From: a virus
Lineage: Duplodnaviria > Caudoviricetes
Virus record (IMG/VR): IMGVR_UViG_3300032239_000345
Location: 1 to 32,755 of that record
Strand: one strand, 5' to 3'
Length of the DNA: 32,755 nucleotides
Position numbers and translations under genes: made by a program. The notes under the pieces are model-generated. The model was not told the origin of the DNA and did not search any database. It saw only the letters and a list, made by a program, of their open reading frames with translations. This document shows positions 1 through 32,755 of the stretch, one piece after another (positions within the stretch are counted from its first letter, which is position 1; each line of letters opens with the position of its first letter).

Positions 1-123
1 CAGGACTTAAAAATCCTGGGCAAGTTGAACACAATCCAACGCACCACCTTTATGGAAAAGGCTCCACAACAGATGGAGCATATTCTACGACTGATCAGTG
101 AACGATTGCATTTAGGATTGGAC
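1..123. repeat. Terminal direct repeat, left copy (123 bp)
   Basis: Bases 1-123 (caggacttaa...ggattggac) are identical to 32633-32755. This is typical of a circular assembly overlap and gives a unit length of 32,632 bp. Confidence 0.97.
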
Positions 124-255
124 AAGCGTGATGGTGTTCGTGTGCAGGATCCCAACACATGGTTATTGACTGCTGAAGAAATTCAACAGTTGAGTCATGC
201 TATGTTCTTAGTAAATGAAATAAGAATAAGCATGACGCCCCATGATAGATCCTGA
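1..255 (+). CDS. Hypothetical protein, 3' part; true start at 32600 across the circular junction (95 aa total)
   Basis: ATG at 32600 reads MQAGVDVDPLVQDLKILGKLNTIQR..., in frame with the listed 25..255 ORF. Confidence 0.8.
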   Translation, partial: QDLKILGKLNTIQRTTFMEKAPQQMEHILRLISERLHLGLDKRDGVRVQDPNTWLLTAEEIQQLSHAMFLVNEIRISMTPHDRS

Positions 256-451
256 TTTTGATCCCTTAAGCATTTTACAAGACACTGCACACAATTTGGA
301 AGCATTAAGTGGGCAAGTGGCTCATTTGGCTCATGTGTTAGAAGTGGCCACCCAACACCTACAGGCCTTGGAACGACGTTATGTGGACATACAATTCATG
401 TGTTCTAACCTAAACTCACGCCTAAACCAATTGGAACCACAAGATGATTGA
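242..451 (+). CDS. Small coiled-coil hypothetical protein upstream of terminase
   Basis: 69 aa with heptad Leu pattern; overlaps both neighbours as in a coupled operon. Confidence 0.7.
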   Translation: MIDPDFDPLSILQDTAHNLEALSGQVAHLAHVLEVATQHLQALERRYVDIQFMCSNLNSRLNQLEPQDD

Positions 452-2075
452 CAGCAACGTGCTCATGCGTCGCGCTGTTAGATACAGTTGCGACCAACAT
501 AACCTAAAAGTGGACACACTGAACTTAATGGATAGTGCCACCTTGTTCAAATTCCAAGACTTTGCTATTGCAGTGGCAGAAGATATGAAGTGGAACCAAC
601 TCAAATACTTTAGACCATTTGATCACCAAATAGCATTTTTCAAAACTGGCACTAGTGAACGTAGAGGCATCCTAGCGGCCAATCGTATTGGTAAAACTGT
701 GTCAACCTGTTATGAAACTGCTTACCATTTGACAGGCTTATATCCAGATTGGTGGCCCAAAGAAGCCAAGCGACACATCAAACCCACCACATGGTTTGTC
801 AGTGGTGAAGGTTGGGAACAGGTTGCCCGTGTGTTACAGGATGAATTGATTGGTACCAAAGACATCAAGATCAAGGACCAAATTGGCACAGGAGCCATAC
901 CACGCTCGTGCATTGTGTTGGATACCATGCGCTGTGATGGTGCCAACGTTATTGGTGTAGAGATTCGTCATGTCACAGGTGCCAATTCATATTTGCTATT
1001 TGGTAACTACACGCAGGAAGTTAGAAACCTACAGGGTTTTAAATTGGATGGAGTTGTGTTTGATGAACAGCCACCAGATGATATATTCAGTGAGTTGGTC
1101 ACACGTACTGCCACAACGCAGGGTCAGGTCCTGTGTTCGTTTACACCCTTAAAAGGTCTCAACGGTTTGGTCAGCAAGTTCTGGTATCAAGAACAAGGCT
1201 ATGAACATATTCGTGTTACTTGGGAAGATGTTCCAGAGTTAGATCCATGGGGTGAACCATTCCTATTGCATGCCACACGTCGTCAGTTGGAACGTGATTA
1301 CTTGCCACATGAACGTGAAGCCCGTATTGCAGGTATACCAGTCATGGGACAGGGTGCTGTGTTTCAAATACGCAATTGGCCCACTTATAAAACTGGTGAC
1401 TATGATTTTAAAACCATGAACCACATTGAACGTGTGATAGCCATGGACTTGGGCTTGGTCAGAGACAAAACTGTTATTAGCCTAATGTATTGGAATCCAC
1501 GCACACAGGAAGCATGGTTGCACAGTCAAGTAGTGGTCAAGGGCACTGAAGAAGCCAACCCCTTAAACTACATCAACCACTTGGTCAGACCAGAAGTGTT
1601 TGGTTGTCCCATTGTGTTGCCATCAGATGCCAATACAGCAGGTCGTTATACTATGAGTGCATTGTCATTGCGACAGTTGTTCCAAGAGTATGAACTTAAC
1701 GTGGTAGATAATCCTGCCATGAATCCACCAGATGCAGAAGGCAAAGTTACCAATAACAAATCATTTGGTGTCAACGTCATGCGACAGATGTTGGAGTTGG
1801 GCACTTTACAAATAAATGAAAACTGTGTGGAATTTCTACGTGAATGCAAGAACTACTTTGTGGATGAGAAAGGTCGTTTCAGTGATCCAGATGACTGTAT
1901 TGACTCAGCACGTTATGCACTATTAGGCTGCTTGAACAAGTGGAGTGAACCCTACGATCACAAGACACCACAGCAACGCTTTGCAGAAGCCAAGATGCAG
2001 ATGCGTAATTTACGATACAAGCAATCAGATAGAGAAAAGCCTGAATGGAAGCGTGTTTACAGCCCAGAAACTTAA
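444..2075 (+). CDS. terL: Terminase large subunit
   Basis: Walker A AANRIGKT, Walker B VVFDE, coupling motif FTP, RNase H-like nuclease acidic motifs IAMDLG and DDCIDSARY; lies directly upstream of the portal. Confidence 0.95.
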   Translation: MIDSNVLMRRAVRYSCDQHNLKVDTLNLMDSATLFKFQDFAIAVAEDMKWNQLKYFRPFDHQIAFFKTGTSERRGILAANRIGKTVSTCYETAYHLTGLYPDWWPKEAKRHIKPTTWFVSGEGWEQVARVLQDELIGTKDIKIKDQIGTGAIPRSCIVLDTMRCDGANVIGVEIRHVTGANSYLLFGNYTQEVRNLQGFKLDGVVFDEQPPDDIFSELVTRTATTQGQVLCSFTPLKGLNGLVSKFWYQEQGYEHIRVTWEDVPELDPWGEPFLLHATRRQLERDYLPHEREARIAGIPVMGQGAVFQIRNWPTYKTGDYDFKTMNHIERVIAMDLGLVRDKTVISLMYWNPRTQEAWLHSQVVVKGTEEANPLNYINHLVRPEVFGCPIVLPSDANTAGRYTMSALSLRQLFQEYELNVVDNPAMNPPDAEGKVTNNKSFGVNVMRQMLELGTLQINENCVEFLRECKNYFVDEKGRFSDPDDCIDSARYALLGCLNKWSEPYDHKTPQQRFAEAKMQMRNLRYKQSDREKPEWKRVYSPET

Positions 2076-2080
2076 AAGCA

Positions 2081-2087
2081 ATAAATA
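2081..2087 (+). promoter_or_regulatory. ATAAATA box (putative late promoter) upstream of portal
   Basis: Recurrent intergenic TAAATA motif, 28 nt before ATG 2116; resembles the T4-type late promoter TATAAATA. Confidence 0.5.
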
Positions 2088-2115
2088 AAGAATACGACCC
2101 AATTAGGAAAAATAC

Positions 2116-4461
2116 ATGTTTGATAAAAGCCATTTTGTTACCAATGATATCACCAATCCCAAAGGAGCCATGGATCGCTTCTTGTATATGAAGCGTTTGT
2201 TGGACCAAAAATGCGCGGCAAACTTGCGGTTACTGGCCACCAAAAACAACATCAATCGTGCCAGTGATTATCACTATTTGAATCTTGCGGTTACACAGTC
2301 TACTGAGCCAGTCAATGGTATTGATTACATTCACCCAGTGGTCAAACCCAATGTGGATTATTCCACAGCAGTTATCAGCAAGGGTCTAATGCAGAATGGT
2401 GAGATCAACTTTGAATTTGTTCCAGACAATGAAGATGATCGTGATGCCGCAGTACAGGCCACCAACATGGTTCACAAGTTGGTCAATCAAAGCAATGATC
2501 CACACCAAATCCTACAGCATTGGATCATGGATGCACTGTTACACAAAAATGGTGAGATGTTGATTGCACCACACAGAGAACAGATCACTCGCTATATCAA
2601 AACCAAAGGCACTGCCGCACAACTACAGGCCTTTGAAGCACAGGCCGCAGACAGCGGTCTAACAGCCCTGCGTCAAAGTCGTCGCAAGACAGCAGTTGAT
2701 ATAGAACAGGTCATGAAAGAAACTCAGCAATGGGCACAGGGCGCACAGGCTGACCAACACCAACAGCGCATTGACACAGCCTTACAAACATTAAAGGCAG
2801 GAGCAGAGGGCGAGGAAGTGGATCTAACACAGATGGTCACTCCTGATGATGCCAATATTCAACTCAACGAGGGTGAAGCCGCAATCACAGACAGCATCAG
2901 TAGAAACACTATCTATGAAGCTGAATACAAATTGACTGGTTATAATCTAACTGTCAAGTTCCGTCCCATCGCACAACACTATTGGATCTGTAATCCCACA
3001 ATCGTGGGCATACAAGAACAAGACTTCTGTGGATTCTATGAGCCCATGAGCATACAGGAAGCCACAGAACTATATCCTAACATTGACCTAGAGAAATTCA
3101 AAGTACACGCAGAGTTTAGTAATGTGGGTGCTTATCAAGCAGGTTCCTTGTTAAACAACTTGGCCATACACGCACGTGATAGTGTGCCTATCAATGGCCT
3201 ACCACAACAGGGCTATGCGGCAGCAGAAGCAGAAGCACGTCAAGTAACTGTGCTGACTGTTTGGAACCGTTATGACATAGATGGTGATGGTGAATTGGAA
3301 TTGGTGGAAGTTATCTACAGTGGTTCATACATTATTTCTGCAAGAGAAGTAGAATTTATTCCAGTGGCCAACATGTGTCCACGTCCCCTACCACAAAACT
3401 TCTATGGCATGAGCCTAGCTGAAAGTCTAGTGCCTGCACAGGAATATGCCACAGCCGCACACCGTGCTGAAATACAATTGGGCTTGTTAACAGCCACTCC
3501 ACGTATTGGTGTCAAACCAGACCGTGTGGACTTTGAAATGTTACAGGATGGTGAAGCCGCAATCTTTATTTTAGATTCAAAGTTTGATCCAGCCACTGAC
3601 GTATACCCAATGCCAGCACCCAGTGGTAATCTACAGTTTATTGAAGTGGCCATGAGCCGTATACAACAAGACACCATGGCACTTGTGGGCATGACCACAC
3701 CAACAGATACATTTAATCCAGAAGTCATGGATGCTGGTAACAGTGGAGCCAAACTGCAAATGGCCATGGGACCAAATCAAATCATTCAGGACAACATTAT
3801 CAAGAACTGTGCTGAAGGACTCAAGGATGCCATTTGGTTGGTATGGCGCACTCTAGTTCAATATGGTGATGATTATGGTGTTAAGAAATTGGCACAACAG
3901 TTTCACCCACAGAAACGTGCAGAATACATGGATGCTGTTTCATATGATGACATGAACTTCTGTGAACGCAAGATCATACACATTGATTTGGCCCTAGGCA
4001 TGGCCAGTGAACAAAATGCCCTACAACGCCTACAGATCATCAAACAGATTCAAACACAACTCACACAAGAAGTTGCACAGGGTGTGGCCACAGGTGCAAT
4101 GACACCAGACTCATTTAAGAAAATACGTAGACCCTTTGAAGACATGTTATATGTCTTGGGTGTAAAAGAATGCGATGTGTATTTGGTTACTGAAGATGAA
4201 GTTATGGCCATGACCAAACAGGCACAAGAAGCTGCCAAACAGAAAGGACCAAGTCCAGCTGATCAGAAGATCATGGCTGATACTGAATTGGCCAAGGCAC
4301 GTGGTCAAGAGATCATGGCCAATATACAGGGCAAGAGTCCTAGCGCACAGGTTGACTTGAGTCTAGCCAACAAACACAATTCAGATGTGGCTGGTATCAG
4401 TGCAGGCAAACAATTGGATGCCATTAGCTTGACCAAACTGCACAAGGCCACTAATTATTAA
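2116..4461 (+). CDS. Portal protein (P22-like podovirus type)
   Basis: 781 aa after terL; motifs F.P..EDD..AA.QAT..V, DALLHKNG, YDIDGDGELE, P.P..FYG.S and a Gln-rich helical C-terminus; SD AGGA. Confidence 0.88.
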   Translation: MFDKSHFVTNDITNPKGAMDRFLYMKRLLDQKCAANLRLLATKNNINRASDYHYLNLAVTQSTEPVNGIDYIHPVVKPNVDYSTAVISKGLMQNGEINFEFVPDNEDDRDAAVQATNMVHKLVNQSNDPHQILQHWIMDALLHKNGEMLIAPHREQITRYIKTKGTAAQLQAFEAQAADSGLTALRQSRRKTAVDIEQVMKETQQWAQGAQADQHQQRIDTALQTLKAGAEGEEVDLTQMVTPDDANIQLNEGEAAITDSISRNTIYEAEYKLTGYNLTVKFRPIAQHYWICNPTIVGIQEQDFCGFYEPMSIQEATELYPNIDLEKFKVHAEFSNVGAYQAGSLLNNLAIHARDSVPINGLPQQGYAAAEAEARQVTVLTVWNRYDIDGDGELELVEVIYSGSYIISAREVEFIPVANMCPRPLPQNFYGMSLAESLVPAQEYATAAHRAEIQLGLLTATPRIGVKPDRVDFEMLQDGEAAIFILDSKFDPATDVYPMPAPSGNLQFIEVAMSRIQQDTMALVGMTTPTDTFNPEVMDAGNSGAKLQMAMGPNQIIQDNIIKNCAEGLKDAIWLVWRTLVQYGDDYGVKKLAQQFHPQKRAEYMDAVSYDDMNFCERKIIHIDLALGMASEQNALQRLQIIKQIQTQLTQEVAQGVATGAMTPDSFKKIRRPFEDMLYVLGVKECDVYLVTEDEVMAMTKQAQEAAKQKGPSPADQKIMADTELAKARGQEIMANIQGKSPSAQVDLSLANKHNSDVAGISAGKQLDAISLTKLHKATNY

Positions 4462-4497
4462 TTGAAATGTACAGAATTTTATTGAAATGGAGAAGGA

Positions 4498-4857
4498 ATG
4501 TTAATAAATGACGAATTGACCCAGGCATTTAACCAAAAACCTAGGGTGGATATAAATAGTATTAAGAAGATGTCGCCAGGACAACTGGACAGTGTTAAGA
4601 CATATGGTAGTGGTGCAGAGAATTTATTGAAGAATAAGGACTTTGCATTATTTGTTCATCACTTTAAATTTGATCTTGCTAATGAACTTAGTGAGATCAA
4701 AGGACATGCAGATGAAGACAACCATAAACGAATTAGCATTGCACACAACCTAAGTGGCATTGACAAATTTGTAGCCAGCTTGCATAAAGCTGTTTACTTT
4801 AAAAACTCTGCGGTAAGCATTCAAAGCCCCGCGGCAAAGGAAAATTTAGATGAGTGA
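4498..4857 (+). CDS. Hypothetical head-module protein between portal and scaffold
   Basis: 119 aa, SD AAGGA/GGAG upstream; position in the head operon. Confidence 0.75.
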   Translation: MLINDELTQAFNQKPRVDINSIKKMSPGQLDSVKTYGSGAENLLKNKDFALFVHHFKFDLANELSEIKGHADEDNHKRISIAHNLSGIDKFVASLHKAVYFKNSAVSIQSPAAKENLDE

Positions 4858-6010
4858 AATATTAGACACGCCTAACGTCACTGACGCGGCCAATGTACAA
4901 AATTCAGCCCCAACCATGGATTCAATAGCCCAGAAAATGGCCGCAATGCGTAACCAAGTTTCTGCTACCGTGAAAGCTGAGACAGGTTCTGAAGCTGAGG
5001 CAACAGCAACAGCCCCTGTGGACCCAGAAGGTAACGAAAACGATACCTCAAGTGTAGAGCCAGAAGTTGACCTCACAGAGTCACAAGATAGTGAAGCCGC
5101 AGATGACAGTGAAGCCCCTCAAGAGGTAAGCCCACAAGATTCTTCACAGCAGGAAGTAATTGACTTTATTGAATTCGCCAATGAGAACCCAGACGCCAAG
5201 TTTAAGTTCATGCGAAACGGTAAGGAAATGGTTATTGATGCCAAGCGAGCAGCCGCTATTCTAGGACAAGGTGGAGCCATCCATGAAGAAGCAAGAGAAC
5301 TTAAAGTTCAAAAAGCAGAGTTTGATGAATACCTCAAGACCAAACAGTCTGAGGCAGAAGGACTTACTCTAGCACTGGAATTTACCGTTCGTCCGCAAAT
5401 TCAAAAAGCCTATGATGAAATTCTAAAGACACAGGGATATCAAAATACATTTGCACAGCAATTGCAGGTAGCACAACAGCGTAATGACTTCGCGTCAATT
5501 ACCAAGATACAGGCAAACATGGCGCAGAATGAACGTTGGATCCAGCAACAGAATTCTACTATTCAACAACTGAAACCCAATTTGGATCAGTTTTACAATA
5601 TTAGAAAACAACAGGTTGCACAGGTGTTGGAACAGAATCGTCAGCAGTTCAAAGATAAAGAACTGCGTAACGAATATGTTTACAATGAATTACGTGATAA
5701 GGTTGCAAAGAATTGGCAGGGAGCGAAAGGTCAACTGGTGCCAGGTATTGATAACATAGATTTAATCAGCAGTGATGAACACATTATGAGTTTGATCAAA
5801 GACGGTTTCAAATACAGAGAAAAGCCCACAACCAAATCTGCTGGCAGTAGCATTGCGGCATTGACCTCTAAAAAGGCCACTATCAACAATAGCAAAAGCC
5901 AAGGACAAGTTAATTTCCAGCAACTTCAAGAAAGAGCCAATAAGGGCGATCGTAAAGCCCAGGATAATTTACTAGTTGCAAAGATGAATGCTTTGCGAGG
6001 ACGTAGATAA
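4850..6010 (+). CDS. Capsid scaffolding protein
   Basis: Acidic disordered N-terminus, KFKFMRNGKE strand, long Gln-rich coiled coil, basic C-terminus; immediately before the capsid gene. Confidence 0.8.
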   Translation: MSEILDTPNVTDAANVQNSAPTMDSIAQKMAAMRNQVSATVKAETGSEAEATATAPVDPEGNENDTSSVEPEVDLTESQDSEAADDSEAPQEVSPQDSSQQEVIDFIEFANENPDAKFKFMRNGKEMVIDAKRAAAILGQGGAIHEEARELKVQKAEFDEYLKTKQSEAEGLTLALEFTVRPQIQKAYDEILKTQGYQNTFAQQLQVAQQRNDFASITKIQANMAQNERWIQQQNSTIQQLKPNLDQFYNIRKQQVAQVLEQNRQQFKDKELRNEYVYNELRDKVAKNWQGAKGQLVPGIDNIDLISSDEHIMSLIKDGFKYREKPTTKSAGSSIAALTSKKATINNSKSQGQVNFQQLQERANKGDRKAQDNLLVAKMNALRGRR

Positions 6011-6039
6011 AATTAGACATAACTTAAAAGGAAATAATC

Positions 6040-7242
6040 ATGTCACAAATCGCAACATCCGCTATTGGTAACGGTACTACAGCTTATGCTTCAGACATCG
6101 TTGTCAAGGACTTAGACCTAGATGTATCTAACCGCGTTAAGGACGATACACCTGTATTAAACATGGCCATGGCCAAAAAGCGTAAAGTTGTTAGCACTTT
6201 ACCATTGTGGACAAACGACGTTTATCGTTTGCCTGCTACTCAAGCTAACCAAGAAGGTGCCGCAGTTACTAGCTCTCTAGCAGAAAGCAACCAACGTGCT
6301 AACCTAGGTAACTACACACAGATTTTCAGTACAGTTATTAGTGCTACTGGTAGTGCTCGTGCAGTTGAACAAAGTGGTGGTGATCCTCAAGCATACCAAG
6401 AAGTCAAGCAATTGATTGAATTGATGTTTGACGTTGAAGCACAATGCGTTCGTGCTGACCAAATTGGTACCAAGTACGGCGGACAAAGCGGTACAGCTGG
6501 TGGCGTAACAGGCGCTACACAAACTGGTCGTCGTTTTGGTAGTCTAAATGCTTTCGCTGGTACACACAGTTTTAACACAACTGGTTCTAGCACAAGTACT
6601 TTCAGCACTTATATCAACGGTGAAACAACTGACGTTATCACAACTCAAACTGGTCTATACATTGGTGGACAAAATGGTCAATCCATTGGTTCTTGCTACT
6701 ATGCAGCCAGCGACGAAGTTAACACACAGTTCTACCCAGCGATCTACAAGCAGTTGGTTACAGCGGCTGAGAAGCGTTTCAACGCTAAGATCCGTACTGT
6801 TGTTTGCCCAACAAGTTTGCGTACACACTTGTCTGACACATTCCCAACATCACGTGGTATCAACCGTGTGAACAGTGAGCGTGGCGACAGTATCCAAACT
6901 TACGAAGGCGACTTCAATTACACTTACGAAATCTATGATTCTTGGATCATGGACCAAATTGGTGTTGCCAACAGTGTTTACTTCTTGAATGAAGAAGTTT
7001 TACAGTGGGGTTCTTTACGTGACCTAGGTCCTAACAACGAGATCTTCAGCAATGCTGACGCTAGTCTAGACCAGTTCATTATGGAAGGTACATTGATTGT
7101 ACGTAACCCAGCTGGTGTTGCTGTATTGCATGACATTAGTGCTACTGCAACAGCTCCAACATTGAACAGCTTAGGTGCAGGACCACTACGTCCAGCAAGC
7201 GCAGTTGCTCGTATCAACATTTGGGGTGGCGGTTACTTCTAA
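6040..7242 (+). CDS. Major capsid protein (SU10/DUF5309-like family, HK97 fold)
   Basis: Motifs DTP, W..D, EG, NYTQIF..VI..TGS..AV and E.TL.V.NP; strongly biased codons; SD AAGGA; followed by a terminator. Confidence 0.9.
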   Translation: MSQIATSAIGNGTTAYASDIVVKDLDLDVSNRVKDDTPVLNMAMAKKRKVVSTLPLWTNDVYRLPATQANQEGAAVTSSLAESNQRANLGNYTQIFSTVISATGSARAVEQSGGDPQAYQEVKQLIELMFDVEAQCVRADQIGTKYGGQSGTAGGVTGATQTGRRFGSLNAFAGTHSFNTTGSSTSTFSTYINGETTDVITTQTGLYIGGQNGQSIGSCYYAASDEVNTQFYPAIYKQLVTAAEKRFNAKIRTVVCPTSLRTHLSDTFPTSRGINRVNSERGDSIQTYEGDFNYTYEIYDSWIMDQIGVANSVYFLNEEVLQWGSLRDLGPNNEIFSNADASLDQFIMEGTLIVRNPAGVAVLHDISATATAPTLNSLGAGPLRPASAVARINIWGGGYF

Positions 7243-7268
7243 TCTTAACGATTAGTTGTTCGTTAGAC

Positions 7269-7295
7269 AAAGGGGACTTAACGGTCCCCTTTCTT
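7269..7295 (+). terminator. Intrinsic terminator after the capsid gene
   Basis: aaaggggac (7269-7277) pairs with gtccccttt (7284-7292), followed by ctt. Confidence 0.8.
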
Positions 7296-7327
7296 ATGGC
7301 TTCAACTACCTATAAAATACTAGTCTA

Positions 7328-7334
7328 CTAAATA
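7328..7334 (+). promoter_or_regulatory. CTAAATA box (putative late promoter)
   Basis: Lies after the capsid terminator and 18 nt before ATG 7353, where transcription would need to restart. Confidence 0.55.
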
Positions 7335-7352
7335 TAAGATAAGGAAAATGCA

Positions 7353-7958
7353 ATGAAAAAAGAAGATGAATTTACGTTAAAAAACCCTAATGCCAGTATG
7401 TTGGATGACACAGATCCAGAACTAAACTTAGATTATACACGTAGAGATCATGGTGGTATGGTTACCAAAGACAATGGCATGGCAGATGCACTGTTACGTA
7501 ACAACAAGTTATATAACAGCATGAAAGGTGATTGGAGTCGTAGCAGTTGGAATCAAGGTCATAACATATTGACCACAACTGGTCGCGAAGATGGCAAGTT
7601 TTATGTGCGTCGCGAACAGATGAACACAGAAGCCATTGCAGAACGTTGCCGTCGTTATAGACAGGCAGCAGAACAAGGAGTCCCAGATCCCATGGCACCA
7701 TTAGATGATGCAGGTGGACTAGCTTGGAAATGGATGGATCTGCCCAATGTTATAGAACAAAGGATTAGTGATGAATATTTTGGAGGCATGCGTTGGAGCA
7801 CTATCAAACGTGATAGAACGCTCAAAGCTCAGTTTTACAAAGTTGTGGAACAAGAGTACAACGAATATGTGTGCTACCCAGGTGGTCGTCTTCCTATCCC
7901 AGTTCAAGTTCCCTATCCAACCAAAGTGGGTCAAAAGAGATTCTTTGAAGGAAGATAA
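7353..7958 (+). CDS. Hypothetical virion morphogenesis protein
   Basis: 201 aa, SD TAAGGA; lies between capsid and adaptor genes. Confidence 0.75.
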   Translation: MKKEDEFTLKNPNASMLDDTDPELNLDYTRRDHGGMVTKDNGMADALLRNNKLYNSMKGDWSRSSWNQGHNILTTTGREDGKFYVRREQMNTEAIAERCRRYRQAAEQGVPDPMAPLDDAGGLAWKWMDLPNVIEQRISDEYFGGMRWSTIKRDRTLKAQFYKVVEQEYNEYVCYPGGRLPIPVQVPYPTKVGQKRFFEGR

Positions 7959-7961
7959 TAA

Positions 7962-8690
7962 ATGAGTCAAATAGTAGATGCCAATGCCCTAGTAAGTTTT
8001 ATCAAAGATTTTACAGGCAGCACAAATGATAACGAAATTAAAGAATGTATCTATCTAGGTGAGATGATGATGCGTAACCTAGAGTTGCCTATCATGCGTA
8101 GTAATCCATATGATACAGCCTACATTGCTATTGCTGACTCAAATGGACGCATTAACATTCCTGGTGACATGTTAAAACCCATTATATTCTTCAAACAGGG
8201 CGGCACAAATCCTTCAACCAACAATGGTCCTTGGATTGTGTATGACCGTATTGGTGATCGCGACATCATCACAGAAGGCCTAATTGAAAGTCTTTATCTA
8301 AAACCCATTAACATTCCCTCAGTGTATCGTGGCAAGTTCAGTGAAGTTGGTAATCAATATCAATTCCTACCCAAATTGGGCGCTGGAGATCAAGTAAACT
8401 TGTATTACTATAGAACATGGCCCAACCTGTTCAGCACAGACACAACAGGCAACACCATTACCAACAATGGCGCACTGCAAAGTTTTCCAGAAGGCTATGT
8501 GTTTGCCACATTGCACAATTACTATTTGAAACGCAAGAGTCCTGATGATGCCAACATGTACAAGGCCAAGTTTGAAGAATCAATGAACATCATTGAAGAT
8601 CAAAATTCAAAAGGCAAATGGAACGGTGGACACACTAGATTGACCAGCATATTCCAACCGCGTAAAGATCGTCGCTTTACTGCCAAATAA
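7962..8690 (+). CDS. Putative head-tail adaptor protein
   Basis: 242 aa; N-terminal helices (I.L.E..M.R.L), IPGD.L, .LYYY, P..Y.FATL and a C-terminal helix as in podovirus adaptors; position. Confidence 0.65.
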   Translation: MSQIVDANALVSFIKDFTGSTNDNEIKECIYLGEMMMRNLELPIMRSNPYDTAYIAIADSNGRINIPGDMLKPIIFFKQGGTNPSTNNGPWIVYDRIGDRDIITEGLIESLYLKPINIPSVYRGKFSEVGNQYQFLPKLGAGDQVNLYYYRTWPNLFSTDTTGNTITNNGALQSFPEGYVFATLHNYYLKRKSPDDANMYKAKFEESMNIIEDQNSKGKWNGGHTRLTSIFQPRKDRRFTAK

Positions 8691-8700
8691 GGATTAAACG

Positions 8701-11442
8701 ATGCCATCATTATACGGTACCAATACCAATTACACTGTAGTCAGCACAGCCACAAACAGTTTGTATGCGTGGGGCACTACGGGCACGGTGATCACGGGTA
8801 CAGTTCAAACCAGCTTTATGCCTGGTTTATATCAAGGTTCAAGTGTGCCACAGCCCACCAATGCATCAGCATTATTGACCCTGTTGGACAACAATGGTGA
8901 TGTTCACTTTGCCCTAGATCCCATAACTGGTTACAGCACAATCATTGCCACTACCACAGGCAGTCAAACCACAGCCAGTATCACAGTGTTGGCACGTGAC
9001 TCCATTTCAGCTGGTGCTCGCATTCAATACAGTAATGTAACAGGCGTTATTACAGCCACTAATCAGGTGGGTAATTATAATATCACAGGCGATGTTATTT
9101 CAAATGGTGTGAATCATGGCATACAATTTGTAACCAATAGTAAAAATTGGACACTAAATCCAGATGGCACAACCAAATTTCCTGGATATGTATTTCCCAG
9201 CAACCATGGTCTTGGTGGGCAGTCATTGTATGATGATGGCAATGGTAATTTGTATTGGAACACAGTTACCAATTATTCCACAGCCACAACTGACGTATTT
9301 GCTGGTGACACTGTTACAACAGTATTCACACTGACCAACAAACCCATTGCACAACCATTTGTCACTGTTTATATCAGTGGTGTTACACAAACTCCTGGTG
9401 CAAGTTGGACATTACAAAATGGTAATCAAATTGTATTTTCCACAGCACCACCAGCCAGTAATGTGCCAGGTTATCCCAACAACATTGTGGTCACGTATTT
9501 CAGTATTGTTACCTCAGCATTGATTCCAGGACCACAAGGTATTCAAGGCGTTCAGGGCGCTAATGGCTCTCAAGGCATAACGGGTGCTCAAGGAACACAG
9601 GGCGCTGGCGTTCAAGGTAGTCAAGGCACAACTGGTTCTGGCACACAAGGCGTTCAAGGCGCAAATGGCGTGCAGGGCAATCAAGGGGCAGGCACACAGG
9701 GCGCACAAGGCGTTCAAGGTCCAGGAGTTGGAGCACAAGGACCACAAGGAACCGTAGGCACTCAAGGTCTACAAGGAACTCAAGGCACTATTGGTGCGGG
9801 AACACAAGGCGCAATAGGTCCACAAGGGGTTGGTGGTGCAAGTGGTGCAGGTATTGGTTATTATGGTATAAGGGGTACTATTGGATTACCTGGACAAGAT
9901 TTCCCTCCATATAATTATCCTCCTTATCCTACAGTTCAAACATCTGCAATTAATATATTGTATTCATCTACATCTACATCTACTAATCAAAGTGTAGGAA
10001 CAATTGCTATTGGTTCCCATGCTGGAGAATTAAATCAAGGTAGAGTAAGTGTTGCATTAGGCACAGAAGCAGGACACGATACACAAGGCCAGTGGGCTGT
10101 AGGTGTTGGTGGATTTTCTGGAGCTAATCTGCAAGGTGATTACACCGTTGCTGTTGGATATGCCGCTGGACAGGATCACCAAAAGCAATCAGCTGTAGCA
10201 ATAGGTAGTTTTGCGGGTGCATCTTATCAAGGTTATAATTCAGTGGCTGTTGGTCAATTCGCTGGCTATCAAAATCAAGGTGATGGTGCAATTGCCATTG
10301 GTGAAGTAGCTGGTCAGATAGGACAAAACCCCTATTCAATTGCTATAGGTTATTCAGCGGGTCAAGGACAGGTTTATCCAGATGGCACAGGTTTATCTAC
10401 AAGTTCAATTGCCATTGGTGCTCAATCAGGATATAAAGTTGGATTTAATTCTATTGAAATTGGTTCTTATTCTACTTGGACAAGTACTTCTACTTTAGCA
10501 AATAATACTATTTTATTAAATGCAACAGGTCAAGGAATTAAAGCTACTAATTCTGGATTATATATTGCACCAATTCGTAACTCATCTTCTACCTACGCTG
10601 TATATTACAATCCGTCAACTTCTGAAATAACATATAGTTATGGATCAGGAGCACCAGGTGCTCCTGGTGCAGGTATTGGTTATTATGGTACTAGTGAACA
10701 GATTAACATATTCACTAATACTACAACTACTGCCATAAGCCAAGGAAGTGGAACTATTTCAATTGGTAAACAAGCAGGTTATGATAATCAACACAGCCTG
10801 GCTGTCGCCATTGGTTATCTTGCTGGATATCAAAATCAACAAACTTTTGCTACTGCTATTGGCCAAAATGCAGGTTATCAAACACAAGGCCAGTATGCAA
10901 TTGCTATTGGCCAAAGTGCAGGTAATGATCACCAAGGTGAACACTCTATTGCTATGGGTTGGAATGCGGCTTCTTACCCCAACAGCGGACCTAACGGTAT
11001 TGCATTGGGACAGTATGCTGGTTGGTGTCAAAACACAGGTTCAATTGCCATTGGTTATCAAGCAGGTATTAACGGATTTCAACTTGGACCATACAAAATA
11101 AGTTCTGGCACAAACGTTATAGCCATTGGTTATAATGCTGGCCAAGTGCAATATAGTAATGCTATTGCTATTGGAGCTACATCAGGTGGCGGTAATGGAC
11201 AATCTCCTCAAGGTGCAAACAGTATTGCCATTGGTAATTTGGCTGGAAGTGCCCCTGCATTAAATTTTGGTCAAGCCGCAAATAGTATTATATTAAACGC
11301 TACAGGAGTTGCATTAACTACTGCTACAACATCTTCATTTATTGTTAAACCAATTCGTCAAGTGGTTAATGGTAGTTTACCCACAGGATTTTACAACATG
11401 GCCTACAACCCAACAACTGGTGAAATAATTTACTGGACATAA
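8701..11442 (+). CDS. Tail fibre with collagen-like segment and two tandem YadA-head-like (AIAIG..AG) repeat modules
   Basis: G-X-Q triplets at about aa 276-380; repeated [AS][IV]A[IV]G..AG units; F.GD.VTT.FTL domain. Confidence 0.85.
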   Translation: MPSLYGTNTNYTVVSTATNSLYAWGTTGTVITGTVQTSFMPGLYQGSSVPQPTNASALLTLLDNNGDVHFALDPITGYSTIIATTTGSQTTASITVLARDSISAGARIQYSNVTGVITATNQVGNYNITGDVISNGVNHGIQFVTNSKNWTLNPDGTTKFPGYVFPSNHGLGGQSLYDDGNGNLYWNTVTNYSTATTDVFAGDTVTTVFTLTNKPIAQPFVTVYISGVTQTPGASWTLQNGNQIVFSTAPPASNVPGYPNNIVVTYFSIVTSALIPGPQGIQGVQGANGSQGITGAQGTQGAGVQGSQGTTGSGTQGVQGANGVQGNQGAGTQGAQGVQGPGVGAQGPQGTVGTQGLQGTQGTIGAGTQGAIGPQGVGGASGAGIGYYGIRGTIGLPGQDFPPYNYPPYPTVQTSAINILYSSTSTSTNQSVGTIAIGSHAGELNQGRVSVALGTEAGHDTQGQWAVGVGGFSGANLQGDYTVAVGYAAGQDHQKQSAVAIGSFAGASYQGYNSVAVGQFAGYQNQGDGAIAIGEVAGQIGQNPYSIAIGYSAGQGQVYPDGTGLSTSSIAIGAQSGYKVGFNSIEIGSYSTWTSTSTLANNTILLNATGQGIKATNSGLYIAPIRNSSSTYAVYYNPSTSEITYSYGSGAPGAPGAGIGYYGTSEQINIFTNTTTTAISQGSGTISIGKQAGYDNQHSLAVAIGYLAGYQNQQTFATAIGQNAGYQTQGQYAIAIGQSAGNDHQGEHSIAMGWNAASYPNSGPNGIALGQYAGWCQNTGSIAIGYQAGINGFQLGPYKISSGTNVIAIGYNAGQVQYSNAIAIGATSGGGNGQSPQGANSIAIGNLAGSAPALNFGQAANSIILNATGVALTTATTSSFIVKPIRQVVNGSLPTGFYNMAYNPTTGEIIYWT
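9526..9840 (+). repeat. Interrupted collagen-like Gly-X-Gln repeats
   Basis: PGPQGIQGVQGANGSQG...; recurring caaggc/cagggc units in the DNA. Confidence 0.9.
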
Positions 11443-11445
11443 TAA

Positions 11446-11712
11446 ATGTTAACACAAATTACAAATAATTTAATTGCGGATAAAGCAGTTGGCTTGAATT
11501 CGCTAAACGCAGATCCCGCACAGGCCAATAGCAAAACACTGTTGAGTGGCGCATTTGCCTGGCTATATCAAGACAGCCACTATTTTGACTTTGGTAGCAT
11601 CAATGTTGGAGTAGATAATGTGATACAATTACTGTTACAAACAAGCAATGTGGATTTTGGAACAGATTTACAGCCCAGCACAGTTCTTTATGATGCTGGC
11701 ACAATAGTTTAA
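11446..11712 (+). CDS. Small tail-fibre-associated protein
   Basis: 88 aa with repeated DFG/DAG motifs, between the two fibre genes. Confidence 0.65.
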   Translation: MLTQITNNLIADKAVGLNSLNADPAQANSKTLLSGAFAWLYQDSHYFDFGSINVGVDNVIQLLLQTSNVDFGTDLQPSTVLYDAGTIV

Positions 11713-11723
11713 AGGAAAAGAAC

Positions 11724-13778
11724 ATGCCATTACAAATTAGACGCGGCACAAACGCAGAAAGATTATCAATCACACCAGCCGCAGGTGAACCAATTTATGC
11801 CACTGACACACATGTGTTGGCAGTGGGTGATGGAGTTACACCAGGTGGTTACGTGGTTGGTGGTTATACGCTAAACACAGCCACTGCCACTGTGTTAGGT
11901 GGCATCAAAGTTGGTTCAAACTTGAGCATTGCCGCAGATGGCACACTGAGTGCAACCGCTCAAGCATTTACAGGCACTGCATTTAACTTAACAGCCACAA
12001 ACCAATTGACTGTGGGCAATCGTGCAGGTGTATATGTAACACTTGATACCACTGGCAATGCTGGAACTTGGGCAACATTTAGCACAAATAATGCTTTTTC
12101 TTTTGATAAAACTGTAAACTTTACAGGTGGCAGTGGCATTAATGGATCCATTGTATTATACAATGGTATAACTGGTGGACCCAATGGCTATACTCCAGTC
12201 GTAGTTTGGAATCCATTGAGTGTGGTCATGAATAGTCAAACACTATTGGCAGTTACCAACACCAATGCCACATTTACAGTGCCTGTTGTAGGCACAACTG
12301 CCACATTCAACAATGTGGCCATTGGACTAACCACTATTGTAAGTTCTGGATCTACCAGTACACTGACAGCATCAACATCAGGTAATATTTTAATCACTGG
12401 CAGTCAAGTTCAATATATTCAACTACCAGATGCCACAACATTATCTAATGGCGCTTTATATTTCATCAACAACAACAGCAGTTATACTGGCAGTATTCCT
12501 GTTAAAAATGCTGGTGGCACTCAAATAGGCAGTGTTGCATATGGTGCCGCGGCCAACATTATTTTAACAACCAATTCTACAGCCAATGGCACTTGGGATT
12601 TCCATGGATTTGTGCCTAGCGCAGTGATATTTGGTCAAAATTCATTGCAATTAGGCAGTAGTTCTTATACCATTGGTGCCAATAACTCAACATTGACAGT
12701 GGGCAATAGCAGTGGCAATTTGGTATTGAATGGTTCTATCAACCAAGTCAAATTCAGTGATGCCACAATTCAAACCACAGCTTATTTGGGAACTGCCACA
12801 GCCACAACAGTGGGTGGTGTTAAAGTTGGTAGTGGTATTAACTTGGCAGGTGATGGCACTATTAGTGTTACGCCATACACACTAACATCAGCCACATCTA
12901 CAACATTGGGTGGTGTTAAAGTTGGTCCAGGTTCAACCACTGGACTTTATTTGACCAGTGATGGATCATTGAGATTACAACAACCCAGCTATGCTATCAG
13001 CAATAGCAGTGCGTTGGGTTCATATAGTGCAAGTGTAAACAGCACTTCAACTAATAGTTTGGCCAGCACTTGGACAACATCATTAATAGTAACTAATGAA
13101 ACTGGTGGATATGCTACACTTACAGTTGTGGCACCATACACAGGTCAGCCCAATACCAGCACAGTAGTTTATAGTTCAACTGGACCAGTCACTATTGCAG
13201 CCAGCAGTGGCACAAACTCTGCTTATGCAGGATTTACATTTACTGCCAATGGTGGAGCACGTAGTGATAGCAGTGGAATTTATTTCCCAGACAGCACATT
13301 CCAACAAACTGCCTATTTGAATGCCAAAACCATGTATGCCAAGGGCAAGATTGTTTCTGGTAATCCTGCAACAACCAGCACATATGGCATATTGCCCATG
13401 AATACCAGCACAGCTGGCACAAGTTTGGGCTTTGTGAATGATCCTAACTACTTCATTGGCGCAACCAATTATAGATTCACTCCTACAGTAGCAGGCATGT
13501 ATATGATTAATGCCATTGCAACATTTAACCCCACATTCAATACCGCTGACACGGGCACAATTGGATTTGCGTTCTATAAGAATGGTAGTATTGCCAATGC
13601 CGTAGTTGATCAAGTCAACGTGTATCAACAAAAAACTTTGACATTGTCTGGCATGCCTTTCATGAATGGCACAACTGATTACGTTGACTTCCGCGCAATA
13701 AGTGGTGCAATTAGTCAAACACAGACCATTAACGGCACGCAAAACTACACCAGCTTCTGGATTAACTTGGTAAGATAA
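11724..13778 (+). CDS. Second tail fibre: Mtd N-terminal-like anchor, AT...LGG[IV]KVG repeats, C-terminal C1q/TNF-like domain
   Basis: N-terminus MPLQIRRGT...P..GE..Y.TDT; three GG[IV]KVG repeats; two F.D.T.Q.TAY repeats; C-terminal RFTPTVAG.Y...FYKNG...NGTTDYV. Confidence 0.8.
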   Translation: MPLQIRRGTNAERLSITPAAGEPIYATDTHVLAVGDGVTPGGYVVGGYTLNTATATVLGGIKVGSNLSIAADGTLSATAQAFTGTAFNLTATNQLTVGNRAGVYVTLDTTGNAGTWATFSTNNAFSFDKTVNFTGGSGINGSIVLYNGITGGPNGYTPVVVWNPLSVVMNSQTLLAVTNTNATFTVPVVGTTATFNNVAIGLTTIVSSGSTSTLTASTSGNILITGSQVQYIQLPDATTLSNGALYFINNNSSYTGSIPVKNAGGTQIGSVAYGAAANIILTTNSTANGTWDFHGFVPSAVIFGQNSLQLGSSSYTIGANNSTLTVGNSSGNLVLNGSINQVKFSDATIQTTAYLGTATATTVGGVKVGSGINLAGDGTISVTPYTLTSATSTTLGGVKVGPGSTTGLYLTSDGSLRLQQPSYAISNSSALGSYSASVNSTSTNSLASTWTTSLIVTNETGGYATLTVVAPYTGQPNTSTVVYSSTGPVTIAASSGTNSAYAGFTFTANGGARSDSSGIYFPDSTFQQTAYLNAKTMYAKGKIVSGNPATTSTYGILPMNTSTAGTSLGFVNDPNYFIGATNYRFTPTVAGMYMINAIATFNPTFNTADTGTIGFAFYKNGSIANAVVDQVNVYQQKTLTLSGMPFMNGTTDYVDFRAISGAISQTQTINGTQNYTSFWINLVR

Positions 13779-14020
13779 TGAGCACAATACAGACCATTGA
13801 TGCAGAAAGTAATAGCCTTGAGACACACGTGGAATTGTGTGCTCAACGCTATGAAGCATTGGATCAAAGATTGATCAGTGTGGAAAACAAAATTGATGGT
13901 GTACACATGCGAGTTGAAATTCTACATGCTGACTTATGGAAAGTTCTAATTGGCACAATTGGCACAGTTCTAGTCAGCATTATTACCACAGCAGGCGTGA
14001 TAATTACACATATAAAATAA
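13778..14020 (+). CDS. Small coiled-coil protein with one C-terminal transmembrane helix (holin-like candidate)
   Basis: 80 aa; coiled coil followed by VLIGTIGTVLVSIITTAGVII. Confidence 0.55.
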   Translation: MSTIQTIDAESNSLETHVELCAQRYEALDQRLISVENKIDGVHMRVEILHADLWKVLIGTIGTVLVSIITTAGVIITHIK

Positions 14021-14029
14021 GAGAAAGAT

Positions 14030-15931
14030 ATGACAATTCAAACAGTAAAAATTCCATTTGCCAAAATGTCATACACGCCTGATGTGCCTTCAGCGGCCTT
14101 GGGTCCCAATGAATACAATGCAGGTAAAAATGTTGAAACTGATATCCGTGGTATTCGCAGTGTAGCAGGTGACCAAGTTATTCTTACACCAGTACCAGGC
14201 ACACCTACCTACGTGACAGGTGGATTTAGACGCAATGGTGAATTTTGGTTTGTAGCTGTCACAACTGAAGGTAAATTTTGGGCCTCTAATGGCACAACGG
14301 ATTGGTATGATATTACTCCACAAGGTGTAGGTGACTTTACTCATTATGCACAAAATACTAACATTACAGAATGTTGGAATGGTAATGTATTGTTCTTAAA
14401 TGATGAACACAATCCTCCCATGTTTTGGCCAGACAGTCAAAGTGCTGTATTGGTCATGTATAGCAATCAACAACCTTTGAATATTGCCAACATTGTGAAT
14501 CCAGATGTAACACATCGTACTGTTCAATTTAGTGATGTTGGCACTGCACCATTCCAAGTGGGCAGTTATATTGTTATTGCTGATGTTAATCCACGTTATT
14601 ATAATGGCACATTCCTAGTCACTGCCTGCACCAGCGGCAGTGTTACCTATGTGGACAACACTGTGGGACCATACTCAAGCGGTGGCACAGTAAGTCCTGC
14701 TTATACTTGGAACTATAATCCCAATTGGGCCAGTGTCTATGCCAAATGGATGCGTTTGTATAACACACCCAACGTGGGTAGTATTTTAGTAGCAGGTAAT
14801 TTGACTGCAACTCCAGTGGCCAATACCAGCACACAACAGATATATCCTGTGACCATACAGTGGAGTCAGGCATTTGGACTTAACCAAGCACCAACAACTT
14901 GGACACCCACAATTACCAACGTGGCCAACCAGTTGGAAGTTCCTCTGCGTGGACCTGCTGTGGATGGCTTTCCCTGTAATGGACAGTTTTTTCTATGCAG
15001 TTATTGGGACACCGTTGTGTTCTCACCCCTGAACTTCCAAACCACAAGTGCGCCAATTCTTGGTGTAAGATTGTATAATCAAGGTCGTGGCCTACTAACA
15101 TCCAATGCTTGGGCCAATACTGACAACATGGTGTATGGCATTGATGCTCGTGACATATGGGCATTTGATGGCACTAACTTTACTCCATTAGGTAATCAGC
15201 GTGTGAAGAATTGGTTCTATGACCAGCTTGATCCCAAATATTATGATCGTATTTGGATGGATGTTAACACACAAAAGAATCAAATTGAAATTTACTACCC
15301 AGACAAACAAAGCACAGATGGTGTGCCCAACAAGGTATTAACTTATCGTTATGACATTGACTGCTGGAATGCACCGCGTGATGTTAACCGTGCAACATTC
15401 AGTTGTGAAGCTCCTGTTTACATGAATGGACAATTCAATCCCAGTTTACGTACCACAATATATGCACGTGCCAGCAAAAATGTGCCTTTGGTTCAAAAGG
15501 ATCAAGGATTCCATTTTGTTACCACATCCAGCACCAGCACATTTGTTAGCATTGACAGTGAATTCCGCAGAGACAATATTAAGATATTACCTAACTATAC
15601 CAGCCATGTCATGGTTCACCGCGTGTTGCCTGAAATGGTTAATATTGGTGCAGACATGAACGCAGGCAATGAATTACCTATCTATCCAAGTTTAGGTAGT
15701 TTAAATGTTACTGTGCAAGGTGCCAATTCAGTGGGATCCACAGCCAGCCAAATTACCACAGTCACTCTAGCAGTGGATGCAAATGGTAATCCTGGTAATA
15801 ATCCATGGGCACAGATCAACAACAACGCTTATCGTGTAAACACACTAATTTTAAGCACCAGCAGTACCAGCACAATTTGGTTATGCAATGCTGTGACCAT
15901 GCAGGTGGCTGATGTTGAGGAAGATAGATAA
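14030..15931 (+). CDS. Putative tail hub / packaged-DNA stabilisation protein (P22 gp10-like position)
   Basis: 633 aa, beta-rich and propeller-like (IQWS, W.P, DIWAFDG); lies before the ejection genes. Confidence 0.65.
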   Translation: MTIQTVKIPFAKMSYTPDVPSAALGPNEYNAGKNVETDIRGIRSVAGDQVILTPVPGTPTYVTGGFRRNGEFWFVAVTTEGKFWASNGTTDWYDITPQGVGDFTHYAQNTNITECWNGNVLFLNDEHNPPMFWPDSQSAVLVMYSNQQPLNIANIVNPDVTHRTVQFSDVGTAPFQVGSYIVIADVNPRYYNGTFLVTACTSGSVTYVDNTVGPYSSGGTVSPAYTWNYNPNWASVYAKWMRLYNTPNVGSILVAGNLTATPVANTSTQQIYPVTIQWSQAFGLNQAPTTWTPTITNVANQLEVPLRGPAVDGFPCNGQFFLCSYWDTVVFSPLNFQTTSAPILGVRLYNQGRGLLTSNAWANTDNMVYGIDARDIWAFDGTNFTPLGNQRVKNWFYDQLDPKYYDRIWMDVNTQKNQIEIYYPDKQSTDGVPNKVLTYRYDIDCWNAPRDVNRATFSCEAPVYMNGQFNPSLRTTIYARASKNVPLVQKDQGFHFVTTSSTSTFVSIDSEFRRDNIKILPNYTSHVMVHRVLPEMVNIGADMNAGNELPIYPSLGSLNVTVQGANSVGSTASQITTVTLAVDANGNPGNNPWAQINNNAYRVNTLILSTSSTSTIWLCNAVTMQVADVEEDR

Positions 15932-16824
15932 TGAGTCAATATCCAGTACAGGATCAACCCAGTTTAATCAACGCTGTTAATTTGTTGTTATCAGGTCCTG
16001 GTGGTCTTGGACAAAATTATAGTGGTGTTAGTGATTATGCTCCAGCATATCTACGTGGCACATATCGTCAGCCATTTAGTGTGACCATTACAACTGGCAC
16101 CAATACGATTCCTTGGTATACTACACCTGTGGGCATTAATAACATTGTAATACAAAATGTTGTGAGTGGACAAAGCAGAAACTTTGCAGTCACACTAACC
16201 ACTGCCACTAGCCAACCTTTGTTTGTTGCAGGTGACATTGTTTATATTCATGATGTTAATCCAGATTATTTTAATGATTCTTGGACTGTGTTGACTTGCA
16301 CTACCAGCACAGTGCAAATTCAAACCAATAATCTATATACATTTCCATCCTATATTAGTGGTGGTAATATACACAAAGATAATAGTGACGAGTTTATTTC
16401 CACAGATGCCAATGCTCGTGTAACAATCACAGGTCCCACAGAACAAGCATTTATTTCTGGACAATTAAATTTGGATTTTACCTACACCTGCAATACTTCT
16501 AGTCAGTTTGATCTTGTGGTAGCAGTGAATCGTTACAAGGGCAGTCCAAATACTGCTGTGGGAGGCACTGATTATTTCTTTAATCTTGATGCCACATTGA
16601 GCAGTCAAACCAAAAATTATTCAGTTAGTTCAACTGGCACTCAATCATTAAGCACAGTGTTTAGCACAGTTATTGACAAGCCCAGTTATGGTTATTATTG
16701 GTATATTATTGAACTGAGTTTTAATACCAAAGATGCAAATGGTAATGCTTACCCAGGTAACGCACTACCAGGCACATTTACTGAAAACTTTAGAAGTTTG
16801 ATTGCCCAGGTTATCAAGCAATAA
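15931..16824 (+). CDS. Virion structural (tail) protein
   Basis: 297 aa, Thr/Ser-rich beta protein; shares a DVNP.Y.N beta module with the upstream gene. Confidence 0.65.
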   Translation: MSQYPVQDQPSLINAVNLLLSGPGGLGQNYSGVSDYAPAYLRGTYRQPFSVTITTGTNTIPWYTTPVGINNIVIQNVVSGQSRNFAVTLTTATSQPLFVAGDIVYIHDVNPDYFNDSWTVLTCTTSTVQIQTNNLYTFPSYISGGNIHKDNSDEFISTDANARVTITGPTEQAFISGQLNLDFTYTCNTSSQFDLVVAVNRYKGSPNTAVGGTDYFFNLDATLSSQTKNYSVSSTGTQSLSTVFSTVIDKPSYGYYWYIIELSFNTKDANGNAYPGNALPGTFTENFRSLIAQVIKQ

Positions 16825-16857
16825 AACCCTATCAACAAGCCCAACCAGTAGGATGCA

Positions 16858-16864
16858 ATAAATA
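16858..16864 (+). promoter_or_regulatory. ATAAATA box (putative late promoter)
   Basis: Intergenic, 22 nt before ATG 16887. Confidence 0.5.
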
Positions 16865-16886
16865 CTGATTATTGATTGGAGAGGAA

Positions 16887-17336
16887 ATGGTAGAGTTTAA
16901 AGAAGAAGGGTATGAAGATGTCATTAATGAAATCCTACCCTTGTTGGAAGGACATTGGCAAGAGATAGCATTGAATCAGGACACAATTAAATTGAATCCT
17001 GATTATGAGCAGTACAAGGTATTGTTTAGAGTTGGAGCCATGCGAATGGTCACAGCTAGGGAAGAAGGCAAGTTGGTTGGATATTGTATATGTCTAATAA
17101 GACCACATATACACTACAAAGACAGCTTGACCGCAACAAATGATATTTTCTATATTCATCCAGATTATAGAAAAGGCATGACGGGAGTCAAGTTGTTCAA
17201 GGCAGTAGAAACTATTATGAAATCATATGGTGTGCAGAGAATAATGATGATGACCAAAAAGCATAAGGATGTTGGTCCAATTTTTGAAAGATTGGGCTAT
17301 ACAGAAGCAGAAAGAGTCTTTACAAAGGTGATATAA
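16887..17336 (+). CDS. GNAT-family acetyltransferase
   Basis: G.LVGY, FYIHPDYRKG.TG.KL (acetyl-CoA motif A), FERLGY; start moved to the ATG after SD GGAGAGG. Confidence 0.85.
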   Translation: MVEFKEEGYEDVINEILPLLEGHWQEIALNQDTIKLNPDYEQYKVLFRVGAMRMVTAREEGKLVGYCICLIRPHIHYKDSLTATNDIFYIHPDYRKGMTGVKLFKAVETIMKSYGVQRIMMMTKKHKDVGPIFERLGYTEAERVFTKVI

Positions 17337-17337
17337 C

Positions 17338-18717
17338 ATGGGTGGAATTGTAGCAATTGTCTCTGGAATCGCAGATTTCTTAGCCGCAGGTGATGTAATT
17401 GGTGCTGTGGCCGCAGGCGCTGAAGCCAGTGAAGTTGCTGGTGCAGTGGCCGCGGGCACTGTGGCAGTGGGTGATGCTGTTGCCGCAGGTATTGGCTTAG
17501 GTGACCTAGTGGCCGCTGGCACAAGTGTTGCTGATCTTACTGCGGCAGGATATACTGCGGCAGATATGGCAGCGGCTGGTATGAGCACAGATGTTCTGGC
17601 TGGTGCTGTGGCCAATGGTATTATTCCAGCGGCTGATGCGGCGGCAGCAGGTGTAACCCAAGAAGCATTGATTGCGGCAGGTGCTGACCCATTGGAAATT
17701 GCCAATGTGTTTGGAGCCCCAGTTGAAGCTCCTGGTATAGCAACTCCAGTGACTGGTGCCGTTGAAACTCCTGTGGTAACTGAAACAGGTGCAGGCTCAG
17801 TTACCCCAGGTGCAGGTGATGTGGCCAGTGTAGAAGTTACTCCTGGTGGCGATGTGGTTAATGGTGTGCAAACTGGTGCTAATCCAACAGGTGTTGAAGG
17901 TACCACAGCCACTGAAACTGGCGCAGTTAATCCAGCAGAAACTACCACTACAACAGGCACTGAAACAGGCACCACTACTGCCACAAGCAATGGTGTAACA
18001 GATCCTGCCACAGGCAATACCACATACACATATGATGATGGCAGTACTTTGACCACAGATGCAAATGGCAACGTGGTCAATTCAACAGACATTAATGGTG
18101 TAACGCAGGCTCCAGTCGTAGACGCAGGGCCAGGAACTCCAGGCACTAACAATCCATATGGTACAGGTGATATTCCATTAGGCACAGCCATTGGTGATTT
18201 AGGCAGTGCTGTGGCTGGCACATTGGGCACAACTGGCCTATTGGCCGCAGGTGCATTAACTGGTGGCCTATTAGCAGGTGGCGGTAATCCCACGGGTACG
18301 GCTGCTGGTGGTAATGGATACCTAGGTGAAAGTCCTTGGTCATGGGGCAAGACACAGGATCTTGTCAAACCTGGCTTAAATCCTGGTTATATTGGTGCCA
18401 CAGCCAGCCAACCATTTTACAAAGATGCGGGACCAAATCAAACACAATATTATTGGGGTGTTCATCCTTATGCTGAAACACAGGCTGATTTGGCCAACTA
18501 TAATAATGTTCCCAATGCACCCACAACACCTTATGGACCCAAAGCCAGTGCAGTGGGTGGCACAAATCAAATGAATATTGGACAGTTTGTTAACAGTATC
18601 TTGGGACAACCCTATTATCCAAGTCCTTCAGGCACAGCGGCTCCAGGCGGAGTTCCAAATGGTCAAGTGTCAGGACCTGTTGCTCCTGTGGCACCTGAAC
18701 CTGTGGCAATGCCATAA
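17338..18717 (+). CDS. Low-complexity Ala/Gly/Thr-rich protein, probable ejection/internal virion protein
   Basis: Hydrophobic Gly/Ala N-terminus, L.AAG repeats, Thr-rich linker, glycine-zipper segment; follows the tail genes. Confidence 0.6.
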   Translation: MGGIVAIVSGIADFLAAGDVIGAVAAGAEASEVAGAVAAGTVAVGDAVAAGIGLGDLVAAGTSVADLTAAGYTAADMAAAGMSTDVLAGAVANGIIPAADAAAAGVTQEALIAAGADPLEIANVFGAPVEAPGIATPVTGAVETPVVTETGAGSVTPGAGDVASVEVTPGGDVVNGVQTGANPTGVEGTTATETGAVNPAETTTTTGTETGTTTATSNGVTDPATGNTTYTYDDGSTLTTDANGNVVNSTDINGVTQAPVVDAGPGTPGTNNPYGTGDIPLGTAIGDLGSAVAGTLGTTGLLAAGALTGGLLAGGGNPTGTAAGGNGYLGESPWSWGKTQDLVKPGLNPGYIGATASQPFYKDAGPNQTQYYWGVHPYAETQADLANYNNVPNAPTTPYGPKASAVGGTNQMNIGQFVNSILGQPYYPSPSGTAAPGGVPNGQVSGPVAPVAPEPVAMP

Positions 18718-18750
18718 TGGGTGCTAACATACCAGCAAAAAAGTAACAAA

Positions 18751-18757
18751 CTAAATA
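18751..18757 (+). promoter_or_regulatory. CTAAATA box (putative late promoter)
   Basis: Intergenic, 19 nt before ATG 18777. Confidence 0.5.
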
Positions 18758-18776
18758 TAAAACAAAGGAAACGATT

Positions 18777-19511
18777 ATGAGTTTTGGAAAAAGCAGTGGA
18801 GGCGGAACAACAACAACCATTCCGTCACTAAGCCCTGAACAAAATGCGATGATAGCCGCACAAACTGGTTTATACACAGGCACTATTGGCCCAGCATATC
18901 AAACAGCGGTAAATGGCGCAACCAGCATGTATAACAACACAGCAGGTGGGGTAAATGCCGCGGCCCAAAACTTGGCTGGCACTGCCGCACAGGCACAACA
19001 AACATTGGGTTCAACAGGCGAAAGTGCATTAAGAACTGGTATCAGTGGATTACAAAACTTATACAGTCCTGAATATGAACAGAATCAATTGCAGGCTGCA
19101 TTGATGCCTGGGCAAGCACAATACGCACAAAACATGGCCAATCAAAAGGCACAGTTTGGTGGCACAGGCGAATTAGGTTCTGCACGTGAAGCTCTAGCTG
19201 GCGCACAAACTGCTGGCGCAACACAGGCCGCACAATTCCAGGCAGCGGCCAATGTTCAAAATCAAATTGCACAACAACGTATGCAGGCTGGCCAAAGTCT
19301 TATTGGTGCTGGTCAAACAGGCATTGGTGGTGCATTGGGTGCGGCTGGTCAAGGCATTACTGCCGCAATGGCTCCACAGCAATTATACAATCAATATGCC
19401 AGTGTGTTATTTGGAACTCCACAAGGCGCTTACTTGCCTAACTTTGCAGGCACACAAGGTAGCACGGTTAATTCCAACCAAAACTCAAGTAATTTTGGAA
19501 TTAAAATTTAA
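18777..19511 (+). CDS. DNA ejection (pilot) protein, P22 gp7-like position
   Basis: MSFGKSSGGGTTTT start, Ala/Gln/Gly-rich helices, FGG...GS.R motif. Confidence 0.65.
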   Translation: MSFGKSSGGGTTTTIPSLSPEQNAMIAAQTGLYTGTIGPAYQTAVNGATSMYNNTAGGVNAAAQNLAGTAAQAQQTLGSTGESALRTGISGLQNLYSPEYEQNQLQAALMPGQAQYAQNMANQKAQFGGTGELGSAREALAGAQTAGATQAAQFQAAANVQNQIAQQRMQAGQSLIGAGQTGIGGALGAAGQGITAAMAPQQLYNQYASVLFGTPQGAYLPNFAGTQGSTVNSNQNSSNFGIKI

Positions 19512-19520
19512 GGAACCCAT

Positions 19521-22097
19521 ATGGCAGATTTTCTAAGCGACATAGGCAGTGCTTTTGGACAAAGTTTGACCAACAGGTTCAACAATGCTACCAGCGCATT
19601 TACTGATCCAGAACAAACTTTTGTTAACAGAGTAAACACATCATTAGGTGTAAACACCAGTACACAGGCCACTCCTGTTACGGCTCCTGTTAATCCACAA
19701 ATGGGTCCAACCATTGAGGCCAGTCAGGGTCTACAACCCAACAATCCATTGAACAATCCTAAAGGTGCTCCTATAGCTCCAGCACAGCCACCAGCACCTA
19801 TATTGGACAGCAATCAGATCAATCCCACCACTGTTAGTGCTCCTATTAATCCTGCGGCCAATCAAGTTCAACCCACACAATTGCCTAAAACAGGTCCAGC
19901 ACAACCAGGTGCAAATTATTTGCAACAAGTTGGACAACAAGAAAGCGGTAACAATCCTAACATTGGTTATCATTATCCTGCCAATGCACAAGGTCAAAGA
20001 ACCAGCAGTGCGTTTGGTCAATATGGTATTACCTCTGGTGCTTATCAAGATATTCAAAAGGCTGATCCATATTTTGCTGGCAAAGCAATTACTGAATTAA
20101 CACCTGAAGATCAAAATCGTGCGGCACAAGTATATACTGGTCTAAATGGCAAACAATTACAAAACTTAGGTGTTGATTCCAATCCCACAAACCTGCGTCT
20201 AGCACATTTCTTAGGTGCAACTGGTGCTGCCAACTATTTGAACAATGGTACAATTAGTCCTGCGGCAGCACAGGCCAATGGTGGTGAAGCCAAAGTGCGT
20301 CATATTATTGATAGTATTGTAAAAGGCACTGCACAAAACGTTAGTGCTCCTCCAGCCCCAGCGGCTGCTGTTGTGCCAGGACAACAACCTAGTTCAGCAC
20401 CTGCTGAACAAGCACCTTCAACTGCATTTACAGGTCAAGGCATTACTATGCCTGGTGGCTTTACTCAACAGCATCTTGAAGATTTAAATGGTAGTGATCC
20501 AAACAAAATTAAAAATCTTGCATTTGGATTAGGTACACCACCAGCAGTTCAAAGTGCGGCGTTTGATAAATTGTATGATAGTGCAACAGTTGCTCGTAAA
20601 ATGGCACAGGTTCAACAAAAAGTTGAAACAGATATTGCCAATAACAAAATGCCTAACTTAAATGCCAGAGGCGAAGAAGGTAGTTATATCAAGGCCTATT
20701 TGTTTAAGCGTTTGGGATTGGATGATCTTGCTAAACAAGAACAACAAAAGATTAGTCCTGAATTACATTATAGCCCTGTGCTATTAGACAACGGTGAGCA
20801 CTATCAAGTTAAGTTTGATAAAAACAGCAATCAAGTTTTAGGTGCGTGGGACAGCGAAGGTGCTCCTGTTTCTGATTCTAAAAAGTTAGGACAGATTGCT
20901 GCCATGTCAATCAATCCTAAAAATGCCGCACAACATGCACAAGTGTTTGCTGATCCAACAGGTGCGGTTAAAGGCACATTTGTTCTTGAAACACGTAATG
21001 GTGGACAACCAGTTTACAAACGTGTGGGTGGTGGATCAGATGCTACTCCAGCAGAAGCCGCAGTGCTTAAAGCACAAGGTGTTCAAGGTAGCCTTGAATA
21101 TCAAGCTATGCAACAAAATCAGAAGAACCAAGGTAAACTTGAAACTCTTAAGCGTGAACTTGATATTAGATTATCCATGTTACCTGCTCAAGAACACAAC
21201 AAGTATATTAGCAAGTTTAATGCTGAAAATGGAACTACTTTCCCATTAATGGCGGCACCAGGCATGCCTGCTAATACAGCGGCACCAGGAGCAACAGCAA
21301 CTCCAGGCGCACCTGCAATGGCGGCACCTGCGGCAGGTGGAGCACCAGCGGCTACAAGTGGAGCACCAGCGGCTACAAGTGGAACACCAGGCGCACCTGC
21401 AATGGCGGCACCTGCGGCAGGTGTAGCACCAGCGGCTACAAGTGGAGCACCAGGCGCTGTTACAGCACCAGGCACTGTGCCTGGAGCAACAGCAATGCGT
21501 CCAGCTAGCGAGTTTGCTAATCCTGCGGCTTATGAAGCATACAAGAAAGCCAAAGCACAACAAGATAAAGATTTGGCCAATGGAGTTGCTAAAGTTCAAT
21601 TGGCATTACCACAATATGAATCCAATGCTGAACAATTATTAGATACTGTTCATAGTCTAGTGGGAACAGAAAAGAATCCTGCTCCAGGCTTTGAAGAAAA
21701 TGTAGGTGTTAAAGGTTGGAAGCAAGGTTTTGGTGCATGGAATCCATTACCAGGAACAGAAGGACGTGGATGGCAAGCCAAGTATCAACAACTTATGGGT
21801 CAAGAATTCTTGGATGCATTTGCACAACTTAGAGGTGCAGGTGCTATCAGTAATCAAGAAGGTCAAACTGCTACCAAGGCACGTGCGGCTTTGAGTGATC
21901 CAGGAATTAGTGAAGCAGATTTCCGTAAGAATGCCAAGATACTTGAAGACACAGTAATGAAAGGTGTTAACCGTCAACGCGAATTGGCGGGACTTCCACC
22001 TAAATATGATCTTAGTACTGGTCAAGTAATTCAATCAAATGCTCCATCTGCTCCAAGCGGTGGTATTAAAATTATCAAGCGTGAGAAAATACAATGA
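19521..22097 (+). CDS. Internal virion/ejection protein with lysozyme-fold (lytic transglycosylase-like) domain
   Basis: QQESG (catalytic Glu), SSAFGQYGIT, PEDQ and LRLAHFLGATGA motifs at about aa 133-265; C-terminal LRGAGAISNQEG motif. Confidence 0.75.
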   Translation: MADFLSDIGSAFGQSLTNRFNNATSAFTDPEQTFVNRVNTSLGVNTSTQATPVTAPVNPQMGPTIEASQGLQPNNPLNNPKGAPIAPAQPPAPILDSNQINPTTVSAPINPAANQVQPTQLPKTGPAQPGANYLQQVGQQESGNNPNIGYHYPANAQGQRTSSAFGQYGITSGAYQDIQKADPYFAGKAITELTPEDQNRAAQVYTGLNGKQLQNLGVDSNPTNLRLAHFLGATGAANYLNNGTISPAAAQANGGEAKVRHIIDSIVKGTAQNVSAPPAPAAAVVPGQQPSSAPAEQAPSTAFTGQGITMPGGFTQQHLEDLNGSDPNKIKNLAFGLGTPPAVQSAAFDKLYDSATVARKMAQVQQKVETDIANNKMPNLNARGEEGSYIKAYLFKRLGLDDLAKQEQQKISPELHYSPVLLDNGEHYQVKFDKNSNQVLGAWDSEGAPVSDSKKLGQIAAMSINPKNAAQHAQVFADPTGAVKGTFVLETRNGGQPVYKRVGGGSDATPAEAAVLKAQGVQGSLEYQAMQQNQKNQGKLETLKRELDIRLSMLPAQEHNKYISKFNAENGTTFPLMAAPGMPANTAAPGATATPGAPAMAAPAAGGAPAATSGAPAATSGTPGAPAMAAPAAGVAPAATSGAPGAVTAPGTVPGATAMRPASEFANPAAYEAYKKAKAQQDKDLANGVAKVQLALPQYESNAEQLLDTVHSLVGTEKNPAPGFEENVGVKGWKQGFGAWNPLPGTEGRGWQAKYQQLMGQEFLDAFAQLRGAGAISNQEGQTATKARAALSDPGISEADFRKNAKILEDTVMKGVNRQRELAGLPPKYDLSTGQVIQSNAPSAPSGGIKIIKREKIQ
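21303..21453 (+). repeat. In-frame duplications in an Ala/Pro linker
   Basis: 67-bp unit at 21303-21369 and 21387-21453 with one mismatch; 21-bp unit ggagcaccagcggctacaagt tandem at 21339-21380. Confidence 0.9.
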
Positions 22098-23191
22098 CAG
22101 AAAGAGTAACAATTGAACAAAACGGTGAACGTTTCACTATTGAAGTTCCTGACGGGACCAGTGATGCAGATATTCAAAAGTTTTTGGCACAACAACAAGG
22201 TCAAAACACTGCCCCAGAAACTCCTGCTGAAGAACCTAAACAAGGACCAGTTGCTCCTGTTGCTGAATCTACAGCAGGACCACTTGGCGCCGTTGCTCCA
22301 GCAGTAACAGGTGCGGCATATGGAGCAGAAACTGGTTTACCTCAATTAGCTAAAAATGTAGGCGAAAATGTTGCTAGACCTGCCATGAATGCGGCTGGAA
22401 GTTATTTGAAAAATCCTATGAATGTACTTACTGACGTAGCACTAACACATATGGGTGTTCCTCCAGTTGCTGCCGCTAAAAAGTTGTATGACACTTATCA
22501 TGGTGTTTCAAAAGCAGTAAATGGATTGAATGACGCATTGAGCCAACAACCACAAGTTATTAAAAATGCATTTACTACCTTAGGTGACAAATTAGGTACA
22601 GAAGGTCAAACGGCGTTTACAGCTTTGTATGATAAAAATGTTAAAGCAATGGGAGATTCTAGTAAAGCTGTTCAACAAACTATACAAGAATTTCAACTGC
22701 CAGAATATCTAGCAAACAATGCCAAAGCCACACAAGCCTTACAAGAATTAAAACAAGGTTATAAACCAATTACCACAATGGGCAAGGTTGGTGCAGTAGC
22801 AGGACCATTATTGCGCGGTGCAGGTCGTGTATTGGGTCCAGCAGGTATGGCTATGAATCTTTATGATGCGGCAAACTTTGCACAAGAAGCTGACTTAGGT
22901 GGACGACTAGCCAGAGGTGAAGGTAAACTAGCACCCCAGGCATTTAGAAGTCTACTAAATCAAAATGTCAGTGGCTATCAACCTACACCTGATGAGATGC
23001 GTAATCTTTTAGCATCTGGTGATCAACGAATGATTCAGATGTATACCCAAGCCGCACAAGCACAAAAAGCACAACAAGAAGACGTTCAACGTCAACGCCA
23101 ATTGAAAAACATGCGTCAAAATGTAAACCCCAATTTACCCAACGCATTTACCAGTGGCTTTGCACAACAATTAAATAATGGCACCAAATAA
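22094..23191 (+). CDS. Probable ejection/internal virion protein
   Basis: N-terminal G.RF.IEVPDG.S..DI motif, Gly/Ala amphipathic segments; ATGA overlap with the upstream gene. Confidence 0.6.
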   Translation: MTERVTIEQNGERFTIEVPDGTSDADIQKFLAQQQGQNTAPETPAEEPKQGPVAPVAESTAGPLGAVAPAVTGAAYGAETGLPQLAKNVGENVARPAMNAAGSYLKNPMNVLTDVALTHMGVPPVAAAKKLYDTYHGVSKAVNGLNDALSQQPQVIKNAFTTLGDKLGTEGQTAFTALYDKNVKAMGDSSKAVQQTIQEFQLPEYLANNAKATQALQELKQGYKPITTMGKVGAVAGPLLRGAGRVLGPAGMAMNLYDAANFAQEADLGGRLARGEGKLAPQAFRSLLNQNVSGYQPTPDEMRNLLASGDQRMIQMYTQAAQAQKAQQEDVQRQRQLKNMRQNVNPNLPNAFTSGFAQQLNNGTK

Positions 23192-23197
23192 TAGGAA

Positions 23198-23659
23198 ATG
23201 AACATGAGTGTAGAACAAGCCTTAACCAAAGTATTCTGTAGCAATTATGTTGCCTACCACAAAAGCCACGCGGCACATGTCAACATAGTGGGCAGAAATT
23301 TTGGCTCAGATCACAAGCTATTAGAGAAGGTTTACACTGATTTAGAGGCTGAAATTGACACAATTGGCGAACTTTTACGCACAATTGACGCCTATTTTCC
23401 ACTGACACTAGCTGACACTATGGCGGGCAGTGATATCCCTGATGACCTCTTGCCAGACTTCAATGATGGTTTGGATTACATTCAACAGGTCTATGATGAC
23501 CTTGAAAAGTTAATTGAAGTTTATCTTGAATTGGAAGATGAAACACAAAACGAACGTGGCTATAATCATCTAGCCAACTACGCACAGGATCGTGTTCGTG
23601 CATTGAAAAAACACAATTGGATGTTGGGTGCAACGCTCAACGGTCGCATGACATTTTAA
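23198..23659 (+). CDS. dps: Dps / DNA-binding ferritin-like protein
   Basis: H..H.N..G.NF...H.LLE..Y.......D.IGE..R signature with ferroxidase His, His, Asp, Glu; C-terminal KH.WML. Confidence 0.9.
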   Translation: MNMSVEQALTKVFCSNYVAYHKSHAAHVNIVGRNFGSDHKLLEKVYTDLEAEIDTIGELLRTIDAYFPLTLADTMAGSDIPDDLLPDFNDGLDYIQQVYDDLEKLIEVYLELEDETQNERGYNHLANYAQDRVRALKKHNWMLGATLNGRMTF

Positions 23660-23685
23660 ATACCCAGTTTTCCATATCCTTAAAT

Positions 23686-23967
23686 ATGGGTATGGAAAGC
23701 ATTAAGTTTAATCAAATTATTAATCAACGCATCAAGATGGTGCGTAAAAGTTCTAGCAAATACAATCCTGGTGAACCAAGAGAAGATAGCCTTGTGCCAG
23801 AACTTATTCCTGTGCCCACGATGTGTAACGATTGCGGGCGTACAGTGACAGGTCTTGAACAAAAGATTTATGTGTTTAAGATTGGCACACCCCGTCAAGA
23901 ATGGCGAAAGAAATGCACAACCTGCAAGGAATTTGTGCCATTGAATAAGCCAAATATTTTAAAATAG
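23686..23967 (+). CDS. Small zinc-ribbon protein (start uncertain: 23686 or 23737)
   Basis: CNDC...CTTC pairs. Confidence 0.65.
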   Translation: MGMESIKFNQIINQRIKMVRKSSSKYNPGEPREDSLVPELIPVPTMCNDCGRTVTGLEQKIYVFKIGTPRQEWRKKCTTCKEFVPLNKPNILK

Positions 23968-23968
23968 G

Positions 23969-23997
23969 TTGACTTTTGCCGTGTATTCCAGTATCAT
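23969..23997 (+). promoter_or_regulatory. Sigma70-type promoter P1
   Basis: TTGACT (23969-74), 17 nt spacer, TATCAT (23992-97); no ORF follows before the terminator. Confidence 0.75.
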
Positions 23998-24003
23998 TGT
24001 TTT

Positions 24004-24215
24004 ATAACATATAAATAATGTTGTGATGGTAGTTTGTATCTCCTCAGAAAAGTCAATTAGTTTTCCATCACACTTGTATTATTCGTCATCAACATGTTTG
24101 GTTTAATATCATTCTTTTAATGACTCCATTGGTTATGCAGGCAAGGCTCTTCAATAAACAATAATACAAGTTCAAATCCCCTAATTAGTGCAATGCTAGT
24201 TAGGGGATTTTTTTT
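24004..24215 (+). ncRNA. Putative structured multi-target antisense RNA (sRNA1)
   Basis: Bounded by a promoter and a terminator; stems 24022-29/24065-72 (8 bp) and 24072-83/24160-71 (12 bp); enclosed sequences are complementary to 24267-24336 and 26003-26011. Confidence 0.75.
24174..24215 (+). terminator. Intrinsic terminator of sRNA1
   Basis: aaatcccctaattag pairs with ctagttaggggattt (one G-U), ending in an 8-T run. Confidence 0.9.
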
Positions 24216-24226
24216 GGTTTGTCTGA

Positions 24227-24255
24227 TTGACAAAGTCAATAATATCATATATACT
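24227..24255 (+). promoter_or_regulatory. Sigma70-type promoter P2 (polymerase-like gene)
   Basis: TTGACA (24227-32), 17 nt spacer, TATACT (24250-55); overlaps a CTAAATA box at 24254-60. Confidence 0.85.
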
Positions 24256-24288
24256 AAATATTAGACAGCCTTGCCGCTAACAGAAGAC

Positions 24289-24318
24289 ATGGAGACGTTT
24301 TTGAAAGAAGCTATATGA
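24289..24318 (+). CDS. Putative leader peptide (uORF) METFLKEAI
   Basis: ATG...TGA within the P2 leader, ending just before the SD (TAAGGA) of 24334; an in-frame TTG at 24301 follows GGAG. Confidence 0.35.
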   Translation: METFLKEAI

Positions 24319-24333
24319 TATTAAGGAAACATT

Positions 24334-25350
24334 TTGAATTACATACCAAATTATAACAATAAAGCATTTCGCCGTAGAGCCACAATGGCTTTACAATTCG
24401 TAAAACAATTTGTTAAACGAACTCAACCCAATTGGTTAAGCACTCGTTGGATCCATGATCCAAAGCATTTTGGACAAGCTGGAAAACCTATTAGTGAATA
24501 TCTCAAAGAACAATTGCTAATATGCACTGATCACCATTTTAATTGGCAAACTGGTAAATGCAAATACTATGTGCAAAATGTAGATGGTATCAAACAGCTT
24601 GAACAGGCACTTAATGGGCCTGTAATAAAACCAACAATTACAGCCAAATTGGAATCCCAATTGGACACTGGTGAATTTGAATATAATGATTCCAGTGACA
24701 GATTATATAACCCCTTACAGAATTTGCCTGTGTATGTTAAAAGGGATCTGTTATCTAACAAGGGCTACAACTACAATTATGATATTGTTTGCGCCGCACC
24801 TACTTTGTTGTATCAACACGCACAACGTCAAGGACTAAACAAACAACTCACGTACCTTGAATTTTACATAGCTAATAGAAGTAAAGTTCGCGATGAACTT
24901 GCTATCAAATACAAATTGGAGTTAAAACAAGTTAAGCAATTACTTACAAGTTTATTCCAAGGAGCATATCTATCTGTTAATCACACAACCAGTTGTTATC
25001 ATCTCCTAAATGGAAACTATCATTTAATTAAACAATTACAAGCAGATCCATTCTTGTTTGAACTAAGAAGTGATATCAAACAGATGTGGAAAGCAATTAC
25101 TCCTCAAATGAAACTACAACTTAATAAAAAAAGAATATGTAGTAAAGATAAAACTGCCAAATACAGAGAACTTGAACGAAATGTAATGAATGTGATTAAG
25201 AGAGAACTTCGTAGAACTAAGAACAGACATTTACTTCAACATGATGGTTGGACTAGTAAGGAGATATGTGATGTGAATATGTTAAGGAGTTATGTGAGAA
25301 GTCACACTGGGTTTGTAATAGAAATTGATTGTGAAATTTATGTCAACTAA
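24334..25350 (+). CDS. Stand-alone minimal family-A-like (TV-Pol-like) polymerase/primase domain protein
   Basis: RLYNPLQNLP (cf. GRLSS..PNLQNIP), motif A YDIVCAAP, motif B KQLLTSLFQG, YRELE, motif C LLQHDG; no exonuclease or helicase domain; TTG start with SD TAAGGA. Confidence 0.72.
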   Translation: MNYIPNYNNKAFRRRATMALQFVKQFVKRTQPNWLSTRWIHDPKHFGQAGKPISEYLKEQLLICTDHHFNWQTGKCKYYVQNVDGIKQLEQALNGPVIKPTITAKLESQLDTGEFEYNDSSDRLYNPLQNLPVYVKRDLLSNKGYNYNYDIVCAAPTLLYQHAQRQGLNKQLTYLEFYIANRSKVRDELAIKYKLELKQVKQLLTSLFQGAYLSVNHTTSCYHLLNGNYHLIKQLQADPFLFELRSDIKQMWKAITPQMKLQLNKKRICSKDKTAKYRELERNVMNVIKRELRRTKNRHLLQHDGWTSKEICDVNMLRSYVRSHTGFVIEIDCEIYVN

Positions 25351-25411
25351 TAAAAGCAAAATAGCAAAATACAGATTATATTGTATACCTTTTTAAAGAA
25401 AGATAGATAAA

Positions 25412-25822
25412 ATGAAAGAATTGTACCCTTGTTTAACACATATATTTGATAATTTAAATTTAAGAAAAATGAAAGCCTATTTGGAATATGTTGAAGGCGG
25501 TTATTATGACCACCCAGATGAACTTTTTTTAGAATCTCTGTGGGAAGATGTTCATGATAAATTTGATACAACATTACCAAAAGACATTTCCATTTGGGAT
25601 CGTTATATTGCTCATGATCAATTAGATTTTAAATTATATCAAAATGGATTGTTATGGAATCTTGAATATGAAGGATCTTGGTTTGTTAATAATTTTTATA
25701 GACCATCAAATTCACTTGACGAACTTATGAATGAAGAAAATTTTTATGATGAATTAGAAAAAATAAGTCCATTTAGAACTATTAAGGAGAATAAAAATGA
25801 AAAAATCAATACCCCCATATGA
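25412..25822 (+). CDS. Acidic hypothetical protein
   Basis: 136-aa ORF rich in Asp/Glu and aromatics, in the AT-rich early region. Confidence 0.7.
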   Translation: MKELYPCLTHIFDNLNLRKMKAYLEYVEGGYYDHPDELFLESLWEDVHDKFDTTLPKDISIWDRYIAHDQLDFKLYQNGLLWNLEYEGSWFVNNFYRPSNSLDELMNEENFYDELEKISPFRTIKENKNEKINTPI

Positions 25823-25994
25823 AAAACACGCTAACCATACAGTGGAAATTCGTACAACACATTTTCATAATGGTTATTACTATATGTGTTCAGATTGCTT
25901 ACTTCATTTAGGTTGGCTTTCCAAACAAGAAGTTGCCCAAGCAAAATCCTTAGGCTTGACAAAAACAAACGATACCAGTATAATTAATAAATAA
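25797..25994 (+). CDS. Small putative zinc-binding protein
   Basis: HANH...H...CSDC...WLS; SD TAAGGAG. Confidence 0.7.
   Translation: MKKSIPPYEKHANHTVEIRTTHFHNGYYYMCSDCLLHLGWLSKQEVAQAKSLGLTKTNDTSIINK
25956..25984 (+). promoter_or_regulatory. Sigma70-type promoter P3
   Basis: Perfect TTGACA (25956-61), 17 nt spacer, TATAAT (25979-84); ATAAATA box at 25987-93. Confidence 0.9.
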
Positions 25995-26017
25995 ACTTGT
26001 TACTGAGGAGAAATGAA

Positions 26018-26449
26018 ATGAAAACTTTAACACCAAGAATTGAAAATAAAATTAAGAGAATAGTAACGTTTGTAGATATTATAAACTACTATTATGATGA
26101 ACATCCTGATGGTCTAAATGATAACAAAGAGTTTTGGGACATATTTCATGAGTATGTAAATCCATTAAGTGAGGATTGGGTCATAGATACAGAAGAAATT
26201 CTGCATGAACATTTTAGTCCTTATTTTCAAAAATATCCCTATGTGAATATAGGTACAGAACATTTAAAAAAATCTATATTGCTAGGCAAACCCTTGACCA
26301 AACCAGATGTTCCCAGTAAAAACAGAAACACTTTAAGGGCTTGGTTCAATATTAGAGATGTGATCAATGAGATTAGTGGCTATGAACCACCCAAGCGGCC
26401 TAAACCAGCCAGTGATAATCCATTTGATAATTTATTTGATAGGAATTAA
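26018..26449 (+). CDS. Hypothetical early protein; RBS complementary to sRNA1 hairpin I
   Basis: SD GAGGAG at 26005-10, ATG 26018; first gene after P3. Confidence 0.8.
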   Translation: MKTLTPRIENKIKRIVTFVDIINYYYDEHPDGLNDNKEFWDIFHEYVNPLSEDWVIDTEEILHEHFSPYFQKYPYVNIGTEHLKKSILLGKPLTKPDVPSKNRNTLRAWFNIRDVINEISGYEPPKRPKPASDNPFDNLFDRN

Positions 26450-26450
26450 C

Positions 26451-26909
26451 ATGAGTAATATTAAACATCCATTATATCGCAGATACAATTACATACAACA
26501 GGTCACTGAAAATCCCAACAATCCAGACTATAACAAGTATGGCGGCGGCGTTGGTATTAAGAACTTGTTTAGTTCATTTGAACAATTTGCTCAACACATA
26601 GAATCTACAATTGGTCTACCACCCTCACCCAAACATAGACTGCATAGGATTGATCAACAAGGCCATTTTGCTCCTGGCAATTTTGAATGGGCAGATCAAA
26701 AAACAGTTTCACGCAGTCAACGAAGCAATATAAAAATTACCTACAAAGGTGAAACCCGTTGTTTGAGCGAGTGGGCTGAATTATTTGACATTAATTATTG
26801 GACTGCTGTGCAACGATTAAGTGCTGGCTGGAACATCAAAGATGTATTGCACACAAGACCTAGGTACATGGGTGCAAGAACCAATCCTGGCTATTATGAA
26901 CGCTATTGA
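26451..26909 (+). CDS. HNH-like endonuclease family protein, possibly degenerate, with C-terminal DNA-binding domain
   Basis: HPLY...NP...Y.KYGG..GI...F..F...G.PP....L.RID..G.F.PGN..WA, then ITYKGET..LSEWA...RL..GW; SD AGGA. Confidence 0.75.
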   Translation: MSNIKHPLYRRYNYIQQVTENPNNPDYNKYGGGVGIKNLFSSFEQFAQHIESTIGLPPSPKHRLHRIDQQGHFAPGNFEWADQKTVSRSQRSNIKITYKGETRCLSEWAELFDINYWTAVQRLSAGWNIKDVLHTRPRYMGARTNPGYYERY

Positions 26910-27423
26910 TAAGGCGCATACGTGGCGTTGGGCAGATGTGCGTGACATCATGCCCATTGTGGCCATGGCGCAACAACAGTTTCAAACGGAAATTGATTCA
27001 ATTCTAACACCTGATCCTGCTGTCTATGCCTACAATATAGACAAGGCCATTACCACACAGAGACACACCTTGGACCAAACACAATTGTTGGTGTGTTATC
27101 AAGGTGAGAAATTAATTGCCTACACATGGATCTCACGTGGTGTTTACACTGACTACAGCAGAGATGAAATTGCTGAAGCACGTTTTCTACACATGGATCT
27201 TGACCTAAGCACACGAGTAAGAATTCAGTTGTGCCAAGAAGCATTAGATCATTGGGTCAAATGGTGCAGTAGTATAAATATACCAGTGCTGGTCAGTACC
27301 AGTATTAGGCGAGACCAACGTGCCTTTTTGCGTTTGCATGAACGCATGGGGTTTGATATAAGAGGTAGCATTGCCTACAAACGTATAAAGGAAATGAAAT
27401 GCGAGCAACAGGAACAAAATTAG
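26896..27423 (+). CDS. Second GNAT-like acetyltransferase
   Basis: WRWA...DI..I start, KLIAY.W, AFLRLHERMGF C-terminal motif. Confidence 0.65.
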   Translation: MNAIDKAHTWRWADVRDIMPIVAMAQQQFQTEIDSILTPDPAVYAYNIDKAITTQRHTLDQTQLLVCYQGEKLIAYTWISRGVYTDYSRDEIAEARFLHMDLDLSTRVRIQLCQEALDHWVKWCSSINIPVLVSTSIRRDQRAFLRLHERMGFDIRGSIAYKRIKEMKCEQQEQN

Positions 27424-27662
27424 TAATTACTAAGATTGAAGTGGAACAGAAATCAGCCAGTGGAATCATATTCACCAATCAACAAGATCCCAACCCCAGT
27501 GCCAAGATCCTAAGTGTGGGACCTTCAGTTAAGGAAAAGAATCCAGAACTTGAAGAGGGACAGACTATTACAGTGGAATGGCAACACTGTGTCAAAGTAA
27601 TTCGTCAAGGTGTGACCTATTACATTGCTGATGCACAATCAGTCTACGCCATTGAGGAATAA
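27399..27662 (+). CDS. groES: Co-chaperonin GroES/Cpn10-like protein
   Basis: 87 aa; mobile loop EQKSASGIIF, ILSVGP, G..Y.I.....V.AIE; no groEL in the genome. Confidence 0.85.
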   Translation: MRATGTKLVITKIEVEQKSASGIIFTNQQDPNPSAKILSVGPSVKEKNPELEEGQTITVEWQHCVKVIRQGVTYYIADAQSVYAIEE

Positions 27663-27663
27663 T

Positions 27664-27957
27664 ATGACGCCAATTTCTAAAGAAGCCGCAGAACAACAAC
27701 TGTCATCAGCCCTACGCCTAGTGTTATTGAGTTATAGAGATGATCTTAAATTTGATGACTTTCATATTTTGGGCAAGTGCAATCTTATCCTACAGGGCTT
27801 TGTGGATGAAGAGGGTGACTTTACACGGGAATACAAGGATCTTGCTCAACAGGCCCTAACAGAACGTGCCAGCAAAGAGTTTGAAGACACGCTAATTCTG
27901 GACACTAAGCCAGAAGCTATAAGTTTGATTCTCCCCAAAGGAGTAGGTGGATATTGA
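27664..27957 (+). CDS. Hypothetical protein
   Basis: ATG after SD GAGGA; tightly packed in the operon. Confidence 0.7.
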   Translation: MTPISKEAAEQQLSSALRLVLLSYRDDLKFDDFHILGKCNLILQGFVDEEGDFTREYKDLAQQALTERASKEFEDTLILDTKPEAISLILPKGVGGY

Positions 27958-28211
27958 TGTTATACACAGTGGATTATATCAACACCTTGACAGAACAAGA
28001 ATGTACACAGTTAATTAAAAAGTTAGATAACGAATACAAATTTGATCTAGCATTGATTGGACGCAACATAGATGTGGACCAAGTGGTCAATACTCTAATT
28101 GCTCTAGAGTATCGCATTAAAAACTTTGAGATTGAACAATTGGAAATCAGTGATGATGCCAGGGCCAAAAAAAGCCTAGGTGCCATGAAGAGGTGGGCCC
28201 GTGAAGTCTAA
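27957..28211 (+). CDS. Hypothetical protein
   Basis: TGATG overlap with the upstream stop; helical sequence. Confidence 0.7.
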   Translation: MLYTVDYINTLTEQECTQLIKKLDNEYKFDLALIGRNIDVDQVVNTLIALEYRIKNFEIEQLEISDDARAKKSLGAMKRWAREV

Positions 28212-28218
28212 ATACACC

Positions 28219-28300
28219 TGTCGCTTGTTAATGCACCATCCAAGGATGCTGTGGACACAATTTTGTGCATTTCTACCACTGGGCCAAATTGGGAGCGACA
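28219..28300 (+). promoter_or_regulatory. Putative structured 5' leader that sequesters the SD
   Basis: tgtcgctt (28219-26) pairs with gagcgaca (28293-300); aatgcac (28230-36) pairs with gtgcatt (28265-71); preceded by CTAAATA at 28208-14. Confidence 0.5.
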
Positions 28301-28834
28301 ATGAATAACTTCCGTCATACGGGCACCTTTGATTACCAGCCCATACTCAGTGAGATAGTGGCCAACCCCGCATGGAATTGGCTTAACCTAAGAAGTTATG
28401 CGGGTCATACGAGAGATATAATATTACGTTATCAAAGTGTGGAAACCAATAAAACTATCAAGGATTTCTATACCAATCCCCTTTGTGTGGATTATTTTGT
28501 GCAGAGTTATTTTCCCAAGACCATGCAGTTAATACGCAATCACGTGGGCGATAAGAGCATAGGACGCATAGTAATAGCTGAACTAACCCCTGGCCAGCAA
28601 GTGGCTCCACACATTGACGAGGGGTTTTATAGTGATAATACTGATAGGCACCACTTTGTGGTCTCTACCAACGTGGAGTGTGTGATGATGAGTGGGAATG
28701 AACACCAACACATGCCCAGAGGCACCATATGGTGGTTCAACAATCATGTTACGCATTCAGCTGACAACAAGGGCACCACTACAAGAATACATGTGATAGT
28801 GGACACGTACAAAGATGACTCAGTTAACCTCTAA
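28301..28834 (+). CDS. Aspartyl/asparaginyl beta-hydroxylase-like Fe(II)/2OG oxygenase
   Basis: L.PG..V.PHID, R.H, G.IWWFNN...HS..N.G...RIH.IVD (HxD...H triad). Confidence 0.88.
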   Translation: MNNFRHTGTFDYQPILSEIVANPAWNWLNLRSYAGHTRDIILRYQSVETNKTIKDFYTNPLCVDYFVQSYFPKTMQLIRNHVGDKSIGRIVIAELTPGQQVAPHIDEGFYSDNTDRHHFVVSTNVECVMMSGNEHQHMPRGTIWWFNNHVTHSADNKGTTTRIHVIVDTYKDDSVNL

Positions 28835-29177
28835 ACGCAAACCCTGTATTGGCAAACGTCGCCACAAGGATCCATTTGAGCACGCAAGGTATATTCCATA
28901 CCTACGTGCAAGAGCACAGTGTAATTTCCGTCATGAAGAGTTTCTATTGACATTTAGAGATTGGTGTGACTTTTGGAGCACAGAACAGTTGTGGTTGGCA
29001 CGTGGCCGTGCAGTAACAGACCTTGCTCTAACACGTATAGATCCAGAAAAGGCTTGGTCAAGAACCAACTGCTGTATAATCAATAGATTGGTGCATTTGA
29101 ATTTGAAAAATAAAAGACTGCATGGCATGCCCTGGCAGCATCTTTTAGAAGGTGCTATTACACTAGATAAAGAATAG
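28815..29177 (+). CDS. HNH-like endonuclease family protein
   Basis: R...F.LTF.DW..FW......RGR......LTRID....W...N..II pattern. Confidence 0.65.
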   Translation: MTQLTSKRKPCIGKRRHKDPFEHARYIPYLRARAQCNFRHEEFLLTFRDWCDFWSTEQLWLARGRAVTDLALTRIDPEKAWSRTNCCIINRLVHLNLKNKRLHGMPWQHLLEGAITLDKE

Positions 29178-29184
29178 AATAAGG

Positions 29185-29213
29185 TTGACATCTCAGGCCT
29201 AATCATGTATAAT
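29185..29213 (+). promoter_or_regulatory. Sigma70-type promoter P4
   Basis: Perfect TTGACA (29185-90), 17 nt spacer, TATAAT (29208-13). Confidence 0.9.
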
Positions 29214-29219
29214 ATGTAT

Positions 29220-29311
29220 GATAGTGTAGCAAAACATCACGCAAACTAATTCGCCTTGGTCTCGTGGAGTTTTGAGAACCCTAGTTCAATCATGTTCTAG
29301 GGTATCTTTTT
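29220..29311 (+). ncRNA. Putative small RNA of about 90 nt (sRNA2)
   Basis: Lies between P4 and the hairpin accctag/ctagggt (29278-84/29297-303) followed by atcttttt; no credible ORF. Confidence 0.55.
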
Positions 29312-29326
29312 GAGTAAAATATCTTA

Positions 29327-29355
29327 TTGACAAATCCACAATGTTCCTGTATAAT
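29327..29355 (+). promoter_or_regulatory. Sigma70-type promoter P5 (leaderless transcript)
   Basis: Perfect TTGACA (29327-32), 17 nt spacer, TATAAT (29350-55); ATG begins at the 7th base after the -10 box. Confidence 0.9.
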
Positions 29356-29361
29356 TAATAC

Positions 29362-29691
29362 ATGAAACACACTAATAGAGATTACGATAATTTTAAATTT
29401 GTAGCGTTTAGCCAATATGGTATTCCTGGACAAATATTAGATGTAGTTCGTCCTTGGGTTGAAAAAGAATGCGGTAAAGATTTTTGGAGTCATGATGATG
29501 ATTTAGGTTACGCTGAATTAGGCAGAATTACTACACTGGATCAAGCATTGAAAGAACTTCAAGTTATATTGACAATGATGAAGGTTGATGGTAAAAGAAC
29601 TTATAACAACTTTCTTAAGGACGCTGGTGGTAGAGTTGGTAAAGGATTCTATCGCAAAGCACTCAAAGCATATTATTTGATGGGTGCTTAG
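29362..29691 (+). CDS. Hypothetical protein, leaderless and independently expressed
   Basis: 109 aa, no SD, start coincides with the predicted P5 transcription start. Confidence 0.75.
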   Translation: MKHTNRDYDNFKFVAFSQYGIPGQILDVVRPWVEKECGKDFWSHDDDLGYAELGRITTLDQALKELQVILTMMKVDGKRTYNNFLKDAGGRVGKGFYRKALKAYYLMGA

Positions 29692-29726
29692 AATAAACGG
29701 ACAAAGGGCTATTCCTCCCTTGATAA

Positions 29727-29759
29727 CTATCCCTAGGGGTGATAGGTCCAAAACCCCTA
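29727..29759 (+). other. Possible H-type pseudoknot in a structured intergenic region
   Basis: S1 ctatc/gatag (29727-31/29741-45); S2 taggggt/accccta (29734-40/29753-59). Confidence 0.4.
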
Positions 29760-29818
29760 ATTCCATTGGATTTGGCATGCAATCTTACCCGTAAGTTTTG
29801 ATTGTAATAAATATCCAT

Positions 29819-30193
29819 ATGGAACTTGAAAAACAATCAACCTTAGATCACGCCACGGACCTGCCTAAACATGGTGGTGCCCGTGAAGGTGCTGGCCGTC
29901 CTAAAGGTTCAACACATAAGATCACCGCAAGAGAAATATTAACACAGGCTGAGAGCATGTTGGGCAAGCCCTTGGTCATCTCTATATTAGAAGGTTATCG
30001 TGATACCATATACAACAATGACACCAAAGGCCGTCAAGTATATGAAAAGATGTTGCTAGACAAGACAGCGGCCACCATGATGGATGTGGAAGTAGAAGAC
30101 GTTGGTGACCAAGTGACCTTAAAGAGTCTAGCGTTCTCAGAGGCTATCAAGGCATTGAGCCAAATCAAGCCCCAAGACCACCCTGAAGAATAA
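29819..30193 (+). CDS. Putative terminase small subunit
   Basis: KHGGAREGAGRPKGS N-terminal motif followed by helices; first gene of the block running into terL; ATAAATA at 29807-13 just upstream. Confidence 0.55.
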   Translation: MELEKQSTLDHATDLPKHGGAREGAGRPKGSTHKITAREILTQAESMLGKPLVISILEGYRDTIYNNDTKGRQVYEKMLLDKTAATMMDVEVEDVGDQVTLKSLAFSEAIKALSQIKPQDHPEE

Positions 30194-30224
30194 TAGAATA
30201 TAAATATACGATAAGGAAACTATT

Positions 30225-30383
30225 ATGCCATTGATCAAATCTACCACACCTAAAGCGTTCAAAGAGAACATCAAGGCAGAAGTCAAGGCTGGTAAACCAG
30301 TCAAACAAGCGGTAGCCATAGCCTATGCTACCAAGCGTTCAGCTTCAAGTAAAAAGGCCACTACCACTAAAGGAAAACGTTAA
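30225..30383 (+). CDS. Small basic phage protein (52 aa, missing from the ORF track)
   Basis: MPLIKSTTPKAFKENIKAEVKAGKPVKQAVAIAYATKR...; SD TAAGGA; TATAAATA at 30199-206. Confidence 0.8.
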   Translation: MPLIKSTTPKAFKENIKAEVKAGKPVKQAVAIAYATKRSASSKKATTTKGKR

Positions 30384-30384
30384 A

Positions 30385-30816
30385 ATGGAATTCAAACCTC
30401 AAAACTCTACTACTGCTCGCAAGGGTGGCAACGATATGAAACGAGCTAGCCCACAAGGATCTAAGCGCATGGGATGGCAAAATACCACTCCTGATGGTTA
30501 CAGTGTAGATGCTACACCTTATGGACCATTAAGCGACAGTGTGTCCTCATACAAGGCCAACAGCAAGTATACTGGTAATCAGCATACTGGCATGTGCAAT
30601 GAACATGACAACTTTGGTCAAGCACAAATGCCCAACCGTAAAGGCAACATGGGCACTCCAAAAGGTCAGCGTATGGCTCCTAACAGTGCAGGTGGTGCCA
30701 GTGTAAGTGAAGGTGGTCGCAAGTGGATGCCTAGTGCAGGTCAAAACTATGTTGGTAATGCTGACAAGATTCAAATGCGTCAAGGCTTTAACAACGTAGG
30801 CAATAAGGATCAATAA
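30385..30816 (+). CDS. Gly/Asn/Gln-rich, probably disordered hypothetical protein
   Basis: Start moved to ATG 30385 after SD AAGGA, one base after the upstream stop. Confidence 0.7.
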   Translation: MEFKPQNSTTARKGGNDMKRASPQGSKRMGWQNTTPDGYSVDATPYGPLSDSVSSYKANSKYTGNQHTGMCNEHDNFGQAQMPNRKGNMGTPKGQRMAPNSAGGASVSEGGRKWMPSAGQNYVGNADKIQMRQGFNNVGNKDQ

Positions 30817-30818
30817 TC

Positions 30819-31181
30819 ATGGCAAGTACATTAAACTTTAGTCCTGCAGGTACAACCACAGCATTAAACGTGGGTCTAACTGCAACCAATGCCACCATTG
30901 CCAGTTTGATTCCTGTGCGTAGTTACTATGTGACCAACACAGGCAGCAATCCTGTTCAATTACGTTTTGATCCTTCAAATCAACCTACAGTAGTGTTTGC
31001 CACAGCGGGATCACCAACATTAGGTCCTATTATTGGCAGTCAGGATGATGCCATTATCAACATCCCAGCCACATTGACCACTGCCACACAAAATGGTTTT
31101 GTTACCAGCATTTACGTCAGTGCTATCAGCAACACTACAGTGCAAAATGCAGTGTACATTACACCTGTGCAAGTAAATTAA
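30819..31181 (+). CDS. Small beta-rich protein, possible virion decoration protein
   Basis: Thr/Ala/Val-rich, V.N.GSNPV...F and VYITP motifs; SD TAAGGA. Confidence 0.6.
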   Translation: MASTLNFSPAGTTTALNVGLTATNATIASLIPVRSYYVTNTGSNPVQLRFDPSNQPTVVFATAGSPTLGPIIGSQDDAIINIPATLTTATQNGFVTSIYVSAISNTTVQNAVYITPVQVN

Positions 31182-31189
31182 GGATCCAT

Positions 31190-31390
31190 ATGAAAGACGC
31201 AATGGCCAAACATGGACACTGGATCAAAGATGCAATTAAGAATCCAGGTGCCTTACACAAAGAACTAGGTGTTAAGCCAGGCAAGAAGATTCCAATGAAG
31301 AAGTTGGAAAAGGCTGAAGCCAGTAAGAACCCTAAAATTGCACGCCAAGCACGCCTAGCTGAAACGCTACGTGGCATGAAGAAGAAATAA
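31190..31390 (+). CDS. Small Lys-rich phage protein
   Basis: WIKDAIKNPGALHKELGV..GKKIP..KL...RLAETL; SD TAAGGA. Confidence 0.8.
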   Translation: MKDAMAKHGHWIKDAIKNPGALHKELGVKPGKKIPMKKLEKAEASKNPKIARQARLAETLRGMKKK

Positions 31391-31391
31391 T

Positions 31392-31436
31392 ATGGAACAG
31401 TGCCCAGTATGTGGACACAAGCATCCACCAAGATAA
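31392..31436 (+). CDS. Putative 14-aa CPxCGHxH micropeptide
   Basis: MEQCPVCGHKHPPR*; fills the gap between two genes and its stop overlaps the next SD. Confidence 0.4.
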   Translation: MEQCPVCGHKHPPR

Positions 31437-31447
31437 GGAAAACTAAA

Positions 31448-31726
31448 ATGAATGAATATCTACGCCCTATGAAGGAAAACTTTGGTAGTGGCCCACGTAT
31501 GGGCAATGATGTACGTGAAGGCAAACGTGACAGTTTTAAAGCTGCCAAAGGTGAACGTGCTGGTCTAGCTGACGTTGTGTTAGCGGCATTTGAAGCTCGT
31601 AACTTTAATGAGTTTAATGTGTCCAAATACAATCCACGTTTAGAATCAGTTGAAGGTGATGTTAAACCACAAATGGCCAAATTGGCTACAAGTGGCAAGT
31701 CAGGCGTTCAAGCTCGTCGCAAGTAA
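31448..31726 (+). CDS. Small basic hypothetical protein
   Basis: Start moved to ATG 31448 after SD TAAGGA. Confidence 0.7.
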   Translation: MNEYLRPMKENFGSGPRMGNDVREGKRDSFKAAKGERAGLADVVLAAFEARNFNEFNVSKYNPRLESVEGDVKPQMAKLATSGKSGVQARRK

Positions 31727-31735
31727 AAATGGTTA

Positions 31736-31766
31736 GGCAGTGCCATCTCACTGCCATTTGTATTTT
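31736..31766 (+). terminator. Possible intrinsic terminator
   Basis: ggcagtg/cactgcc 7-bp stem followed by T-rich atttgtatttt. Confidence 0.5.
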
Positions 31767-31779
31767 ATAGGAAAATGAA

Positions 31780-32598
31780 ATGAAGAAAACAACAAAACCC
31801 ACCCCAGACCCTTGGAATGAATCAGCAGCCGCTGAAGATATTGCTCCAACAGATCAACTAGTAGATGTTCCCATTGCAGATGAGGAAGACTACGCAGTCA
31901 GCAAGGTAGAAGATCTAATCCCACAAGAAGCAGTACAGCCCATTACTAGTGATTACTCAATTGAAGGTCTCAAAAGCGACTTTCCCAACAGTAAAGAACT
32001 AGAACAGTTTATATTTGACGAGCGTGGTGTGAGCCTAAAACTAAAAGGCATTGACCCTGCTAAGAAATATGAAATTGCCTTGGCAGTGCTATTGAACAAC
32101 GCAGTGGATGCCAAGTATATCACAGGTGCCAATCCCTATGTGGACAACACTGAGATTATTCCAGAAGATCCAATTCGTCCCATTCCCATGAAGGATCCCA
32201 AGTTACCCAATGAAGAACCCATGAGTGTTTACCATGACATGAACGTTCCTCATCCAGACACAGAAATGCGAGCACAGGATGCTAAAGTTAAATGCATGTT
32301 TAAAACCTATGCAGATGGTTCAATCTCATATGAAATCATTGGACCACTTGAAAAACATGCACAGGGTGAAAAGTTGGACAAGTATGGTCGCAGCCGTCCA
32401 GAAAAGTTCATATGGTTGGATCCACGCACAGGTGAGCAGGCCATTCGTTATGCCAATGGACAATACACACGCATGGGACAACGCCTACGCACACTGATGG
32501 AAAGTCGCAAGATCAACCGTAACCAATCAGTATGGTCAGTGTTTATTGATCGTAACTTTGTCAACTTTAACAGAGACGCAATTGAAAACCCTTGGTAA
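31780..32598 (+). CDS. Hypothetical protein (272 aa)
   Basis: Acidic N-terminus, SD AGGA; no recognised motif. Confidence 0.75.
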   Translation: MKKTTKPTPDPWNESAAAEDIAPTDQLVDVPIADEEDYAVSKVEDLIPQEAVQPITSDYSIEGLKSDFPNSKELEQFIFDERGVSLKLKGIDPAKKYEIALAVLLNNAVDAKYITGANPYVDNTEIIPEDPIRPIPMKDPKLPNEEPMSVYHDMNVPHPDTEMRAQDAKVKCMFKTYADGSISYEIIGPLEKHAQGEKLDKYGRSRPEKFIWLDPRTGEQAIRYANGQYTRMGQRLRTLMESRKINRNQSVWSVFIDRNFVNFNRDAIENPW

Positions 32599-32599
32599 T

Positions 32600-32755
32600 A
32601 TGCAGGCTGGTGTAGATGTAGATCCACTTGTTCAGGACTTAAAAATCCTGGGCAAGTTGAACACAATCCAACGCACCACCTTTATGGAAAAGGCTCCACA
32701 ACAGATGGAGCATATTCTACGACTGATCAGTGAACGATTGCATTTAGGATTGGAC
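32600..32755 (+). CDS. 5' part of the junction-spanning hypothetical protein (continues into 1..255)
   Basis: ATG one base after the upstream TAA; open frame through the terminal repeat. Confidence 0.75.
   Translation, partial: MQAGVDVDPLVQDLKILGKLNTIQRTTFMEKAPQQMEHILRLISERLHLGLD
32633..32755. repeat. Terminal direct repeat, right copy
   Basis: Identical to 1-123. Confidence 0.97.

Follow-up and report, generated by a model that had tools for sequence, protein, structure and literature searches.

A conserved, predicted two-armed antisense RNA as a likely restraint on early genes in a group of small phages

Directly upstream of a polymerase-like phage gene lies what, judged by comparison of related genomes, is a real and conserved feature, predicted to give rise to an RNA that is absent from Rfam and has repression as its expected role. 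In its predicted form the RNA consists of two arms that can be exchanged: arm 2 spans the leader of whichever gene opens the early operon, and arm 1 probably spans another early ribosome-binding site. Pairing is kept in relatives though both partner sequences change, so that we are likely to be dealing with a family of RNAs that act as brakes on the early genes of phages. The window, by which we mean the whole 32,755-nt stretch of DNA that was analysed, is a complete virus record (IMG/VR IMGVR_UViG_3300032239_000345) with direct terminal repeats, and its predicted terminase, SU10-type portal, capsid and adaptor genes mark it as a small podovirus. The features of the locus are listed in Table 1.

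Table 1. Positions of the RNA locus, its predicted targets and associated promoters in the window
Feature	Position	Strand	Remarks
P1, sigma-70-like promoter TTGACT-17-TATCAT	23969-23997	+	10/12; RNA start would be near 24004
TAAATA box within TATAAATA (24010-24017)	24012-24017	+	T4-late-promoter type
Predicted RNA, ~195 nt: arm 1, arm 2, terminator	24023-24217	+	
Arm 1: 7-bp stem (24023-29/24065-71), open loop	24023-24071	+	Unpaired probability 0.71
Arm 2: 12-bp closing stem (24072-83/24160-71), 76-nt antisense loop (24084-24159), six blocks	24072-24171	+	
Intrinsic terminator (24174-24210 and T run)	24174-24217	+	Loop 24190-24194 is the recurrent GCAAT motif
P2, dual promoter TTGACA-17-TATACT (24227-24255) and overlapping TAAATA (24255-24260)	24227-24260	+	Sigma-70 part 11/12
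Target 1 leader: 5' seed 24267-24275, upstream ORF 24289-24318, Shine-Dalgarno ~24323-24327, TTG start	24262-24336	+	
Polymerase-like gene: 338-aa minimal family-A-like polymerase resembling TVpol	24334-25350	+	Predicted primase-polymerase
P3, second dual promoter: perfect TTGACA-17-TATAAT and TAAATA (25988-25993)	25956-25993	+	
Probable target 2: ribosome-binding site 26003-26011 and gene 26018-26449	26003-26449	+	
Further TAAATA boxes before late genes	2082, 4553, 7329, 16859, 18752, 23172, 27275, 28209, 29808, 30201 (2082-30206)	+	

A first-pass annotation, made from the letters alone, had proposed that an ORF-free structured region between P1 and P2 gives rise to a same-strand RNA complementary to the leader of the polymerase-like gene. 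P1, P2, the terminator and the 12-bp stem were all located where it had placed them, and the longest plus-strand ORF inside the RNA is one of 27 aa with no Shine-Dalgarno sequence. The six block pairs that it had listed were likewise found, antiparallel and in order: 24140-48 with 24267-75, 24124-29 with 24289-94, 24112-20 with 24301-09 (one G-U), 24103-12 with 24315-24, 24094-99 with 24327-32 and 24090-92 with the TTG start codon, so that arm 2 is complementary to the leader from its 5' end through the Shine-Dalgarno sequence to the start. What it had overlooked were the TAAATA boxes at 24012 and 24255 and the second arm at 24023-24071. The predicted RNA folds with a z-score of -4.58 (0/200 shuffles as good); the body of the RNA without its terminator has a z-score of just -0.9, and the arm-2 blocks are 0.56-0.70 unpaired in the free RNA. 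Two short complementarities are recorded in passing: the P2 -35 box forms half of a palindrome, TTGAC-AAA-GTCAA (24227-24239), possibly an operator, for which conservation was not seen, and 24048-24056 is complementary to the P1 -35 box.

Comparison with shuffled controls, a check proposed alongside the original pairing, bore it out. The loop-leader duplex has an energy of -49.3 kcal/mol, against -24.0±4.3 for shuffled loops and -25.2±4.1 for shuffled leaders, and was better than all 1000 shuffles in each case. When the costs of unfolding are included, net binding of the full RNA to the leader is -26.3, compared with -7.5±3.1 in shuffles (0/200). The leader is the best non-self site among 6536 windows of the genome, with a runner-up at -46.2, so that the window genome alone gives a modest margin. 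A scan of viral contigs with the seed pattern gave 140 matches that we attribute to chance, since none has TAAATA ahead of a leader block. The view that the RNA belongs to no named family was upheld in Rfam 15.0, where neither the window nor 20 related loci gave a match (best sub-threshold score 28.7 bits, against a threshold of 65).

The stronger evidence comes from relatives. Searching for loci with a single protein gave nothing and an alignment was required; 109 loci were then fetched, 92 of them with a usable start. A terminator followed by TAAATA was present upstream of the polymerase in 41/93 loci (window included), and 32 loci with an additional upstream TAAATA and a callable first gene yielded 23 non-redundant RNA-leader units; many of the loci left out are short or have the polymerase inside an operon. 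When all leaders were compared with all RNAs, a leader's own RNA ranked first of 23 in 14/23 units, and the summed own-pair energy was -683.5 as against -479.6±21.7 on permutation (0/100,000). Reversed RNAs of the same composition ranked first in 0/23. The pairing thus covaries across relatives, as would be expected of the same-strand antisense RNA first envisaged. In the other nine units the adjacent leader does not rank first (L058 and L082 are 17th, L088 15th), and five extra units ranked 1, 4, 6, 14 (a 5'-cut unit) and 41 of 41. Separately, L025, L058 and L063 have long, structured polymerase leaders to which no upstream RNA corresponds and which may be under a different, cis-acting control.

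Selecting genomes by capsid instead of polymerase gave weaker agreement. Such an RNA element occurs in 13/18 fetched genomes; G042 was dropped as resembling a small gene, leaving 12, of which eight have a next leader, and these ranked 1, 1, 2, 7, 7, 8, 9 and 15 of 31 (permutation 139/100,000, p ~0.001). As the RNA persists where Prim-Pol and helicase genes replace the polymerase, it belongs to the early-operon slot and not to one gene. The original proposal that it is directed at a replication gene therefore holds for the window and needs widening for the family, in which the target is the leader of the first early-operon gene, whichever gene that is, even without a polymerase. A plain multiple alignment of nine units left the promoter, GCAA loop, terminator and seed as the sole alignable parts, with both the TTGCCG seed and the terminator-loop motif invariant; GCAA(T/C)G or GCAATT was found in 22/40 RNAs. 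A further suggestion, that a leader peptide might serve in the manner of tap, fared less well: the window does have a nine-codon ORF with a covered AUG, but such ORFs are not enriched across units (9/19 compared with 8.5 expected).

In arm 1, the nine nucleotides 24039-24047 are fully complementary to the ribosome-binding site behind P3 (26003-26011). This site ranks 1/26 in one ranking and 2/23 in another; net binding is just -8.4, and for that reason the target is probable, not secure. Both dual-promoter leaders of the window rank 1/26, the nine late-only leaders ranking 4-23; L056 repeats this pattern, and L006 ranks third. A generic scan of short start regions for second targets was noisy, giving first ranks in 1/4 dual-promoter, 5/27 TAAATA-led and 7/134 other genes. 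The gene behind P3 encodes a 143-aa helical protein that matches no known family; its C-terminal tail, F-[DE]-x-L-F, is conserved. The idea that it might be a mini-sigma found no support (best Z 4.9, a weak match; no Foldseek match with E <0.001). Hydrophobic-acidic tails of the F-x-[DN]-L-F-like type were seen, as a raw count, on 21 proteins in 20/42 genomes; most are unrelated early proteins and two are methylase-like. Such tails resemble those that bind sliding clamps.

Comparison of the loci with one another shows that each arm can evidently be swapped independently. A contig from run X3, from a near-identical strain, matches the window at 23992-24085 and 24175-24214, differs from it in the letters of the arm-2 loop and diverges again in P2; leader and polymerase differ as well, the polymerase pieces being far less alike. 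This swap is seen in one contig of 244 nt at a depth of 3.2. Conversely, L056 and L102 have arm 2 and leader in common and differ in arm 1. The position of the RNA also varies. In G009 it lies on the opposite strand, and the leader that opens the polymerase operon, 3 kb away, still ranks 1/26; the best target in G022 is found 1.4 kb upstream of the RNA (rank 1/26); distant or opposite-strand placement in these two relatives favours action in trans. The two arms of the G026 RNA have separate partners: for arm 2 the top-ranked one is the leader downstream, and arm 1 is perfectly complementary over 12 nt to a divergent gene (rank 1/35). The latter finding did not recur in G028, G027 and G001, where ranks were 6-17 of 40.

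The promoters of the locus place the RNA in a wider scheme. TAAATA occurs 16 times on the plus strand of the window and 0 times on the minus strand, with boxes ahead of the RNA, of the two early operons and of numerous virion genes. It lay 10-90 nt before an ORF start in 135/322 cases in 24 polymerase-selected genomes and 197/454 in 18 capsid-selected ones, compared with 5-8% for the controls TTAATA, TAAAAT and TAATAA and 10-21% for hexamers overlapping the box. Across 122 sites the consensus is (A/C)TAAATA, A/T-rich downstream and with no -35 signal. A T4 late promoter consists of an 8-bp box placed one helical turn ahead of the start, and a -35 element is lacking (PMC2988020); the sites described here share with such promoters a TATAAATA-like box around the TAAATA core, the A/T-rich downstream sequence, the lack of a -35 element and the location ahead of virion genes. 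As in RB49 and S-PM2, early and late promoters overlap; the latter cyanophage uses NATAAATA (PMC2984593). With the spacing known from T4, transcription would start at G24023, where stem 1 begins, five bases after TAAATA. In 38/40 units the first G falls at offset 3-5 after the box, although the units were found via a TAAATA box before the first stem, such that both TAAATA conservation and the G offset at the RNA start are partly built in. A second, shorter TAAATA-led RNA with a terminator was noted before a small gene by the terminase region in three genomes (G002:7619, G005:28769 and G009:3733).

Sigma-70 promoters are distributed differently. A score of >=9 was reached by 5/40 RNAs in the scan window, or six if P1 of the window, 2 nt outside the scan, is counted, and by 16/32 target promoters compared with 3/82 structural-gene TAAATA sites. 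T4-like phages encode gp55, which reads their late promoters together with gp33 and gp45, whereas the present 25-40-kb genomes yielded no sigma-family protein: Sigma70_r2 gave no match above cut-off in the window or 20 relatives, and no sigma family was found among 58 cluster representatives, a search with general sigma-family profiles that a diverged sigma factor could have escaped. With no sigma factor in evidence, these phages may depend on a T4-like helper. T4-type late boxes head virion genes in podovirus-type and siphovirus-type relatives alike (window and 41 genomes), again with no sigma found. The polymerase itself was considered as the reader of TAAATA and rejected, because the motif persists in relatives without it, just 4/30 capsid-selected records having the polymerase.

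The protein encoded downstream of P2 was described in the first-pass annotation as polymerase-like, and this holds, because its structure model (pLDDT 91.7) has a PolA/TVpol fold, matching PolA chains, which fill the PDB match list, and virophage helicase/primase/polymerase proteins. The top named viral structural matches are the Qinghai Lake virophage and Zamilon replication proteins, at 13-19% identity. A database search yielded 40 matches including the protein itself (search range 185-592 aa); most of these homologues keep the YDI and HDG motifs, and the catalytic aspartates D150 and D304 are invariant in 38 sequences. Most homologues begin M-x-Y-x-P-N in register with the TTG at 24334, which supports that start as originally called. 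No Pfam or PHROG family was matched, and there was no match in GenBank phages or plasmids, nor by sequence in the PDB. TVpol has a predicted primase role (PMC4642659), and by analogy the 338-aa protein would have one too. Like the TVpol of virophages and Polinton-like viruses it has a PolA-type palm and fingers; unlike that of virophages it stands alone, with no fused SF3 helicase (the ORF ends at 25350) and no helicase gene recognised in the window.

Among the 38 window proteins scanned there was no match to integrase, repressor, helicase or sigma families. The group is common, given that a capsid search alone returned 551 related stretches. In three capsid-selected genomes the early operon consists of Prim-Pol and helicase in place of the polymerase, and the replication module in the early slot is exchanged among the close capsid relatives G026, G028, G030, G039, G047 and G048, the alternatives being TVpol-like, a longer distant homologue, Prim-Pol with helicase, and an unannotated 236+187-aa pair. 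Elsewhere in the window are a Dps/ferritin-like gene behind a TAAATA box (23198-23659; family in 26/42 genomes), GroES (27399-27662) and an Asp/Asn hydroxylase-like gene (28265-28834). At L349:2384-2705 there is an RNA resembling that of the window, which shares its 9-nt seed and has an 11-bp block of its own; the 5.8-kb contig is binned as uncultured Legionella and is probably a mis-binned phage piece. An AT-rich integrated element in Janthinobacterium sp. SUN073 (L351:3511-8664) encodes a tyrosine integrase and a polymerase homologue of 30% identity. Its layout of TAAATA, short RNA, terminator, TAAATA and leader is that of the window; RNA-leader pairing is absent there (rank 41/41).

These results are best read as pointing to a brake that would act on the translation of replication and other early genes, lysogeny repression being a separate reading. 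The locus would make a two-armed antisense RNA, transcribed from the TAAATA promoter of T4 late type (and, for this clade, from a sigma-70 promoter as well) and ending at its terminator, which would act in trans on early-message leaders, the adjoining PolA/TVpol-like replication gene being the main message blocked. Open loops would seed on the leader's 5' GC-rich block and then zip over the ribosome-binding site, and arm 1 would act alike at the second dual-promoter gene. Having both promoter types, the early operons would keep firing in the late phase, and it is then that the RNA would serve as a brake: we think it fairly probable that this discrete RNA, by zipping over the Shine-Dalgarno sequence and start, caps replication and early translation when the TAAATA promoters fire. 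Replication-protein output would in this way be limited once late transcription starts, and P1 would add a basal brake in this clade.

The idea set out initially was that the RNA stands in for a protein repressor. In such a scheme a constitutive sigma-70 RNA from P1 would keep replication low in a plasmid-like state and block kin with the same leader, and arm swaps would create immunity groups. The scan found neither a repressor nor an integrase family among the window's proteins, P1 matches at 10/12 positions here and the promoter at its position at 12/12 in G026 and G028, which are close relatives, the arm on the X3 contig has changed along with the leader, and P4 CI RNA acts in such a manner (PMC4825925). 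Against this, a sigma-70 promoter scoring >=9 heads just 6/40 RNAs, no partition or integration genes were recognised among the 38 window proteins, and neither bacterial genome contigs nor the plasmid and phage record sets yielded a close relative. Because TAAATA is common to the family and a P1-type promoter is not, repression in lysogeny becomes one of two timings for the RNA, and dormancy or immunity as its main role strikes us as unlikely.

The remaining alternatives concern where and how the complementarity matters. A read-through transcript (24023-24345) forms the same helix in cis (-87.8 kcal/mol) and the RNA sits directly upstream of its target in most units, so that pairing could in principle matter only in read-through from upstream late genes, hiding the ribosome-binding site; we regard this as distinctly improbable given that a strong terminator separates RNA and leader, the antisense loop has a closing stem that itself covaries and pairing is kept in G009, G022 and G026 despite opposite-strand or downstream placement. 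Alternatively, the main targets might be helper or host messages with self-pairing secondary, or pairing might lead to transcription termination or RNA decay in place of ribosome exclusion. Arms with GCCAT or GTCAT plus an anti-Shine-Dalgarno sequence have a top-2 own-genome target in just 1/18 cases, leaving 17/18 without one; SviR regulates both satellite and helper messages (10.1101/2022.04.08.487710), and CI RNA acts by termination (PMC4825925). Both window arms do have own-genome partners, however, the blocks cover the Shine-Dalgarno sequence and start codon, and the target-1 leader has no terminator-like site on the plus strand, making either variant very unlikely. Antiparallel, in-order blocks resemble a decayed inverted repeat, and the margin over the next site in the genome is just 3 kcal/mol; yet a relic of duplication, or a DNA-level signal such as an origin or protein-binding inverted repeat with no RNA function, is hardly credible when pairing is kept with unrelated sequences in 14/23 units, survives a move to the other strand, uses G-U pairs and is confined to loops between promoter box and terminator.

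Several known RNAs offer parallels for the proposed brake. P1/P7 C4 and N15 CA RNAs are same-strand structured RNAs that pair with their own replication or early operon via short complementarities. The predicted RNA is of the P4 CI/P1 C4 type in being on the same strand as its target and having partial complementarity, here computed. P4 CI RNA (seqA/seqC) is cut out of the transcript that it targets and makes transcription stop early (PMC4825925); in contrast, the RNA here ends at a terminator of its own and its target is served by a separate promoter, arguing against excision from the target transcript, and differs further in having ~70 nt of pairing in six blocks over the Shine-Dalgarno sequence and start, exchangeable arms and no Rfam match. 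CopA of plasmid R1 controls its replication initiator at translation via CopT (PMC5415839), but is cis-encoded on the opposite strand, fully complementary and dependent on translational coupling, whereas here six interrupted blocks lie on the same strand. SviR of the Vibrio cholerae PLE, a trans-acting RNA that lowers translation of several targets and belongs to a mobile element tied to a lytic helper phage, is the closest multi-target parallel (10.1101/2022.04.08.487710), with the difference that helper dependence is something we infer in the present case. SviR is conserved across PLEs, which are integrated satellites using helper structural parts, whereas the arms described here change with their targets and the window phages encode head, tail and terminase. 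No description of such an RNA or phage group was found in the literature, a search that did not cover the supplements of PMC10690425 (~ten thousand candidate viral RNAs), which may list target-less members; nor was any full-virion phage found that depends on T4-like transcription machinery alone.

The swappable arms and the late promoters without a recognisable sigma factor are of added interest. It is possible, and we put it forward tentatively, that a large group of small podo- and siphoviruses, with complete virion modules and without a late sigma factor, borrow late transcription from T4-like phages infecting the same cell, and that a helper-switched modular RNA silences their own early genes, perhaps helper genes as well, and sets immunity or incompatibility groups without a protein repressor. 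If TAAATA is read by a helper sigma factor, these would be full-virion phages parasitising just the T4-like transcription machinery. It is very rare for a regulatory RNA of an uncultured phage to be linked to its target; in the present case sequence supplies the target, the seed and the covariation, and the family would offer an RNA-target code with natural cognate and non-cognate pairs.

Follow-up and report, generated by a model that had tools for sequence, protein, structure and literature searches.

An RNA of about 190 bases, encoded by a small podophage with a 33-kb genome and conserved among related small phages, is predicted to act in trans as a translational repressor with multiple seeds, in a phage that would itself parasitise a T4-like jumbo phage of about 350 kb. 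We assign a probability of roughly 0.55 to this reading, in which the match between hairpin I of the RNA and the ribosome-binding site (RBS) behind promoter P3 is a real seed. The small phage is likely to be a parasite of the jumbo phage because the loops of the RNA match translation starts both of its own early genes and of the head-building genes of the jumbo phage, and the best reading of these sequences is a SviR-like, dual-genome small RNA (sRNA) of a capsid-forming jumbo satellite. The features concerned lie as follows in the window, that is, the whole analysed stretch of 32,755 nucleotides.

23969..23997, + strand: sigma70-like promoter (TTGACT-17-TATCAT; 10/12 consensus matches), 5' of the RNA
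24010..24017, + strand: TATAAATA, late promoter motif of the T4/Rak2 type, with a predicted start near 24022
24022..24072, + strand: hairpin I, an 8-bp stem (TGTGATGG at 24022-29 with CCATCACA at 24065-72) closing a mostly open loop of 35 nt
24032..24054, + strand: hairpin-I seed, with the core TCTCCTCAG at 24039-47, complementary to the phage's own P3 RBS
24072..24171, + strand: domain II, a large loop closed by a 12-bp stem (24072-83 with 24160-71)
24124..24148, + strand: domain II seed, complementary to the own P2 leader and to jumbo head-operon leaders
24174..24215, + strand: intrinsic terminator with a GCAAT loop
24227..24260, + strand: promoter P2, composite of sigma70 and TAAATA
24265..24277, + strand: start of the P2 leader, ACAGCCTTGCCGC, in common with the jumbo head-operon leader
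24334..25350, + strand: first P2 gene, whose 338-aa product has a minimal family-A polymerase fold
25956..25993, + strand: promoter P3, a perfect TTGACA-17-TATAAT plus TAAATA (25988-93)
26003..26011, + strand: target CTGAGGAGA, containing the Shine-Dalgarno sequence (SD) of gene 26018
26018..26449, + strand: 143-aa all-helical protein with a C-terminal FDNLF (26423-37), a candidate sliding-clamp-binding tail

Since TATAAATA stands beside the sigma70-like site, the RNA probably starts at hairpin I, at about 24022. TAAATA occurs 16 times on the + strand of the window and 0 times on the - strand. The P2 and P3 mRNAs had been taken as sigma70 transcripts; sigma70 sites are present at both promoters, but TAAATA is present there too, so that both are composite. 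On re-reading, TGTGATGG, CCATCACA, TCTCCTCAG, CTGAGGAGA and the ATG of the 143-aa frame at 26018 were all found exactly where the original prediction had placed them. Both CTGAGGAGA and TCTCCTCAG occur once on the + strand (0.13 expected), and AGGAGA only three times in the phage genome. The extensions claimed on both sides of the loop-target pairing were recovered by RNAduplex, at -19.0 kcal/mol, and the seed was predicted to be open rather than buried in the folded RNA, with an opening cost of 1.1 kcal/mol at 37 C and 1.9 kcal/mol at 20 C for either 5' end. Of 39 own start regions, that of gene 26018 ranked first as a partner of the loop (-16.7 versus -10.8 for the next). A match of at least 9 nt to some own start region was found for 30% of 5000 shuffled loops, and shuffling with TCTCCT held fixed gave p = 0.033. 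Taken alone and in this genome only, the 9-nt match is weak evidence against chance; the comparative evidence for loop targeting is stronger, and the hairpin-I match to the P3 RBS is likely to be one real seed among several.

This comparison used 37 RNAs lying behind TAAATA promoters in related small phages, three doubtful ones (L031, G009 and G011) having been dropped beforehand from 40 curated; of 32 small-phage records retrieved in full, 10 showed no such RNA. The members have in common a TAAATA, a terminator and closed loops that carry anti-SD and anti-AUG cassettes, and GCAA(T/C) stands 3' of hairpin I in 20 of them. Hairpin I lies at the same position in all 37 relatives with unrelated stem sequences. 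Because plain MAFFT left the stems unaligned, a stem swap test took the place of a covariance model or pair count: exchanged strands paired in 26 of 1332 combinations, the cognate value being 37/37 by construction. An anti-SD motif was present in 34/37 loops, compared with a mean of 15 and a maximum of 24 in shuffles. The fit of loops to their own leaders reached z 4.5-5.1 by an exact-complement statistic and z -3.4 to -3.7 by a local-energy statistic at TAAATA-led leaders; the latter was not significant at other start regions, and cognate enrichment was absent by whole-loop RNAduplex energy (z about 0). At leaders with both sigma70 and TAAATA the fit was z -4.0, or -2.8 without the window and its five kin.

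Co-variation of loop and target was clearest in the relative L055, whose orthologue of 26018 is 52% identical and also the first gene after a TAAATA, with a different RBS and a loop changed accordingly. Its own gene ranked first of 37 for the L055 loop (-22.9 versus -11.8 for the next), and between window and L055 the cognate pairings (-19/-20 kcal/mol) each lost 5-6 kcal/mol on swapping (-13/-15 kcal/mol). Four distant 26018 orthologues are weakly or not targeted by their own loops, the pairing with the own orthologue being poor for the loops of G025 (-5.2), G024 (-9.7) and G026 (-4.4), and in a six-orthologue swap the cognate order stood at 18 of 720 permutations by local energy and at 93 of 720 by RNAduplex. 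The proposal of a single modular RNA that acts on the leaders of P2 and P3 by separate domains is borne out in part. Each leader ranks first among the own targets of its domain, and the co-variation in L055 and the family-wide cognate enrichment at sigma70 and TAAATA leaders speak for it; the distant orthologues weaken it, as do the foreign loops of G024 and G023, whose pairing with P3 equals that of the own loop.

These data bear on the improbable alternative that hairpin I is a broad anti-RBS element aimed at the jumbo phage or the host, the P3 match being incidental because AGGAGA is a common SD there. Such an element would account for the high rate of 9-nt matches among shuffles and for a TTTGT(A/T)TCTCC seed that persists in sister phages where the target site is missing from the 26018 orthologue. 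It would also fit the many matches of the family's hairpin-I loops to jumbo start regions (199 versus 79 for shuffles), in which a bias toward late genes was tested and found absent. It is difficult to reconcile with the L055 pair, where a different sequence gives an 11-kcal margin, with the restriction of the enrichment to promoter-proximal leaders and with the scarcity of AGGAGA in this genome.

One link to the jumbo phages is the leader of P2, which is the conserved head-operon leader of T4-like jumbo phages of about 350 kb; the motif lies 5' of the head gene in 76/120 matches. The jumbo capsid protein is 68% identical to those of CBB and GAP32, and a search of annotated phages with the jumbo head gene gave no match. 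The domain II seed pairs with its own P2 leader at -28.1 kcal/mol and with jumbo head-operon leaders at a median of -29.5, SD included; for 34 of 55 jumbo leaders the pairing is better than with the own leader and covers their SD. Twelve of the 37 RNAs pair with jumbo head leaders at z below -2.5, three of which (window, L055 and L101) are circular because the search pattern itself came from three leaders, those of the window, L054 and L055. Among 75 jumbo families, the head family came top for 9/21 domain-II regions.

In sister phages the hairpin-I seed matches a jumbo RBS, that of the gene following the major capsid gene. Exact complements to 9/24 of these post-capsid RBSs were found, of 14 nt in the G024 loop and 12 nt in the G026 loop, whereas the best own start-region complements are shorter (12 and 9 nt, respectively). 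The 5' half of the window seed, TTTGTATCTCC, resembles the complement of this RBS (p = 0.10 for the loop match), and an exact complement of the window loop was sought among the jumbo post-capsid RBSs and not found. By RNAduplex none of the 24 beat the own target of the window loop (median -14.0 versus -19.0), and for the L055 loop the best of 638 jumbo start regions reached -18.0 against -22.9 at its own gene. The latter two results, together with the cognate enrichment at own leaders, favour the model of the original prediction, in which the RNA represses only the phage's own P2 and P3 mRNAs; the jumbo matches would then arise because the small phage copied jumbo leader and RBS as expression signals. 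We regard it as unlikely in view of the jumbo leaders on which domain II does better and of the G024 and G026 seeds, which fit the jumbo RBS above any own start region; moreover, in a co-infected cell an RNA with such seeds would meet jumbo mRNAs anyway. "Two-headed", as the RNA had been called, is too low a count, since both domains match jumbo mRNAs too and family loops carry several anti-RBS cassettes.

The small phage has its own terminase, portal, capsid and tail genes, and no match to an integrase or repressor, nor to a helicase, primase, SSB or ligase, was found among its 40 ORFs. A late sigma was found in 0/30 small phages and in 7/7 jumbo fragments, one jumbo copy lying at L391:3283-4203. 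Counting against helper dependence, the small phage has strong sigma70 promoters and its own polymerase-fold gene; the structure model of the 338-aa product (pLDDT 92) gave Foldseek best matches that were all Pol I (E 3e-4), and Asp150 and His303-Asp304-Gly305 are invariant in 38 homologues. It is also conceivable, but improbable, that the RNA is a helper-sensing switch, premade from the sigma70 promoter to hold both 26018 and the polymerase-fold gene silent during a quiet carrier state until abundant jumbo late mRNAs, which bear the same leader, titrate it and free both. The seed common to own and jumbo leaders, with the jumbo leaders binding as well or better, the sigma70 site at this RNA and its closest relatives, and the integrase and repressor result would all suit such a switch. 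Nevertheless, a sigma70 site of at least 10/12 lies upstream of only 8/37 family RNAs, nothing points to a carrier state, and the hairpin-I head would be titrated poorly because its pairing with P3 is stronger than with the usual jumbo RBS.

The product of 26018 had been proposed as a lytic switch or toxic protein, which received no support. Its predicted structure has six helices, and family and fold searches gave no named match. A toxin is disfavoured by the 143 aa, the six helices and the lack of a family or fold match to a toxin, and a lytic switch by the integrase and repressor search. Type I toxins are short hydrophobic proteins repressed by an RNA, and a type I toxin-antitoxin pair was rejected on the size of the target and the same toxin search. 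Residues F136, L139 and F140 are invariant in 8 homologues of 21-94% identity, and FxxLF forms the C-terminal end of 26018, of all 7 aligned homologues and of both jumbo DNA polymerases. Such a tail was found in 15/951 small-phage proteins (0.4 expected) and in 2/638 jumbo proteins, both DNA polymerase, and is likely, from its sequence, to be a clamp-binding motif; the host beta-clamp motif QL(S/D)LF, as described in PMC9690074, is a rival identity. The jumbo DNA polymerase gene follows a gene that is clamp-like by language-model features only, the clamp-like gene in L383 lying at 11969-12703 on the minus strand; a jumbo clamp was not found with PF02916 (0/13) or by PDB sequence search, and the CBB study likewise reports gp45 as not found (PMC5259590).

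Under the preferred reading, the multi-seed repressor of a jumbo parasite, the jumbo late sigma would turn the RNA on. Hairpin I would then keep ribosomes off 26018 and, less tightly, off the jumbo gene that follows the major capsid gene, while domain II would block the head operon of the jumbo phage and, in the small phage, the polymerase-fold gene. The outcome would be that own early functions are switched off and helper head assembly is damped while the small phage packages itself. The 26018 protein may serve as an early adaptor or competitor whose FxxLF tail binds the helper sliding clamp. A bolder and doubtful extension is that widespread, undescribed virophage-like podophages parasitise Rak2/T4-like jumbo phages through a borrowed late sigma and sliding clamp, using a modular RNA with swappable RBS-complement loops. 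As their own early leaders would be copies of helper late leaders, one seed could silence helper head assembly and let helper mRNA time the replication of the parasite; if true, this would be an RNA sensing one virus from inside another.

A 2026 review leaves undecided whether satellites are drawn to large phages and names few cases, with ICP1 and MindFlayer at about 130 kb (PMC13359090). The present loci suggest a sequence signature for parasites of jumbo phages of about 350 kb. It combines an antisense RNA with late promoters in a genome that has no late sigma, a leader identical to that of the helper, and a protein tail of the polymerase type. They link an abundant small-phage family (more than 500 stretches with its capsid gene, 551 in all) to a clade of predicted helpers. 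In three runs of one study, two of which may be the source of this DNA, 690-1370 pieces resembling the jumbo head operon were present, although most samples of this kind may contain such phages. The pairings are short and explicit and can be tested with reporters in E. coli without culture of either phage, and the RNA offers a natural scaffold with exchangeable targeting loops. Rfam gave no match to the window at gathering score and none to the L054 and L055 RNAs at E 0.1, nor did annotated phages searched with the RNA region; searches for loci by a single protein yielded 0 and 1, and the sequencing runs listed included no holder of the RNA. For a second hairpin RNA candidate at 29220-29312 a recurring target was sought and none found. 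The family was not found in print, SviR being the sole comparable RNA in the literature search. PMC10690425 catalogues 10,006 structured RNAs of viruses, and six motifs gave no match in 6 of its supplementary files; the family may still be entered, without targets, in files 1, 2 and 4.

The late-expression signals resemble those of T4 and the Rak2-like phages CBB and GAP32. T4 late transcription uses gp55, gp33 and gp45, with C-terminal clamp-binding motifs on the polymerase and transcription factors (PMC7892883, PMC9690074), and ATAAATA is described upstream of structural genes in CBB and GAP32 (PMC5259590). The common elements, as these papers present them, are TATAAATA/ATAAATA late promoters, a gp55-like sigma and clamp-motif tails; unlike in those phages, the promoters and the tail motif here sit in a second, 33-kb genome without the sigma. 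The c4 RNA of P1/P7 and the sar RNA of P22 block translation by pairing around the RBS, with the complementary stretches of c4 in loops (PMC12197685). As described there, they act on one antirepressor mRNA in temperate immunity, whereas several targets in two genomes are predicted here, with no Rfam, repressor or antirepressor match; c4 identity, for which the target would be icd/ant mRNA, was rejected since no Rfam covariance model matched. The Streptomyces satellite phages MiniFlayer and Mulch, of which MiniFlayer does not integrate (PMC10690885), are likewise small phages that carry encapsidation genes of their own. They have few replication genes, as the present phage appears to, and rely on a larger phage, a reliance only predicted here from the clamp-type tail and from late promoters that lack a matching late sigma in the same genome. 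The helper here would be a T4-like jumbo phage of about 350 kb, and the abstract of PMC10690885 mentions no sRNA. Closest is SviR, the sRNA of the Vibrio cholerae PLE against phage ICP1, which reduces translation of its helper targets (bioRxiv 10.1101/2022.04.08.487710). SviR is a satellite-encoded trans-acting sRNA with more than one seed that acts close to the 5' ends of both satellite and helper transcripts, and the predicted pairings suggest the same for the present RNA. As outlined in that preprint, PLE is an integrated island in helper-derived particles, whereas the small phage has its own virion genes and no integrase match. No homology is claimed, and unlike in SviR the seeds here are displayed in loops closed by stems, and these loops differ from one family member to another. 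SviR has one seed per genome, whereas here each seed appears to fit both genomes because the own leaders copy those of the helper.

In its predicted fold, the segment 24004-24215 of the window forms hairpin I, domain II and a terminator, and it folds better than 200 of 200 shuffles (z -4.2). The original prediction held that the loop of hairpin I displays an anti-SD matching the ribosome-binding site (RBS) of gene 26018 behind promoter P3, and its coordinates for hairpin, loop seed, target and gene were all correct, confirming the observation. The seed is predicted to be open (opening cost 1.1 kcal/mol), and the duplex of hairpin I with the P3 leader, both flanking extensions included, reaches -19.0 kcal/mol. 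By local score in the window genome, 26018 ranks first of 39 for hairpin I, and the P2 leader, 5' of the polymerase-fold gene, ranks first of 10 for domain II (duplex -28.1). A 9-mer match to some own start region is found for 30% of shuffled loops, so that the single-genome evidence is modest; with the anti-SD core held fixed in the shuffles, the P3 match has p = 0.033. The reading that the P3 match is incidental is judged distinctly unlikely.

Features of the window (39 of 39 called genes lie on the + strand)
13778-14020: 80-aa ORF whose weak PHROG match (E 0.002) carries the label hemolysin; may be a membrane or lysis protein
23204-23659: Dps-like ferritin
24022-24072: hairpin I
24057-24066: 10-nt complement to the RBS of gene 31448; possible extra seed
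24072-24171: domain II
24103-24112: 10-nt complement to 24315-24, adjoining the SD of the polymerase-fold gene; possible extra seed
24174-24215: terminator, with a GCAAT-type loop (24174-24210)
24334-25350: 338-aa minimal family-A polymerase fold, catalytic-type Asp residues invariant; no Pfam/PHROG match
26013-26020: overlapping ATG-AAA-TGA mini-ORF before the 26018 start, same SD
27399-27662: GroES
28301-28834: 2OG-type oxygenase
29185-29312: perfect sigma70 promoter, then a second hairpin RNA candidate (29220-29312) and terminator, without TAAATA; no recurring target found; predicted pairing with the main RNA -22.8 kcal/mol
29327-29691: leaderless 109-aa ORF of no known family, with a perfect sigma70 promoter

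The record is that of a complete 32.6-kb podophage with direct terminal repeats, and its genes run in the order terminase, SU10-type portal and capsid, tail and injection genes, Dps, the RNA, the polymerase-fold gene, small early genes, HNH, GroES and 2OG oxygenase. PHROGs scans of 40 window ORFs, with Pfam added for 17 of the genome's ORFs, detected nothing that matches an integrase, repressor, helicase, primase or sigma factor.

The 26018 orthologue of the relative L055 (52% identity) is also the first gene after a TAAATA, the T4/Rak2-type late promoter motif, and its RBS differs from that of the window. The L055 loop has changed in step with this RBS (cognate duplexes -19.0 and -19.9, swapped -12.8 and -14.7) and ranks its own orthologue first of 37 with a margin of 11 kcal; the two phages form one independent co-variation pair. 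The sites of four distant orthologues are of the AAAGG type, and the loops from their own genomes score -11.8, -9.7, -5.2 and -4.4; the six-pair orthologue test gave 18 of 720 permutations with the local score and 93 of 720 with RNAduplex. Targeting of 26018 is thus probably genuine in the window and in L055, without being a constant feature of the family.

The structure model of the 26018 protein (pLDDT 75) shows six helices and a loose tail, and no named structural match to it was found. Eight homologues, the most distant at 21% identity, all have F136, L139 and F140. An FxxLF at the C terminus is shared by 15 of 951 small-phage proteins (0.4 expected) and by two of 638 proteins of T4-like jumbo phages, the predicted helpers; both of the latter are the DNA polymerase. 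The upstream neighbour of this polymerase resembles gp45/PCNA clamps by language-model features, with no clamp match by profile search. In T4, according to PMC7892883 and PMC9690074, tails of this type attach to the sliding clamp, a component of both replication and late transcription. We infer that the 26018 tail would bind the jumbo clamp, the host beta clamp being an alternative partner.

Relatives of the RNA were gathered via homologues of the polymerase-fold gene (109 loci) and the capsid gene (80 loci), and 32 small-phage records were read, whole or as far as their sequence extends. The family was defined by a TAAATA, a stem beginning no more than a few bases after it, a large loop and a terminator. 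Of 40 RNAs curated in this way three were doubtful and were removed; the remaining 37 comprise 19 from whole records and 18 from loci. Ten of the 32 records yielded none. Such a stem arises by chance at 14 of 600 random positions. The stems are unlike in sequence, strands swapped between members pairing in 26 of 1332 combinations. Of the 37 RNAs, 34 have an anti-SD motif in their loops, against a shuffle mean of 15 and a maximum of 24; an anti-AUG motif is likewise present in 34, against a mean of 22 and a maximum of 30. The motifs often complement a whole RBS. Rfam returned no family match to the RNA; a below-threshold Atu_At1 match in the relative L054 (8537-8644; 50 of 60 bits) is unrelated to it. 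In 20 of 37 RNAs the terminator, or else a hairpin close to it, is capped by the GCAAT-type loop, which may serve as a tertiary contact or a protein-binding motif. In one low-depth contig 89 bases of domain II are replaced and both hairpin I and the terminator are retained; this hints at modular exchange, though it might also reflect an assembly error. TAAATA, RNA and polymerase-fold gene also occur together in G011, G014, G018, G022 and other 25-30 kb small-phage records with no match to the window capsid protein, so the module spans virion types; G024, G025 and G026 have a different gene in place of the polymerase-fold gene behind a leader similar to P2.

Each of the 37 RNAs was scored against the 942 start regions that a simple gene caller assigned in all genomes, after correction for row and column effects. 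The length of exact complements showed cognate enrichment (z 4.5 and 5.1); the RNAduplex energy of whole loops showed none (z 0). With a local nearest-neighbour score, whose absolute values are approximate, TAAATA-led leaders reached z -3.4 to -3.7 and the remaining start regions -1.0 to -1.2. The strongest signal came from leaders that combine a sigma70 site with TAAATA (z -4.0; 30 genomes, 46 leaders), and was -2.8 after removal of the window and five kin.

A search pattern built from the P2 leader retrieved 120 loci, 76 of which are the leader of a gene starting MSTKFEQ-like, located between the portal and the prohead protease, scaffold and major capsid genes. The records with that leader are fragments, the largest being 133 kb long with a completeness of 36%, which implies a genome of about 350 kb, and the capsid protein is 68-70% identical to those of CBB, GAP32, BF and relatives. 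A late sigma is present in seven of seven jumbo fragments read and in none of 30 small-phage records at 90% or more completeness. TAAATA occurs 16 times on one strand of the window and never on the other; for CBB and GAP32, PMC5259590 puts forward ATAAATA as late promoter. Sequencing runs containing the window phage also contain many jumbo head operon relatives, a weak association from one study.

Pairing of domain II with jumbo leaders covers their SD; over 55 such leaders the median energy is -29.5, and 34 of them pair better than its own leader does. Relative to SD-preserving shuffles, pairing with head leaders falls below z -2.5 for 12 of the 37 RNAs, three of the 12 being circular. Among 638 jumbo start regions, hairpin I scores best with that of the gene following the major capsid gene; a hairpin-like motif, TATGC.G...CGCGTAG...TAGAAC, is conserved upstream of this gene (18610-18680 of jumbo record L391, and other jumbo loci). 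In 9 of 24 variants of the post-capsid RBS, the sister phages G024 and G026 have exact matches of 14 and 12 bases. The window loop has one seed change, fits its own P3 better than all 24 variants (RNAduplex), and gives p = 0.10 against the jumbo post-capsid set. Across 75 jumbo families there were 199 loop-match events versus 79 for shuffles, tail sheath being highest with 11, and late and other families were alike. We consider control of the own genome only to be unlikely.

The jumbo late polymerase is favoured as inducer because TAAATA is part of the family definition and a good sigma70 site precedes only 8 of the 37 RNAs. A pre-made repressor titrated by helper mRNA is judged distinctly unlikely. 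We prefer, at a probability of roughly 55%, that the jumbo late polymerase would switch the RNA on, and that the RNA would then shut its own early mRNAs and damp helper head genes. The original reading, an RNA silencing the P2 and P3 mRNAs through different domains, is supported in part but was too narrow.

The RNA family, its helper link and its targeting were not found in the literature searched, mostly non-subscription papers and part of the PMC10690425 supplements. The RNA resembles SviR of PLE (bioRxiv 10.1101/2022.04.08.487710) in its proposed mode of working, with no relatedness claimed; its host, like MiniFlayer (PMC10690885), is a phage with its own virion; and c4 and sar (PMC12197685) are, unlike this RNA, single-target immunity RNAs.
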